This document shows, one piece after another, positions 1-52,892 of a stretch of 52,892 nt of DNA. The stretch lies in contig JAYULW010000007.1 in assembly GCA_043763155.1 (NCBI GenBank), positions 1 to 52,892 on the forward strand. The letters run 5' to 3'. Position 1 is the stretch's first letter. Every line of letters begins with the position of its first letter. The notes under the pieces were generated by a model. It made no database searches. It was not told the DNA's origin and saw only the letters and a program-made list of their open reading frames with translations. Source of the DNA: Alphaproteobacteria bacterium. Lineage in GTDB: Bacteria; Pseudomonadota; Alphaproteobacteria; Rickettsiales; SXRF01. The position numbers and the translations under genes are program-made.

Positions 1-510
1 AGCACCGACGGCAAAAACGCGGCCACGCCAGCCACGCCCGCAGCCTCCACGCCGCTGCAATCCACTAATAACCTCCAGCTGTCCCCCGCAGTCCTGTCCC
101 TGCTTCAGGGCAGCAGCGCCAGCAGCTCGCCAAACGGCCTTCTGTCTTCCCTCTTTGCCTCAGGCAATAGCAGCAGCAACGACATCACCTCCTCCCTATT
201 GGGCGGCTCGTCCTCTTCCTCCGGCAGCTCTGCAACCGACCTGCTATCCTCGCTGTTCAGCGGCGGCGGCTCCTCGTCATCGAGCGATATTTTCAGCGCG
301 CTCCTGCAACAAACCTCCACCAAAACCGCGCCCCTGCAGGATGCGGTTAACGCCACCCTCCAGTCGCAGGCGAACAACACCAGCCAGAACAGCCCCGTTC
401 AATCACTGATTAATAGCTTTAACACTGCTTCGAACGCTTATAACAAGGTGCTGATCCAAAACTCGCAGGCCGCCCTCTCCTCGGGAGAAACGCAGTCCCT
501 GACCGCCTAA
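1..510 (+). CDS. Ser/Gly-rich low-complexity protein, 5'-truncated by the window edge
   Basis: Frame 1 is open from base 1 (STDGKNAATPATPAASTPLQ...) to TAA 508-510; repeated D/G-[IL]-[LTF]-S-[SA]-L-[LF] blocks separated by poly-Ser linkers. Confidence 0.7.
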   Translation, partial: STDGKNAATPATPAASTPLQSTNNLQLSPAVLSLLQGSSASSSPNGLLSSLFASGNSSSNDITSSLLGGSSSSSGSSATDLLSSLFSGGGSSSSSDIFSALLQQTSTKTAPLQDAVNATLQSQANNTSQNSPVQSLINSFNTASNAYNKVLIQNSQAALSSGETQSLTA

Positions 511-1808
511 TCCCCTTCCGCCGAGGGATTTTCAAGACTATACGTTTCCTTATTATCGTCATAGGCGAACAATTCCGCATATCGTCCCCAGCTTGTCACC
601 GCAGCTAATGCCTCAATGGCATCTTCTTCCGCCATCAAATCTTCCAGCTGGGTTAAAAACCGTATGCGCGGCGCGGTATTGCCCGGCCTGCCCTGCAGCA
701 CCCGGTAAATATAGGCAGCCAGCGGCACATTCTGTATCAGCTGCTCGGCGAATATCTGCTTGCGGATATGCGTATCCGCATCCACGAACATCCGCCCCTG
801 CAGGCCAAGGCTGATATCGCCCTCCGCCACATCGGCAAATTTCAGCACCCGCAGCGCCTCCACCAGGTGCAGGATATCTTCCGTGCCCAACCCCAGCGAC
901 TGGTCAAGGTCGGGAATATCCGCCCTCCCGTTATAAGGCGCTGCCGCGAGCTCTTCCATCAGCCCCGCCAGCTGGTTCGGCGACACGCGCGGCAGCTTGT
1001 CATGCATGGTCATTTCAGCTGGTTTGGCCGCAATCCCCCGCTTGGTCATGCCAGAAGTCATCACCCGGTAAATCTGTTCCACCATCGCAGTAAAAGCTGG
1101 CGACTGGTGGTCGCGCGGGTGCGGCAGGTCGATTTTGATCTCCGCCGCGATGCTTCCGGGATTGGAATTAAAAATCACAATACGGTCGCACATCAGCACC
1201 ACTTCCTCGATGTTATGCGTCACCAGCAAAATCGACTTCAGCGGAATCTTCCGCTCCATCCACAATTCCAGCAAATCGGTTTTCAGCGTTTCCGCAGTCA
1301 GCACATCCAATGCTGAAAACGGCTCGTCCATCAGCAGGATGGTCGGGTTCACCACCAGTGCCCGTGCAAACCCCACGCGCTGCTTCATCCCCCCCGATAA
1401 TTCCCGCGGATAAGCCGACTCATACCCGTCCAGCCCGATCAGGTCGATGGCCTCCAGCGCGCGCTTGCGCATTTCCTTGTCGGGAACCCCCAGCGCCTCC
1501 AGCCCCAGCTCCACATTTTGCAGCACCGTAAGCCAAGGAAACAGCGCAAAAGTCTGGAAGACCATCGAGATCGTAAAACCCGCATCCGCCTTCGGCTTGC
1601 CGCTGAATGTCACCTCCCCCGCGCTGGGCTGGATCAGCCCCGCGATTACCCGCAACAGCGTGGATTTCCCCGAACCGGATTTTCCCAGCAACCCCACGAT
1701 TTCCCCTTCCTTCAGGGTGAAATTGACGTCGTCCAGTACCTTAAGCTCGCGCCCTTCCGCTTTCACGAAAGATTGGGTCACATGGTTCAGTTCCAGCAGC
1801 GCTTGCAT
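507..1808 (-). CDS. NitT/TauT-family ABC transporter ATP-binding protein with long C-terminal extension
   Basis: Walker A GKSGSGKS, signature LSGGMKQ, Walker B ILLMDEP, H-loop LVTHN; ~170-aa C-terminal extra domain typical of this subfamily. Confidence 0.92.
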   Translation of the reverse strand: MQALLELNHVTQSFVKAEGRELKVLDDVNFTLKEGEIVGLLGKSGSGKSTLLRVIAGLIQPSAGEVTFSGKPKADAGFTISMVFQTFALFPWLTVLQNVELGLEALGVPDKEMRKRALEAIDLIGLDGYESAYPRELSGGMKQRVGFARALVVNPTILLMDEPFSALDVLTAETLKTDLLELWMERKIPLKSILLVTHNIEEVVLMCDRIVIFNSNPGSIAAEIKIDLPHPRDHQSPAFTAMVEQIYRVMTSGMTKRGIAAKPAEMTMHDKLPRVSPNQLAGLMEELAAAPYNGRADIPDLDQSLGLGTEDILHLVEALRVLKFADVAEGDISLGLQGRMFVDADTHIRKQIFAEQLIQNVPLAAYIYRVLQGRPGNTAPRIRFLTQLEDLMAEEDAIEALAAVTSWGRYAELFAYDDNKETYSLENPSAEGD

Positions 1809-1919
1809 GGCCTATCCTTATAGTTGGGTTCTTAACGGCCCGGAGGTATTTTCAATATGTAATTTATACACGGCCGCCATCATACTCAACCCAGTAATAA
1901 CAGCAATCCGGTATTCATC

Positions 1920-2495
1920 GTGCGCGCCCATCTTCTTATCCTCCCGCTCCTTTGCCTAACAGCCTGCGAAAAAGTGGGGAAAAACCCTTGGGCGCATGTG
2001 GACTATGCCGAGGCAAATTGCGGCACCAAGGCCGCTGTCCTCACCACGACCGGCTGCAATGTCGCCCCCGCCGCAAACCCCGTCACCGCCGTCATCCCCG
2101 TTAAAAACGCCAACAACAATTCTGAAGACGAAATGTCGGCCCTCGATAACAACATCCGCGATAATAAAACCGATGTTTACGGCAGCAACGCAAATACCAC
2201 CGTCCACGGCACCAATGCCGATAATTCCGTTCATGGCACAGACAACAGCAACGACATCCACGGCAATAACGGCCATGCGAACGTCTGGAACGGCACCACC
2301 AATAATAACAGCACTACCACAGTCATTGGCAGCAACCTAGACAACTACCATACCAACACCGGGGTATACGGGCAGGATAACAACACCGGCAGCGTCTACG
2401 GCAATAATGCCAACGAAGGAAACAGCACCTCAACTGGGGTCAACGGCCCCGTCACCGGCGTCTACGGTGCGAACGGCACCAACAGCACCAAATAA
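1920..2495 (+). CDS. Lipoprotein with Asn/Gly/Thr-rich ~9-aa repeats
   Basis: GTG start, signal peptide ending in lipobox LTA-C; C-terminal half built of [VI]-[YHN]-G-x-N repeats. Confidence 0.75.
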   Translation: MRAHLLILPLLCLTACEKVGKNPWAHVDYAEANCGTKAAVLTTTGCNVAPAANPVTAVIPVKNANNNSEDEMSALDNNIRDNKTDVYGSNANTTVHGTNADNSVHGTDNSNDIHGNNGHANVWNGTTNNNSTTTVIGSNLDNYHTNTGVYGQDNNTGSVYGNNANEGNSTSTGVNGPVTGVYGANGTNSTK

Positions 2496-4256
2496 TCAGT
2501 CCAGCCGCAGCTTCTTAGCCGAAAGCACGTAAAGCGGCCGCCACACGAATTTGTTGAACATCACCACCGTAAGCGACATCGCGCTTACCCCCAGCACGAT
2601 ATGCGTAATATCCCCGGCCTCCGTCATATGCGCGATATACGCCCCCAGCCCGCGCGCGGAATAGCTTTGCTTGCCCCAGCTCACCGCCTCAGAAACAATG
2701 CTCGCGTTCCACGCCCCGCCCGAAGCCGTAAGCGCCCCCGTCAGGTAATAAGGGAAAATGCCCGGCAACATCACCTTGCGCCACCACAGCCAGCCGCTGA
2801 TTTTCAGGTTTTGCGCCGCTTCCATCAAATCATTGGGGAAGGTCGATGCCCCGGCGATGATGTTGAACAGAATATACCATTGCGTGCCCAGGATCATCAA
2901 CGGGCTGAGCCAGATATCCGGGTTGAGCTGGTAATGGCTGATGCCCATCACCGCCAGCGGAAAAATCAAATTGGCCGGAAACGCGGAAAGGAACTGCGCC
3001 AGCGGCTGCACCACTTTCGCAAGCCCCGGCCTCAGGCCGATATACACTCCCAGCGGCACCCATATCACCGAAGCGATGATAATCAGCACCACCACCCGAA
3101 GCAGTGTAATTCCCGCCAGCATCGCCACTTCTATCATGTCCTCCACCGTCACCGAGGTGAACAGGAACATCAGCATATGCCAGCCCGCTACCAGCCCGAC
3201 CACGCCAAGTAAGAACCCCCACACATAGTCCAGCACCCATGCCTGCCGGTTGCTCATATACAGCGGCTGCGCTGTAGCTTTGAACAGCCGTATGCGCAGG
3301 CAATAATGGCTCATCATCCGTATCGGCGAAAACACTTTCCTCACCAGCCGGCTCTTCGAAAACAGCGACAGCACCCAGCTCTTCGGCGCATTCTGGCTCG
3401 CCGTCATTTCATAGCGGAACTTATCCGACCATGCCACCAGCGGCCTGAACAGCAACTGGTCGTAAAGCAGGATCACCAGCGTCATTGTCGCAATCGCCCA
3501 GATGATAGCGTGCATGTTCTGCTCCGAAATCGCCAGCGCGATGTAAGATCCGATCCCCGGCAGCGCAATATGCTGCTCCCCTACCGTGATCGCCTCTGAA
3601 GCCACCACGAAAAACCACCCCCCCGACATGGAAACCATCATGTTCCAGATCAGTCCCGGCATGGCAAAGGGCAATTCCATCTTCCAGAATTTCTGCCAGC
3701 CCGAAAGCTTGAACACCACCGCCGCCTCGTTCATGTCATGCGGAATGGATTGCAGCGACTGGTACATGGAAAACGTCATGTTCCACGCCTGCGAGGTAAA
3801 AATGGCGAATATCGCCGCCGCCTCAACCCCCAGCGTATTCCCCGGAAACAGCGCCAGGAACCCCGCAATGGTAAAGGAAATATACCCCAGCACCGGCACC
3901 GACTGCAAAATATCCAGCAGCGGAATGAGGATTTGCCCCGCCTTGCGGCTTTTGGCCGCCAGCGTTGCGTAAAACAGCGTAAACAGCAGCGAGGCCAGCA
4001 CCGCGATCAGCATCCGAAGCGTCGTGCGCAGCGCGTAACCGGGCAGGTTGCTGATATCCAGGCTGATTGGGCTCAGCTCCAGCTCCCCGATTGGAGCGGA
4101 CATTTCCCCCACCCCGAACGACACCAGCACCAGGAACGCCGAAACCATAAGGAAAGCCACCGCATCGAACCAGAACCGCCGCGCAGGCGCGGGTAATGCC
4201 ACGCCGCTGCCGGCGAGGCTGGGGAAAATGCGCTGCGGAAGGGATGTGAACTGCAT
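2496..4256 (-). CDS. NitT/TauT-family ABC transporter permease (two fused TM modules)
   Basis: ~12 hydrophobic segments, two EAA-like loops (DMNEAAVVFKLSG, DLMEAAQNLKISG); start placed at ATG 4256 rather than the ORF-track 4313. Confidence 0.9.
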   Translation of the reverse strand: MQFTSLPQRIFPSLAGSGVALPAPARRFWFDAVAFLMVSAFLVLVSFGVGEMSAPIGELELSPISLDISNLPGYALRTTLRMLIAVLASLLFTLFYATLAAKSRKAGQILIPLLDILQSVPVLGYISFTIAGFLALFPGNTLGVEAAAIFAIFTSQAWNMTFSMYQSLQSIPHDMNEAAVVFKLSGWQKFWKMELPFAMPGLIWNMMVSMSGGWFFVVASEAITVGEQHIALPGIGSYIALAISEQNMHAIIWAIATMTLVILLYDQLLFRPLVAWSDKFRYEMTASQNAPKSWVLSLFSKSRLVRKVFSPIRMMSHYCLRIRLFKATAQPLYMSNRQAWVLDYVWGFLLGVVGLVAGWHMLMFLFTSVTVEDMIEVAMLAGITLLRVVVLIIIASVIWVPLGVYIGLRPGLAKVVQPLAQFLSAFPANLIFPLAVMGISHYQLNPDIWLSPLMILGTQWYILFNIIAGASTFPNDLMEAAQNLKISGWLWWRKVMLPGIFPYYLTGALTASGGAWNASIVSEAVSWGKQSYSARGLGAYIAHMTEAGDITHIVLGVSAMSLTVVMFNKFVWRPLYVLSAKKLRLD

Positions 4257-4340
4257 AGGGGAAATTCCTCGGGGAAGCAGGCTGGGACTGCACGCGCAAG
4301 CCCGGTAATCCACGGCCTTTTATTGTGAACAAAGACGTGT

Positions 4341-4369
4341 TTGTCAATCCCGTAATTCTTTGCTACACA
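4341..4369 (+). promoter_or_regulatory. sigma70-type promoter of the CDF transporter gene
   Basis: TTGTCA-17bp-TACACA with GCTACAC alphaproteobacterial -10 context; ATG 6 nt downstream. Confidence 0.55.
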
Positions 4370-4375
4370 AGCAGA

Positions 4376-5320
4376 ATGAACACACATGCCGACCACGCCC
4401 ACGCCCACGACCCCTCCCAGCTCGGCTTCAGCCGTGCTTTCGGCATCGGCATCGGCCTGAATACCGCCTTCATCATCGCCGAAGTCATCTACGGCCTCAA
4501 GGCCGACTCACTGGCCCTGCTGGCCGATGCCGGGCACAACGCCAGCGACGTCCTCGGCCTCTGCATGGCATGGGGCGCCATGATCCTCGCCCGTCGCCAC
4601 CCTTCCGAGCGCTTCACCTATGGCCTGCAAAGCGCCTCCATCATGGCCGCTTTCGCTAATGCCATCATCCTCATGCTCGCCCTCGGCGGCATCGGCCTTG
4701 AAGCTGTCCATCGTTTTGCCAACCCCGAATCCCCCGCGGCAGGCATCGTCATGTGGGTGGCAGGCGCAGGCATCGTCGTAAACGGCGTTACCGCATGGCT
4801 TTTCCATGGCGACAGCCACGACCTCAACATCCGCGGCGCGTTCCTGCACATGGCCGCAGATGCCGCCGTATCGCTGGGCGTGGTCATTTCCGCCTTCGTC
4901 ATGGCCAGAACCGGCTGGCTCTGGCTCGACCCCGCTGTCTCGCTCGGCATCGTCTTCGTCATCGCCATCGGCACGTGGAAATTGTTCAACGACTCCCTGA
5001 AACTCATGCTGCAAGCCGTGCCCGGCCACATCGACCTGCCGCAGGTGCGCGACTATCTCGCCAGCCATAACAAGGTCAAAGAGGTGCACGACCTGCATAT
5101 CTGGGCCATAAGCACCACCGGCATCGCGCTTTCCGCCCATCTCGTCATGCCCGACGGCCATCCCGGAGACCATTTCCTGCATGAGCTGCGCGAGGCCCTC
5201 GCCCACCGCTACAAGATCAACCACGCCACAATCCAGATTGAAATGGGCGACGCCACCGACGAATCCCATCAGGAATGCGACGACCACGCCCACTCCCATC
5301 ATCACCATGCCCACGCCTGA
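4376..5320 (+). CDS. czcD: Cation diffusion facilitator (Zn/Co/Cd efflux, CzcD/ZitB family)
   Basis: His-rich N- and C-termini, metal site motifs DAGHNASD and FLHMAAD, C-terminal VHDLHIW. Confidence 0.9.
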   Translation: MNTHADHAHAHDPSQLGFSRAFGIGIGLNTAFIIAEVIYGLKADSLALLADAGHNASDVLGLCMAWGAMILARRHPSERFTYGLQSASIMAAFANAIILMLALGGIGLEAVHRFANPESPAAGIVMWVAGAGIVVNGVTAWLFHGDSHDLNIRGAFLHMAADAAVSLGVVISAFVMARTGWLWLDPAVSLGIVFVIAIGTWKLFNDSLKLMLQAVPGHIDLPQVRDYLASHNKVKEVHDLHIWAISTTGIALSAHLVMPDGHPGDHFLHELREALAHRYKINHATIQIEMGDATDESHQECDDHAHSHHHHAHA

Positions 5321-5343
5321 GCACACACGATAAGCACCCCAGA

Positions 5344-6381
5344 ATGGAAGCCTCTCCTAAACCCATGAATATCCTCATCCTCGGCGCGGGCGGCTTTATC
5401 GGCAGCAATCTTATTGCCCATATCCTAAAGCACCGTGACTGGCACATTCACGCCCTCGACCTGCACGGCGATAAGCTTGCCCAGCATTTTCCCCACCCCA
5501 ACCTGCATTTCAAACAAGGCGACATGCGCGGCAGCCATGCGTGGATTGAAGAACAGGTAAAGGCCTGCGACATCGTCCTGCCCCTCGCCGCCATTGCCAG
5601 CCCCGCCACCTACGTGCAAAACCCGCTATCCGTGTTCGAGCTGGATTTCGAGTGCAACCTCGACATCGTCCGCCTCTGCGTGCGCCACAACACCCGCATC
5701 ATCTTCCCCTCCACCTCGGAGGTGTATGGTATGCAGGCAGGCCAGCCCTGCAACGAAGAAACCAGCAACTGCATCACCGGCCCCATCCATAAGGAACGCT
5801 GGATCTACTCCTCCTCCAAGCAGCTCATGGATCGCGTGATCTACGCCTACGGCGTCCACCACAACCTGCCCTACACGCTTTTCCGCCCTTTCAACTGGTA
5901 CGGCCCCGGCTTGGACAATGTCTGGGAAAACGCCCCCTCAAACCGCGTCATCGCCACCTTCCTGCACAGCCTCCTCCACCGCCGCGACATCACCCTCATC
6001 AACGGCGGCGCGCAAAAACGCTGCTTCCTCTATATCGAAGACGCGCTCGAAGCCATGATGCGTATCATCGAAAATAAGGATGGCGCGGCAACCAACGCCA
6101 TCTTCAATATCGGCCACCCCGGCGGTGAAGCCAGCATCCGCGGCCTTGCCGAAACCATGCTGGAACTGGTAGCAGGGCAACCCGGCTATTCCAATATCCG
6201 CAATGAAATCAAAATCACCTCCACCCCCGGCGGCGACTTCTATGGCGCAGGCTATCAGGACATAAACACCCGCATCCCCGATATTAGCCACGCTATCGAA
6301 AAACTGGGCTGGCAGCCCACCACCAGCCTGCAGGACGGCCTCGTCAAAACTATCCGCTACTATCTCGACCAGAAACGCTAA
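5344..6381 (+). CDS. Stand-alone ArnA C-terminal-like NAD-dependent UDP-glucuronate decarboxylase/epimerase
   Basis: GAGGFIG Rossmann motif, FPSTSEVYG, RWIYSSSKQL (YxxxK), FRPFNW; start 5344 or 5365. Confidence 0.85.
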   Translation: MEASPKPMNILILGAGGFIGSNLIAHILKHRDWHIHALDLHGDKLAQHFPHPNLHFKQGDMRGSHAWIEEQVKACDIVLPLAAIASPATYVQNPLSVFELDFECNLDIVRLCVRHNTRIIFPSTSEVYGMQAGQPCNEETSNCITGPIHKERWIYSSSKQLMDRVIYAYGVHHNLPYTLFRPFNWYGPGLDNVWENAPSNRVIATFLHSLLHRRDITLINGGAQKRCFLYIEDALEAMMRIIENKDGAATNAIFNIGHPGGEASIRGLAETMLELVAGQPGYSNIRNEIKITSTPGGDFYGAGYQDINTRIPDISHAIEKLGWQPTTSLQDGLVKTIRYYLDQKR

Positions 6382-7070
6382 TCGCCCATCACCCGGGTGA
6401 GCATACTGTCCAGCAGCAGCGTCAGCGTTTCGCAATGCGCCTTGCCTTCCAGCAGGCTTTTCCTGTCCTGCACCCCGGCTGCGGGCTCTTTCAGTTCCTT
6501 GCCGCAATAATCTAGCATGGTATCCACATCTTCCGCCCGCATTTCAAGGTGGAACTGCAACCCCAGCACCTGCCTTTTCCATGAAAACGCCTGCATTTCG
6601 CACGCTTCGGAGCGGATCATGTGTTCCGCGCCCTCCGGCAGCGAGAAACAATCGCCATGCCAGTGCAGCACCGGCAGCGTGTCCGGCATATCCCATAACA
6701 GGTCAAAAAACCCCGGCATCTTGAACACGGGATACCAGCCGATTTCCTTCTGCGCCATTGGCTTCACCTCCGCGCCCAACACCTGTGCCAGCAGCTGCGC
6801 CCCAAGGCAAATCCCCACTACCCGCTTGCCCACATCAACACAGGCCTTAAGAAACGCCTTCTCCTCGGCAAGCCATGCATAAGCCGCCTCGTCATGCACC
6901 CCCATCGGGCCGCCCATCACCACCAGCCCGTCAAATGCGTCCAGCGCGGGCAATGCCCAGCCCGCCTCGTAAAATTTAGTTGTGGTCATGGAATACTGGT
7001 GCCGCTCCACCCAGCCAGCGATGCTGCCCGGCCCCTCAAAAATCACATGCTGGAGAACATGCAGCCTCAT
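6378..7070 (-). CDS. Class I glutamine amidotransferase (GMP-synthase-like, stand-alone)
   Basis: GGPMG oxyanion motif, nucleophile GICLGAQ, QFHLE His-x-Glu. Confidence 0.9.
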   Translation of the reverse strand: MRLHVLQHVIFEGPGSIAGWVERHQYSMTTTKFYEAGWALPALDAFDGLVVMGGPMGVHDEAAYAWLAEEKAFLKACVDVGKRVVGICLGAQLLAQVLGAEVKPMAQKEIGWYPVFKMPGFFDLLWDMPDTLPVLHWHGDCFSLPEGAEHMIRSEACEMQAFSWKRQVLGLQFHLEMRAEDVDTMLDYCGKELKEPAAGVQDRKSLLEGKAHCETLTLLLDSMLTRVMGD

Positions 7071-8134
7071 CCCGTAGCGGCGCCGCTGCGTTTAAGCGCC
7101 ATCTCCACCGGCTCGGGTGCGGAGAATAAATACCCCTGGAACAGATCCACGCCCAGTGTCTTCAGCGCGGTAAAAATTTCTTCCGTCTCCACGCCCTCGG
7201 CAATCACCGTGCCGCCCGCGCCATGCACCATCTCCACAATGGTGCGGATCGTATCGCGCGTAACCCCCGTGGCCACGTCGCGCACCAGGTGCATGTCGAT
7301 CTTTACGAAATCAGGCCGCACCTCGCCAATCATTTTCTGCGCCACATCTACCGAGGCCACGTCGTCCAGCGCCACCGAATAGCCGCGTGAGCGGCCATAT
7401 TCGCACACACTCTTGATATGCGCCATGTCGCGCGGCTTCTCCGCGTTCGTCAGGTCCAGCACAATATGCTTGGACACCACCCCGAACTGCTTCGCCGTCT
7501 CGCTCAAACCCTCAAGATACACCGCGGGCCGGTGAATAAAGCCCGGGAAGAAATTCACGAATAAAAACCCGTTGAACGCACTGGCCGCAAAGGTCTTGAT
7601 CGCCTCCACATGCAAATGCCGGTCGATCATATGCTCAATGCCCAGCGCCTTGCTCGCCGCCATGATCTGCATCCCGCCGATCACCTTGCCGTCGGCCATT
7701 TTCACCCGGGCGAAAGATTCGTACCCGAAAATGCGTTCCTTGCTGCTATGCACCGATTGCAAATAGCACACCACCCGGTTTTCCAGCAGCGCATCGCCCA
7801 GCCACAAGCTATCGGCAATGCCCTGCATCGCTTCCATGCTTTTGCAACTGGCTTCCTGCTTGTTGGCAGGCGCTCCATCACTGTAGCTCAGCGCCGCCTC
7901 AATCTTGTCCAGCGCCCCCATTTGCCGGAGCGCCCCGTAAATCCCGTCCCAGCTTTTTTTCCACTGCGTCCCTGTGCGCATCAGGAAACCGCCATTGCCG
8001 GGCATTGCGCCCAGCTGCGTCAGCGCCGAGCCGAGCGTGGAAGAAACATCGCCATCCACGCCATAAAAACAAAGCCAGTAATGCTCACCCTGATGCAATG
8101 GCAGATGGAAGGTTTTGACCGGGGAGCCAGACAT
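7067..8134 (-). CDS. EAL-domain protein with partly degenerate motifs
   Basis: GYESFAR, FVNF, ALDD, VKID, IAEGVET, FQGYLF; ATGA overlap with the downstream GATase gene. Confidence 0.85.
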   Translation of the reverse strand: MSGSPVKTFHLPLHQGEHYWLCFYGVDGDVSSTLGSALTQLGAMPGNGGFLMRTGTQWKKSWDGIYGALRQMGALDKIEAALSYSDGAPANKQEASCKSMEAMQGIADSLWLGDALLENRVVCYLQSVHSSKERIFGYESFARVKMADGKVIGGMQIMAASKALGIEHMIDRHLHVEAIKTFAASAFNGFLFVNFFPGFIHRPAVYLEGLSETAKQFGVVSKHIVLDLTNAEKPRDMAHIKSVCEYGRSRGYSVALDDVASVDVAQKMIGEVRPDFVKIDMHLVRDVATGVTRDTIRTIVEMVHGAGGTVIAEGVETEEIFTALKTLGVDLFQGYLFSAPEPVEMALKRSGAATG

Positions 8135-8192
8135 AGGAAGCCTATGGAAATGCGGATGAATAAAGCGCCACCATTAAGTCTAGGCCGCTTTA

Positions 8193-8208
8193 GTTACTTT
8201 TTTCTTAA
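8193..8208 (-). promoter_or_regulatory. Candidate CtrA box upstream of the EAL gene
   Basis: Minus strand TTAA-N7-GTAAC, one mismatch from TTAA-N7-TTAAC. Confidence 0.4.
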
Positions 8209-8231
8209 AACCCGACGTCCCACATTGAGAA

Positions 8232-10019
8232 TTATGCTACTGATTTGAATTGTAATTCCGCCAGTCTGGCATAAAGCTTACTCTGTTTCAGCAGCTCCGC
8301 ATGGGTGCCCATGGCCTCAATTTGCCCGTCATTCAGCAAAACGATACGGTCCGCCCGCGTAATGGTTGAGAGCCGGTGGGCGATCACAAAGGTCGTCCGC
8401 CCCGTCATCAGCCGGTTCAGCGCCTGCTGTATCAAATGCTCATTTTCCGAGTCCAGCGCGCTTGTCGCCTCGTCCAGAAGCAATATCCTCGGGTTGCGCA
8501 CCACCGCCCGTGCAATCGCCAGCCTCTGCCGCTGCCCGCCGGAAAGCTGCACCCCCTTTTCCCCCAAATGGGTGTCCAGCCCCTGCGGTAACCGCTGCAG
8601 GAACTCAAGCGCCGAAGCCGCATCCGCCGCCGCCATAATGTCCGCGTCGCTTGCGTCCATCCGCCCCAGCCGGATATTCTCCCGCGCCGTGCCCGTGAAA
8701 ATCACCGGGTCCTGTGGCACCAGCCCGATCAGCCCGCGCAGTTGCGGCAGCGCCATTTTGCGCAAATCCGTGCCGTTCAGCGTGATAGCCCCGGAATCCA
8801 CATCGTAAAATCGCAGCAACAGCTGGAACAGCGTGGTCTTCCCCGCACCTGAAGGCCCCACGAAAGCCACCGTGCTTCCCGGCGCCACATCCAGCGAAAA
8901 ATGGCTGATCGCCGGTTTTTCAGGCCGCATGGCATAGGTAAACGTCACATCGTCAAACCGCACCTCCGCAGGCCCCTCCACGGTAATCGCCACCGGCACG
9001 TCCGGCGAGGCCACCGCCGGCGGCAATTGCAGCAGCTCTGAAATCCGCTCCGCCGCCCCCGCCGCGCGCTGGATATCGGCCCATACTTCGCTGATCGCTC
9101 CCACCGCGCCCGCAACAACCACAGAATAAAACACAAACGCCGAAAGCTGCCCGCTGCTGATCCGCCCCGCCAGCACATCCTTGCCGCCAAACCACAGCAC
9201 CATCACAATCGCGCCGAACACCATCGTAATCACCAGCGCGGTCAGCGCCGCGCGAAACTTGATCCGCCCCAGCGCCGCGTTCAGCGCCGCATCGGCATGT
9301 TCCTCAAACCTCGCCTGCTGGAAAGGCTCCAGCACCAGCGCCTGCACCGCGCGGATGGCATTCAGGCTTTCTTCCGCAAACCCGCTGATATCGGCCACCC
9401 GGTTCTGCGATTCCTTCCCCAGCACCCGCACCCGCTTGCCCAGCATGATAATGGGGATCACCACCAGCGGCACCATCACCAGCACATATTCCGTAAGCCG
9501 CGCTGAGGTAATCATCAGCAGCACGAACCCGCCGATGAACATCAGCGTATTGCGCAGCGCAATGGAAACCGAACTGCCGATCATCGTTTGCAGCAGCGTC
9601 GTATCCGTGGTCAGCCGCGACAGCAATTCCCCCGTCCGCGTCGTTTCAAAAAACCCGATATGCATCTGTGTTAAATGCCGGTACACGTCGTTGCGGATAT
9701 CGCGCACCACCCGCTCTCCGATCAGCGATACCAGGTAAAACCGCGTATACGTCGCCCCCGCCAGCAGCAGGATAACCCCCACCAGATAGCCGAACGAACG
9801 GTCAAGAAGCGCCGGGTTTCCCTTCCCGAAACCCTCATCCACCATGTAGCGCAACCCCGCCCCCATGCCCAGCACCGCCGAAGATGTAAACAACACCGCC
9901 AGCGCAGCCGCGAAAATCTGCACCCGGTAGGGCTTCAGGTATTTCAGGATAGGCCGCAGGTGCTTCACCTCGCCCTTGGCGGGCGCCTGCGCATTCAGTG
10001 CCTGCTTATTCCTGCGCAT
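8232..10019 (-). CDS. MsbA-related ABC exporter (fused TMD + NBD)
   Basis: Six TM segments, GELLSRLTTD, Walker A GPSGAGKT, LSGGQRQR, LLLDEATSALD, IAHRLST. Confidence 0.92.
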   Translation of the reverse strand: MRRNKQALNAQAPAKGEVKHLRPILKYLKPYRVQIFAAALAVLFTSSAVLGMGAGLRYMVDEGFGKGNPALLDRSFGYLVGVILLLAGATYTRFYLVSLIGERVVRDIRNDVYRHLTQMHIGFFETTRTGELLSRLTTDTTLLQTMIGSSVSIALRNTLMFIGGFVLLMITSARLTEYVLVMVPLVVIPIIMLGKRVRVLGKESQNRVADISGFAEESLNAIRAVQALVLEPFQQARFEEHADAALNAALGRIKFRAALTALVITMVFGAIVMVLWFGGKDVLAGRISSGQLSAFVFYSVVVAGAVGAISEVWADIQRAAGAAERISELLQLPPAVASPDVPVAITVEGPAEVRFDDVTFTYAMRPEKPAISHFSLDVAPGSTVAFVGPSGAGKTTLFQLLLRFYDVDSGAITLNGTDLRKMALPQLRGLIGLVPQDPVIFTGTARENIRLGRMDASDADIMAAADAASALEFLQRLPQGLDTHLGEKGVQLSGGQRQRLAIARAVVRNPRILLLDEATSALDSENEHLIQQALNRLMTGRTTFVIAHRLSTITRADRIVLLNDGQIEAMGTHAELLKQSKLYARLAELQFKSVA

Positions 10020-10335
10020 GAATATCCACCCCCGATAATTGCCGGATTTCCGAAGCCAGCAGCTCTTCCATCACCACCCCGCTTGCCAGCGCCCAGGCCT
10101 GCCGACCCTCGTCGAACGGAAAATGCAGCCCCCCGCTGATCGGCGAAGACAGCCACACCTGCCTGCTCGGCCCGTGCTTGCTGACCACCATGGTCTTGCC
10201 CTTGGGCAGCTCCACCGTAAGCACCCCCGGCACCAGCTCCACATCAAGCACACCGCCCGCATCCGCATCTTCAATACGGTCGGAAAGCCGCGTCAGCGTC
10301 GCATCGGCCAGCCGGTTGAAATCACTATCGTTCAT
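10006..10335 (-). CDS. cyaY: Frataxin-family iron donor CyaY
   Basis: Acidic N-terminal helix, GVLTVEL, VSKHGPSRQVWLSSPISGGLHF frataxin signature. Confidence 0.9.
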   Translation of the reverse strand: MNDSDFNRLADATLTRLSDRIEDADAGGVLDVELVPGVLTVELPKGKTMVVSKHGPSRQVWLSSPISGGLHFPFDEGRQAWALASGVVMEELLASEIRQLSGVDIHAQE

Positions 10336-10540
10336 AAACTATTAACAACATTCATTTTGCATTGGAATTCACGCGCATTAGGCTACGTGCAAAACCCGCT
10401 GTCAAGCGCCGAACCGTCACAAGTTTCACCGCCTCTTGTAATCGGTAATTTATGCCCCACCTATCTATTCTTAACAGTATGTTCACACACAACATGCTAA
10501 CATAAGGCTATAGTCTGCCTAAGGAAAAGCATAATAAGGA

Positions 10541-11788
10541 ATGTTCTGGATGATGAATAACCGCGAAAACAGCCCCCTGTACAGTTTCCACGAAATGCAG
10601 GCAGCGGCACTCTCCCCCATCAACTTCATGGCCAATGCCAGCAAGGTTTTTCACTCCAACCCCTTAAGCCCGCTCACCTACACCGGCTATGGCCGCCGCA
10701 TGGCCGCCGCATCCGAAGTGCTGGAGCGCGTCACCCACCGCTACGGCAAGCCCGAATTCGGCCTCACCCATACCAAGGTCGCAGGCAAGGACGTGAAAAT
10801 CACCGAGGAGATCGTCACCGCGCTTCCTTTCTGCAACCTGCTTCATTTCCGTAAAGACATTAATAAGCAGCAGCCTAAGCTGCTCATCGTCGCCCCCATG
10901 TCCGGCCATCACGCCACCCTCTTGCGTGGCACGGTGGAAGCCCTTCTGCCCGATCTGGACGTCTACATCACCGACTGGCTGGATGCACGCAACGTGCCCA
11001 TCTACCACGGCGATTTCACACTCGAAAGCTACATTGAATACACCGTGGAATTCACCCGCCTCCTCAAAGGCGACGTGCATCTCCTTGCCGTGTGCCAGCC
11101 CTCCGTACCCGTCATGATCGCCGCCTCTGTCATGAATGAGCGCAAAGACAATCCCCCCAAATCCATGACTCTCATCGGCGGCCCCATCGACACCCGCATC
11201 AACCCCACCAAGGTCAATAAGCTGGCTTCGGAAAAGCCGCTGCAATGGTTCAAGAATAACGTCATCACCCGCGTGCCGGTGAACTATCCCGGCTTCATGC
11301 GCCGTGTCTATCCGGGCTTCCTCCAGCTCAGCGGCTTCATGCAGCTGAACCTCGACCGCCACATCAACGCCCATAAAGACCTGTTCAAGCATCTGGTGGA
11401 AGGCGACGGCGAAAGCGCAACCGCCCACCGTAAATTCTACGACGAATACCTCTCCGTGTGCGACCTGCCCGCCGAATTCTATCTCGACTGCATAGATCAG
11501 GTCTTCCAGCGCCACCTGCTGCCTAAGGGCGAATTCGTCTACGAAGGCAAAAAAGTAAAGCCCTCCGCCATCACCAAAACCGCCCTCCTCACCCTCGAAG
11601 GCGAGCTGGACGATATTTCCGGCGTAGGCCAGACCAAAGCAGCGCAAACCTTGTGCTCCGCCCTTCCCGAAGAGATGCGCACCCACTACATGCAAAAAGG
11701 CGTGGGCCATTACGGCATCTTCAACGGCCGCAAGTTCCGCGAGCATGTTGTGCCCATCATCGTGGATTTCATCGGCCGCCACGACTAA
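10541..11788 (+). CDS. phaZ: Intracellular polyhydroxyalkanoate depolymerase
   Basis: LIVAPMSGHHATLLR, DVYITDW, AVCQPSVP (catalytic Cys), LEGELDDISG, GVGHYGIFNG. Confidence 0.93.
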   Translation: MFWMMNNRENSPLYSFHEMQAAALSPINFMANASKVFHSNPLSPLTYTGYGRRMAAASEVLERVTHRYGKPEFGLTHTKVAGKDVKITEEIVTALPFCNLLHFRKDINKQQPKLLIVAPMSGHHATLLRGTVEALLPDLDVYITDWLDARNVPIYHGDFTLESYIEYTVEFTRLLKGDVHLLAVCQPSVPVMIAASVMNERKDNPPKSMTLIGGPIDTRINPTKVNKLASEKPLQWFKNNVITRVPVNYPGFMRRVYPGFLQLSGFMQLNLDRHINAHKDLFKHLVEGDGESATAHRKFYDEYLSVCDLPAEFYLDCIDQVFQRHLLPKGEFVYEGKKVKPSAITKTALLTLEGELDDISGVGQTKAAQTLCSALPEEMRTHYMQKGVGHYGIFNGRKFREHVVPIIVDFIGRHD

Positions 11789-11798
11789 ACCGGCGCGC

Positions 11799-11827
11799 TT
11801 GACGCAATCCCCCCCCTTCTCTAGGCT
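11799..11827 (+). promoter_or_regulatory. sigma70-type promoter, probably giving a leaderless mRNA
   Basis: TTGACG-17bp-TAGGCT; ATG at 11834 is 6 nt downstream with no Shine-Dalgarno. Confidence 0.6.
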
Positions 11828-11833
11828 CCGCCT

Positions 11834-13333
11834 ATGGAAGAAATCTCTCCTCTAACGCCAGCCATGCCGCCGGGCGCGTACCCCCACTCCGCATTCCGGC
11901 TCCTTTTCACCTGCCTCCTTTTTTCTTTCATCGCATACATCCTCACCGCCTCCGGCGCTGCGATGTTTACAGACACCGACCCTCTCTGGCATCTCGCCGC
12001 AGGCGATCTCATCCGCCAGATTCACAGCATCCCCACCGTCGACCCCTGGTCGTTTACCGCAGGCAAATACCGCTGGCTCAATATTTCCTGGGGCTGGGAC
12101 ACCGCCATGAGCTGGGTGCATGACACCGGGGGCTGGCATGCCATGATCGCGCTCAATGCGCTCACCATCGCCGCCATCATCGCCGTGGTATTCTACACCT
12201 GCCTGACATACAGCGGCAGCTTCCTCGCCAGCCTCGCCGCCACCGTCGGCGCCATCACCTTGCTATCCCTCTCACTGCGCCCGCTGCAGGTCAGCAACCT
12301 CATGGTCGCGCTGTGGTTCCTGCTTCTGGGCCTTATCCTCCGTAAGCGCCTTTCCCCCCTCTGGCTTCTCCTTTTCCCTTTGTTAAGCCTGCTTTGGGTA
12401 AACATCCATGGCGGCTTTATCATGGTTCCGCTCCTGCTGGGCGCGTTCCTCCTTCAGGCAGCCCTGCGCCGTGAAGCCCGCCTCGCAAACGCTTTGCTCG
12501 GAAGCCTGCTTACCTGCACCGCCGTGCTAAGCTGCAATCCCTATGGGCTGGAAATAATCGAAGCCGTTCGCAGGCCGCTGGCCACCGTGGCCAACCGCTT
12601 TATCCTTGAATGGCAGCCTTTCTCCTTCACCGCCGCAAATATGGTCTCCCACCTCGACGTATTCGCCTTCCTGCTTGTCGCCTTCCTCCCCACCCGCAAG
12701 CTCCTCCCGGCTGAGCGCTACTTGGCGCTGCTCTGGTGCGCACTGAGCTTCACCGCTAACCGCTACCTCTCCATTTTCGCCATTCTCGGCGCCCCCACCC
12801 TTGCCTGCGCCGTCGCCGCCATTCTTCCTTCCCAGCCATCAAAACTCACCACCACCCTGCTCAACGCGTACGATAAAAAACCCCTCGCCTATAGCGTCCT
12901 CGCCGCCTCCATGCTGCTTGCGGCATGGCTCCCCACCGCCTCGGCCAGCGCGTACTTAAAACAGCAATTTCTCGCCCCAAATCACATGGCCGAGGAAATC
13001 AACTTCATGAAACAATACCCCTCCATCCATTTCCTCACCCATTTCAACCTCGCCGCCATCGTGGCCTACGAAACCCGGGGCGAAGTTCCCGTCTTCGTAG
13101 ACCCTCGCACCGAAACCGCCTTCCCCCCCGAAATATTGCAGGCCTACCTCCAGTTCCATTACGGGCTCCCTGGCTGGCAGGAACTCCTCACCGACTATGA
13201 TATTGGCGGCGTCGTGCTCCCCCTCCCCGGCCATGATCCTGAAAACGACGCCATTCTCCAGCGTTTCCACGCCATGCCCGGCTGGTACGCGGCCTTTACC
13301 GGCCCCACCGCAATTGTTTTTCTTCGCCAATAG
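11834..13333 (+). CDS. Polytopic membrane protein resembling GT-C-fold glycosyltransferases
   Basis: ~12 TM segments; first loop DTDPLWHLAAG..IPTVDPWSFT, LWVNIHGGF, EWQP, C-terminal soluble domain with PVFVDPR. Confidence 0.65.
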   Translation: MEEISPLTPAMPPGAYPHSAFRLLFTCLLFSFIAYILTASGAAMFTDTDPLWHLAAGDLIRQIHSIPTVDPWSFTAGKYRWLNISWGWDTAMSWVHDTGGWHAMIALNALTIAAIIAVVFYTCLTYSGSFLASLAATVGAITLLSLSLRPLQVSNLMVALWFLLLGLILRKRLSPLWLLLFPLLSLLWVNIHGGFIMVPLLLGAFLLQAALRREARLANALLGSLLTCTAVLSCNPYGLEIIEAVRRPLATVANRFILEWQPFSFTAANMVSHLDVFAFLLVAFLPTRKLLPAERYLALLWCALSFTANRYLSIFAILGAPTLACAVAAILPSQPSKLTTTLLNAYDKKPLAYSVLAASMLLAAWLPTASASAYLKQQFLAPNHMAEEINFMKQYPSIHFLTHFNLAAIVAYETRGEVPVFVDPRTETAFPPEILQAYLQFHYGLPGWQELLTDYDIGGVVLPLPGHDPENDAILQRFHAMPGWYAAFTGPTAIVFLRQ

Positions 13334-13389
13334 CCTAAGAATTATTAATTATTATCTGCTATGCTCTAGCTAAACCTTAGGAAAAGCGA

Positions 13390-14484
13390 ATGCCAGATAC
13401 CCAATGGCTTAAAAAATTCGCGCCGTGGCTCGTTGAGCACACGGGCGCAACTGGCTTGGAAGCCATGGAAGTGCACGCCGCCAATCACATGGTGACCAAA
13501 CTTCAGGTGCAGCGCATCGGCACGCTTCAGGAAATACGCGATGCCGTGGCCACTTACGTCATCCACGGCAAAACCGAGGGCGATCCGCCACTGGTCAACA
13601 GCTTCGACATGGAACAGCTACAGATTGAATCGCGCCGTCAGGCCAGCGCCGATCTCGGCGCTAAATTCGGCAAATTGCAGGCAAGCATGGAACGCTCCAA
13701 AGCAGCCGAGGTCGTAGCCTTTAATCGCACTCTCGAAGAGATGCTGCAACTTCGCTACGCCGAAACCCCGCAAACCGCCGCAGATTATCTGCCCTTGATA
13801 CAAGCCGCCTACGCCAAGGATCACGGCCAGCCCTTGTTCAGCCGGGAAGGCGAAATGGCTTCACTGGAATTCACCGGGGGCCGCACCCTGCCCGAGGCCG
13901 CAAAAGAAGTATATGACCAGATAAAGCGTGTCACCGGCTTCGGCCCCGAATCATGGCGCAGGCGCGATGAACGCCTCGAATATCACGCCGCTGAAACGCT
14001 GAAAACTCAGTTTCCATCCGCACCTCCCGAAGAAATCACCCGGAAAGTAAAAGAAAAAGAATACGGCTCAAGTGTCGAAATAAGCTTCGATAAAAAAGAA
14101 ATGCGCCGGAAAAGCTTCTCAGACCTGCTCAGGGCAGAAATTGCAACAGCTCCTCTCAGCCCCGCCATGCGCGATGAGCGCAAAGAACTATACGCCATAC
14201 TGGATAAGGAAATCACCCCCGAAGCACTGAAATTGCACGTAGAGCCGCATATGCGCATCAACACCTATCACTTAGCCATGAATATGTATGATGCACAGCA
14301 TAGCGGCCATAAGCGCACGATAGGAAATCCCGATATTGTCGCGCTTTACCGCGAAACCCTGTTAAAACTGGAACAGCAGGAAAAAGCGCCCCTTCAGGGC
14401 AAGCTTAAAGCCGACGGTTCAGGCCGCAGCGAGGGCCCCCGCCCCACCGCTCCGAAAAGCGACGGCCCCGAAGGCATAGCCTAG
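13390..14484 (+). CDS. Hypothetical 364-aa charged helical orphan protein
   Basis: Long ORF with upstream AGGA, fills the space between genes; no recognisable motif; disordered C-terminal tail. Confidence 0.8.
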   Translation: MPDTQWLKKFAPWLVEHTGATGLEAMEVHAANHMVTKLQVQRIGTLQEIRDAVATYVIHGKTEGDPPLVNSFDMEQLQIESRRQASADLGAKFGKLQASMERSKAAEVVAFNRTLEEMLQLRYAETPQTAADYLPLIQAAYAKDHGQPLFSREGEMASLEFTGGRTLPEAAKEVYDQIKRVTGFGPESWRRRDERLEYHAAETLKTQFPSAPPEEITRKVKEKEYGSSVEISFDKKEMRRKSFSDLLRAEIATAPLSPAMRDERKELYAILDKEITPEALKLHVEPHMRINTYHLAMNMYDAQHSGHKRTIGNPDIVALYRETLLKLEQQEKAPLQGKLKADGSGRSEGPRPTAPKSDGPEGIA

Positions 14485-14510
14485 CATTCCCCAAGCTTTT
14501 CGTTATGCAC

Positions 14511-14539
14511 TTGACGCGCTGCCCGCACTTCTTTATTGT
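14511..14539 (+). promoter_or_regulatory. sigma70-type promoter of carA
   Basis: TTGACG-17bp-TATTGT. Confidence 0.6.
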
Positions 14540-14611
14540 CCGGCAGATTTAGCTGCTTTTACGCACACACCCAACACAATAACCCGCTGGAAAAGGTAAG
14601 AAAAACACCTC

Positions 14612-15784
14612 ATGGCCGATTCGCGCACCCACATCCCTCCCCACGCCAACGCCTGCCTCATGCTCGCAGACGGCAAAGTGTTTTTCGGGAAGGGCGTAGG
14701 CGCCCCCGGCACCGGCATCGGCGAAATCTGTTTCAACACCGCCATGACCGGCTATCAGGAAGTCATTACCGACCTGTCCTTCGCAGGCCAGATCATCACC
14801 TTCACCTTCCCCCATATCGGCAATGTCGGCACCAACGATGAAGACCTCGAAGCCGTAAAACCCCATATCAGCGGCATCGTCATCCGCGAAAACATCACCG
14901 AGCCCTCCAGCTTCCGCTCCACCGCCCACCTGCAAAGCTGGCTCGCAAGATACACCATCACCGGTATCTGCGCCGTTGACACCCGTGCACTCACCCGCCA
15001 CATCCGCAAATTCGGCGCGCAGAACGCCGCCATCTGCTTCCTGAAAGAAGGCGAATCCTTCGATTTCACTAAACTCCAGAGCCAGATCCTCGGCTGCCCG
15101 GACATGACCGGCCGCGAACTCGCCGCCGAAGTCACCACCCCAAAAACCTATGAATGGACCCAGACCAGCTGGAAACTCGGCTCCGGCTTCGGCACCCAGT
15201 CCGCCCCCCGCCGCCATGTCGTCGCCATCGACTACGGTGAAAAGCTCAACATCCTCCGCAGCCTCGCCGAGCGGGATTGCAAGGTCACCGTCGTCCCCGC
15301 CCAGACCAAGGCGGAAGACATCATGAAACTGAATCCCGACGGCATCTTCCTCAGTAACGGCCCAGGCGACCCCGCCGCCACCGGCGTCTATGCCGTGCCC
15401 GAACTGCAAAAACTCATCGCCACCGGCACCCCTGTCATCGGCATCTGCCTCGGCCACCAGTTGCTCGGCATCGCCTTGGGCGGCAAAACCGCCAAACTGC
15501 CACAGGGCCACCGCGGCGCAAACCAGCCTGTGAAAAACCTCGAAACCGGCGCCGTCGAAATCACCAGCCAGAATCACGGCTTCGCCGTCATGCCCGAAAG
15601 CCTTCCCAAAAATGTGAAAATGACCCATGTCTCCTTGTTCGACGGCGTGTGCGAAGGCCTGAAAAGCACCGACAAGCCGGTCTTTTCCGTGCAATACCAC
15701 CCCGAATCCTCCCCCGGCCCCCATGACAGCCGCTACCTCTTCGATAACTTCATCGCCATGATGGATAAAAAAGATGCGCGCTAG
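14612..15784 (+). CDS. carA: Carbamoyl-phosphate synthase small subunit
   Basis: GEICFNTAMTGYQE, FLSNGPGDP, GICLGHQ, SQNHGF, SVQYHPE. Confidence 0.98.
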   Translation: MADSRTHIPPHANACLMLADGKVFFGKGVGAPGTGIGEICFNTAMTGYQEVITDLSFAGQIITFTFPHIGNVGTNDEDLEAVKPHISGIVIRENITEPSSFRSTAHLQSWLARYTITGICAVDTRALTRHIRKFGAQNAAICFLKEGESFDFTKLQSQILGCPDMTGRELAAEVTTPKTYEWTQTSWKLGSGFGTQSAPRRHVVAIDYGEKLNILRSLAERDCKVTVVPAQTKAEDIMKLNPDGIFLSNGPGDPAATGVYAVPELQKLIATGTPVIGICLGHQLLGIALGGKTAKLPQGHRGANQPVKNLETGAVEITSQNHGFAVMPESLPKNVKMTHVSLFDGVCEGLKSTDKPVFSVQYHPESSPGPHDSRYLFDNFIAMMDKKDAR

Positions 15785-16235
15785 ACTGGCTCTTCTCCTC
15801 GCCCTTTTCGCCTTCCCCGCCTATGCGGAAGACCCCGCCGCCAGCGAGCGCACACAGGAAACCATTCCCGTAGGCGATAGCCGCTTCCTCATCTTCGTAG
15901 GCGCGCCCGACGACGGCCAGATCGGCTACACCGTGGACCTCATCAAGGTCGATGACGGCACGCCTTATTACATTCCCCTATTCATGGAAGAATATAACCA
16001 TGACACCAACACCGCACAGCTCAGCTATGGCGTGGCCTTCGAAGCCGTAAGCTACCACTACAACAAAACCGAGCACACCCTCGACATCCGCAGCATCGCC
16101 CCCGAAACCAAAACCCGGCTGGATTTGCATTACACGCTGGACGACGACATCCTCCACCTCCAGTCCGTCATGTCCCAGCCCGAGACATGCAAAAAAGACT
16201 GCAAGGCAAAACAAATATATACCAAGAAATCCTAG
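15774..16235 (+). CDS. Hypothetical exported protein
   Basis: Signal peptide [18 protein letters not shown]; overlaps the carA stop; C-terminal CxxxC. Confidence 0.7.
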
Positions 16236-16242
16236 GAAACCC

Positions 16243-19200
16243 ATGCCTAAACGCACAGATATCAAATCCATCCTCATCATCGGCGCCGGCCCCATCGTCA
16301 TCGGCCAGGCCTGCGAGTTCGATTATTCCGGCACGCAAGCCTGCAAAATCCTGCGCGAGGAAGGCTACCGCATCATCCTGGTGAATTCCAACCCCGCCAC
16401 CATCATGACCGACCCCGAATTCGCCGATGCCACCTACATTGAGCCCATCACCCCGCAAATGGTCGCCAAGATCATCGAAAAAGAACGCCCAGACGCCCTG
16501 CTGCCCACCATGGGCGGCCAGACCGCGCTGAACTGCGCCAAGGCGCTGGCCGAAAACGGCACGCTGGAAAAATACAACGTTGAACTCATCGGCGCGCGGC
16601 TGGAGTCCATCAACAAAGCAGAAGACCGCTTGCTGTTCGGTAACGCCATGGCCAAAATCGGCCTCGAAGTCCCCAAAAACGCCGTGGTCAAATCCCTCGA
16701 AGAAGCCCGCGCCGCCAAGGAAAAAATCGGCCTCCCCGTCGTCATCCGCCCCAGCTTCACCATGGGCGGCGCAGGCGGCGGCATCGCCTACAACTCCGAA
16801 GAATTCGACCAGATCATCCTGTCGGGCATAGACGCATCCCCCATCGGCGAAGTCATGATTGACGAGTCCGTACTGGGCTGGAAAGAATACGAAATGGAAG
16901 TCGTCCGCGACCGCGCCGACAACTGCATCATCATCTGCTCCATCGAAAACATTGACCCCATGGGCGTCCACACCGGCGACTCCATCACCGTCGCCCCTGC
17001 GCTCACGCTCACCGACAAAGAATACCAGATCATGCGCAACGCCTCCTTCGCGGTGCTGCGTGAAATCGGCGTAGACACCGGCGGCTCCAACGTGCAATTC
17101 GCCGTAAACCCCAAAGATGGCCGCATGGTGGTCATCGAAATGAACCCCCGCGTGTCGCGCTCCTCCGCGCTCGCCTCCAAAGCCACGGGCTTCCCCATCG
17201 CCAAAGTCGCCGCCAAACTGGCAGTCGGCTACACCCTCGACGAAATCCTGAACGACGTCACCAAAGTAACCCCCGCATCGTTTGAACCGACGCTGGATTA
17301 CATCGTCGTTAAAATCCCCCGTTTCACCTTCGAAAAATTCCCCGGCACCGAACCCCTCCTCACCACCGCCATGAAATCCGTCGGCGAATCCATGGCCATG
17401 GGCCGCAACTTCGCCGAATCCCTCCAGAAAGCCCTCCGCTCACTGGAAACGGGCCTCACGGGCCTGAACGAAATGGCCGACATCAAAACCGCCGACGAAG
17501 CCCGCGCCCAGCTCGCCCGCCCCACGCCCGACCGCTTACTGGTCGCTGCCCAAGCCCTGCGCCTCGGCGTATCCGTCGAAGACATCCACAATATCGCCAA
17601 ATACGACCCATGGTTCATCCGCCAGCTCAAAGACCTGATTGATGTCGAATCGAACATCAAAGCAGGCAAATGGAAAACTGCCGACGAACTCACCCACATC
17701 AAATCCTTGGGCTTCTGCGACAAGCGCATCGCTGAGTTAGCTGGGACGACTGCCGAAGCCGTCGCCAAGTTACGCGACACCTGCAAGGTGCAACCCGTGT
17801 TCAAGCGCGTGGACACCTGCGCCGCCGAATTCGACTCCGCCACGCCCTACATGTACTCCACCTACGAGGGCATCGGCGCGGAATGCGAATCCGACCCCAC
17901 CGACAAAGAAAAAATCATCATCCTCGGCGGCGGCCCCAACCGCATCGGCCAGGGCATCGAATTCGACTATTGCTGCGTCCACGCCGCCTACGCCCTAAAG
18001 GAAGCCGGATACGAAACGATCATGGTGAACTGCAACCCCGAAACCGTTTCCACCGACTACGACACCTCCGACCGCCTCTATTTCGAGCCGCTCACCGCTG
18101 AAGATGTCCTCGCTATCATCCGCACCGAACAAAAAAACGGTAAGCTGAAGGGCGTCATCGTCCAGTTCGGCGGCCAAACCCCGCTGAAACTCGCCCGCGC
18201 GCTTGAGGCTGCAGGCGTCCCCATCATCGGCACCTCGCCCGACTCCATTGACCTCGCCGAAGACCGCGACCGCTTCCGCAATCTGGTAGACCAGCTCGGC
18301 CTCAAACAACCCAAATCCGCCATCGGCCGCACCACCAAAGAAATTATGGACCAGGCTGGCGACATCGGCTTCCCCCTGCTCGTGCGCCCCTCCTACGTCC
18401 TCGGCGGCCGCGCCATGGCCATCATGTACGACGAACCTTCGCTCGCCAAATACGTGGATGAACTCACCAAAATGTTCGGCGACGGCCCCATCCTGATTGA
18501 TTCCTACCTGCAAGACGCCATCGAACTCGACGTAGACGCCCTCTCCGACGGTACCGACGTGTTCGTAGCCGGCATCATGCAGCACATCGAAGAAGCGGGC
18601 ATCCACTCCGGCGACTCCGCCTGCTCCCTGCCGCCTTATTCGCTCGATGGCGCACTCCTCATCACCATCCGCGAACAAGCCAAAAAACTCGCCATGGCCT
18701 TAAAGGTTATCGGCCTCATGAACATTCAGTTCGCGGTCAAAAACGGCGAGATCTACCTGATTGAGGTAAACCCCCGCGCCAGCCGCACCGTGCCTTTCGT
18801 TGCTAAATCCATCGGCATTCCGGTGGCCAAAATCGCCGCCCGCATCATGGCCGGTGAAAAGCTCGCCAGCTTCAAGCTCGGCGACTACAAAATCCCGACC
18901 CATGTCTGCGTGAAGGAAGCCGTGTTCCCCTTCGCCCGCTTCCCCGGCGTAGACGTCATCCTCGGCCCCGAAATGAAATCCACAGGCGAAGCCATGGGCA
19001 TTGACTCCGACTTCGCCCGCGCCTTCGCCAAGTCCCAGCTTTCGGCAGGCTCCACCATTCCCGCCGCTGGCTGCGTGTTCGTATCCGTCAAAGAAACCGA
19101 CAAAGCAAGCGTCACCCCCGTCGTGCAGCAGCTCTCCGAGCTTGGCTTCACCATTGTGGCAACGTCGGGCACCGCCGCCCATTTTGAAAAAGCAGGCCTC

Positions 19201-19464
19201 AAGGTCAAAACCATCAACAAAGTGCGCGAAGGCCGCCCCCATGTGGTAGATATGATGAAAGACAATGGCATAGCCCTCGTCATCAACACCACCGACGGCG
19301 CGCAGTCGCTGGCCGACTCCTTCAGCATCCGCCGCACCGCCCTTCTTAATAAAATCCCTTATTACACCACCATAGCGGGCGCCCGCGCCGTGACACAGGC
19401 CATCGCCTCCATCCGCGAAGGTCAGGGGCTTGACGTAAAGTCGTTACAGGCGTATTTCAAATAA
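16243..19464 (+). CDS. carB: Carbamoyl-phosphate synthase large subunit
   Basis: [30 protein letters not shown] start, two ATP-grasp halves, MGS-like C-terminus. Confidence 0.99.
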
Positions 19465-19534
19465 CGGCTCTCGCAGGGAAGCCCAAGAATTAAATAATAA
19501 CAAACAAGAAAAACAATTATTTAGAGTAACCACC

Positions 19535-20008
19535 ATGGAAAAATTTCCCATCACCCCCGATGGCTTCACCCGTCTGGAAGCAGAGCTGAAAAACCTGAAA
19601 AGCGTGGACCGGCCCTCCGTCATCGCCGCCATTTCCGAAGCCCGCGCCCATGGTGATTTGTCTGAAAACGCCGAATACAGCGCCGCCAAGGAAAAACAGA
19701 GCTTCATTGAAGGCCGCATTGCCGAGCTGGAAGCCCGCATGTCACGCGCCGACGTGATTGACATCAAGTCGCTGAAAAACGACACCATCAAATTCGGCGC
19801 AACCGTGCGCCTCGCCGACGAAGACAGCGGCGAAGAAAGCACCTACCAGATCGTGGGCGAATACGAAGCCGACATCCGCCAGAACCAGATCTCCATCACC
19901 GCCCCCTTAGCGCGCGCCCTGATCGGCAAAAAGCTGGGCGACAGCGTAGAGGTCAAAACCCCCAAGGGTGGCAAATCCTACGAAGTGCTAAAGATCGAGC
20001 ACAAATAG
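19535..20008 (+). CDS. greA: Transcription elongation factor GreA
   Basis: [10 protein letters not shown] signature, [14 protein letters not shown]. Confidence 0.98.
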
Positions 20009-20185
20009 TTACGCAGCCGGAGCCGCAACCGGCGCGGGCGCAGATTCAATATGGTCTTTATTGGCAAACGTCCCTGCAACTAACCCCAGCAGGATCAGGA
20101 TCAGCACGAGCTTAAACACGCCCTTGACCACTTTCAGCACAACGATAAATGCGAGGAACAAAACCCCAAGAATGGCAAATAACAT
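20009..20185 (-). CDS. Small 58-aa membrane protein (not in ORF track)
   Basis: MLFAILGVLFLAFIVVLKVVKGVFKLVLILILLGLVAGTFANKDHIESAPAPVAAPAA; strong GAGGGAG SD; stop abuts the greA stop. Confidence 0.7.
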   Translation of the reverse strand: MLFAILGVLFLAFIVVLKVVKGVFKLVLILILLGLVAGTFANKDHIESAPAPVAAPAA

Positions 20186-20188
20186 AAA

Positions 20189-20257
20189 CTAACTCCCTCA
20201 AAAATTTCACTAAAGACATTTTTTTAGAAGCGTCGTAAAGAACAAACAGGGAGTTAG
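20189..20257 (-). promoter_or_regulatory. 10-bp perfect inverted repeat able to sequester the small ORF's SD
   Basis: CTAACTCCCT (20189-20198) / AGGGAGTTAG (20248-20257), with an inner CTAAA/TTTAG mini-hairpin. Confidence 0.5.
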
Positions 20258-20266
20258 CGTAAAAAC

Positions 20267-21304
20267 CTAAAGGCCGGGTACGTCTTCTAAATAACTATCC
20301 GCCCAGATTTTGCGCTGGCTCACCGCATCCACATTCCCGCCCGAAAGAATGACCAGCACGCGCTTGCGGCCCTTCTGCGTGCGCAGCCACGCCTGCGCCG
20401 CCGCCATCGCCATGGCCGACGTCGGCTCCACAACGGTCTTCAGCAAATGCTGCAACCACTGCGTCCAATAGATAATGTCGCGCTCCTCAACCTCATAAAA
20501 CCCGGCAAGCTCTCGCAAATACGCAAACGTAAGCTCCGAGATATGCAAGGTGCGCGCACCGTCAGCAATCGTCATCGGCGTTTCATCAAACCCGATAATC
20601 CGCCCGCTGCGCACCGATTGCGCCGCATCGTTAGCCATTTTTGGTTCCGCCGCAAATACCTGTGCATGCGGTGCAAAGCCTTGCGCGGCAAGCCACGTGC
20701 CCGAAAGCAACCCGCCCCCGCCGCATGCCGCAAAAATCGCATCCGGCGCAGCACCATCTTCAATCGCCTCAAGGCACGCTGTGCCCTGCCCTGCAATCAC
20801 CATGTCGTCCGCCGATGGGTGTAAAAACGTGGCCCCTGCCGCTGCCATCTGCTCCGCCATCGCTTCGGCCTCCTGGCGAGTGTCGGTCAGGATAAGTTCG
20901 GCTCCGTAACTGATGGAAGCCTGCTGCTTGATGGCCGATACAAAGCGCGGCATGATCACCGTGGTGCGCACACCCAGCAAGCTTCCCGCAAGCGCCACCG
21001 CCTGCGCATGATTGCCCGAACTGAACGCAACGATATGGCTGGGTGTTTTACCCTGCTCCTTGAGCGCCAGCAGCGCATTCAACGCGCCGCGGATTTTGAA
21101 GGCCCCAATCCTCTGGAAACCTTCCACCTTAAAAACGATTTCGTGGCCGAGCCAATGATCCAGCAGCGATGAAGACATCAGCGGCGTACGGCGGATATGC
21201 GGCGCAATGCGCACCCCCGCTTCCTTCACCGCATCGGGTGAAAGCAAGGTAACAGCGGCCTGACGAGGGGCAAGAACGGAAGAAGACACGGGAAATACCT
21301 GCAA
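20267..21304 (-). CDS. PLP-dependent serine/threonine dehydratase family enzyme
   Basis: GAFKIRG (PLP Lys), SSGNHAQA, CGGGGL, TIADG, VEPTSA, LSGGNVD; exact start uncertain. Confidence 0.9.
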   Translation of the reverse strand: MQVFPVSSSVLAPRQAAVTLLSPDAVKEAGVRIAPHIRRTPLMSSSLLDHWLGHEIVFKVEGFQRIGAFKIRGALNALLALKEQGKTPSHIVAFSSGNHAQAVALAGSLLGVRTTVIMPRFVSAIKQQASISYGAELILTDTRQEAEAMAEQMAAAGATFLHPSADDMVIAGQGTACLEAIEDGAAPDAIFAACGGGGLLSGTWLAAQGFAPHAQVFAAEPKMANDAAQSVRSGRIIGFDETPMTIADGARTLHISELTFAYLRELAGFYEVEERDIIYWTQWLQHLLKTVVEPTSAMAMAAAQAWLRTQKGRKRVLVILSGGNVDAVSQRKIWADSYLEDVPGL

Positions 21305-21355
21305 ATAACGAATATACGGAGCATACGCCCCGTTTTGCGGCTGTAAAGCGCCCAG

Positions 21356-22171
21356 TTAATCTTTAGCGGATTTTTTAAAAGGGTAGCAAAACTCTGGCGT
21401 GGGGAACGCGCCCGTACGCACATCCTGCGCGTACTGCGCAACGCTTGCGCGCACCGCCTCGCCCAACTGCCCGTAATGCCTCACAAATCCCGGCACACGC
21501 GCCGTCATCCCCAGCATATCGTCCACCACCAGCACCTGCCCGTCGCACGCGGGCGACGCGCCAATACCAATGGTAGGAATACCGATTTCAGCTGTAATTT
21601 CGCGCGCCAGCGTTTCCTTCACGCCTTCCATCACCACCGAAAATGCCCCCGCTTCGGCCACCGCCAAAGCGTCGCGGCGAATCACGGTTGCTTCATTATC
21701 GTTGCGCCCCTGATAGCGGTAACCGCCCAGCGCGTTGAAATATTGCGGCATCAGCCCCACATGCGCCATCACCGGAATCCCGCGCTCCACAAGGAACCGG
21801 ATCGTCTCAGCCATCTCTGCGCCACCTTCCAGTTTCACAGCGCCACAGCCGGTTTCCGCCATAATGCGCGCCGCCGCGCGGAACGCATCTTCCTTGCTCG
21901 CCTGATAGCTTGCAAACGGCATATCCACCACCACAAACGCAGTTTTAGACGATACCGCTACCGCCTTGCCATGCGCAATCATCATATCCAGCGTCACCGC
22001 CAGCGTGCTGTCCATGCCATACACCACCATGCCCAGCGAATCGCCCACCAGCAGAATATCCACCTCCCCATCCAGCAATTTCGCCATGGTGGAGGTGTAG
22101 CAGGTAAGAACAACCAGCTTTTCAGCGCCTTTGCGCGCGGCAATATCGAGTGTGGTTAAACGCTTGGTCAT
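21356..22171 (-). CDS. panB: 3-methyl-2-oxobutanoate hydroxymethyltransferase
   Basis: [38 protein letters not shown]. Confidence 0.97.
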
Positions 22172-22186
22172 GAGAGCCTTATGAGG

Positions 22187-23653
22187 TTACGACGCCTGCT
22201 TGATGATCACGCCTTCAATGTCCTTGGCGACGCGCGGCAGGGTGAAGATGATCTTGGTGCCTTTGTCCAGTTCGCTCTCGATATTAAACTTTCCGCCCAT
22301 AATCTCCACAAACTTTTTCGTAAGCGGCAGCCCAAGGCCCGTGCCCTCATATTTGCGCTTCAGCGTATTGTCCACCTGCCCAAACGGCGACATGGCCCGC
22401 GAAATATCCTTGGGCGCAATACCAATGCCTGTGTCCTGCACCTCAAACGTCACCGTGTCTTCACCCAGGTTCTGCCATGCCGTCAGCGACACCTGCCCAC
22501 CCGTAGGCGTAAATTTCACAGCGTTAGACAATAGGTTAAGCAGCACCTGCTTGAATTTCTTCCCATCAATAATCATGATAAAATGATCCTTGGGCAAATT
22601 ATCCACTAGCGCCACCCCACCCGCTTCCGCACGGGGGCTAACAAGGCGCATGCTATTTTGCACCATCTTCGTCGCATCCACTTCAGATACTTCCAGCGCC
22701 AGCTTGCCCGCTTCGGCCTTCGAGAAGTCTAAAATATCGTTGATAAGGCTCAGCAGATGCACACCCGACGTATGGATGTCGCCCACATACTGGTCGTATT
22801 TGCGCTCGGAAAGCGTGGGCAGAAGCTCCGTCTTGATAATCTCTGAAAACCCGATGATAGCGTTCAGCGGCGTGCGCAGCTCATGGCTGATATTGGCAAG
22901 GAACTGGGTCTTATCCGCGTTTTCTGCCTGTGCCGATGCCGCCGTTTTCGCAAGGTCTAAATTCGTCTCATGCTGCTTGGCAATGATCGCCTCGGCCTTG
23001 CGTGAGCTGAACGAAAGAATCAGCAAAAATGACAGGAACACGAAAATCACGATACACGTCGCCAGCACCTGGAACGAAAGCAGCTCGTCATACGTCTTCG
23101 TAATGTCGAACAGGATTTCCACTGTGCCCTCTGCGGGCTTATCCCCCGAATTATCGCCGTTAAACGGCAAAATCGTCTGCACCAGCTTGCCGTTGGGTGT
23201 ATTGTTCATCACGATGTCTTCAAGCACCTGGCTCGACATGGTGACCTTTTTGTTATTCGCCAGCACAAAGCTTTTATCCGGCGTACTCGACGTGCCCACC
23301 AGCTTCGTACTATCATTCACATTGGTCGAAACCAGTAGCTGGCCTTCGGAGTTATAAATATTCACCCGCAACAGCTGCATGCCCTGGAAATACTGTGAGG
23401 TCGCTTGCGCAAAATACGGCACTTGCGGATTGGCGCGCAGTTTTTCCGGGTCTTTCAGAATCGGCAGCAGCTCTGGCCGGTACTTCTTCCACACCGAGTT
23501 CACATAGCCCTGCGCCACACTGTTATGATTTTTCTCCAGCACATTTACGAGGTCTTCCAGCGCCAGCGAACGCAGGAACATGCCCCCCATCACCGAAGTA
23601 CTCACGATGAAGAGCAAACTTATGACCAGGAATATGCGCAGGTAACCGAACAT
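22187..23653 (-). CDS. pleC: Membrane sensor histidine kinase, PleC/DivJ-like
   Basis: Two TMs flanking a periplasmic domain; H-box FLANISHELRTPLNAIIGFSE; N box NLLSNAVKFT, DTGIGI, GTGLGL; the pleC name is inferred from the H-box and size. Confidence 0.7.
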   Translation of the reverse strand: MFGYLRIFLVISLLFIVSTSVMGGMFLRSLALEDLVNVLEKNHNSVAQGYVNSVWKKYRPELLPILKDPEKLRANPQVPYFAQATSQYFQGMQLLRVNIYNSEGQLLVSTNVNDSTKLVGTSSTPDKSFVLANNKKVTMSSQVLEDIVMNNTPNGKLVQTILPFNGDNSGDKPAEGTVEILFDITKTYDELLSFQVLATCIVIFVFLSFLLILSFSSRKAEAIIAKQHETNLDLAKTAASAQAENADKTQFLANISHELRTPLNAIIGFSEIIKTELLPTLSERKYDQYVGDIHTSGVHLLSLINDILDFSKAEAGKLALEVSEVDATKMVQNSMRLVSPRAEAGGVALVDNLPKDHFIMIIDGKKFKQVLLNLLSNAVKFTPTGGQVSLTAWQNLGEDTVTFEVQDTGIGIAPKDISRAMSPFGQVDNTLKRKYEGTGLGLPLTKKFVEIMGGKFNIESELDKGTKIIFTLPRVAKDIEGVIIKQAS

Positions 23654-23807
23654 GGACTTCTAAAATTTTCTGTGTCGAGGCCCGCAAAATCGAGCCCTAC
23701 CCTAGCAAGTGTAGCCCATGCGTATTAAAAATATGTTTAGAACATCCACTTGTAAAAACTGTATTTTTCGTTAAAAAACCTCTTTATACATCCTTAATAA
23801 TTCCCGG

Positions 23808-23836
23808 TTGACACAGAAGTGCCGAGCCTATATAAA
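23808..23836 (+). promoter_or_regulatory. Near-consensus sigma70 promoter of the rpmH operon
   Basis: TTGACA-17bp-TATAAA. Confidence 0.75.
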
Positions 23837-23912
23837 CTTTCTTCCGCTCAGGCCAGCAATGGCTAAAAAGCGACCAACATATTGAAACTTAGATAATTTC
23901 AGGAATCCTCCT

Positions 23913-24047
23913 ATGAAACGGACCTATCAGCCTAGCAAAATCGTTCGCGCCCGCCGCCATGGCTTCCGTGCCCGTATGGCAACCGTAGGTGGCCGCAAAG
24001 TGATCAACAATCGCCGCGCCAAAGGCCGCAAGCGCCTCTCCGCCTAA
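23913..24047 (+). CDS. rpmH: 50S ribosomal protein L34 (not in ORF track)
   Basis: [44 protein letters not shown]. Confidence 0.98.
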
Positions 24048-24093
24048 AGTTTAAGACTGGCCTTACGTCCCGGTCGCAAAACGGGAAAACGAA

Positions 24094-24483
24094 ATGCCCT
24101 TAAACACTATCCAGAAGCGCAAAGACTTCCTGCTGGCCTCAAGCGCCGGCAAACGATTCATCACGAATAGCTTTATTTTGCAGATGATGCCGCGAAATGC
24201 CGCACATCCTGCCCCTCCCGCCCCCCGTTTCGGCTTCACCGTCACCAAAAAGATGGGCAATGCCGTCATCCGCAACCGTATCAAGCGCCGCCTGCGCGAG
24301 GCGGTGCGCGAAAAAGCCATGCCCCTTGCCAAAGCCGGAAACGATTACGTCATCATCTCCCGCCATAAGGCGCTCGATTGTCCTTTTCCCGATCTTTTGC
24401 GCGATATGGAATTTGCATTTTCCCGAATAATCGGTATGAAGAACGATAAATCGAAAATCGCTTCCGAAAAGCCAGCCGCATGA
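24094..24483 (+). CDS. rnpA: Ribonuclease P protein component
   Basis: RFGFTVTKKMGNAVIRNRIKRRLRE (RNR motif); synteny. Confidence 0.97.
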   Translation: MPLNTIQKRKDFLLASSAGKRFITNSFILQMMPRNAAHPAPPAPRFGFTVTKKMGNAVIRNRIKRRLREAVREKAMPLAKAGNDYVIISRHKALDCPFPDLLRDMEFAFSRIIGMKNDKSKIASEKPAA

Positions 24484-24719
24484 ACGTTTTAAGCCAGGCA
24501 GGAATACTGCTTATCCGCGCCTACCAGCTCTGCGTTTCGCCGTGGCTGGGGGCCAATTGCCGCTTCGAACCCACCTGCTCCGCCTACGCCATCGCCAGCC
24601 TGCAAGGCCATGGTTTTTTCAAGGGCATATACCTCACCACGCGCCGTCTTTTGCGTTGCCACCCTTTCGCAAACCCCGGTCACGACCCTGTACCAACCTG
24701 CATAAAATGTAAGTCATAA
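24480..24719 (+). CDS. yidD: Membrane protein insertion efficiency factor YidD
   Basis: CRFEPTCSAYA, RCHPF; synteny between rnpA and yidC. Confidence 0.95.
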   Translation: MNVLSQAGILLIRAYQLCVSPWLGANCRFEPTCSAYAIASLQGHGFFKGIYLTTRRLLRCHPFANPGHDPVPTCIKCKS

Positions 24720-24723
24720 AAAA

Positions 24724-26478
24724 ATGTTGAAGCACGAAGAACCCGACTACCGCCGCATTTTCCTAGCCGTTTTCCTGTCCGCCATTCTTCTCATCGGCTG
24801 GCAGATCAAGGTGGAATGGCCGCGCCGCCAGGCCCTGTCGCAGTTCAACACCGTGCAGGAACATAAAAAAGAGGTCGAAAAAACCAAGCACGCCGAGGCC
24901 CTGCCCAGCACCAAAGACCCCGAAGAAAACCTGAACCTCACCCGCGCTGAGCGCATCGCGGTGTCTCCGCGCCTGAACGTGAAGTCCGACCGCCTCCTCG
25001 GCTCCATCGCCTTAAAAGGCGCGCGTTTCGACGACCTCGCCTTCACCATGTATCACGACACGGTGGAAAAAGACTCCCCCAACGTCACCCTCTTTTCGCC
25101 CAACGGCGACGAGCACGGCTATTTCGCGCAAATCGGCTGGTTAGCCGCCGATAGCAGCGTCAAAATCCCCGACCAGAACACGGTCTGGAAAGCCGATAAA
25201 AAAGAACTCACCCCCGGCGAACCCGTAAACCTCACCTGGAACAACGGCCAGGGCCTCACCTTCACCCTCACCATCAATCTCGATGAACACTACATGTTCA
25301 GCGTAGATCAAAAAGTGGACAACAAATCCGGCCACGCCGTGACCCTGATGCCCTACGCCTACATCAACCGCACTTACGAATCCCCCAAAAAACCTTCCTT
25401 CCTGCATGAAGGCCCCTTAGGCGTGGTCAATGATTCGCTGAACGAAGTGAACTACGAAAAACTGAAAGAAAAAGGCAACGCCGTATTCGACGACGCCAAC
25501 GGCTGGTTCGGTATCACCGACCATTATTGGTTTAGCGCCCTCATCCCCGCACAGGGCCACCACAAAGTCACCTTCGGCCATTACGTGAAAAACGCCCGCG
25601 ACCGCTATCAGGTGGATTACCTCGATGACCCGGTCACCGTTGAAGACAGCACCTCGCTTTCGGGCAATGTACGCCTCTTTGCCGGTGCCAAAGAACTCAC
25701 CTTGCTCGACCAGTACGCCGCCGGCAAAGCCGACAAGGGCGCACCTATTCCGCTGTTCGACCGCGCGCTGGACTTTGGCTCCTTCTACTTCCTCGCCAAG
25801 CCCACATGCATCGTCACCGACCTGCTGTATAAGGCCACGGGCAATTTCGGCATCGCGCTGCTCATCTTCATCATCATCGTAAAATCGCTGATGTTCCCGC
25901 TTGCGAATAAATCGTTCAAAAGCATGGCCCAGATGCGTGCGCTGCAACCCCAGATGATCAAAATCCGCGAAAAATATTTCGACGATCAGCTCGCCCTGCA
26001 CAAAGCCACGCGTGAACTTTACAAGCGCGAAAAAGTGAACCCCGCCGCAGGCTGCCTGCCGGTGCTTATCCAGCTTGTGGTGTTCCTCGCCCTCTTCCGC
26101 GGCCTGAATGTCACCATCGAAATGCGCCACGCAACCTTCCTGTGGCTGCGCGATCTTTCCGCGGCCGATCCTTCAAACCTCTTCACCCTCTTCGGCGCCT
26201 TGCCGTGGAACAACCCCAGCTTCCTGCATCTGGGCCTGCTGCCGATCCTGTATTGCATCACCATGGTCGTGCAAACCAGCCAGCAGCCCAAGCCCGCTGA
26301 TCCCGTGCAAGCCAAGATGATCACCTTCATGCCGTATTTCATGCTGCTGTTTTTCGACACCATGGCGTCGGGCTTTGTGCTGTACTGGACCTTCAGCAAC
26401 TCGCTGTCCATCATCCAGCAGCGTTTCATCAGCAAGAAATACGCACCCAAAACACCGCCCGTACTGGCCAATGGATAA
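24724..26478 (+). CDS. yidC: Membrane protein insertase YidC
   Basis: N-terminal TM, periplasmic domain, GNFGIALL, VNPAAGCLP, WLRDLSAADP, LYWTFSN. Confidence 0.97.
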   Translation: MLKHEEPDYRRIFLAVFLSAILLIGWQIKVEWPRRQALSQFNTVQEHKKEVEKTKHAEALPSTKDPEENLNLTRAERIAVSPRLNVKSDRLLGSIALKGARFDDLAFTMYHDTVEKDSPNVTLFSPNGDEHGYFAQIGWLAADSSVKIPDQNTVWKADKKELTPGEPVNLTWNNGQGLTFTLTINLDEHYMFSVDQKVDNKSGHAVTLMPYAYINRTYESPKKPSFLHEGPLGVVNDSLNEVNYEKLKEKGNAVFDDANGWFGITDHYWFSALIPAQGHHKVTFGHYVKNARDRYQVDYLDDPVTVEDSTSLSGNVRLFAGAKELTLLDQYAAGKADKGAPIPLFDRALDFGSFYFLAKPTCIVTDLLYKATGNFGIALLIFIIIVKSLMFPLANKSFKSMAQMRALQPQMIKIREKYFDDQLALHKATRELYKREKVNPAAGCLPVLIQLVVFLALFRGLNVTIEMRHATFLWLRDLSAADPSNLFTLFGALPWNNPSFLHLGLLPILYCITMVVQTSQQPKPADPVQAKMITFMPYFMLLFFDTMASGFVLYWTFSNSLSIIQQRFISKKYAPKTPPVLANG

Positions 26479-27085
26479 TAACCTACCATTGTTTCGCCAG
26501 CCCTGCCTTTTCGTCGCAGGCGCCGCAAACGAGGAATCGTTGCCCAACGCAGCGCTACCCGAAATCGCGTTCATTGGCCGCTCCAACGTGGGCAAATCCA
26601 GCCTCGTGAATGCGCTGGTGGAAAAGAAAGCGCTCGCCCGCACCTCGCAAAATCCCGGCGCCACCAAGCAGCTGAACTTCTTCAACCTCGGCAACCGCAT
26701 GATGCTGGTAGACATGCCCGGCTACGGCTACGCCAAAGTCAGCAAGCAGCAAAAATCGGAATGGGACCAGCTCATCCGCAATTATTTCCTTGGCCGCACC
26801 ACCCTCCAGCGCGCCTGTGTGCTGATTGATGCCCGCCGCGGAACCCTGCCCCACGACCATGAATTCATGGAGCTTCTGGACGAAACCGCCGTAATTTTCT
26901 ACATCGTCCTCACGAAAATTGACGCGCTCAAGCCCGCCGAGCTAAACCAGATGTTGCAAGAAATGCAGAAAACCATAAAATCCCACGTAGCCGCGCACCC
27001 GACCCTCTTTGCCACCAGCGCCGAGAAGAAAATCGGCATCACCGAGCTGCAAGAAGAACTAACCCCCTTTGCACTGCCAGCATAA
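26471..27085 (+). CDS. engB: Ribosome-biogenesis GTPase YihA/YsxC
   Basis: GRSNVGKSS, DMPGYG, TKID; start at ATG 26471 overlapping the yidC end. Confidence 0.95.
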   Translation: MDNNLPLFRQPCLFVAGAANEESLPNAALPEIAFIGRSNVGKSSLVNALVEKKALARTSQNPGATKQLNFFNLGNRMMLVDMPGYGYAKVSKQQKSEWDQLIRNYFLGRTTLQRACVLIDARRGTLPHDHEFMELLDETAVIFYIVLTKIDALKPAELNQMLQEMQKTIKSHVAAHPTLFATSAEKKIGITELQEELTPFALPA

Positions 27086-27097
27086 CGAGCCAAACAC

Positions 27098-28006
27098 ATG
27101 CAGACCAAAGAAGTAAAAACACCCGACGCCTGGCTTAAAACCGCCGCCACCCTTTCCGAAGCGCTGCCCTACATGCGCGAATTCGCAGGCGAAACATTCG
27201 TCATCAAATACGGCGGCCACGCCATGGGCGAAGCCAGCCTCGCGCGCAAATTCGCCGAAGACATCGTGCTGCTGAAGCAGGTCGGCATCAACCCCATCGT
27301 CGTCCATGGCGGCGGCCCGCAAATCGGCAAAATGCTTGAGCGCCTGAAAATCCAGAGCAGCTTTATTGATGGCCTGCGCGTCACCGACGCCGCAACGGTC
27401 GAAATCGTGGAAATGGTCCTCTCCGGCTCCATCAACAAACAGATCGTGTCTGAAATCAATGCCGCGGGCGGCATTGCGGTGGGCATTTCCGGCAAAGACG
27501 GCAACCTCATCGAAGCCCGCAAGCTTCGCCGCACCATGCGCGACCCCGATTCCAACATCGAAAAAATCCTCGACCTCGGCTTCGTGGGCGAACCGGTTCG
27601 CATCAACCCCACCCTGCTCCAGGAATTCTCCGAGTCCAACATCATCCCCGTCATCGCCCCCATCGGCATCGGCGCCGACGGCGAGACGTACAATATCAAC
27701 GCCGACACCGCCGCAGGCGCGCTTGCAGCGGCCCTTGGCGCTGCCAAGCTCATCATCCTGACCGACGTGGCCGGCGTGCTGAACAAAGACAAAGAACTCA
27801 TCAGCACCCTCACCATCCGCGAATGCAAAAAACTCACCAAGGATGGCGTGATTTCCGGCGGCATGATTCCCAAGATTGAAACCTGCATCCACGCGGTGGA
27901 AAACGACGTCGAAGCCGCCCATATTCTCGATGGCCGCCTGCCCCACGTATTGCTGCTGGAAACCTTCACCAAATACGGTGCAGGCACAATGATTCACCAC
28001 GAATAA
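27098..28006 (+). CDS. argB: Acetylglutamate kinase
   Basis: [36 protein letters not shown]. Confidence 0.97.
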
Positions 28007-29311
28007 TTACTGGCTAAGGCGAATCCCGGTAAACTTCAGGCTGTCTACAATCGTCTGGTACGCCGCGTTCAGCTGCGCCGCATTTGCGGTCGCGAAATAA
28101 TATCCCGAACCCGACGAGCAGGTATTCAGCTGCGCCGCGTTATACGTGCCCGGCAAGCCAAACCCGATCGTATAAATCCGCATCCCTTGCGCCTTTATCG
28201 CCGTGCATAATGCCGCCGTCGTCGTATTGTCGTTCGACACCGCGCACAAGCCCGCGCCGCACGTCTGGTTGCCGCCAAGATACACATTGTTCTTCTGGCC
28301 CGACACCAGGATCACCACCTTGTTGCGCGTACTGCCCGCACCCATCGGCAAGCCCGGCAGCGACGCGTCCCACCGCCCCGTCCAGCTCGTCGAAAGCGTA
28401 AACCACCCCCACATCAGCCCCACATTGGTGCGCGTGCGCCCCGCCATCTGCATCCCTTGCAGCGTGGTAAGTATGGTTCCCTGCACATTGCTGCCGAATA
28501 GCATCTTGGTAAGCGCCGTGTTCACCCCGTCGCCATTATTAAATGTGCCCGGCGCCGCGCCGTACGGCGTGCGGAACTGCGTGGTCACCGCTGCCCCCGG
28601 CGGCGTGTCGCTCACATCATTATACAGCGCATTCTTTGGAATATCCGGGTTACGCCCTGCAAAATACGCATTGCCGCCACCACCCCCGTAAGCAACATAC
28701 TGCGCCTGGTTCTGCGCCCATAGCAGCTTCGCCGCTGGCGACGTTGTTACATTCACCGCAACATCATACGGCAGCACCGACACATACGTGTTGGCAAGCG
28801 TGGCATTCGCGCCAAACAGCGTGTTGATGAACAGCTTTGAAGAACTCACAAGATTGGGAACATCCACACCATTGCTGTTATCCAGCACCATCGCAATTTC
28901 CAGCGTGCTGCTATTTTGCGAATCCAGCACTTTCGACACAATGTTAAGCGTCGTATTCGTAAAGCCGAACATCTGCATCATGCTATTGGGCACCAGCACC
29001 TGCGCCGAACCCGTATAATTGCCCGCCGACCCCGTAACGCTAAAGGCGCTTACCGTCGAACCCATATATTTGTTAGGGTAGTTGGCGTTAAACAGCCGCA
29101 AAGCCTCTGCCTGAACGGCCGTGGTGCTGGCCGTCGAGACCGCCCCCAGCAACCCCGCATCCATCGCCGACTGGGCTTTGGACTGCACAGCGTATAATTT
29201 GCTCAGGTCAATGGTCATCCCCACGATGGTGAGCAACAGCGGGATCATCAGCGCTATCAGCAGCAACGACGCACCCGATTCATCGGAAATAAAACGATTT
29301 TTCAATGCCAT
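28007..29311 (-). CDS. TadG-like pilus accessory protein (Tad N-terminus + vWA-like domain)
   Basis: DESG/ASLLLIALMIP..IDLSKLY..QSAMDAG pilin-like N-terminus; vWA-like IAMVLDNS, C-terminal LCTAIKAQGMRIYTIGF. Confidence 0.85.
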   Translation of the reverse strand: MALKNRFISDESGASLLLIALMIPLLLTIVGMTIDLSKLYAVQSKAQSAMDAGLLGAVSTASTTAVQAEALRLFNANYPNKYMGSTVSAFSVTGSAGNYTGSAQVLVPNSMMQMFGFTNTTLNIVSKVLDSQNSSTLEIAMVLDNSNGVDVPNLVSSSKLFINTLFGANATLANTYVSVLPYDVAVNVTTSPAAKLLWAQNQAQYVAYGGGGGNAYFAGRNPDIPKNALYNDVSDTPPGAAVTTQFRTPYGAAPGTFNNGDGVNTALTKMLFGSNVQGTILTTLQGMQMAGRTRTNVGLMWGWFTLSTSWTGRWDASLPGLPMGAGSTRNKVVILVSGQKNNVYLGGNQTCGAGLCAVSNDNTTTAALCTAIKAQGMRIYTIGFGLPGTYNAAQLNTCSSGSGYYFATANAAQLNAAYQTIVDSLKFTGIRLSQ

Positions 29312-29467
29312 GCCATCATTTATGCAGGATTCACCATCTTCTGATAATAGCCCTACTTGGTGAATTTCACGTTAATCACCCCCCTAAAACCCTAAAAATA
29401 TTACTTTTTCTTAAACTTTACCCCCTAAGATAGAAAGGTGATGTTGTAAAAGGACACGAACCCCGCC

Positions 29468-30025
29468 ATGCGCAAATTTCTGAAACAAACCGAAGGTGCG
29501 ACGATTATCGAATTCGCGGTGATTGCCCCGGTGCTGTTTTTGATGCTCATGGGCATCCTCGAAATGGGCCTCATCCTGTTCACCACCTCCGCCATGGAAG
29601 GCGCAACCAATGTCGGCTCCCGTATCGGCAAAACCGGGTTCACCACCGGCGGCCTAAGCCGCGAAAACTATATCCGCGCCCAAATCCAGAAACTCACCGG
29701 CGGCTTCCTGAATCCCGCCCTGCTCGACATTTCCATTCTTTCCTACAGCAGCTTTTCAAATGTGGGCAAACCCGAACCCTGCATCGCTCCCCCTGTTGCC
29801 CCCTGCCCCGGCGTTGCCGGCGTCAACTTCGTAGACGTAAATGGCAACGGAACATGGGATCAGGACCAGGGCGCCGCAAGCGCTGGCGGCTCCGGCTCCA
29901 TCGTGCTGTACCGCGTCACCTACCCGTGGCATTTATTCACCCCCGTCATGGCCAGCTTGCTTGGCACGGGCGGCGTATACACCATCACCGCCGTATCCGC
30001 GGTCAGGAATGAGCAACAGCAATGA
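29468..30025 (+). CDS. TadE/TadF-family pseudopilin
   Basis: EG/ATIIEFAVIAP prepilin G-x4-EF motif, one TM, DVNGNGTWD Ca-binding-like loop, VRNE C-terminus. Confidence 0.88.
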   Translation: MRKFLKQTEGATIIEFAVIAPVLFLMLMGILEMGLILFTTSAMEGATNVGSRIGKTGFTTGGLSRENYIRAQIQKLTGGFLNPALLDISILSYSSFSNVGKPEPCIAPPVAPCPGVAGVNFVDVNGNGTWDQDQGAASAGGSGSIVLYRVTYPWHLFTPVMASLLGTGGVYTITAVSAVRNEQQQ

Positions 30026-30585
30026 CCAGATTCATTCGCAATAATTCGGGTGTGGCCATGATCGAATTCGCCGTGGCGCTTCCCTTCCTGCTGATTTTGT
30101 TTTTAGGCATGCTGGAACTTGCCAATTACACCATCCAGCACCAGAAGATTGATAAGGTCGCCAATGCCATGGCCGACTTTCTTTCGCAAGGCTCCACCGT
30201 CACCACCACCGACCTCGATGATTTCGGTCAGGCCGTGCCGCAAATCATGCGCCCCTATAATTTCAATGGTACCGTGATTTTCTCCTCGGCGGCCAACAGC
30301 GTGGTAGCCGTGGCCCCCTGCCCCGCAAACAACCCCTGCATCAACTGGCAGTACCGCATCCTCGGCACCGACGCGAGCCACATCGGCAGCACCGGCACTA
30401 TCCCCGTCATGCCCAACAACTACCCGATCATTTCCAACCAGAATGTGGTGATCGCCGAAGCGTTCCTGCACTACTCGCCGATACTAAGTATCTCCAGCAA
30501 TTTCGTGCCCGCCTTCACGCCCCAGACCATTTATAAGGTGGCCGTGTTCAAACCGCGCCAAGGCTCGCTCACCACGCTGCGCTAA
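30022..30585 (+). CDS. TadE/TadF-family pseudopilin
   Basis: SG/VAMIEFAVALP motif; ATGA overlap with the previous gene; C-terminal KPRQG. Confidence 0.88.
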   Translation: MTRFIRNNSGVAMIEFAVALPFLLILFLGMLELANYTIQHQKIDKVANAMADFLSQGSTVTTTDLDDFGQAVPQIMRPYNFNGTVIFSSAANSVVAVAPCPANNPCINWQYRILGTDASHIGSTGTIPVMPNNYPIISNQNVVIAEAFLHYSPILSISSNFVPAFTPQTIYKVAVFKPRQGSLTTLR

Positions 30586-33500
30586 GCAGCAACCCCGGTA
30601 AGCTTCACCCGCGAGAGTGCCTGCTGTTCAAGGCTGGTTTCCATGAGCTGGTAATACGCGTCTTTGGCCATACGCAGCGACATCGCATCATTGGACATCT
30701 TCTCCGGTGTCTTCGCGTTTTCCTTCATGTTTTTCACCACGCCTTCTTTGGCTTCAAACTCGCGGAAATGTTTGCTCATCTCGTCGGCCAGGCCGCGCGC
30801 ATGTTCCACCGTCGGGCGCAAATGCTCCGGAATCAGCTCAATCGGGTCACGCACCCGGAAGCTCTGCACGGGCGCATAATTGCCTTCCTTGCTCGGCCCG
30901 ATCGCAACCGCTGCGCGGATCTGCGAAAGACCGTTCACAAAATTCAGCGTCTGCTGGTGAATATTGGCAAGCGCAAGGTCCGCCGCGTCAAACTGCTTGA
31001 AATGCGTTTGTCCTTCGCTATACGCCCCCACCAGCTGCGCAAGCTCCACTTCCACGCCCTTCTTGGTCAAATGCACGCTGCCATCGTCAGCCACCCGCAT
31101 GCTCACTTCACCCTTTTCCCACACGCGTGGCAGCGTCTTGGAAGACAAGCAAGCCGTGTAGGCCGCCGCGTCGAGGTTATGCTTCACCGTGGGGTCGCCC
31201 TGATACATTTTGCTCATCAGGTTCAGGTTGGTAAGCTTACCACCCTTATCAATTTCAAACATTTCCGAAACACCCATGATGTTCGAGAAAATGCCGAACT
31301 CCTTACCCGCAAGCCCGATAGCACGAATCCCTACATAGTTGACCTTCCCGCCCTTAGAGGCCGGGCGTGCGCTGTAGTTTTCAATGAAATCTTCGCCGTA
31401 CTTGCGTAGCAGCTCTTCATAGCGCGAGTTATCGGCGTCGCCATTCTTACCCGTACCCGGCACAAGAATATCGTCGCGCGTCCCCGCGATGCGTTTGCGG
31501 ATCGCCTTCAGGCAGGCTTCCTTCAGCTGCTGCATGTTCTCCACATCCAGCTTAAACCCGTAAGGGTTGCCCAGCGCCATCGTCTCCAGCGCCACGCGCT
31601 GCGCGCCGGTCTCCGTAATACGCGCTTCCGCCTTACCTTCAGTCTCCGATGCCTGGGTCTTGGACGCAAGGCGCGTAACCGCCCGCAGCACCGATTTGAT
31701 CGCCGAGTACACACCCGTGGTAAAGGTCGTGTGCTGCCCCTGCTCGGTAATGGTGTTCACCATCGAATCCGTGCCCGTCGTGCGCGCAAGCGAGCCGCCC
31801 TGCCCTTGGTAAATCTGGTTCACGTAAAGGTATTTTTTGCCCTTCTCGTCGGCCAGCAAATGGCGCGAGGCCGCTTCATAGCTCTCCACCACGGTAATGT
31901 TATTGAGCGTTGAAGACGCGAGTGTGCCGCGCTTTGCGCTATCGCTGTTAGCCAGCATCTTGTGTGGCCCCACATACACCAGCGCGTCCTTCAGCTCCGC
32001 AATATCCATCTTGCGCATAGACATGGCGTTGTCGCTGAAGCCTTGCGAGCGCAAGAACTCATAGGCCGTCATTTCCTGGCCGTTGGTCTTCACCAGCGAC
32101 TTCTCCGAAGCCTTGCCCATGTCAATGCCCAGGGAGTTATGATACGCGGTGTTCGCAAGCTTGGTCGAAAGCATTGCAGGCGTGTTCAAAATCGCGTCCG
32201 GGTCCTCATACAGCGGCACCACGTCCACCTTCGAGCCGAGCAGGTTCTTGAAAATATTGGCCGTCAGCACGTCGTTGCTATCACGCAAAATCGCTTCCTG
32301 GCGGATGTTGGAAAGATTGCCCTGCGAAAGCATTTGGTTGGGCGGGCTGCCCGCTTCAGCGATGATCACGCGCTTAAACGCGTCATTATACAGCTTCCCG
32401 CTAATGTAAAACGGCGCCACGTCGTCAAGGAACACGCTTTCATTGACCGGCAGCTCCAGCGGAATCGCATCCGGCGACTTATGGTATTTCGGCGCCACGT
32501 TATTAGCCGTCGCCTCATAGGAGTTCTTGAGGATCTCCTTAAATTTGTCCACCAGCGTCATTTCTTCGTCGCTCAATGCCCCCGGCGTCAGCGCCCGCGA
32601 GGCCAGCCCGTCAACCACTTCCATCACCTTGCGCAGCTTCTGTTCGTCCTTGGACGTCGTCGCCCGCAGCGCGTTCATGAAGTCTTCGCCGGTGAGTTTC
32701 TCCCCCGTCTTCGACCCCGGAATCGCCATCCCGTCGAGGCTATGGTTCAGCCCCACATTGGCCAGCGTCTTCAGGAAGTAGCGCATTGCTTCCTTGTGCT
32801 GGTTGGCGTTTTCGCGGCGTTCCACCTTCATGGGGAAATCGCCCTTGGCGGCTTTAATAATAAGCCCGTCCAGCGTCGTAAGCGGGGTCTTGTCGTCAAA
32901 CGCCGACGGCATCTTCTGGAAGCTCACCTCGCCCTTGGCCTCAAGCTCCTTCAGCGTATGGGCAATGTTCAGCACTTTTTCCGAATAGTTGGTCGTAAGC
33001 GCCTCGATGGTTTCCGGCTGGTGCATCAGCATGTCATAGGCCTTGCCCGCTTTCTGGGCTGCTGCGCGCAGTTGCAGGCGTTCGTCTTCCACCTCGTCGC
33101 GCACCGGCGTTTCGCCGTGGTTTTCGGCGTAGGTTTGCAGCTTAGTCAGCGCCAGCATCACCCCGCGCGCCGAGTCGCGCACCGACTCAACAATATGTTT
33201 CTTGGTCTCCAGCTCCTCAATCAGCGTATCCACCGACTCGGCGATCTCCTGTTTGTGCGACACCCGCCCCTTCACTTTCTGAAGGTCCTGCAAAAACTGG
33301 TCCATGGCCGCGGCCTTGATACCCGGAATCGCGAAGTTATTGTCCCATGCGTGGCTGGTGCGCTTGCCGTCGCCATCGGTAAACCATGTGCTATGGTCCG
33401 ACGTCAGCTCCGAAAGCTTCTTCACCTGGTCGAAGCTTAAGGTCTGCCCCACCTTCGCGTCTACCATCCGCGCGCGTTTCAGGATAACCGATACTTCTTC

Positions 33501-34175
33501 CGTAATCCCCTCATACACGCGGGGAATCAAATCCACGGCGGCTTCATCCAGCTCATCGGCGCGGCTGCGGCCCTTGCGCGGTTTAATATAGCTAAGCGCC
33601 TGCGCGAAATCATTGCCCAGCCCGTTATCGGCGAATTGCTTGGAAAGCACCGCCTTGGCCGATTCTTCATTGCGTCCCAGCGCCTCAAGCGACTCTTGCG
33701 ACATGCCAAGGAAATGCTTCAGGATCTCCGGCGTCAGGTTCGCCAGCTCCCGTGTCTGTGAAAAATTTGGGTGCGTGGTATAGATCGTGTCCTGCGGCGA
33801 GAATTGCTGTTTCGCTTTATCCACAGCCGGGTCACCGCTCAGCAAGCGGTCATAAAATTCCCGCTCCGCCGTCCCGCTGATCACATAGCTGCCCGCCTTC
33901 GGCAAGGTGCGCACCGGCAGCCCCCCACCGCCCAAACGGCGTTTTTCCTCAGTAATTTCCGAAGCATAAGAAGAAAGGGCAAACAGCCAGTTCTTGAGGA
34001 AGATTTTCTGCCCAGCGTTTAAGTCTTTGTAATCACCACTTAAACGCTCACTGATCACCGACTCCAGCGCCTTGGCGATACGCTCAGGTGTGGGGTGTGA
34101 ACCCACATTAGGATCACGAGGCGTTACAACTGGTTCTGGATTGTTCGGTTGGGGGGTGGCAGCTTCTTGCGACAT
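30582..34175 (-). CDS. Highly diverged phosphoenolpyruvate-carboxylase-fold protein (1197 aa)
   Basis: Collinear PEPC-like motifs TTHPN, WFTDGDG, VERRENANQH, VVPLYE, ANSDSAK, YQGQGGSLAR, ITEQG, SARPASK, IRAIG. Confidence 0.75.
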   Translation of the reverse strand: MSQEAATPQPNNPEPVVTPRDPNVGSHPTPERIAKALESVISERLSGDYKDLNAGQKIFLKNWLFALSSYASEITEEKRRLGGGGLPVRTLPKAGSYVISGTAEREFYDRLLSGDPAVDKAKQQFSPQDTIYTTHPNFSQTRELANLTPEILKHFLGMSQESLEALGRNEESAKAVLSKQFADNGLGNDFAQALSYIKPRKGRSRADELDEAAVDLIPRVYEGITEEVSVILKRARMVDAKVGQTLSFDQVKKLSELTSDHSTWFTDGDGKRTSHAWDNNFAIPGIKAAAMDQFLQDLQKVKGRVSHKQEIAESVDTLIEELETKKHIVESVRDSARGVMLALTKLQTYAENHGETPVRDEVEDERLQLRAAAQKAGKAYDMLMHQPETIEALTTNYSEKVLNIAHTLKELEAKGEVSFQKMPSAFDDKTPLTTLDGLIIKAAKGDFPMKVERRENANQHKEAMRYFLKTLANVGLNHSLDGMAIPGSKTGEKLTGEDFMNALRATTSKDEQKLRKVMEVVDGLASRALTPGALSDEEMTLVDKFKEILKNSYEATANNVAPKYHKSPDAIPLELPVNESVFLDDVAPFYISGKLYNDAFKRVIIAEAGSPPNQMLSQGNLSNIRQEAILRDSNDVLTANIFKNLLGSKVDVVPLYEDPDAILNTPAMLSTKLANTAYHNSLGIDMGKASEKSLVKTNGQEMTAYEFLRSQGFSDNAMSMRKMDIAELKDALVYVGPHKMLANSDSAKRGTLASSTLNNITVVESYEAASRHLLADEKGKKYLYVNQIYQGQGGSLARTTGTDSMVNTITEQGQHTTFTTGVYSAIKSVLRAVTRLASKTQASETEGKAEARITETGAQRVALETMALGNPYGFKLDVENMQQLKEACLKAIRKRIAGTRDDILVPGTGKNGDADNSRYEELLRKYGEDFIENYSARPASKGGKVNYVGIRAIGLAGKEFGIFSNIMGVSEMFEIDKGGKLTNLNLMSKMYQGDPTVKHNLDAAAYTACLSSKTLPRVWEKGEVSMRVADDGSVHLTKKGVEVELAQLVGAYSEGQTHFKQFDAADLALANIHQQTLNFVNGLSQIRAAVAIGPSKEGNYAPVQSFRVRDPIELIPEHLRPTVEHARGLADEMSKHFREFEAKEGVVKNMKENAKTPEKMSNDAMSLRMAKDAYYQLMETSLEQQALSRVKLTGVAA

Positions 34176-34234
34176 AGGAATCCCTTAATTTTTTTTAACA
34201 TAATATAGAAAAAGAAAACCACCCACAACCGAAT

Positions 34235-34999
34235 TTAACGTACAAAAACCCAATTTTCCGCCGTGGAAAGCGCAGGCGTGAAATGGTACCCGCCAGCAGT
34301 GAACTTTTTCAAGCCCTCCACATCCATAAGCTGCTGTTTAATAACATAATCATCCATCATCCCCCGTGCTTTCTTCGCATGGATGCCAATAATCTTCAAC
34401 GCACCCTTCTGTTTTTCCTTAAACACAATGTGAATGAGTCGTCCGTCGAGCAGTTTGGGTTTCACCGAATGGAAATATTCCTCCGATGCCAGGTTCACCA
34501 AAACGCCCCCCTTCACCTTCGCCAGATCGTCGTTCAAAAACCCGGTAATTTTGTCTCCCCAAAACTGGTAAAGGTCTTTCGCCTTTTTCACTTTGAGCGA
34601 CGTCCCCATCTCCAGCCGGTACGCCTGCATCAAATCCAGAGGCCTTAACACGCCGTATAATCCCGACAGGATTCGCACATGTTCTTGCGCGAATGTTAAC
34701 TCCTTCTTGGAATAGCCGGATATATCCATTGGCGCATACACATCCCCCTTGAATGTGAACAAGACAGGCCGGGCATTATTCCGTGTAAACGGCGTAGCAA
34801 AATTTTCAAATCTTGCCACATTCATAGCCGATAATTTATCACTTATTCCCATAAGTTGTGAAAGTTTTGCACTGGAATAATTCCGCAAAATTTTTACCAG
34901 CTCCCCCGCCTCTCCCAGCCCCCGCGGCTGCGTCACGGATACATCCGGCAACACACTCTCCAAATCCAGCGTTTTCGACGGCGATAACACCAATAACAT
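34235..34999 (-). CDS. yaaA: Peroxide-stress DNA-binding protein YaaA (DUF328)
   Basis: LSPSKTLD, FKGDVY, ILSGLYGVLRPLDLMQAYRLEMG, VNLASEEY, AKKARG. Confidence 0.95.
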   Translation of the reverse strand: MLLVLSPSKTLDLESVLPDVSVTQPRGLGEAGELVKILRNYSSAKLSQLMGISDKLSAMNVARFENFATPFTRNNARPVLFTFKGDVYAPMDISGYSKKELTFAQEHVRILSGLYGVLRPLDLMQAYRLEMGTSLKVKKAKDLYQFWGDKITGFLNDDLAKVKGGVLVNLASEEYFHSVKPKLLDGRLIHIVFKEKQKGALKIIGIHAKKARGMMDDYVIKQQLMDVEGLKKFTAGGYHFTPALSTAENWVFVR

Positions 35000-35692
35000 A
35001 TTATATTTCCTTATAAATATGACAAAAAATACTCAAAAAACCTAAAAACGCACCAAAATCGTAAATTTTAGCTCCAAAATCAACCATAATTTACCATTTC
35101 ACCCATTAACGCTACAATCCTCTTTACCACCCATCCCTTAACAAAACTGCATTAACCATGCCCCTTCAAAAACCCAGCTACCTTTTCCCTCAACACCTCA
35201 AAAACATAGCTTCAAACATATATTTTTTCCTCAAAAATTAATTTTAAAAAATAACCATAAAAATCATAAATTTATTTAGTCTGACAAAGCTAAAACAAAG
35301 TTGATTTCGGAAACGTAACTGAACAGGAAAAATCTATATTTTTTCGTTCCGCTTCCCAAAATACCTTAGCCCCTCTCCCTACACCGTCAAAATCATTAAT
35401 ACCCCACTAAACCACCCTATTTCCTATCCGCCACAGCAATCATGCAAAACTTATTTTCTCAAAAACCAAACCGACTCATTAAAAAAGTAAAGACTATTCC
35501 TGATTTCAAACCACAATTCCCTAACGCAAAAACCGCGCAAACCCGCTTCCAGCCTCAATCGCGCGCGAAAAAGCTTCCCGGCCCCAAAAATCAGGAATCC
35601 AAACAATAAACTGAAAATAAAATGAAAAATGCACAAAAATAGTGCAATCATTCCGGCTATTTTGGCCCGATCCTGCGTGCGCAGGGGCCATA
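35000..35692. other. ~690-bp AT-rich, G-poor intergenic region
   Basis: Far more AT-rich than the flanks, with A-runs and several TTAA/TTAAC motifs; no convincing ORF. Confidence 0.7.
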
Positions 35693-36499
35693 TTAGCGCG
35701 CTCCAAGTGCCTTAGGCAGCTGGATGGCCTCACAGGAAACTGCAAGCCCCGTAGCGTCATCGGTTTCCACCAGCAGGCCGCACAGCGTCCCCGGACCGCT
35801 CGCCGGTTCCAGCCGGATCTTTGTCATCTTAGTCAGGAACCGCTCCAGCGGGGCCTCGTTTTTGAACCCGATCACTCCCTGGTAATCGCCGCACATGCCC
35901 GCATCGGTCTGGTAACCGGTTTTCTTGGGCAAAATCCGGGCATCTTGTGTCGGCACATGCGTGTGGCTACCCACCACCATGCTCACCCGCCCGTCAAGAT
36001 ACTGACCCATAGCCATTTTTTCTGAAGTCGCCTCCGCGTGCATGTCCACGATGATGGCTTGCACCCCACCGCCCAGCTTCGCGTTCTGCAAAATCCGGTC
36101 GGCACAGGCAAAAGGACATTCGGCATGCTCCTTATGGAACACCTGCCCTAGCAGATGAAGCACCATCACCTTCTTACCTGTGACAGTCGTATAAATCCCG
36201 TGCCCCGTCCCTGGGGTCCGTTCGGGAAAATTCTGGGGCCGCAGCAACCGTTTTTCGGACGCTAAGTACGGCACAATATCTTTCTGGTCCCAGATATGGT
36301 CCCCCCCGGTCACCACATTGGCCCCGGCCTCAAAAAAATCTTTGCACAACGCGGGCGTAATCCCAAAACCCGCCGCCGCGTTATCGCCATTGACCACAAT
36401 GAAATCCAGCCCCCATTCGCGCCTGAGCTTGGGCAAATGCTCCACCACCACGTCGCGGCCCGCACGCCCCACCACATCACCACAGAAAAATAACTTCAT
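35693..36499 (-). CDS. ymdB: YmdB-like (TIGR00282-type) metallophosphoesterase
   Basis: GDVVG, VNGDNAAAGFG, TGGDHIWD, DMHAEATSEK, GSHTHVPT. Confidence 0.93.
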   Translation of the reverse strand: MKLFFCGDVVGRAGRDVVVEHLPKLRREWGLDFIVVNGDNAAAGFGITPALCKDFFEAGANVVTGGDHIWDQKDIVPYLASEKRLLRPQNFPERTPGTGHGIYTTVTGKKVMVLHLLGQVFHKEHAECPFACADRILQNAKLGGGVQAIIVDMHAEATSEKMAMGQYLDGRVSMVVGSHTHVPTQDARILPKKTGYQTDAGMCGDYQGVIGFKNEAPLERFLTKMTKIRLEPASGPGTLCGLLVETDDATGLAVSCEAIQLPKALGAR

Positions 36500-37077
36500 A
36501 TTCCAGCACCTTGATCAAAACGGATGATTTCTTTATCGGTCACAATCATATCCATCTTCTGGTCGTGCGCGCCCGTGGGAATGGCCTCCACCTCTTGCTG
36601 GCTGTACCCAACCCCCACCACCTGCACCGGTTCCCCCATGGCTTTCAGCCGTGCAATGGTCCGGTCATAATACCCCGCCCCATACCCCAGCCGATGCCCC
36701 GCCCGGTCAAACGCCACCAGCGGCACCAAAATCACTCCCGGCCTGAACACCGGAACCCCCGCCGGAGGAATGGGAATACCATACCGGCCTTTTTCCAGTT
36801 CTTCCCCCAAGCGCCACCGCCGGAAATAAAGCGGCTTATCGGCCGCCTCAATCACCGGCAAACATAAACTCTGCCCGCGCTCGGCCAGCAGCTGCATGGC
36901 GGGCTGCACATCCAGCTCGCCGCGAAACGGAACATACCCCGCAACCACCGCCTGTGGCGGCGCCGCCTGCAAAAGCGCCTGCGCGCACAGCTCCGCCGCG
37001 CGCAGGCGAACCTCAGGGCGAATGCGCTCCCGCGTCGCAAGATACTCAATTCGAATAGTATTTTTATCAGTCTGCAA
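36496..37077 (-). CDS. ygfA: 5-formyltetrahydrofolate cyclo-ligase
   Basis: LVPLVAFDRAGHRLGYGAGYYDRT; lies downstream of 6S RNA; TTG start. Confidence 0.93.
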   Translation of the reverse strand: MQTDKNTIRIEYLATRERIRPEVRLRAAELCAQALLQAAPPQAVVAGYVPFRGELDVQPAMQLLAERGQSLCLPVIEAADKPLYFRRWRLGEELEKGRYGIPIPPAGVPVFRPGVILVPLVAFDRAGHRLGYGAGYYDRTIARLKAMGEPVQVVGVGYSQQEVEAIPTGAHDQKMDMIVTDKEIIRFDQGAGI

Positions 37078-37182
37078 ACGAAAAATCTTCCTGCCCAGTC
37101 AAAAACACGGGCCAGCATAGCAAGGAATTGCCCGGATACGAGCAAAAAACCTTGAAACTGCTATGGAGGGGGGCAAAGGTGA

Positions 37183-37350
37183 GGTGAACGGAACCACCAT
37201 GGCCGTCGGTTGAACAAGTCGCATTCGACCCGTAAGTTCAGGTGGGCGCCATATGTGCAAGGACAGGTCCCGGCCAGTGACAGCTCCCAAAAGATAAGAG
37301 TATCGGTCCAAGGAACAATGTACCTAACGTACCGAGCAGAACCGTTCAGC
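37183..37350 (-). ncRNA. ssrS: 6S RNA
   Basis: zapA-ssrS-ygfA synteny; alpha-type core CCGATAC...GGGAGCTGTC.CTGGCCGGG...ATGGCGCCCACC...ACGGCCATGGTGGTTCC; terminal stem TGAACGG (37348-37342) pairs with CCGTTCA (37191-37185); ends approximate. Confidence 0.88.
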
Positions 37351-37357
37351 TAGGATA

Positions 37358-37735
37358 CTAGCGTATTTCCACCTGATCTGCAATCTTTTCGATACGCTGC
37401 GCGATTTCTTCAAGCGTGGTGGCCATGGCGTGTTCAATTTCCACCATCCGCTCTTCCTGCCCTAGCTTCTTATCGTCGCCCACAAGGCTTGCAAGCCGCT
37501 GTACTTCCTCGGTAATTTCTTGGTTTTCGCGCTTATTCTCCACCACCTCATCGGCCATCATCAGCGCCGCCATCAGCAGCGCCATGCCTTCGCCGGGGTT
37601 CGTGCCCATGCCGCGCACCAGCGCCCGTATCCGGTCGTCAATTTCGTCAGCCAGCATCCGCAGATGGTCTTCCTGCCCGTCATCGCAAGCAACGTCATAT
37701 TGCCGGGCATTAATCCGCAGACTTACTAAAGCCAT
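37358..37735 (-). CDS. zapA: Cell division protein ZapA
   Basis: INARQYDVACDDGQEDHL, LLMAALMMADE, coiled-coil tail; start at ATG 37735. Confidence 0.93.
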   Translation of the reverse strand: MALVSLRINARQYDVACDDGQEDHLRMLADEIDDRIRALVRGMGTNPGEGMALLMAALMMADEVVENKRENQEITEEVQRLASLVGDDKKLGQEERMVEIEHAMATTLEEIAQRIEKIADQVEIR

Positions 37736-37873
37736 AAAATCCTTAGAATTTTTAGTTATTGTTGAGCAGCTTAATGCACCACCGTGCAACAATGCAACGA
37801 AAATATCTGCTTACGGGGTAATTGTCACAATTCTTTAAACCAATAACCCCCTTTTTCCAGCTACAGTAATACC

Positions 37874-39334
37874 ATGGCCGAAACAACCGAACTACGCACC
37901 AAGATCAGCACGCAGGTAATGGACACCGCCAAAGACCAGGTGGCCCGTAAGCTCATCCAGAATTGGGATAACCTGACCCAGGTCATGCCCACCCTTCCTG
38001 CCAAGCCCCCCACCGCCGCCGAAATGATGGGCGACCCCAAAGCCCCCGAAGGCAGCCTCGCCCGCATGGGTATCGCAGGCCAGCTGATCATGAACCGCGA
38101 AACCAAAATCGGTGGTGTGGATTTAAAGCTCGAAAAGCTCGATGAAACGCTCGACGAATACGTCAAAAATTTTAGCGCCGCCATTCCCGGCCTGGAGAAT
38201 ATGCGCAACTCCATCGGCAGGGTGCAGGAAATCATCCCCACTAAAGACGCCCTGAACGAAATCACCGATGCCACCATGCGCGGTGTGCAAAGCCAGCAGG
38301 GCACCGGCAACAAGATCATGAGCTTTCTCTCGGCAGCCTTCAGCTGGATCGTCTCGCTCATCTCCTCCCTCTTCACGGGCGAAAAAGCCCTGAGCTTCTC
38401 CGAAGCCATGGCCCAAACCGCCGCCCCCGGTGTGCGCGACGCCGTCAAAGGCGAACTTCAGGCCCTCGCCAACGACCCCACCAAAAAATCCTCAAAGCTT
38501 TTAAAGCTGCAGGATGCCAACGGCAAAAGCGCCATAGATACTATCGGCGATAGGGCCTACAGCGAAACCTACACGGAGCTGGGCGCAACCCCGCCCGCAC
38601 CCGCTAAAGGCGCCGTGCAGCTCCCCAAACTCGAAGATGTCAAACCCGAAGCCTTCGACCGCGGCATGGTGCGCTCCATCATCGTAGACCAGATCAAAAA
38701 CCCGCCGCCCGTCAAAGGCGTGGCCCAGCCCACCCTTAGCGACCAGATTTTCAAAGAGCTGCAAACCGGCCGCGACGCCATGAAAAAAGACGCGAATATC
38801 GTTGTGCGCTTCTTTATGCCGACCGACGTAAAACTCAAATTGGCCGCCGACAAAATGGCCAATAATATCGCAAACACCGTCAGCGACCGCCTGTCCGACC
38901 CCGCCTTCGCCAAAAAGGTGGTTTCCGGCGGCAAGGATGGCAACGCGCTGGGCAAAGAAGAATTCGGCAAGCTCATGGCCGACGAGGTCGTCGCCGAAAT
39001 GAAAAAAGCAGTGGCCGACGGAACCCTCACCTTACCCATGGACCTCGATGGCAAAACCAAAGACGCCAAGGGCAAAGAAACGACCTTCGGTGATATAATG
39101 AAAACCCAGATCGCAGCCCAGGTGGGCGAGCGCTATGAAGAAATGAAGCCCGCCCTGCTCGTCATCGGCGCGCAGGAACCCGTAAAAGTCACCAGCACCG
39201 CCAAAACGCCCGGCACGCTTGTAAGCCGCATAGATGTGGGCGTAACCGGTGGCCGCGAAACCAGCCACAAAGACCTCGGCGGCTTCGCCCCCCAAGGCAG
39301 CGCCGGCACCGGCCGCGGCATGGAACTTACCTAA
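37874..39334 (+). CDS. Hypothetical 486-aa orphan protein with amphipathic helix
   Basis: Long ORF with host-like codon use; KIMSFLSAAFSWIVSLISSLF segment; Gly-rich tail ending GTGRGMELT. Confidence 0.82.
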   Translation: MAETTELRTKISTQVMDTAKDQVARKLIQNWDNLTQVMPTLPAKPPTAAEMMGDPKAPEGSLARMGIAGQLIMNRETKIGGVDLKLEKLDETLDEYVKNFSAAIPGLENMRNSIGRVQEIIPTKDALNEITDATMRGVQSQQGTGNKIMSFLSAAFSWIVSLISSLFTGEKALSFSEAMAQTAAPGVRDAVKGELQALANDPTKKSSKLLKLQDANGKSAIDTIGDRAYSETYTELGATPPAPAKGAVQLPKLEDVKPEAFDRGMVRSIIVDQIKNPPPVKGVAQPTLSDQIFKELQTGRDAMKKDANIVVRFFMPTDVKLKLAADKMANNIANTVSDRLSDPAFAKKVVSGGKDGNALGKEEFGKLMADEVVAEMKKAVADGTLTLPMDLDGKTKDAKGKETTFGDIMKTQIAAQVGERYEEMKPALLVIGAQEPVKVTSTAKTPGTLVSRIDVGVTGGRETSHKDLGGFAPQGSAGTGRGMELT

Positions 39335-39335
39335 C

Positions 39336-40028
39336 TTATTTTACGTGCTTCTTTAAGAACGCATTCGCCGCGCGAATCCCGTCCATGTCAATGCTATGGC
39401 CCAAAAATGGCCGCGCATGCACTTCCACATCCACCCCTTGCGCCTTCAGGCTTTCCACCGCGTGCTTTTGCGCGGCAAACGGCACCACGTCATCGGCTTC
39501 CCCGTGAATCAGGCAAATCGGCGGCTTGGCCTTAATCTCCGAAGCCAGCACCTCCGCCCCCACCAGCGCGCCTGAGAACCCCACCACTGCCGCAATCTGC
39601 GGTTCGCGGCGCAGCGCCAGATGCAGCGCCGTCATCGTTCCTTGCGAAAACCCGATCAGGATCAGCTTGCTGTCATCCAGCTGCAAATCATGCAGCGCGT
39701 GGTCAATAAAGTGATTGAGAATATCCACCGCCTTATTCGCTCCCTCCAGCATATGCTGGGGCTGGCGGTCGGTCAGCGAAAACCACTGATACCCGTACGG
39801 GTTCACTTCACACACGAACGGCGCGTTGGGCGCCACGAAAATCGCATCCGGCAGCGTCGCCGAAAATTCATCGGCCAGATCAATCATGTTCGGGCCGTCC
39901 GCGCCCCACCCATGCAGCAAAAGCACCAGCTGTTTCGCCGGGCCACCCGAAGCAGGCCTGCGTGCGGGGCCGGAAATATGCGGCAAAGAATGATCGTGCA
40001 TGGGAAGTATCCTTTCGTTGTGATGCAA
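39336..40028 (-). CDS. Phospholipase/carboxylesterase (alpha/beta hydrolase)
   Basis: LLHGWG, GFSQG nucleophile elbow, HGEADDVV, LGHSI; start 40028 or 40001. Confidence 0.92.
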   Translation of the reverse strand: MHHNERILPMHDHSLPHISGPARRPASGGPAKQLVLLLHGWGADGPNMIDLADEFSATLPDAIFVAPNAPFVCEVNPYGYQWFSLTDRQPQHMLEGANKAVDILNHFIDHALHDLQLDDSKLILIGFSQGTMTALHLALRREPQIAAVVGFSGALVGAEVLASEIKAKPPICLIHGEADDVVPFAAQKHAVESLKAQGVDVEVHARPFLGHSIDMDGIRAANAFLKKHVK

Positions 40029-40081
40029 TATCTATATTTTTATAGCCCAGCGGGTCAAGCATCATATATAACCAGTCCCCT

Positions 40082-42916
40082 ATGACTAAACGCCTCTACC
40101 TCATTGATGGCTCCGGCTTCATCTTCCGCGCCTACCACGCCCTTCCCCCGCTCAGCAACCCGCAAGGCGTGCCGGTTGGCGCGGTGTACGGTTTCGTGAA
40201 CATGCTCATGAAACTGCTGGAAAATAACAATCATGATTGCGTGGCCGTGGTCTTCGACGCCGCCCGCCACACCTTCCGCAACCGGATTTACGCCGAATAC
40301 AAAGCCCACCGCCCCCCTGCGCCCGACGACCTCATCCCCCAGTTCGCCCTCATCCGCGAAGCCACCGACGCCATGAACATTGCCCGCATTGAGCTGGACG
40401 ATTACGAAGCCGACGACATCATCGCCACCTACGCAACGATTGCGCAAACCGAAGGCACCGAAGTCACCATCGTCTCCTCCGACAAAGACCTGATGCAGCT
40501 CATCAGGCCCGGCGTCAGCATGTACGACGCCATGAAAAACAAAACCATCGGTGAGGCCGAAGTGCTGGAAAAATTCGGCGTAGCCCCCAATAAGGTATTA
40601 GAGGTGCAATCCCTCATCGGCGACAGCTCCGACAACGTCCCCGGCGTTCCCGGCATCGGCCCCAAAACCGCCGCCGAACTCATCACCCAGTTTAATACGC
40701 TCGAAGAATTGCTGGAGCGCGTGGCCGAAATCAAACAGCCCAAGCGCCGCGAAAGCCTCATCCAATACGCCGAGCAAGCCCGCATCTCCAAACAACTCAT
40801 CGCCCTCAAAACCGACGTTCCCCTGCCCCACTACGATAACCTCTGCAAGCGCGAGCTGGAGCCGGAAAAACTCTACGCCTTCCTCACCAAACAGGGCTTC
40901 AAATCCCTCGTGGGCCGCCTGCGCACCAAATATGAACTCCCCGAAACCCTGCCTGTCGAGGCCTACACGCCCGCCGAAACCACCCCCATCCGCAACACCA
41001 CCGCCTATGGCAGCACCCCCGCACCCAAAGCCGAAGCCCCCGCCCACGTCGAGAAAAACTACAGCATCCTGCGCACCGAAGCCGAACTCGCCCAGTGGAT
41101 AGACCGCGCAGCCGCCAAAGGCTTCGTCGCGTTCGACACCGAAACAACATCGGTGAGTGCCATGATCGCCGAACTCGTCGGCTTCTCACTATCTATGGAA
41201 CCCGGCATTGCTGCCTATGTGCCCCTCGCCCATGTCACGGGCAGCGCCGCACCCGCCCAGGGCAGCATGTTCGACGACACCCCCGCCACCGGCAAGTCGC
41301 TGGCCGAAGGCCAGATCCCCATGGATACCGCCCTTCGCCTCCTGAAACCCCTGCTCGAAGACGAATCCGTCCTCAAAATCGGCCACAACATCAAATACGA
41401 CCTCATGGTCATGCGCAATTGTGGCATCGCTATAAAGAGTGTCGAAGACAGCCAGCTCCTTTCTTACGTATTGCATGCGGGCGAACACGGCCACGGCATG
41501 GACGAACTCGCCCAGCTCTATTTGAATTACACCACCATCAGCTACAACGACGTCACCGGAACCGGCAAAGCCAAACTCCGCTTCGACGAAGTGGACATTG
41601 AAAAAGCAGCCACATACGCCGCCGAAGACGCCGACATCACCCTTCGCCTCTATAATCTTTTCAAACCTCAGGTTGTCGCCGAAAAGCTTTTAAGCGTGTA
41701 CGACGTCATGGAACGCCCCCTCATCCATGTGCTGGGAAACATGGAATATGCAGGCATCAAAGTGGACAAGGCCCAGCTCGTTGGCCTCTCCGCCGATTTC
41801 GCCGCCCGCATGGAAGAATATGTGCGCGATATTTACGCCCTCGCCGGAACCGAATTCAACGTCGGCTCCCCTAAACAGCTTGGCGAGATTTTGTTCGACA
41901 AAATGCAACTCCCCGGCGGCAAAAAATCCGCCAAAACCGGAGCCTACACCACCGACAGCGAAGTATTGGAATCCTTGGCCGAACAAGGCCACACCCTGCC
42001 CGCCAAAATCATCGAATGGCGCCAGCTCGCCAAGCTCAAAAGCACCTACACCGACGCGCTGGACAAGCAAATTGACCCCAAAACAGGCCGCGTCCATACC
42101 TGCTACTCCATGGCCATCGCAAGCACCGGGCGCTTAAGCTCCACCGACCCCAACCTGCAAAACATCCCCATCCGCACCATCGAGGGCAAAAAAATCCGTC
42201 AGGCCTTCATCTCCGAACCCGGCTTTTCCCTCCTCTCCGCCGATTATTCCCAGATCGAGCTGCGCCTGCTGGCCCACATCGCCGACATTCCCACACTGAA
42301 GGAAGCCTTCCGCGAAGGTCGCGACATCCACGCCATCACCGCCAGCCAGATGTTCGGCGTCGCCCTTGAAAACGTGGATTCGGACCTCCGCCGCAAAGCC
42401 AAAACCATCAATTTCGGCATCATCTACGGCATTTCCGCCCACGGCCTTGCCACCCGCTTAGGCATTGACCGCAAAGAAGCCGCCACCTACATCGAACATT
42501 ATTTCGCCCAATACCCCGGCATCAAAGCCTACATGGAAAAGGCCAAGGAAGAAGCCCGTGAGTTCGGCTACGTTACCACCCTGTTTGGCCGCCGTGTACA
42601 CTTGCCCGGCATCAAATCCGGCAACGGCGCGGTGCGCCAGTTCTCCGAGCGCGCCGCCATCAACGCCCCCCTGCAAGGCACCGCCGCCGACATCATCAAA
42701 CGCGCCATGGTGACGGCCGCCCGCAAAATCAAACCCATGGGCGACGATGTGCGTATGCTCTTGCAGGTCCACGACGAATTGGTCTTTGAAATCCGTGAAA
42801 ACGCCGTAGAAACCGCGCTCCCCCTCATCAAACAGTCCATGGAACAAGCTGCCGAGCTATCTGTGCCGCTCACCGTGGAAACCGGGGTCGGAAAGCATTG
42901 GGGCGACGCGCATTAG
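40082..42916 (+). CDS. polA: DNA polymerase I
   Basis: 5'-3' exo (IDGSGFIFRAYHA, GDSSDNVPGV), 3'-5' exo (FDTET, HNIKYD, YAAEDAD), pol motifs DYSQIELR, KTINFGIIYG, QVHDEL. Confidence 0.99.
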   Translation: MTKRLYLIDGSGFIFRAYHALPPLSNPQGVPVGAVYGFVNMLMKLLENNNHDCVAVVFDAARHTFRNRIYAEYKAHRPPAPDDLIPQFALIREATDAMNIARIELDDYEADDIIATYATIAQTEGTEVTIVSSDKDLMQLIRPGVSMYDAMKNKTIGEAEVLEKFGVAPNKVLEVQSLIGDSSDNVPGVPGIGPKTAAELITQFNTLEELLERVAEIKQPKRRESLIQYAEQARISKQLIALKTDVPLPHYDNLCKRELEPEKLYAFLTKQGFKSLVGRLRTKYELPETLPVEAYTPAETTPIRNTTAYGSTPAPKAEAPAHVEKNYSILRTEAELAQWIDRAAAKGFVAFDTETTSVSAMIAELVGFSLSMEPGIAAYVPLAHVTGSAAPAQGSMFDDTPATGKSLAEGQIPMDTALRLLKPLLEDESVLKIGHNIKYDLMVMRNCGIAIKSVEDSQLLSYVLHAGEHGHGMDELAQLYLNYTTISYNDVTGTGKAKLRFDEVDIEKAATYAAEDADITLRLYNLFKPQVVAEKLLSVYDVMERPLIHVLGNMEYAGIKVDKAQLVGLSADFAARMEEYVRDIYALAGTEFNVGSPKQLGEILFDKMQLPGGKKSAKTGAYTTDSEVLESLAEQGHTLPAKIIEWRQLAKLKSTYTDALDKQIDPKTGRVHTCYSMAIASTGRLSSTDPNLQNIPIRTIEGKKIRQAFISEPGFSLLSADYSQIELRLLAHIADIPTLKEAFREGRDIHAITASQMFGVALENVDSDLRRKAKTINFGIIYGISAHGLATRLGIDRKEAATYIEHYFAQYPGIKAYMEKAKEEAREFGYVTTLFGRRVHLPGIKSGNGAVRQFSERAAINAPLQGTAADIIKRAMVTAARKIKPMGDDVRMLLQVHDELVFEIRENAVETALPLIKQSMEQAAELSVPLTVETGVGKHWGDAH

Positions 42917-43007
42917 CACTGGACTTGAGCGGATTTTCGTGGCAAATCATGTGGCTAATATATTACACCGCTGGACTATTTAGCGTTTCCTAAAGGATAA
43001 AAAAACA

Positions 43008-44432
43008 TTGTCATCGCCCGACGCCGCAGCATTTCGCGCCAAGCTAAAAAACGTTATTATCTCCGGTAAAGAAGTCGCCCCCATTGTCGAAGGCGGCAAA
43101 GGCGTGGCCGTAACGAACGGCTACACCGCTGGCGCATTCGCCGCCGCAGGGGCCGTGGGCACCTTCTCCGGCGTGAATGCCGACACGTTCGACGAAAACG
43201 GCAAAGCCATCCCCTACACCTATAAAGCCACCACCCGCCGCGAGCGCCACGAAGAGCTGATCGTGCAATCCTCACGCGGTGCCATCCAGCAAGCAAAAAT
43301 TGCCCATGAAGTGGCAGGCGGCAAAGGCCGCATTCACATGAACGTGCTGTGGGAAATGGGCGCGTGCGAACGCATCCTCACCGAAACGCTCGAAGGCGCA
43401 AAAGGCCTCATCCACGGCATCACCTGCGGCGCAGGCATGCCCTACCGCCTCGGCGACATCGCCGCCCATTACGGCGTGTACTACCACCCCATCATTTCCT
43501 CCGCCCGCGCCTTCAACGCGCTCTGGAAACGCTCCTACAGCAAAACCTCCGAATGGCTTGGCTCCGTAGTATACGAAGACCCCTGGCTCGCTGGCGGCCA
43601 TAACGGCCTGTCCAACGGCGAAGACCCCAACAAGCCAGAAGACCCCTACCCCCGCGTGGCCGCGCTTCGCGCCGCCATGAACGGTTTCGGCCTGCAAAAA
43701 ACCCCCATCATCATGGCCGGCGGCGCATGGCATTTGAAAGAGTGGGAACACTGGCTCGATAACCCCGAAATCGGCGAAATCGCCTTCCAGTTCGGCACCC
43801 GCCCCATCCTCACCAAGGAAAGCCCCGTCACCGACGAGTGGAAGCTGAAGCTCATGCACCTTGAAGAAGGCGACGTATTCCTGAACCGCTTCTCGCCCAC
43901 GGGCTTTTATTCCTCCGCCGTCAATAACAGCTTCATCGGCGAACTCCGTGGCCGCTCCGAGCGCCAGGTCGAGTACCGCACCGAACAGGAAGGCCTCTTC
44001 TCCGAGCCGCTTCCCGTGGGCGCGCGTGGCCGCCCTGTGTTCCTCCAGCCCGACGACAAAGCCCGCGCCGACGCGTGGAAAGCCCAAGGCTTCGACGAAC
44101 CCATGAAAACCCCCGACTCCACCCTCATCTTCGTCACCCCCCCGCAAAGCAAGCAGATTGTGATTGATCAGGTGGATTGCATGGGCTGCCTCAGCCATTG
44201 CCGCTTCAGCAACTGGAAAGACCACGACGATTACACCACCGGCAAGCGCGCCGACCCTCGCAGCTTCTGCATCCAGAAAACCCTGCAGGATGTCGCCCAC
44301 GGCGCAGGCATTGATAATGAGCTGATGTTCTCCGGCCACAACGCCTACCGTTTCAAGAACGATCCGTTCTACAAAGGTAACTACGTGCCAAGCATCGGTG
44401 AATTGGTCGAGCGTATCCTGACCGGATACTAG
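43008..44432 (+). CDS. Nitronate-monooxygenase/FabK-like flavoenzyme with Cys cluster (FabX-like)
   Basis: PIVEGGKG, CGAGMP, YEDPWLAGGHNG, AGG, QFGTR, CMGCLSHC...FCI; TTG start with AAGGA SD. Confidence 0.8.
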   Translation: MSSPDAAAFRAKLKNVIISGKEVAPIVEGGKGVAVTNGYTAGAFAAAGAVGTFSGVNADTFDENGKAIPYTYKATTRRERHEELIVQSSRGAIQQAKIAHEVAGGKGRIHMNVLWEMGACERILTETLEGAKGLIHGITCGAGMPYRLGDIAAHYGVYYHPIISSARAFNALWKRSYSKTSEWLGSVVYEDPWLAGGHNGLSNGEDPNKPEDPYPRVAALRAAMNGFGLQKTPIIMAGGAWHLKEWEHWLDNPEIGEIAFQFGTRPILTKESPVTDEWKLKLMHLEEGDVFLNRFSPTGFYSSAVNNSFIGELRGRSERQVEYRTEQEGLFSEPLPVGARGRPVFLQPDDKARADAWKAQGFDEPMKTPDSTLIFVTPPQSKQIVIDQVDCMGCLSHCRFSNWKDHDDYTTGKRADPRSFCIQKTLQDVAHGAGIDNELMFSGHNAYRFKNDPFYKGNYVPSIGELVERILTGY

Positions 44433-45526
44433 CTAATAGGCGCGGCGATCAGCGTGCCCTTTTCCGTATTCCGGTATTCTGTAGGCGACTGCCCCACCTT
44501 TGTCTTGAACACGCGGTTAAACGACGCAATCGAGTTGAACCCTACTTCAAACCCAATGACCGTGATCTGCGTGTTTTCACTGCGCAACCGCAGCTTCGCC
44601 TCGTCAATACGGTACGTGTTCAAAAGCTCATTGAAGTTCTTGTCGAAATGGCGGTTGATCACCCGCGAAAGCTGGTACTCGCCAATCCCCACCATCTCCG
44701 CAAGCGTGGCCCTGTTCAGGCGCATCTGCCGGTAAATTTTGTCGCGCTCCAGCAGGTCAATAATCTTATTCGCATGCTGCTTGTCCACGTCGGGGTTGTA
44801 GGTCTGCCCGCTCGCCCCCATCGTCATCACCTGTATCGCAAGTCCGGGGTAAAACACCCGGAACAATGAGGTGAGAACCAGATAAATAAAAGTAAGCCGG
44901 AACATAGTCGCCACAAACAGCGCATCCTCAGGACTGATGCGCCCCATCAGGCGCGCCATATCAATAGCCAGCACCAGAAGGTGCAAAAGAATCAGGGTCA
45001 CGATCAGCCAGTATTTATGCCGTTTGATAAGATCGTTGCTGTGCAGCGTGCCCGCGCGCGAAGCATAATAAATCAGCAGCAGGAAAATGAACGACGAACT
45101 GAAGATATGATACAACGTGCGAATGGTTGTGACGTCAAAGCAGGTTTCGTCCGGCGCGCACGCATCGCCGCCCTGCACCATGCCCGCATAAATCAGCGAC
45201 GTGCCGCCCAGAAGCGGAATGGTCAGCACCAGCCAGTAAGGAAGCGATGGCACCCGCCCGCTCATAAACTGGCAAATCAGCAAAAAGCTGAAGGCGGTAA
45301 GTGTACTTTCCCCCACCAGCACCGAGCCTTGAATCAGCTGGCTTTTCATAATCGGCGGATACAGGTCCAGCAGCGGAATGATGAAGCTGCACACCAGCGC
45401 GCCGAAATAGAAGATGGGGATGATAGCCTGGCGGTTGCGGCCCGCTAAAACGCAAAGAAACAGGATCACGAACAGGCACGGGGTAAGCCCGACGAGTTGC
45501 AATGCCTGTGTCAGCGTTAAAAGCAT
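44429..45526 (-). CDS. Membrane-anchored AraC-family transcriptional regulator
   Basis: Seven hydrophobic segments, then LSRVIN..F.K.F.ELLN.YRI and IGFEVGFNSIASFNRVFK HTH. Confidence 0.9.
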   Translation of the reverse strand: MLLTLTQALQLVGLTPCLFVILFLCVLAGRNRQAIIPIFYFGALVCSFIIPLLDLYPPIMKSQLIQGSVLVGESTLTAFSFLLICQFMSGRVPSLPYWLVLTIPLLGGTSLIYAGMVQGGDACAPDETCFDVTTIRTLYHIFSSSFIFLLLIYYASRAGTLHSNDLIKRHKYWLIVTLILLHLLVLAIDMARLMGRISPEDALFVATMFRLTFIYLVLTSLFRVFYPGLAIQVMTMGASGQTYNPDVDKQHANKIIDLLERDKIYRQMRLNRATLAEMVGIGEYQLSRVINRHFDKNFNELLNTYRIDEAKLRLRSENTQITVIGFEVGFNSIASFNRVFKTKVGQSPTEYRNTEKGTLIAAPIS

Positions 45527-45652
45527 TTAGTTAACATTATCCCCGCAATGTGGTTAGCGTATCTAATCATAAAGGCATCATCCTGGCTATAACTTACTAT
45601 ATTTAGTAGCGTAATAGTTAAATCCACACCACTAAATCTTTAATTGCTCTCC

Positions 45653-46453
45653 TTAGTCTGGCTCCTTGCCTTGGGCGTCCGCCCCCGCTTTCGTGTTCTC
45701 CGGCACCGGCAGCATCTTCCCGCCAAATTTTTTCGACGCCTCCAGCTTGCCCAACCGTTCTTTGACGAAATAGGTCATATAGTTGAGGTCGGCCTGCGGA
45801 ATATTTTCTGCGTTATTCTTGATGGTCTCCATGATTTGCAGCGCGTCTTCCATTTCCCCACGCTTCTCATGCACCACCGCCGTCATTTCCCGCGCCCATA
45901 CCGGCACCTTGTCGTTGTTCAGCGGCTGCGCCACCTTCAGCGCCAGGTCCATGTCGTTAAGCTTGTGCGACGCCAGGTAAATGGACTGCAGCAGCCACCA
46001 CCATTTATGCTCCACATCCTTCACCGAATGCTCATACAGGTAATCCACCACATAGCGCACGTCAGGCGTGTTCTGCGTCTGCGCGAAATAATAGGTTGCC
46101 ATGCTGGGTATAATGTTCGACCTGCTGTCCAGCTCGTCCAGCAGCGAAAACCAGTGGTATAATTTGTTGAAATCATAATAGCGCAACGCCGTAAAACGCC
46201 CAAACGTGTCGCCCGCATTTTGCAGCGTAAACGCCATAATACGGAAATAGAACTCATTATCCCCGAACGCCAGCGCATGCAGCGTTTCCCTGCCCGGCAC
46301 CTCAGGCACAATGCCCATATCCGGCTCAATCGTGTGCGTGCGCTGCCAATACCCGATTTGCATCCCAAGGAATAACAGCAGCAGCGCGTATTCGCGAATC
46401 CACTTCTTCACGCATACTTTCTTTTTCATGCCTGCAGCCTGCACCAGCGCCAT
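45653..46453 (-). CDS. Hypothetical N-anchored helical-repeat protein (PilG/XapA-like by inference)
   Basis: One N-terminal TM, TPR-like helices (LLDELDSRS, WWWLLQSIYLA..LNDMDLAL); co-oriented with the ABC-2 permease and secretin. Confidence 0.6.
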   Translation of the reverse strand: MALVQAAGMKKKVCVKKWIREYALLLLFLGMQIGYWQRTHTIEPDMGIVPEVPGRETLHALAFGDNEFYFRIMAFTLQNAGDTFGRFTALRYYDFNKLYHWFSLLDELDSRSNIIPSMATYYFAQTQNTPDVRYVVDYLYEHSVKDVEHKWWWLLQSIYLASHKLNDMDLALKVAQPLNNDKVPVWAREMTAVVHEKRGEMEDALQIMETIKNNAENIPQADLNYMTYFVKERLGKLEASKKFGGKMLPVPENTKAGADAQGKEPD

Positions 46454-46462
46454 ATGCCCTCC

Positions 46463-47224
46463 CTAGAATTGTTTGCGGCGGAAGTCCGCGATGGATGCAA
46501 GCACCAGCAGCGGCACAAAAATCAGCACCTGCACGATGAACATCATCCACTCCTGGTTGCTATTGAACCCATACACCAGCCATTCGCTTTTGGCGAAAAA
46601 ATCCAACCGCGGCACAATGGTCGAAATCCCGACCAGCGCGTATTTCAACACCGTATATTTAGCATCCGTCGCCACCATCCCCGATTGCGACGTAATCACA
46701 AAGAACGCCATCATGCGCGAAAGCACGTAAAAACCCATGGTCGCAATAACCGACGTCACCGCGCTCTTAAGCGTAAATGCCGAAAACAGCGCCAGTGCCA
46801 CCACAAGAAACGTCTCCAGAAGCAGCGAAAGCCCCCAGCCCGCAAACCCCGCCCAGTTGGGAACCCCGATCAGCCCGATCAGCCCCACCACCGGAATGGT
46901 GAGCAATAACGCAACAAACGCAAACCCCAGCCAATACGCGATCACCAAATTAGACCGCGAAATGGGCCGCGACATAATCACGTCAATTTCCTTCGTGTCG
47001 AAAGCGTTGCGAATGTGGAAACACACAAACACAATCAGCCCCACCATCAGGATCAACCGCGCCGAACCCGAAGCGAACGTAAGCGTCATCTCCTGTTTTT
47101 CTAAAAACGCAGTGCTGCCCAGCGTCGCGGAAATCCCCACCGCCAGCAAAATTCCCGCCAAAAGCCCGATAAACAGCCAGTCGCGCAACGCAGTAATAAG
47201 GATGTAACGAATATTCGTAAGCAT
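46463..47224 (-). CDS. ABC-2-type permease (PilI/GldF-like)
   Basis: Six TM segments, EIDVIMSRPISRSNLVIAYWLG motif. Confidence 0.82.
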   Translation of the reverse strand: MLTNIRYILITALRDWLFIGLLAGILLAVGISATLGSTAFLEKQEMTLTFASGSARLILMVGLIVFVCFHIRNAFDTKEIDVIMSRPISRSNLVIAYWLGFAFVALLLTIPVVGLIGLIGVPNWAGFAGWGLSLLLETFLVVALALFSAFTLKSAVTSVIATMGFYVLSRMMAFFVITSQSGMVATDAKYTVLKYALVGISTIVPRLDFFAKSEWLVYGFNSNQEWMMFIVQVLIFVPLLVLASIADFRRKQF

Positions 47225-47235
47225 GGTCTACCTCG

Positions 47236-49335
47236 TTAGAATTTCAAAGGATCAGGGTCTTGGATGAATTTATTATAGAGCGCCTTGTCAGAGTCGGTGG
47301 CATTGCCGTGCGTGCTTGCGATGGTCGCGCGAATGAAAATAATCAGCTCTTTCTTGCTGTTGACCTTGTCCACCGACTTGAATAAATTCCCGAAATACGG
47401 CACGCGGCTCACGCCCGGAACGCCGCTGTCAGTATTGGAAATCTGATCTTCCAGCAACCCGCCGATCACCATCACCTGCCCACTCTTCACCTTCAGGATC
47501 GAGTCCAGCTCGCGCGTTTCAATCTGCGGCACTTTGCTATCCGTGTTTTTAATTTTCTCAATCAAATCCGCATTCGCCGCGCTGGTAGTAAGATTGTTTA
47601 GCGCCACCGCCACCTGAATCGGGAAGCTTGGGTCCAGCACAAACTGCGTCACCCGTGTAAGCGTAGGCCGCACCGCCAGCGTAATTTCGTCCGTATCCTT
47701 ATTAATGGTCGGCTGCAATGAAAGCAAAATGCCCACGGGCGCTTTATTTTCTTCGCTGTTCACTTCAATAATCGCAGGCGTTCCTTGCGCGCCACCCGTG
47801 CCCGGCACCGCCGCCGTCACCTTGATGTTCACTTTGAAATACACGATGTTTTCCGCAAATGTCAGCACCGCCTGCTGGTTATTCATCGCGTTCAAACGCG
47901 GGCTGGAAAGCGCGCGCGACGTGCCAAACTCATCAAGCAACCGCACCGCCGCCGACAAATCCACACCCGACCCAAACAGCTTATTGGACAGGACCGTAAT
48001 ATTACCCGGTGTCACCGCTGCGCTGGTTGATTTCACAGTGTCGAACGCGCCTGAGAACGCAACGTCGCCAAGCGCGAATTTGCTCCAGTTGATACCGCTC
48101 TGGTAATGGTCGTTCAGCGTCACTTCCACGATCTTTGCTTCAATCAGCACCTGCGACGACGCGTTAGATTCGATCTCTTTAAGGAAACGGCGGATAATTT
48201 CGTGTTGGCGCTCGCTCGCCGAAACCATCAGCGTGCCCGCCTGCCGGTTCAGGCTGTAAAATGTACCCTGCACCGCTTCTTCAGGCGCAGCCGCAGCAGC
48301 AGGCGCAGCCACCGGAGTTGGCGGTGGGGGCGCAACTGGCACAGGTGGGGGCGCAGGTGCGGGCGCAGCACTCTTTGTGGCATCCGGGTCAATGCCTGTA
48401 GCCGCCGCTGCTGCCGCGGCAGGCGTTGCCGTATCCGCAGCTCCCGCAGCAGCCGGCGCAGGCGTAGGCGTGTAAGCAGGTGTAGGCGTGTAAGCAGGTG
48501 TAGGCTGCGCCGCAATCGTGGTAAGCGATGTCATGCGCACCGGTTTATACGAAAGAATCTGCTTGATGCTGTCATCAAACTTCAGCCAGAAATCGCTCTT
48601 GGATTCGAGCGTGATGTTCGAGCTGGAACTGTTGCTGGTCGAGCCGCCTGCGCTTCCGCTGCTTGTGCTGCCCGCCGAAGCGCCGGTGCCGCTGCTGGTC
48701 GTGCCGCCCGCCGCACCACCGCCCGCCGAGCTAAGCCCGATGGAGCTGTTGGAGCTACGGTCAATATTCAGCATATCCAGCGTATAGGTCTGGATGTAGG
48801 GCGTATCGCGCTCCACGCGCAGCACACCGTTTTTCACCGTGTAGCGCAAGCCCGCAAGATCGGAAATACGCTCGATCACTTCATTGAACGGCCTGTCTTT
48901 CGCGCGGAAACTCACCCCGCCCGTAATGCCCGCATCTACTTCGATATCCACATCCGCAAGGCGTGCGAGTTCGATTAAAACATCCTTCAGCGGCACATCG
49001 TCCGACACCGCAATCGAAACCAGCTGCGTCGCCCCGATTTTCGGGGGCTTGGGCGCGGCCAGGATGTCTGCCAGTTCCGGCACGGGCGGCTCCGAAACAG
49101 CGGCCGTAATGTTCAGATCCGTTTTGCTGGGGTCAGGAATTTTGCCCGCGGGGGGCATCTGCAAATCTTTCAGGTCGCGCGTTTTTTCGTAATCGTCGCG
49201 GCTGAGTCCGCCCACCGGGTCAATCAGGTCCGCCTTGTCGGAAAAGGCGCTTTTGGAGTCGTCGGTGCAACTCACCGCAAAAAACATGCAGCTCCCGAGA
49301 CATAATATCGCACTAATCCGTTTGAAGCCGTTCAT
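47236..49335 (-). CDS. MshL-like secretin (type IV pilus/T2SS outer-membrane channel) with lipobox
   Basis: Lipobox AVS-C; STN-like N-domain; QVLIEAKIVEV, SSPRL, SGQVMVIGGL, VPYFGNLFK, KELIIFI; Ser/Gly and Pro/Ala inserts. Confidence 0.9.
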   Translation of the reverse strand: MNGFKRISAILCLGSCMFFAVSCTDDSKSAFSDKADLIDPVGGLSRDDYEKTRDLKDLQMPPAGKIPDPSKTDLNITAAVSEPPVPELADILAAPKPPKIGATQLVSIAVSDDVPLKDVLIELARLADVDIEVDAGITGGVSFRAKDRPFNEVIERISDLAGLRYTVKNGVLRVERDTPYIQTYTLDMLNIDRSSNSSIGLSSAGGGAAGGTTSSGTGASAGSTSSGSAGGSTSNSSSSNITLESKSDFWLKFDDSIKQILSYKPVRMTSLTTIAAQPTPAYTPTPAYTPTPAPAAAGAADTATPAAAAAAATGIDPDATKSAAPAPAPPPVPVAPPPPTPVAAPAAAAAPEEAVQGTFYSLNRQAGTLMVSASERQHEIIRRFLKEIESNASSQVLIEAKIVEVTLNDHYQSGINWSKFALGDVAFSGAFDTVKSTSAAVTPGNITVLSNKLFGSGVDLSAAVRLLDEFGTSRALSSPRLNAMNNQQAVLTFAENIVYFKVNIKVTAAVPGTGGAQGTPAIIEVNSEENKAPVGILLSLQPTINKDTDEITLAVRPTLTRVTQFVLDPSFPIQVAVALNNLTTSAANADLIEKIKNTDSKVPQIETRELDSILKVKSGQVMVIGGLLEDQISNTDSGVPGVSRVPYFGNLFKSVDKVNSKKELIIFIRATIASTHGNATDSDKALYNKFIQDPDPLKF
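48465..48505. repeat. 18-bp tandem repeat (about 2.3 copies) encoding TPAYTP in the secretin
   Basis: TAGGCGTGTAAGCAGGTG twice, then TAGGC. Confidence 0.85.
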
Positions 49336-49432
49336 AACCTGTTACAGGCGCGCCCTCCAGCAAAACCGCTACATATGGCGGGTGTAAACCCTACTATACC
49401 ACAACAATTAGCGTTTGCACCCGGAAAGCCCG

Positions 49433-49978
49433 CTACACTCGAGTGGACAACCAAATAGCTAACTTAGTTTGATATACAACCACATGCGTTAATATATGGT
49501 AAAAGGGCGACGATTTTGCACCGTTTTCCAAAGCCATATCGTGGTGCTCCATTTCCTCTTTGCGGAAAATGCCGATGGTCTCTTTCAGCTCGGCTTCGTC
49601 GGCTCCAAGCGCGGCCTCCTGCTGGGCATAATGCTCGTCAATCACCGACTCCACCGCAACCGTGCAGGCCATCGCCGCCTTTTCGCCCAAAAGCGCCGTC
49701 GCCGCCCCCATCGCAAACCCCGCCACATGCCACAGCGGCATCAGCGCCGTAGGGCGCACCCGCCGCTTAACCGCCATCTGCGAAAACGTATCGAGGTGTT
49801 TTTGTTCCTGCTCCGCCATCTCGCGCAGCAAATGCGCCACCGGGCTTTTACCCAGCACCGCCAGCTGCCCCGCGTAAATCCGCTTCGCGCCGTATTCCCC
49901 CGCATGGTTCACCCGGATCATGCGCGCAATCTCGTCGGCAGCAGCCCGGTCCCCCGGCAGTTTTCGCTCCTCGCTCAT
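49433..49978 (-). CDS. coq7: Demethoxyubiquinone hydroxylase (Coq7/CLK-1 di-iron family)
   Basis: RVNHAGEYGA, EQKH, CTVAVESVIDEHY, EEMEHHD; start at ATG 49978 (ATGA overlap with dsbB). Confidence 0.93.
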   Translation of the reverse strand: MSEERKLPGDRAAADEIARMIRVNHAGEYGAKRIYAGQLAVLGKSPVAHLLREMAEQEQKHLDTFSQMAVKRRVRPTALMPLWHVAGFAMGAATALLGEKAAMACTVAVESVIDEHYAQQEAALGADEAELKETIGIFRKEEMEHHDMALENGAKSSPFYHILTHVVVYQTKLAIWLSTRV

Positions 49979-50478
49979 GCTTTTTTCCCCACGCCGCGCA
50001 ATGTAAAAATCCCCAGCAAAGCCGCGCCCAGCGCCGCAACTGCGTTCCACCCCGCCATCGAAAGCCCCAGCACATGCACCATCGGCTGGTCGCACGACAC
50101 CAGCTCCGCCTCCATCAGGCTTTTGCGCATTTCTTCCAGCGTTTGCGGCGCGGTGCTGGCCGTACAGGCCGACGGTCCGGGAAACCAGTGCAGCTCCACC
50201 CCCGCATGATACGCCGCAATCCCGCTATCGGCCAGGAACAACGCGATACATGCAACGGCAAGCCACCAGCCAAGCGCCCGCTGCTTCACAAAAACCGAAA
50301 CAACCCCCAGCGCCACAATCGCCATATAGGGCTTGCGCTGCAACAAACATAACTCACACGGAAAAAGCCCGAATCCATACTGGCTCACATACGCCACGCC
50401 AAGGAACAGCGCCGCCAGCACCGCCGACATCCCCACCACGCCGCGCGCAGACCTCACCGCAAACCGCCCACACATCAT
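49975..50478 (-). CDS. dsbB: Disulfide bond formation protein DsbB family
   Basis: PCELCLLQR, AAYHAGVE, second Cys pair (PSAC...VSCD), GLSMAGWN. Confidence 0.9.
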   Translation of the reverse strand: MMCGRFAVRSARGVVGMSAVLAALFLGVAYVSQYGFGLFPCELCLLQRKPYMAIVALGVVSVFVKQRALGWWLAVACIALFLADSGIAAYHAGVELHWFPGPSACTASTAPQTLEEMRKSLMEAELVSCDQPMVHVLGLSMAGWNAVAALGAALLGIFTLRGVGKKA

Positions 50479-50529
50479 AAGCTACAGCCTTTCATAAGGC
50501 CGCCATCATAGGCCCGCGCCCGCCCAAAT

Positions 50530-51783
50530 TCAAGAGCGGCGCAGCAGCCCGCCCAGCCCCACAACGCCCGCCCGCGTCACCGCGTCCAGATGGTTGTCGA
50601 AACGCTCGCGCGCCGCCGATGGCTCCTGCTGCGCATGATGCTTCACCAGCATCAAATGTGCTGCCTGCCCCGGTTCTGTAAGTTCCAGCTCAGCCATCAG
50701 TTGCTTTATCTGCAACGGCGCAAACGCTTTCTCGTCATGCACTTCAAGCGTGGCGGGCTTCAGCGCCCTGCGCTCTTCGGCCTGCTGCTTCAGCAACTTG
50801 AAAAATTCTTCGCGGCGCTTCTCCAGCTCATCAAGCCTGCCCAGCACCTGCCAGCGGTTGCGCACAAACCCCACAACCAGCGCAACACCCGCAACACCCG
50901 TCACCAGCAGCGGGTTGAAATCCCCGTGGGTCAGCGCCGTCACACCCAGCCCAAACCCCGCTGCGCGCAAAGCCTTATTCGCCACCGGCGCAGGCGCAGT
51001 CGGGTCACCGCCCAAGCCTTCCATCACCAGGTTCCACAAGCGGTGCTCTACCGTCTTATGCATCGCGTCGCGGTTGGCATTATAGCCAAGCGTATAAGGC
51101 AGGCCTGAAATCATGCCCTCCTTGCTCACGTCCACATGCATCACCACATCCTCGAACAAATAAGGCGTGCCGCGCGGGTGCGGCTTATTCAGCGACGCCT
51201 CACGCTCCATATTGCTGCCACTGACCCGTTCTTTCGCACGCAAAATACCATGCAAACCCATCAGGCTGCAAAACGCGGGCATGCCTTCAAGCGCATGCCA
51301 GCTTTTGCAATCCGTCTTTGCAATGAAATGGTCAATGGTCGCCTGCGCACCGTCCATGGCGGCTGCGCGTTCTTCTTTTGGAATTTCGCGGTCGAAGCGG
51401 TGCTTGCACACCACCGCCAGCTTTTCCCAGTGCAGCTTGTCAATATTGCTGCGAATCTGGAAAGCGTGCTGGCCTGCAAAATCCGTTTTTTCCACCACAA
51501 AACGCGGCCCCGCCCCGCGGAAAATTTTGGTCAGGCAGTCCACCGCGTCTTCAGCGTTTTCTTCGGTCTTGAGCCGCAGCACCAGCGTCTTTTCGCCTTC
51601 GCGGAAAGCACGCTGGCTGTGCCGCGAAGCGCCCGCCGCCTTAAAATCTTCCATGTAAATGCAGCCCGGCTCCAGCTCTTTATCCACCGCCCGCAATTTG
51701 CGCCATAGCGTCTCCCCCGGAAGATACTTTTCGTAATTATCATCCATCAGAATATAGAGGGCCTGCTCGGAGCTGATAGACAT
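50530..51783 (-). CDS. Hypothetical orphan protein with hydrophobic hairpin and coiled coil
   Basis: AAGFGLGVTALTHG-DFNP-LLVTGVAGVALVVGFV followed by RLDELEKRREEFFKLLKQQAEERR; start 51783 (alternative 51819). Confidence 0.78.
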   Translation of the reverse strand: MSISSEQALYILMDDNYEKYLPGETLWRKLRAVDKELEPGCIYMEDFKAAGASRHSQRAFREGEKTLVLRLKTEENAEDAVDCLTKIFRGAGPRFVVEKTDFAGQHAFQIRSNIDKLHWEKLAVVCKHRFDREIPKEERAAAMDGAQATIDHFIAKTDCKSWHALEGMPAFCSLMGLHGILRAKERVSGSNMEREASLNKPHPRGTPYLFEDVVMHVDVSKEGMISGLPYTLGYNANRDAMHKTVEHRLWNLVMEGLGGDPTAPAPVANKALRAAGFGLGVTALTHGDFNPLLVTGVAGVALVVGFVRNRWQVLGRLDELEKRREEFFKLLKQQAEERRALKPATLEVHDEKAFAPLQIKQLMAELELTEPGQAAHLMLVKHHAQQEPSAARERFDNHLDAVTRAGVVGLGGLLRRS

Positions 51784-51923
51784 GAAAACCTTACCGTGAA
51801 AAGGGGAAATACGCCGCAACGGTTAATATATTTTAACCATGGACGCAAGCACAACCTAGCCCACCGCTTTCGCACCCGCCAAAATCCCCATATTTCATGC
51901 GCCTAGCCCCCCCGCGAACCCCC

Positions 51924-51952
51924 TTGACCGCAAAGCCCCAATGGGCTAACAA
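51924..51952 (+). promoter_or_regulatory. sigma70 promoter of the original tRNA-Leu gene
   Basis: TTGACC-17bp-TAACAA in GCTAAC context, ~33 nt upstream of the tRNA 5' end. Confidence 0.6.
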
Positions 51953-51985
51953 GCTATCCGGGCCAAAAGGCCCTTTCCTCATAGT

Positions 51986-52026
51986 GCCCCTGTGGTGGAA
52001 TTGGTAGACGCGCCGGACTCAAAATC
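51986..52026 (+). pseudogene. tRNA-Leu(CAA) 5' half, copy 1 (attL-like)
   Basis: GCCCCTGTGGTGGAATTGGTAGACGCGCCGGACTCAAAATC: acceptor 5' strand, D-arm and anticodon loop CTCAAAA, then AT-rich DNA with no T-arm. Confidence 0.85.
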
Positions 52027-52132
52027 ATTCAAAAACTGATTTTGGCTTGGCAGAACAAGGAGTACAAAAATAACTGGAATACAGATACTTGAAACGAGTG
52101 TTTGGCTTCTGGTAAAAAGTTAGAAAATGGGT

Positions 52133-52154
52133 ATAGTCGGCACATAGTCGGCAC
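52133..52154. repeat. 11-bp tandem direct repeat, integrase arm-site-like
   Basis: ATAGTCGGCAC twice, just upstream of the second tRNA half. Confidence 0.75.
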
Positions 52155-52168
52155 AGCCTGATAAGTGC

Positions 52169-52209
52169 GCCCCTGTGGTGGAATTGGTAGACGCGCTGCA
52201 CTCAAAATC
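52169..52209 (+). pseudogene. tRNA-Leu(CAA) 5' half, copy 2
   Basis: GCCCCTGTGGTGGAATTGGTAGACGCGCTGCACTCAAAATC; 39/41 identical to copy 1; no 3' half follows. Confidence 0.85.
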
Positions 52210-52212
52210 GAG

Positions 52213-52313
52213 TTACACAAACAAAGACATCAAAAATTATTTAGCAATTTCAACGATATTATCGTTGACCCCAATAAAATTTAGCCTTACACATAGCTTA
52301 CACAAATTGCACA
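52213..52313. repeat. TT[AG]CACA repeats plus an 8-bp palindrome upstream of the integrase
   Basis: TTACACA at 52213, 52287, 52298; TTGCACA at 52307; CAACGATA-T-TATCGTTG at 52251-52267. Confidence 0.7.
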
Positions 52314-52343
52314 TTTTTGGGCGGCTTTGAGTAGGAGGCTAAA

Positions 52344-52892
52344 ATGGCAGAGCATCATGAATTGATGGGCGGAAAGCTCCACGTCTACCGCCGCGAGAAC
52401 AGCGGAAACTGGCAATGCTCAACTTATCTCAATGGCAAAAACTGGCGAGTGTCCACAAAGGAAGAAAGTCTCTCCCATGCAAAGGACTTCGCCGAAGACT
52501 GGTATCTCGGCCTCAAGGGAAAAAGCCGCGCCGGACAACTTAAAGTCGGCAAGACCTTTAAGCAAGCGTCCGAGGTATTCCTTAATGAATATGAGATAAT
52601 CACGGCGGGTGAACGCAACGCGAAATATGTGGCGGGTTTTGCTCTCATACTCAGGGTTCACCTCTTACCCTTTTTCAGCGATAAGATTCTTTCTGAAATT
52701 ACGCCGGGCATGGTGCAAGACTATCGCATTCACCGCGCCACATCGCGCAAGGATAAAAAAACAGGCGAACCAAAACGCCCATCCCGGAGTACACTGCACA
52801 AGGAAATCATTATATTGCGGCATGTATTAAAAGCAGGCCAGCGTCACGGCTGGATAGCCTACATACCGGATTTATCGCCACCGTATAAATCC
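52344..52892 (+). CDS. Tyrosine recombinase/phage integrase, N-terminal part (3'-truncated; not in ORF track)
   Basis: AGGAGG SD; open frame of 183 codons MAEHHELMGGKLHVYRRENSGNWQCSTYLNGKNWRVSTKEESL..., core-binding part HLLPFF..LSEITPGMVQDYR..STLHKEI..LR; catalytic domain lies beyond the window. Confidence 0.85.
   Translation, partial: MAEHHELMGGKLHVYRRENSGNWQCSTYLNGKNWRVSTKEESLSHAKDFAEDWYLGLKGKSRAGQLKVGKTFKQASEVFLNEYEIITAGERNAKYVAGFALILRVHLLPFFSDKILSEITPGMVQDYRIHRATSRKDKKTGEPKRPSRSTLHKEIIILRHVLKAGQRHGWIAYIPDLSPPYKS

What the first reader, a model, noticed from the sequence alone, without database searches (positions are those of the whole stretch)
51986..52209. Two tandem 5' halves of tRNA-Leu(CAA): integration that duplicates the 5' rather than the 3' part of the tRNA
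Seen: two 41-nt copies 183 bp apart, both stopping exactly at CTCAAAATC just past the anticodon loop and neither followed by a T-arm. Copy 1 has a proper promoter; copy 2 differs at 2 positions in the anticodon stem (CCGGA vs CTGCA). Established: most tRNA-targeting tyrosine integrases restore the gene by carrying the 3' part, leaving an intact tRNA at the integrase-proximal end. Inference: here the element carries the 5' part, so the restored tRNA should lie at the far right end of the island. Copy 2 would be the replacement half from an earlier element that was then hit by a second integration.
Basis: partly seen in the sequence, partly recalled or inferred. Interest (0 to 1): 0.75.

Follow-up and report, generated by a model that had tools for sequence, protein, structure and literature searches.

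The report
Nested islands that swap tRNA-Leu genes
The two half tRNA genes are the front halves of two leucine tRNA genes that were each cut in the anticodon loop by an incoming mobile element carrying its own complete replacement tRNA, a design already described for some phages, here stacked one inside the other.

Summary
Two 41-nt 5' halves of tRNA-Leu(CAA) lie at 51986-52026 and 52169-52209, both ending at the anticodon loop CTCAAAA, with no intact tRNA in the window.

Copy 1 is the host's own 5' half. Its 3' half lies on another contig (C11:22345-22396), next to a P4-type integrase and an excisionase-like gene that form the right end of element E1. The 142-bp "spacer" is E1's left arm. Copy 2 is the front of a complete tRNA-Leu(CAA) that E1 carries; in five other genomes that gene is intact.

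In this genome E1's tRNA was cut in turn by a second element, E2, whose integrase starts at 52344 and runs off the contig.

In relatives, E2-type integrases are followed 35-170 bp downstream by a complete tRNA-Leu. Stem pairing shows that tRNA is not a chimera of element 5' half and host 3' half (0 of 13 acceptor stems and 0 of 20 anticodon stems fit the chimera model). So the elements do not repair the gene with a 5' half. They split it and bring a whole substitute.

This is "tRNA-dependent lysogeny", known from mycobacteriophages, pelagiphages and Sinorhizobium prophage-related sequences. The case here is a new, nested member of a known kind.

The parts
51924..51985 (+). Upstream region of the host tRNA-Leu(CAA) gene, with a TTGACC -35-like hexamer at 51924-51929. 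It is the presumed host tRNA promoter, now reading into the orphan half.
   Evidence: TTGACC sits at the same place in same-genus G001 and G002. The consensus promoter scan found no full match, so the promoter is inferred, not shown.
51986..52026 (+). Orphan 5' half of the host's own tRNA-Leu(CAA): acceptor 5' strand, D arm, anticodon stem 5' strand CCGGA, loop CTCAAAA, plus TC. It forms attL of element E1.
   Evidence: 40/41 identical to the intact tRNA of same-genus G002. Its missing 3' half, identical to G002's except for one lost G, is at C11:22345-22396, followed by host flank conserved in G021.
52018..52024 (+). CTCAAAA anticodon loop, the common core and crossover region of the E1 integration.
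   Evidence: The same 7 nt are retained at the right junction, C11:22345-22351, and at both junctions in G006, G011, G017 and G033.
52027..52168 (+). Left arm of element E1 (the 142-bp 'spacer'). It contains a covarying hairpin at 52075-52111 and the invariant direct-repeat motif GTCGGCACATAGTCGGCAC at 52136-52154, a likely pair of arm-type integrase sites, 14 nt before the element's tRNA.
   Evidence: Homologous arms lie between an orphan 5' half and an intact tRNA in G006, G009 (twice), G011, G017 and G033, with mean column identity 61% and the 19-nt motif invariant. The hairpin shows compensatory changes. A near-identical motif sits in the right arm of provirus L140.
52169..52209 (+). 5' half of the complete tRNA-Leu(CAA) carried by E1 (anticodon stem CTGCA), truncated in its loop by E2. 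It forms attL of element E2.
   Evidence: 40/40 identical to positions 1-40 of the intact E1-borne tRNA of G006, G009, G011 and G033 (CTGCA/TGCAG). The stem 5' strand CTGCA does not pair with the following TCGAG, so the joint lies in the loop.
52201..52207 (+). CTCAAAA anticodon loop of the E1 tRNA, the common core of the E2 integration.
   Evidence: In G001 the same E2 left arm (TCGAG(C/T)TAC...) follows CTCAAAA of the host 5' half, and the element's right arm ends ...TTATTAGA before CTCAAAA of the orphan 3' half.
52208..52343 (+). Left (integrase-proximal) arm of E2. It holds TTACACA/TTGCACA repeats (52213, 52287, 52298, 52307), the palindrome CAACGATATTATCGTTG (52251-52267) overlapping a TTGACC, and an RBS GGAGG at 52334.
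   Evidence: The window's E2 segment (52169-52892: copy 2, this arm and the integrase start) is 91.5% identical in DNA to the G001 element. In G001 a 15-nt CTTACACATACACAT occurs in both the left and the right arm, as expected of arm-type sites of one element.
52344..52892 (+). First 183 codons of the E2 integrase, a divergent tyrosine recombinase. The ORF runs off the end of the contig.
   Evidence: It is 99.5% identical in protein to the first 183 aa of a 410-aa ORF in G001. The family conserves R237, K269, Y334-x-x-R337 and Y369. Profile comparison with the P4-type E1 integrase gives probability 82%, E 1e-5, with catalytic motifs aligned. Pfam hits are below the cut-off.

Best explanation
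The end of the window is the left edge of a composite island made of two nested integrative elements that both use the anticodon loop of tRNA-Leu(CAA) (CTCAAAA) as their attachment site.

Neither element rebuilds the gene it cuts. Each shares only about 7-9 bp (possibly up to 12) with the target and carries a complete tRNA-Leu(CAA) gene of its own that takes over decoding.

Element E1 is phage-like. It has a P4-type integrase and an excisionase-like gene at its right end, on contig C11. E1 entered the host gene first. This left the host 5' half (copy 1) with the host promoter on the left, and the host 3' half on the far right at C11:22345. E1's own tRNA lies 142 bp inside its left end.

Element E2 has a divergent R-Y-R-Y tyrosine integrase starting at 52344. 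E2 later integrated into the loop of E1's tRNA, which left that gene's 5' half as copy 2.

From relatives, E2 should carry its own complete tRNA-Leu(CAA) just after its integrase, beyond the contig end. That would be the cell's working gene.

Shown: the junctions, the split host gene, the homology of both arms to elements in other genomes, and the self-consistent replacement tRNAs in relatives.
Inferred: that the E2 copy in this genome still carries its tRNA, that the replacement tRNAs are expressed and needed, and that the repeated motifs are integrase arm sites.
For: - Split host gene: 5' half at C7:51986-52026 and 3' half at C11:22345-22396. The 3' half is preceded by an integrase (PF00589, Arm-DNA-bind_3, SAM_3) and an HTH_17 protein, and followed by host flank conserved in G021.
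- The same layout (host 5' half | ~140-nt arm | complete tRNA ... integrase | CTCAAAA + host 3' half) occurs in G006, G011, G017 and G033. Close homologues of the E1 integrase (77-90% identical) occur in G006, G009 and G017.
- Host halves covary with each other and differ from the element gene. In G017 and G033 the host has GCCCCGG/CCGGGGC, while the element gene has T6 paired with G67 or A67.
- The element tRNA is identical in G009, G011 and G033, which belong to different genera, and G033 to a different family.
- Copy 2 matches that tRNA 40/40.
- E2 in G001: host 5' half | left arm | integrase | complete tRNA, with the matching orphan 3' half (TCGAG, TAGGGGC) plus host flank on contig C20. 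A 15-nt motif is shared by both arms. There is no other integrase hit in the G001 stretches examined: C16:1-49300, downstream of the element tRNA, and C20:1-8106, upstream of the orphan 3' half.
- E2 family: 44 of 80 loci have a tRNA-Leu within 300 bp downstream of the integrase match, and 25 of those have an orphan 5' half 80-148 bp upstream. The orphan strands fail to pair with the intact gene (0/13 and 0/20), while the intact genes pair 13/13 and 18/20.
- L131 shows the whole E2-type arrangement on one contig.
- Literature: this design is described as tRNA-dependent lysogeny (PMC10865867), in pelagiphages (bioRxiv 10.1101/410191) and in Sinorhizobium meliloti (PMC11476347).
Against: - The contig ends at codon 183 of the E2 integrase. 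The rest of E2, its presumed tRNA, its right arm and the 3' half of E1's tRNA (TGCAG...) are absent from the assembly. The nested model for this genome therefore rests on relatives.
- C7 and C11 are not physically joined in the assembly.
- No intact tRNA-Leu(CAA) is present in the 93%-complete draft.
- Nothing here shows expression, excision or essentiality.
- The reads could not be examined.
- In some E2-family loci (L085, L089, L097, L098, L131) orphan and intact 5' halves are almost identical, so covariation cannot tell the models apart there.
Confidence: 0.8

Rival explanations
1. The integrase-bearing element carries only the 5' part of the tRNA. The working tRNA is a chimera of element 5' half and host 3' half at the element's far end. 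Copy 2 is such a replacement half from an earlier element of the same kind.
For: The layout 'orphan 5' half - integrase - intact tRNA' seen in G001 and 24 other loci looks at first sight like a 1.45-kb element carrying a 5' half. Phages that do complement with a partial 5' end are documented: pelagiphages HTVC011P, HTVC109P and HTVC120P (bioRxiv 10.1101/410191). In five loci orphan and intact 5' halves are nearly identical, which does not exclude this model there.
Against: Where they differ, the orphan (host) 5' strands do not pair with the 3' strand of the intact gene: 0/13 acceptor stems and 0/20 anticodon stems. In G001 the true partner of the orphan 5' half is an orphan 3' half on another contig, next to the host flank. 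L131 has 5' half, integrase, full tRNA, cargo and 3' half in a row. For E1 the replacement is a complete gene at the left end, and the far end holds an orphan 3' half.
Confidence: 0.07
2. A composite of independent events. A small 5'-half-carrying remnant (spacer plus 5' half) sits next to a classical element carrying a 3' half, so the 'complete' element tRNA is really a mosaic of two elements.
For: The order 5' half | short DNA | intact tRNA | DNA | 3' half can formally be split this way. A classical layout at the same loop site exists in G002: intact tRNA, integrase, and an orphan 3' half 9 kb downstream.
Against: The same arm, the same distance to the tRNA and the same 19-nt motif recur in seven copies across five other genomes. 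The whole tRNA is identical in three genomes of different genera. The motif of the left arm recurs in the right arm of an E1-type provirus. In G001 both arms share a 15-mer, and no second integrase hit lies in the stretches examined on either side of the gap between the two contigs. Recurrent identical deletions would be needed to produce this layout.
Confidence: 0.06
3. Assembly artefact or local tandem duplication of the tRNA 5' region, with no mobile element involved.
For: The genome is a 124-contig draft. The contig breaks 700 bp further on, and the reads could not be inspected.
Against: The two copies differ at two positions that match two different natural tRNA alleles. The spacer is homologous to element arms in five other assemblies. 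The sequence after copy 2 is homologous to the G001 element. GC content drops from about 0.56-0.62 to 0.46 over the last 900 bp of the contig, which begin just after copy 1.
Confidence: 0.03

Closest known systems
tRNA-dependent lysogeny of actinobacteriophages (Fionnbharth and other K4 and Cluster L phages; Guerrero-Bustamante and Hatfull 2024, PMC10865867). That paper also cites prophage Lj965 of Lactobacillus johnsonii.
   Same: A tyrosine integrase recombines at an attB inside a host tRNA gene. The common core is only about 10 bp, so no functional tRNA is rebuilt at either junction. [quoted passage not shown] Putative arm-type sites flank the core.
   Different: The elements here are in uncultured Alphaproteobacteria (E2 relatives occur in many phyla) and are not shown to be phages. 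The core is the anticodon loop itself, CTCAAAA. The replacement tRNA sits at a fixed place next to the junction (E1) or directly after the integrase (E2). The replacement gene has itself been used as a target by a second element, which produced a row of orphan 5' halves. Essentiality of the element tRNA was not tested here.
HTVC019P-type pelagiphages of SAR11 (Zhao et al., bioRxiv 10.1101/410191)
   Same: The hosts are alphaproteobacterial. Integration is in the middle of tRNA-Leu or tRNA-Cys genes. HTVC019P, HTVC025P, HTVC119P and HTVC200P split the gene and the phage's own tRNA is 'likely used instead'. HTVC011P and HTVC025P have the tRNA-Leu just downstream of the integrase, and the HTVC025P integrase is R-Y-R-Y, like the E2 family.
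   Different: There is no detectable sequence similarity between the E2 integrase and any record in the phage collection (no hit at E<=1e-10; only weak hits to streptococcal satellites at 1e-3). The targets here are tRNA-Leu(CAA). There is no T7-like phage gene content on C11. Nested double integration was not described there.
Classical tRNA-targeting islands and prophages with anticodon-loop crossover, where the island's own sequence restores the split gene (Islander abstract, PMC4383910; Williams 2002, cited from my own knowledge)
   Same: The class of target site (anticodon stem-loop) is the same. E1 has a P4-type integrase with an arm-binding domain plus an excisionase-like gene. An orphan 3' half marks the distal end.
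   Different: Classical elements carry the 3' part of the gene in attP and regenerate the tRNA at a junction. Here no junction regenerates a tRNA and an orphan 5' half is also left behind. G002 shows the classical layout at this very site, for contrast.
Prophage-related sequences of Sinorhizobium meliloti that inactivate a tRNA gene and bring a similar isoacceptor gene (PMC11476347)
   Same: The host is alphaproteobacterial. The host tRNA gene is inactivated by integration and substituted by an element-borne tRNA that resembles those of unrelated taxa.
   Different: The bacteria and the tRNAs differ. I did not compare sequences with those elements. No nested arrays were reported in the passages I read.

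Membership tests
tRNA-dependent lysogeny / split-and-substitute integration | Integration catalysed by an element-encoded tyrosine integrase | tested here: met
   The E1 integrase matches PF00589, Arm-DNA-bind_3 and SAM_3 above cut-off. The E2 integrase family conserves R, K, Y-x-x-R and Y, and aligns to the E1 integrase with hhalign probability 82%. Catalysis itself was not assayed.
tRNA-dependent lysogeny / split-and-substitute integration | attB lies inside a host tRNA gene | tested here: met
   The host tRNA-Leu(CAA) is split at the loop, into C7:51986-52026 and C11:22345-22396.
tRNA-dependent lysogeny / split-and-substitute integration | The common core is so short that no functional tRNA is rebuilt at attL or attR | tested here: met
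   Only CTCAAAA(TC) is shared. ARAGORN finds no tRNA at either junction. The same holds in G006, G011, G017, G033, G001 and L131.
tRNA-dependent lysogeny / split-and-substitute integration | [quoted passage not shown] | tested here: met
   E1: copy 2 is the 5' half of such a gene, and the gene is complete in five relatives. E2: a complete tRNA-Leu follows the integrase in G001 and in 44 of 80 family loci. It was not seen in this genome because the contig ends.
tRNA-dependent lysogeny / split-and-substitute integration | The element tRNA is required for survival of the integrant | not testable with these tools
   This needs genetics. The only hint is that no other tRNA-Leu(CAA) is in the draft, and the draft is incomplete.
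tRNA-dependent lysogeny / split-and-substitute integration | The element is a temperate phage | tested here: inconclusive
   E1-type integrases (74-77% identical) lie at the ends of IMG/VR proviruses with CheckV completeness of 56-58%. C11 carries RecT, ParB and AAA genes, but no structural phage genes were identified. E2 has no relatives in the phage record collection.
   0 of 13 differing acceptor strands and 0 of 20 differing anticodon-stem strands of the orphans pair fully with the intact gene. G001 and L131 have separate orphan 3' halves.
Classical tRNA-integrating island (restores the gene with an element-borne 3' part) | An intact tRNA at the junction, made of host 5' part and element 3' part, with only a 3' fragment duplicated | tested here: not met
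   The 5' halves are duplicated and no tRNA is formed at the junctions.

The most novel reading that the evidence does not exclude
The integrase-plus-tRNA-Leu module of the E2 family may be a self-sufficient 'tRNA-swapping' cassette that works across phyla. On this reading it needs only the invariant 7-nt anticodon loop as its landing site and brings a whole tRNA. That would let it enter hosts whose tRNA stems are incompatible with its own, which would fit its presence in Alphaproteobacteria, Planctomycetota, Verrucomicrobiota and Acidobacteriota. Each arrival would create a fresh landing site for the next. Rows of orphan 5' halves, driven by the old host promoter, would then record the order of arrivals. 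Decay of the orphan halves, such as the lost G in C11:22345-22396, would make the swap irreversible and the element's tRNA indispensable.
Probability: 0.3. Interest if true: 0.6.

Novelty: new member of a known kind. Interest (0 to 1): 0.4.

Why it matters
It corrects a tempting misreading. An orphan 5' half next to an integrase and an intact tRNA does not mean that the element repairs the gene with a 5' half. Stem covariation shows that a whole foreign tRNA has replaced the host gene.

It extends the split-and-substitute strategy, so far documented mainly for actinobacteriophages, pelagiphages and rhizobial prophage-related sequences. The extension covers two further integrase families, one of which has hundreds of relatives in several phyla.

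It shows that replacement tRNAs are themselves re-targeted. The result is compact arrays of tRNA 5' halves that island-mapping software based on 3' fragments would miss or mis-map.

It also implies horizontal replacement of a supposedly conservative core gene, tRNA-Leu(CAA).

Tried and rejected
- I searched the whole draft for the rest of the E2 integrase, for a TGCAG-type 3' half, and for an E2 right arm with TTACACA repeats. Nothing was found. The one TTACACA-like hit, at C42:613, is ordinary host DNA.
- An Rfam scan of 51800-52400 found nothing.
- The consensus promoter and terminator scan found nothing.
- I first read G001 as a 1.45-kb integrase-only element carrying a 5' half. I rejected that after finding the matching orphan 3' half on G001 C20 and after the pairing statistics.
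- I looked for an E1 left end and tRNA in the IMG/VR proviruses that carry E1-type integrases. None was found. The records are 56-58% complete.
- The E2 integrase was compared with phage records, PDB sequences and NCBIfam. No useful match was found.

Full report
**Observation**

The window is the whole of contig C7 of a 124-contig, 2.27-Mb draft genome.
- The repeat finder reports a 41-nt direct repeat at 51986-52026 and 52169-52209, 183 bp apart and 39/41 identical.
- The sequence is the 5' part of a tRNA-Leu(CAA): acceptor 5' strand, D arm, anticodon-stem 5' strand (CCGGA in copy 1, CTGCA in copy 2) and loop CTCAAAA at 52018-52024 and 52201-52207.
- After the loop plus TC, both copies leave the tRNA.
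- ARAGORN finds no tRNA in the window and no tRNA-Leu(CAA) anywhere in the draft.
- Rfam finds nothing in 51800-52400.
- An ORF from 52344 runs off the contig end and has weak integrase N-terminal domain hits.

**The host gene is split, and its other half is on contig C11**

- Searching the draft with intact tRNA-Leu(CAA) genes of relatives found a 3' half at C11:22345-22396. It starts with CTCAAAATCCGG.
- This 3' half is identical to the 3' half of the same-genus G002 tRNA, except that one G of the acceptor run is missing.
- Copy 1 matches the 5' half of that G002 gene 40/41.
- The 80 bp after the C11 fragment are conserved downstream of the intact tRNA of G021, so this is the original host flank.
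- Directly upstream on C11 lie a 419-aa integrase (PF00589, Arm-DNA-bind_3, SAM_3) and a 155-aa HTH_17 protein.
- Further upstream are RecT, ParB and AAA-family genes.

So the host gene was cut in its loop. A mobile element, which I call E1, lies between C7:52027 and C11:22344.

**E1 carries a complete tRNA at its left end**

- In G006, G011, G017 and G033, and twice in G009, an orphan 5' half is followed by a homologous arm of about 140 nt and then an intact tRNA-Leu(CAA).
- The seven arms align at 61% mean column identity. They share an invariant GTCGGCACATAGTCGGCAC 14-17 nt before the tRNA and a hairpin with compensatory changes.
- Close homologues of the E1 integrase (77-90% identical) occur in G006, G009 and G017.
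- In G006 and G017 the integrase homologue is followed by CTCAAAA plus an orphan 3' half. G011 and G033 have the orphan 3' half 6.2 kb and 1.75 kb from the 5' half on the same contig.
- The orphan halves fit each other and not the gene between them. In G017 and G033 the host halves are GCCCCGG/CCGGGGC, whereas the inner gene has T6 with G67 or A67.
- The inner gene is identical in G009, G011 and G033, which belong to different genera, and G033 to a different family.
- Copy 2 of the window equals positions 1-40 of that gene exactly.

So the '142-bp spacer' is E1's left arm, and copy 2 is the front of E1's own complete replacement tRNA.

**A second element, E2, cut E1's tRNA**

- After copy 2's loop comes TCGAGTTACAC..., which does not pair with CTGCA, so the joint lies in the loop.
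- The region 52169-52892 is 91.5% identical in DNA to G001, and the integrase start is 99.5% identical in protein.
- In G001 the same arm follows an orphan host 5' half and precedes a 410-aa integrase. An intact tRNA-Leu(CAA) lies 45 bp after that integrase.
Three points argue against it.
  - The G001 orphan has A7 and stem CTCGA. These do not pair with the intact gene's C66 and TCCAG.
  - A search of G001 found an orphan 3' half on contig C20:8107-8161 with TCGAG and TAGGGGC, the exact partners of the orphan 5' half. It is followed by the conserved host flank.
  - The arm before that 3' half shares a 15-nt CTTACACATACACAT with the left arm, and no other integrase hit lies in the G001 stretches examined: C16:1-49300, downstream of the element tRNA, and C20:1-8106, upstream of the orphan 3' half.

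So the tRNA after the E2 integrase is a third, element-borne gene.

**Family-wide test**

The E2 integrase has about 550 relatives in the genome collection. They occur in Alphaproteobacteria, Planctomycetota, Verrucomicrobiota, Acidobacteriota and other groups.
- Among the best 80 loci, 44 have a tRNA-Leu within 300 bp downstream of the integrase match, on the same strand. Most are CAA, and some are TAG or TAA.
- Of those 44 loci, 25 also have an orphan 5' half 80-148 bp upstream of the integrase.
- Where the orphan differs from the intact gene in the acceptor 5' strand (13 loci), the intact gene pairs 7/7 in all 13, and the orphan would pair 7/7 in none.
- Where the anticodon-stem 5' strand differs (20 loci), the intact gene pairs 5/5 in 18, and the orphan in none.

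A chimera of element 5' half and host 3' half predicts the opposite. L131, from a Brevundimonas MAG, shows the complete arrangement on one 6.1-kb contig: orphan 5' half, arm, integrase, full tRNA, 0.93 kb, an arm with the same TAGCGCA repeats, and an orphan 3' half.

A related pseudo-integrase in G001 sits between an orphan 5' half and an intact tRNA-Tyr.

The E2 integrase is a divergent tyrosine recombinase.
- Its Pfam scores are below the cut-off.
- The family conserves R237, K269, Y334-x-x-R337 and Y369.
- Its profile aligns with the E1 integrase over 301 columns, with the catalytic motifs in register (probability 82%, E 1e-5).

**Mechanism**

Both elements recombine within the 7-nt anticodon loop. 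They share too little with the target to rebuild a tRNA, and they supply a whole tRNA-Leu(CAA).
- E1 places its tRNA 142 bp inside the left junction, in the same direction as the host promoter.
- E2 places its tRNA right after the integrase.
- Because each replacement tRNA recreates the attB, later elements can land in it. G009 has three 5' halves in a row, and the window has two.

Several points are inference only:
- The host promoter may drive the orphan half and E1's tRNA as one transcript.
- The invariant direct repeats may be arm-type sites. A near-copy of the E1 motif lies in the right arm of provirus L140.
- Carrying a whole tRNA may free the element from stem compatibility and so widen its host range.

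**Comparison with what is known**

- The design is 'tRNA-dependent lysogeny', described for Fionnbharth and other actinobacteriophages. It has a core of about 10 bp, no tRNA reconstruction, and a phage tRNA of the same isotype that is required for lysogeny (PMC10865867). That paper also points to prophage Lj965.
- Pelagiphages of SAR11 show both variants. HTVC019P, HTVC025P, HTVC119P and HTVC200P split the gene and rely on their own tRNA. HTVC011P, HTVC109P and HTVC120P complement with a partial 5' end. HTVC011P and HTVC025P also have the tRNA-Leu just downstream of the integrase, and HTVC025P has an R-Y-R-Y integrase (bioRxiv 10.1101/410191).
- Sinorhizobium prophage-related sequences are reported to replace inactivated tRNA genes by foreign ones (PMC11476347).
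- The E2 integrase has no detectable relative in the phage record collection, in PDB sequences or in NCBIfam.
- E1-type integrases lie in IMG/VR proviruses.

The kind is therefore known. The integrase families, the fixed position of the tRNA, the breadth of the E2 family and the nesting are the new details. Earlier notes of this scan report similar tRNA-Leu cases in other genomes. I treat those as leads only.

**Limits**

- The window stops at codon 183 of the E2 integrase.
- The rest of E2, its presumed tRNA and the junction back into E1 are not in the assembly.
- C7 and C11 are not joined in the assembly.
- Expression, excision and essentiality are untested.

**Verdict**

This is a new, nested member of a known kind, of moderate interest.

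Noticed in passing
window 52075-52111, and the aligned arms in L018, L019, L020, L021 and L022: The E1 left arm contains a ~37-nt hairpin (-13.2 kcal/mol in the window) that keeps pairing through compensatory changes across seven element copies. It could insulate or process read-through from the host tRNA promoter, or be a protein site. Its function is unknown.
   Followed up: partly
G000 C11:22397-22474 (L029 2397-2474); also G001 C20 (L035 from about 8162), G006 C7 and G033 (L020): The host flank just 3' of tRNA-Leu(CAA) carries a conserved piece that looks like a tRNA T-arm plus acceptor 3' strand (GGTTCGAnTCCG...). It is shared across genera and may be the scar of another tRNA-targeting element or a small structured RNA.
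   Followed up: no
G000 C11:22345-22396 and G002 C24:114015-114065 (L036): The orphan host 3' halves in both same-genus genomes lack one G of the acceptor G-run (CGGGGC instead of CGGGGGC). Precise excision would rebuild a defective tRNA, unless this is a homopolymer error in both assemblies.
   Followed up: no
G001 C5:98181-99497 (L054): An E2-family integrase pseudogene with two in-frame stops lies between an orphan 5' half (39 nt, 95% identical) and an intact tRNA-Tyr(GTA). The same architecture is used on another tRNA.
   Followed up: partly
G002 C24:114015-123224 (L024, L036): At the same anticodon-loop site, the same-genus genome G002 shows the classical layout: intact tRNA, a different integrase, and an orphan 3' half 9 kb downstream. 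Classical and split-and-substitute elements therefore compete for one site within a genus.
   Followed up: partly
G033 (L020 3549-4628, minus strand): The 1.75-kb degenerate E1-type element of G033 carries only the replacement tRNA and one ORF with a SIR2-like GAGxS motif. I recognised the motif by eye and did not test it. The ORF may be defence cargo.
   Followed up: no
window 52251-52270: The 17-nt perfect palindrome CAACGATATTATCGTTG overlaps a TTGACC upstream of the E2 integrase. It is conserved with one change in G001 and may be an operator for integrase expression.
   Followed up: no
window 50530-51819 (minus strand): The 429-aa ORF next to the tRNA locus has no Pfam match.
   Followed up: no
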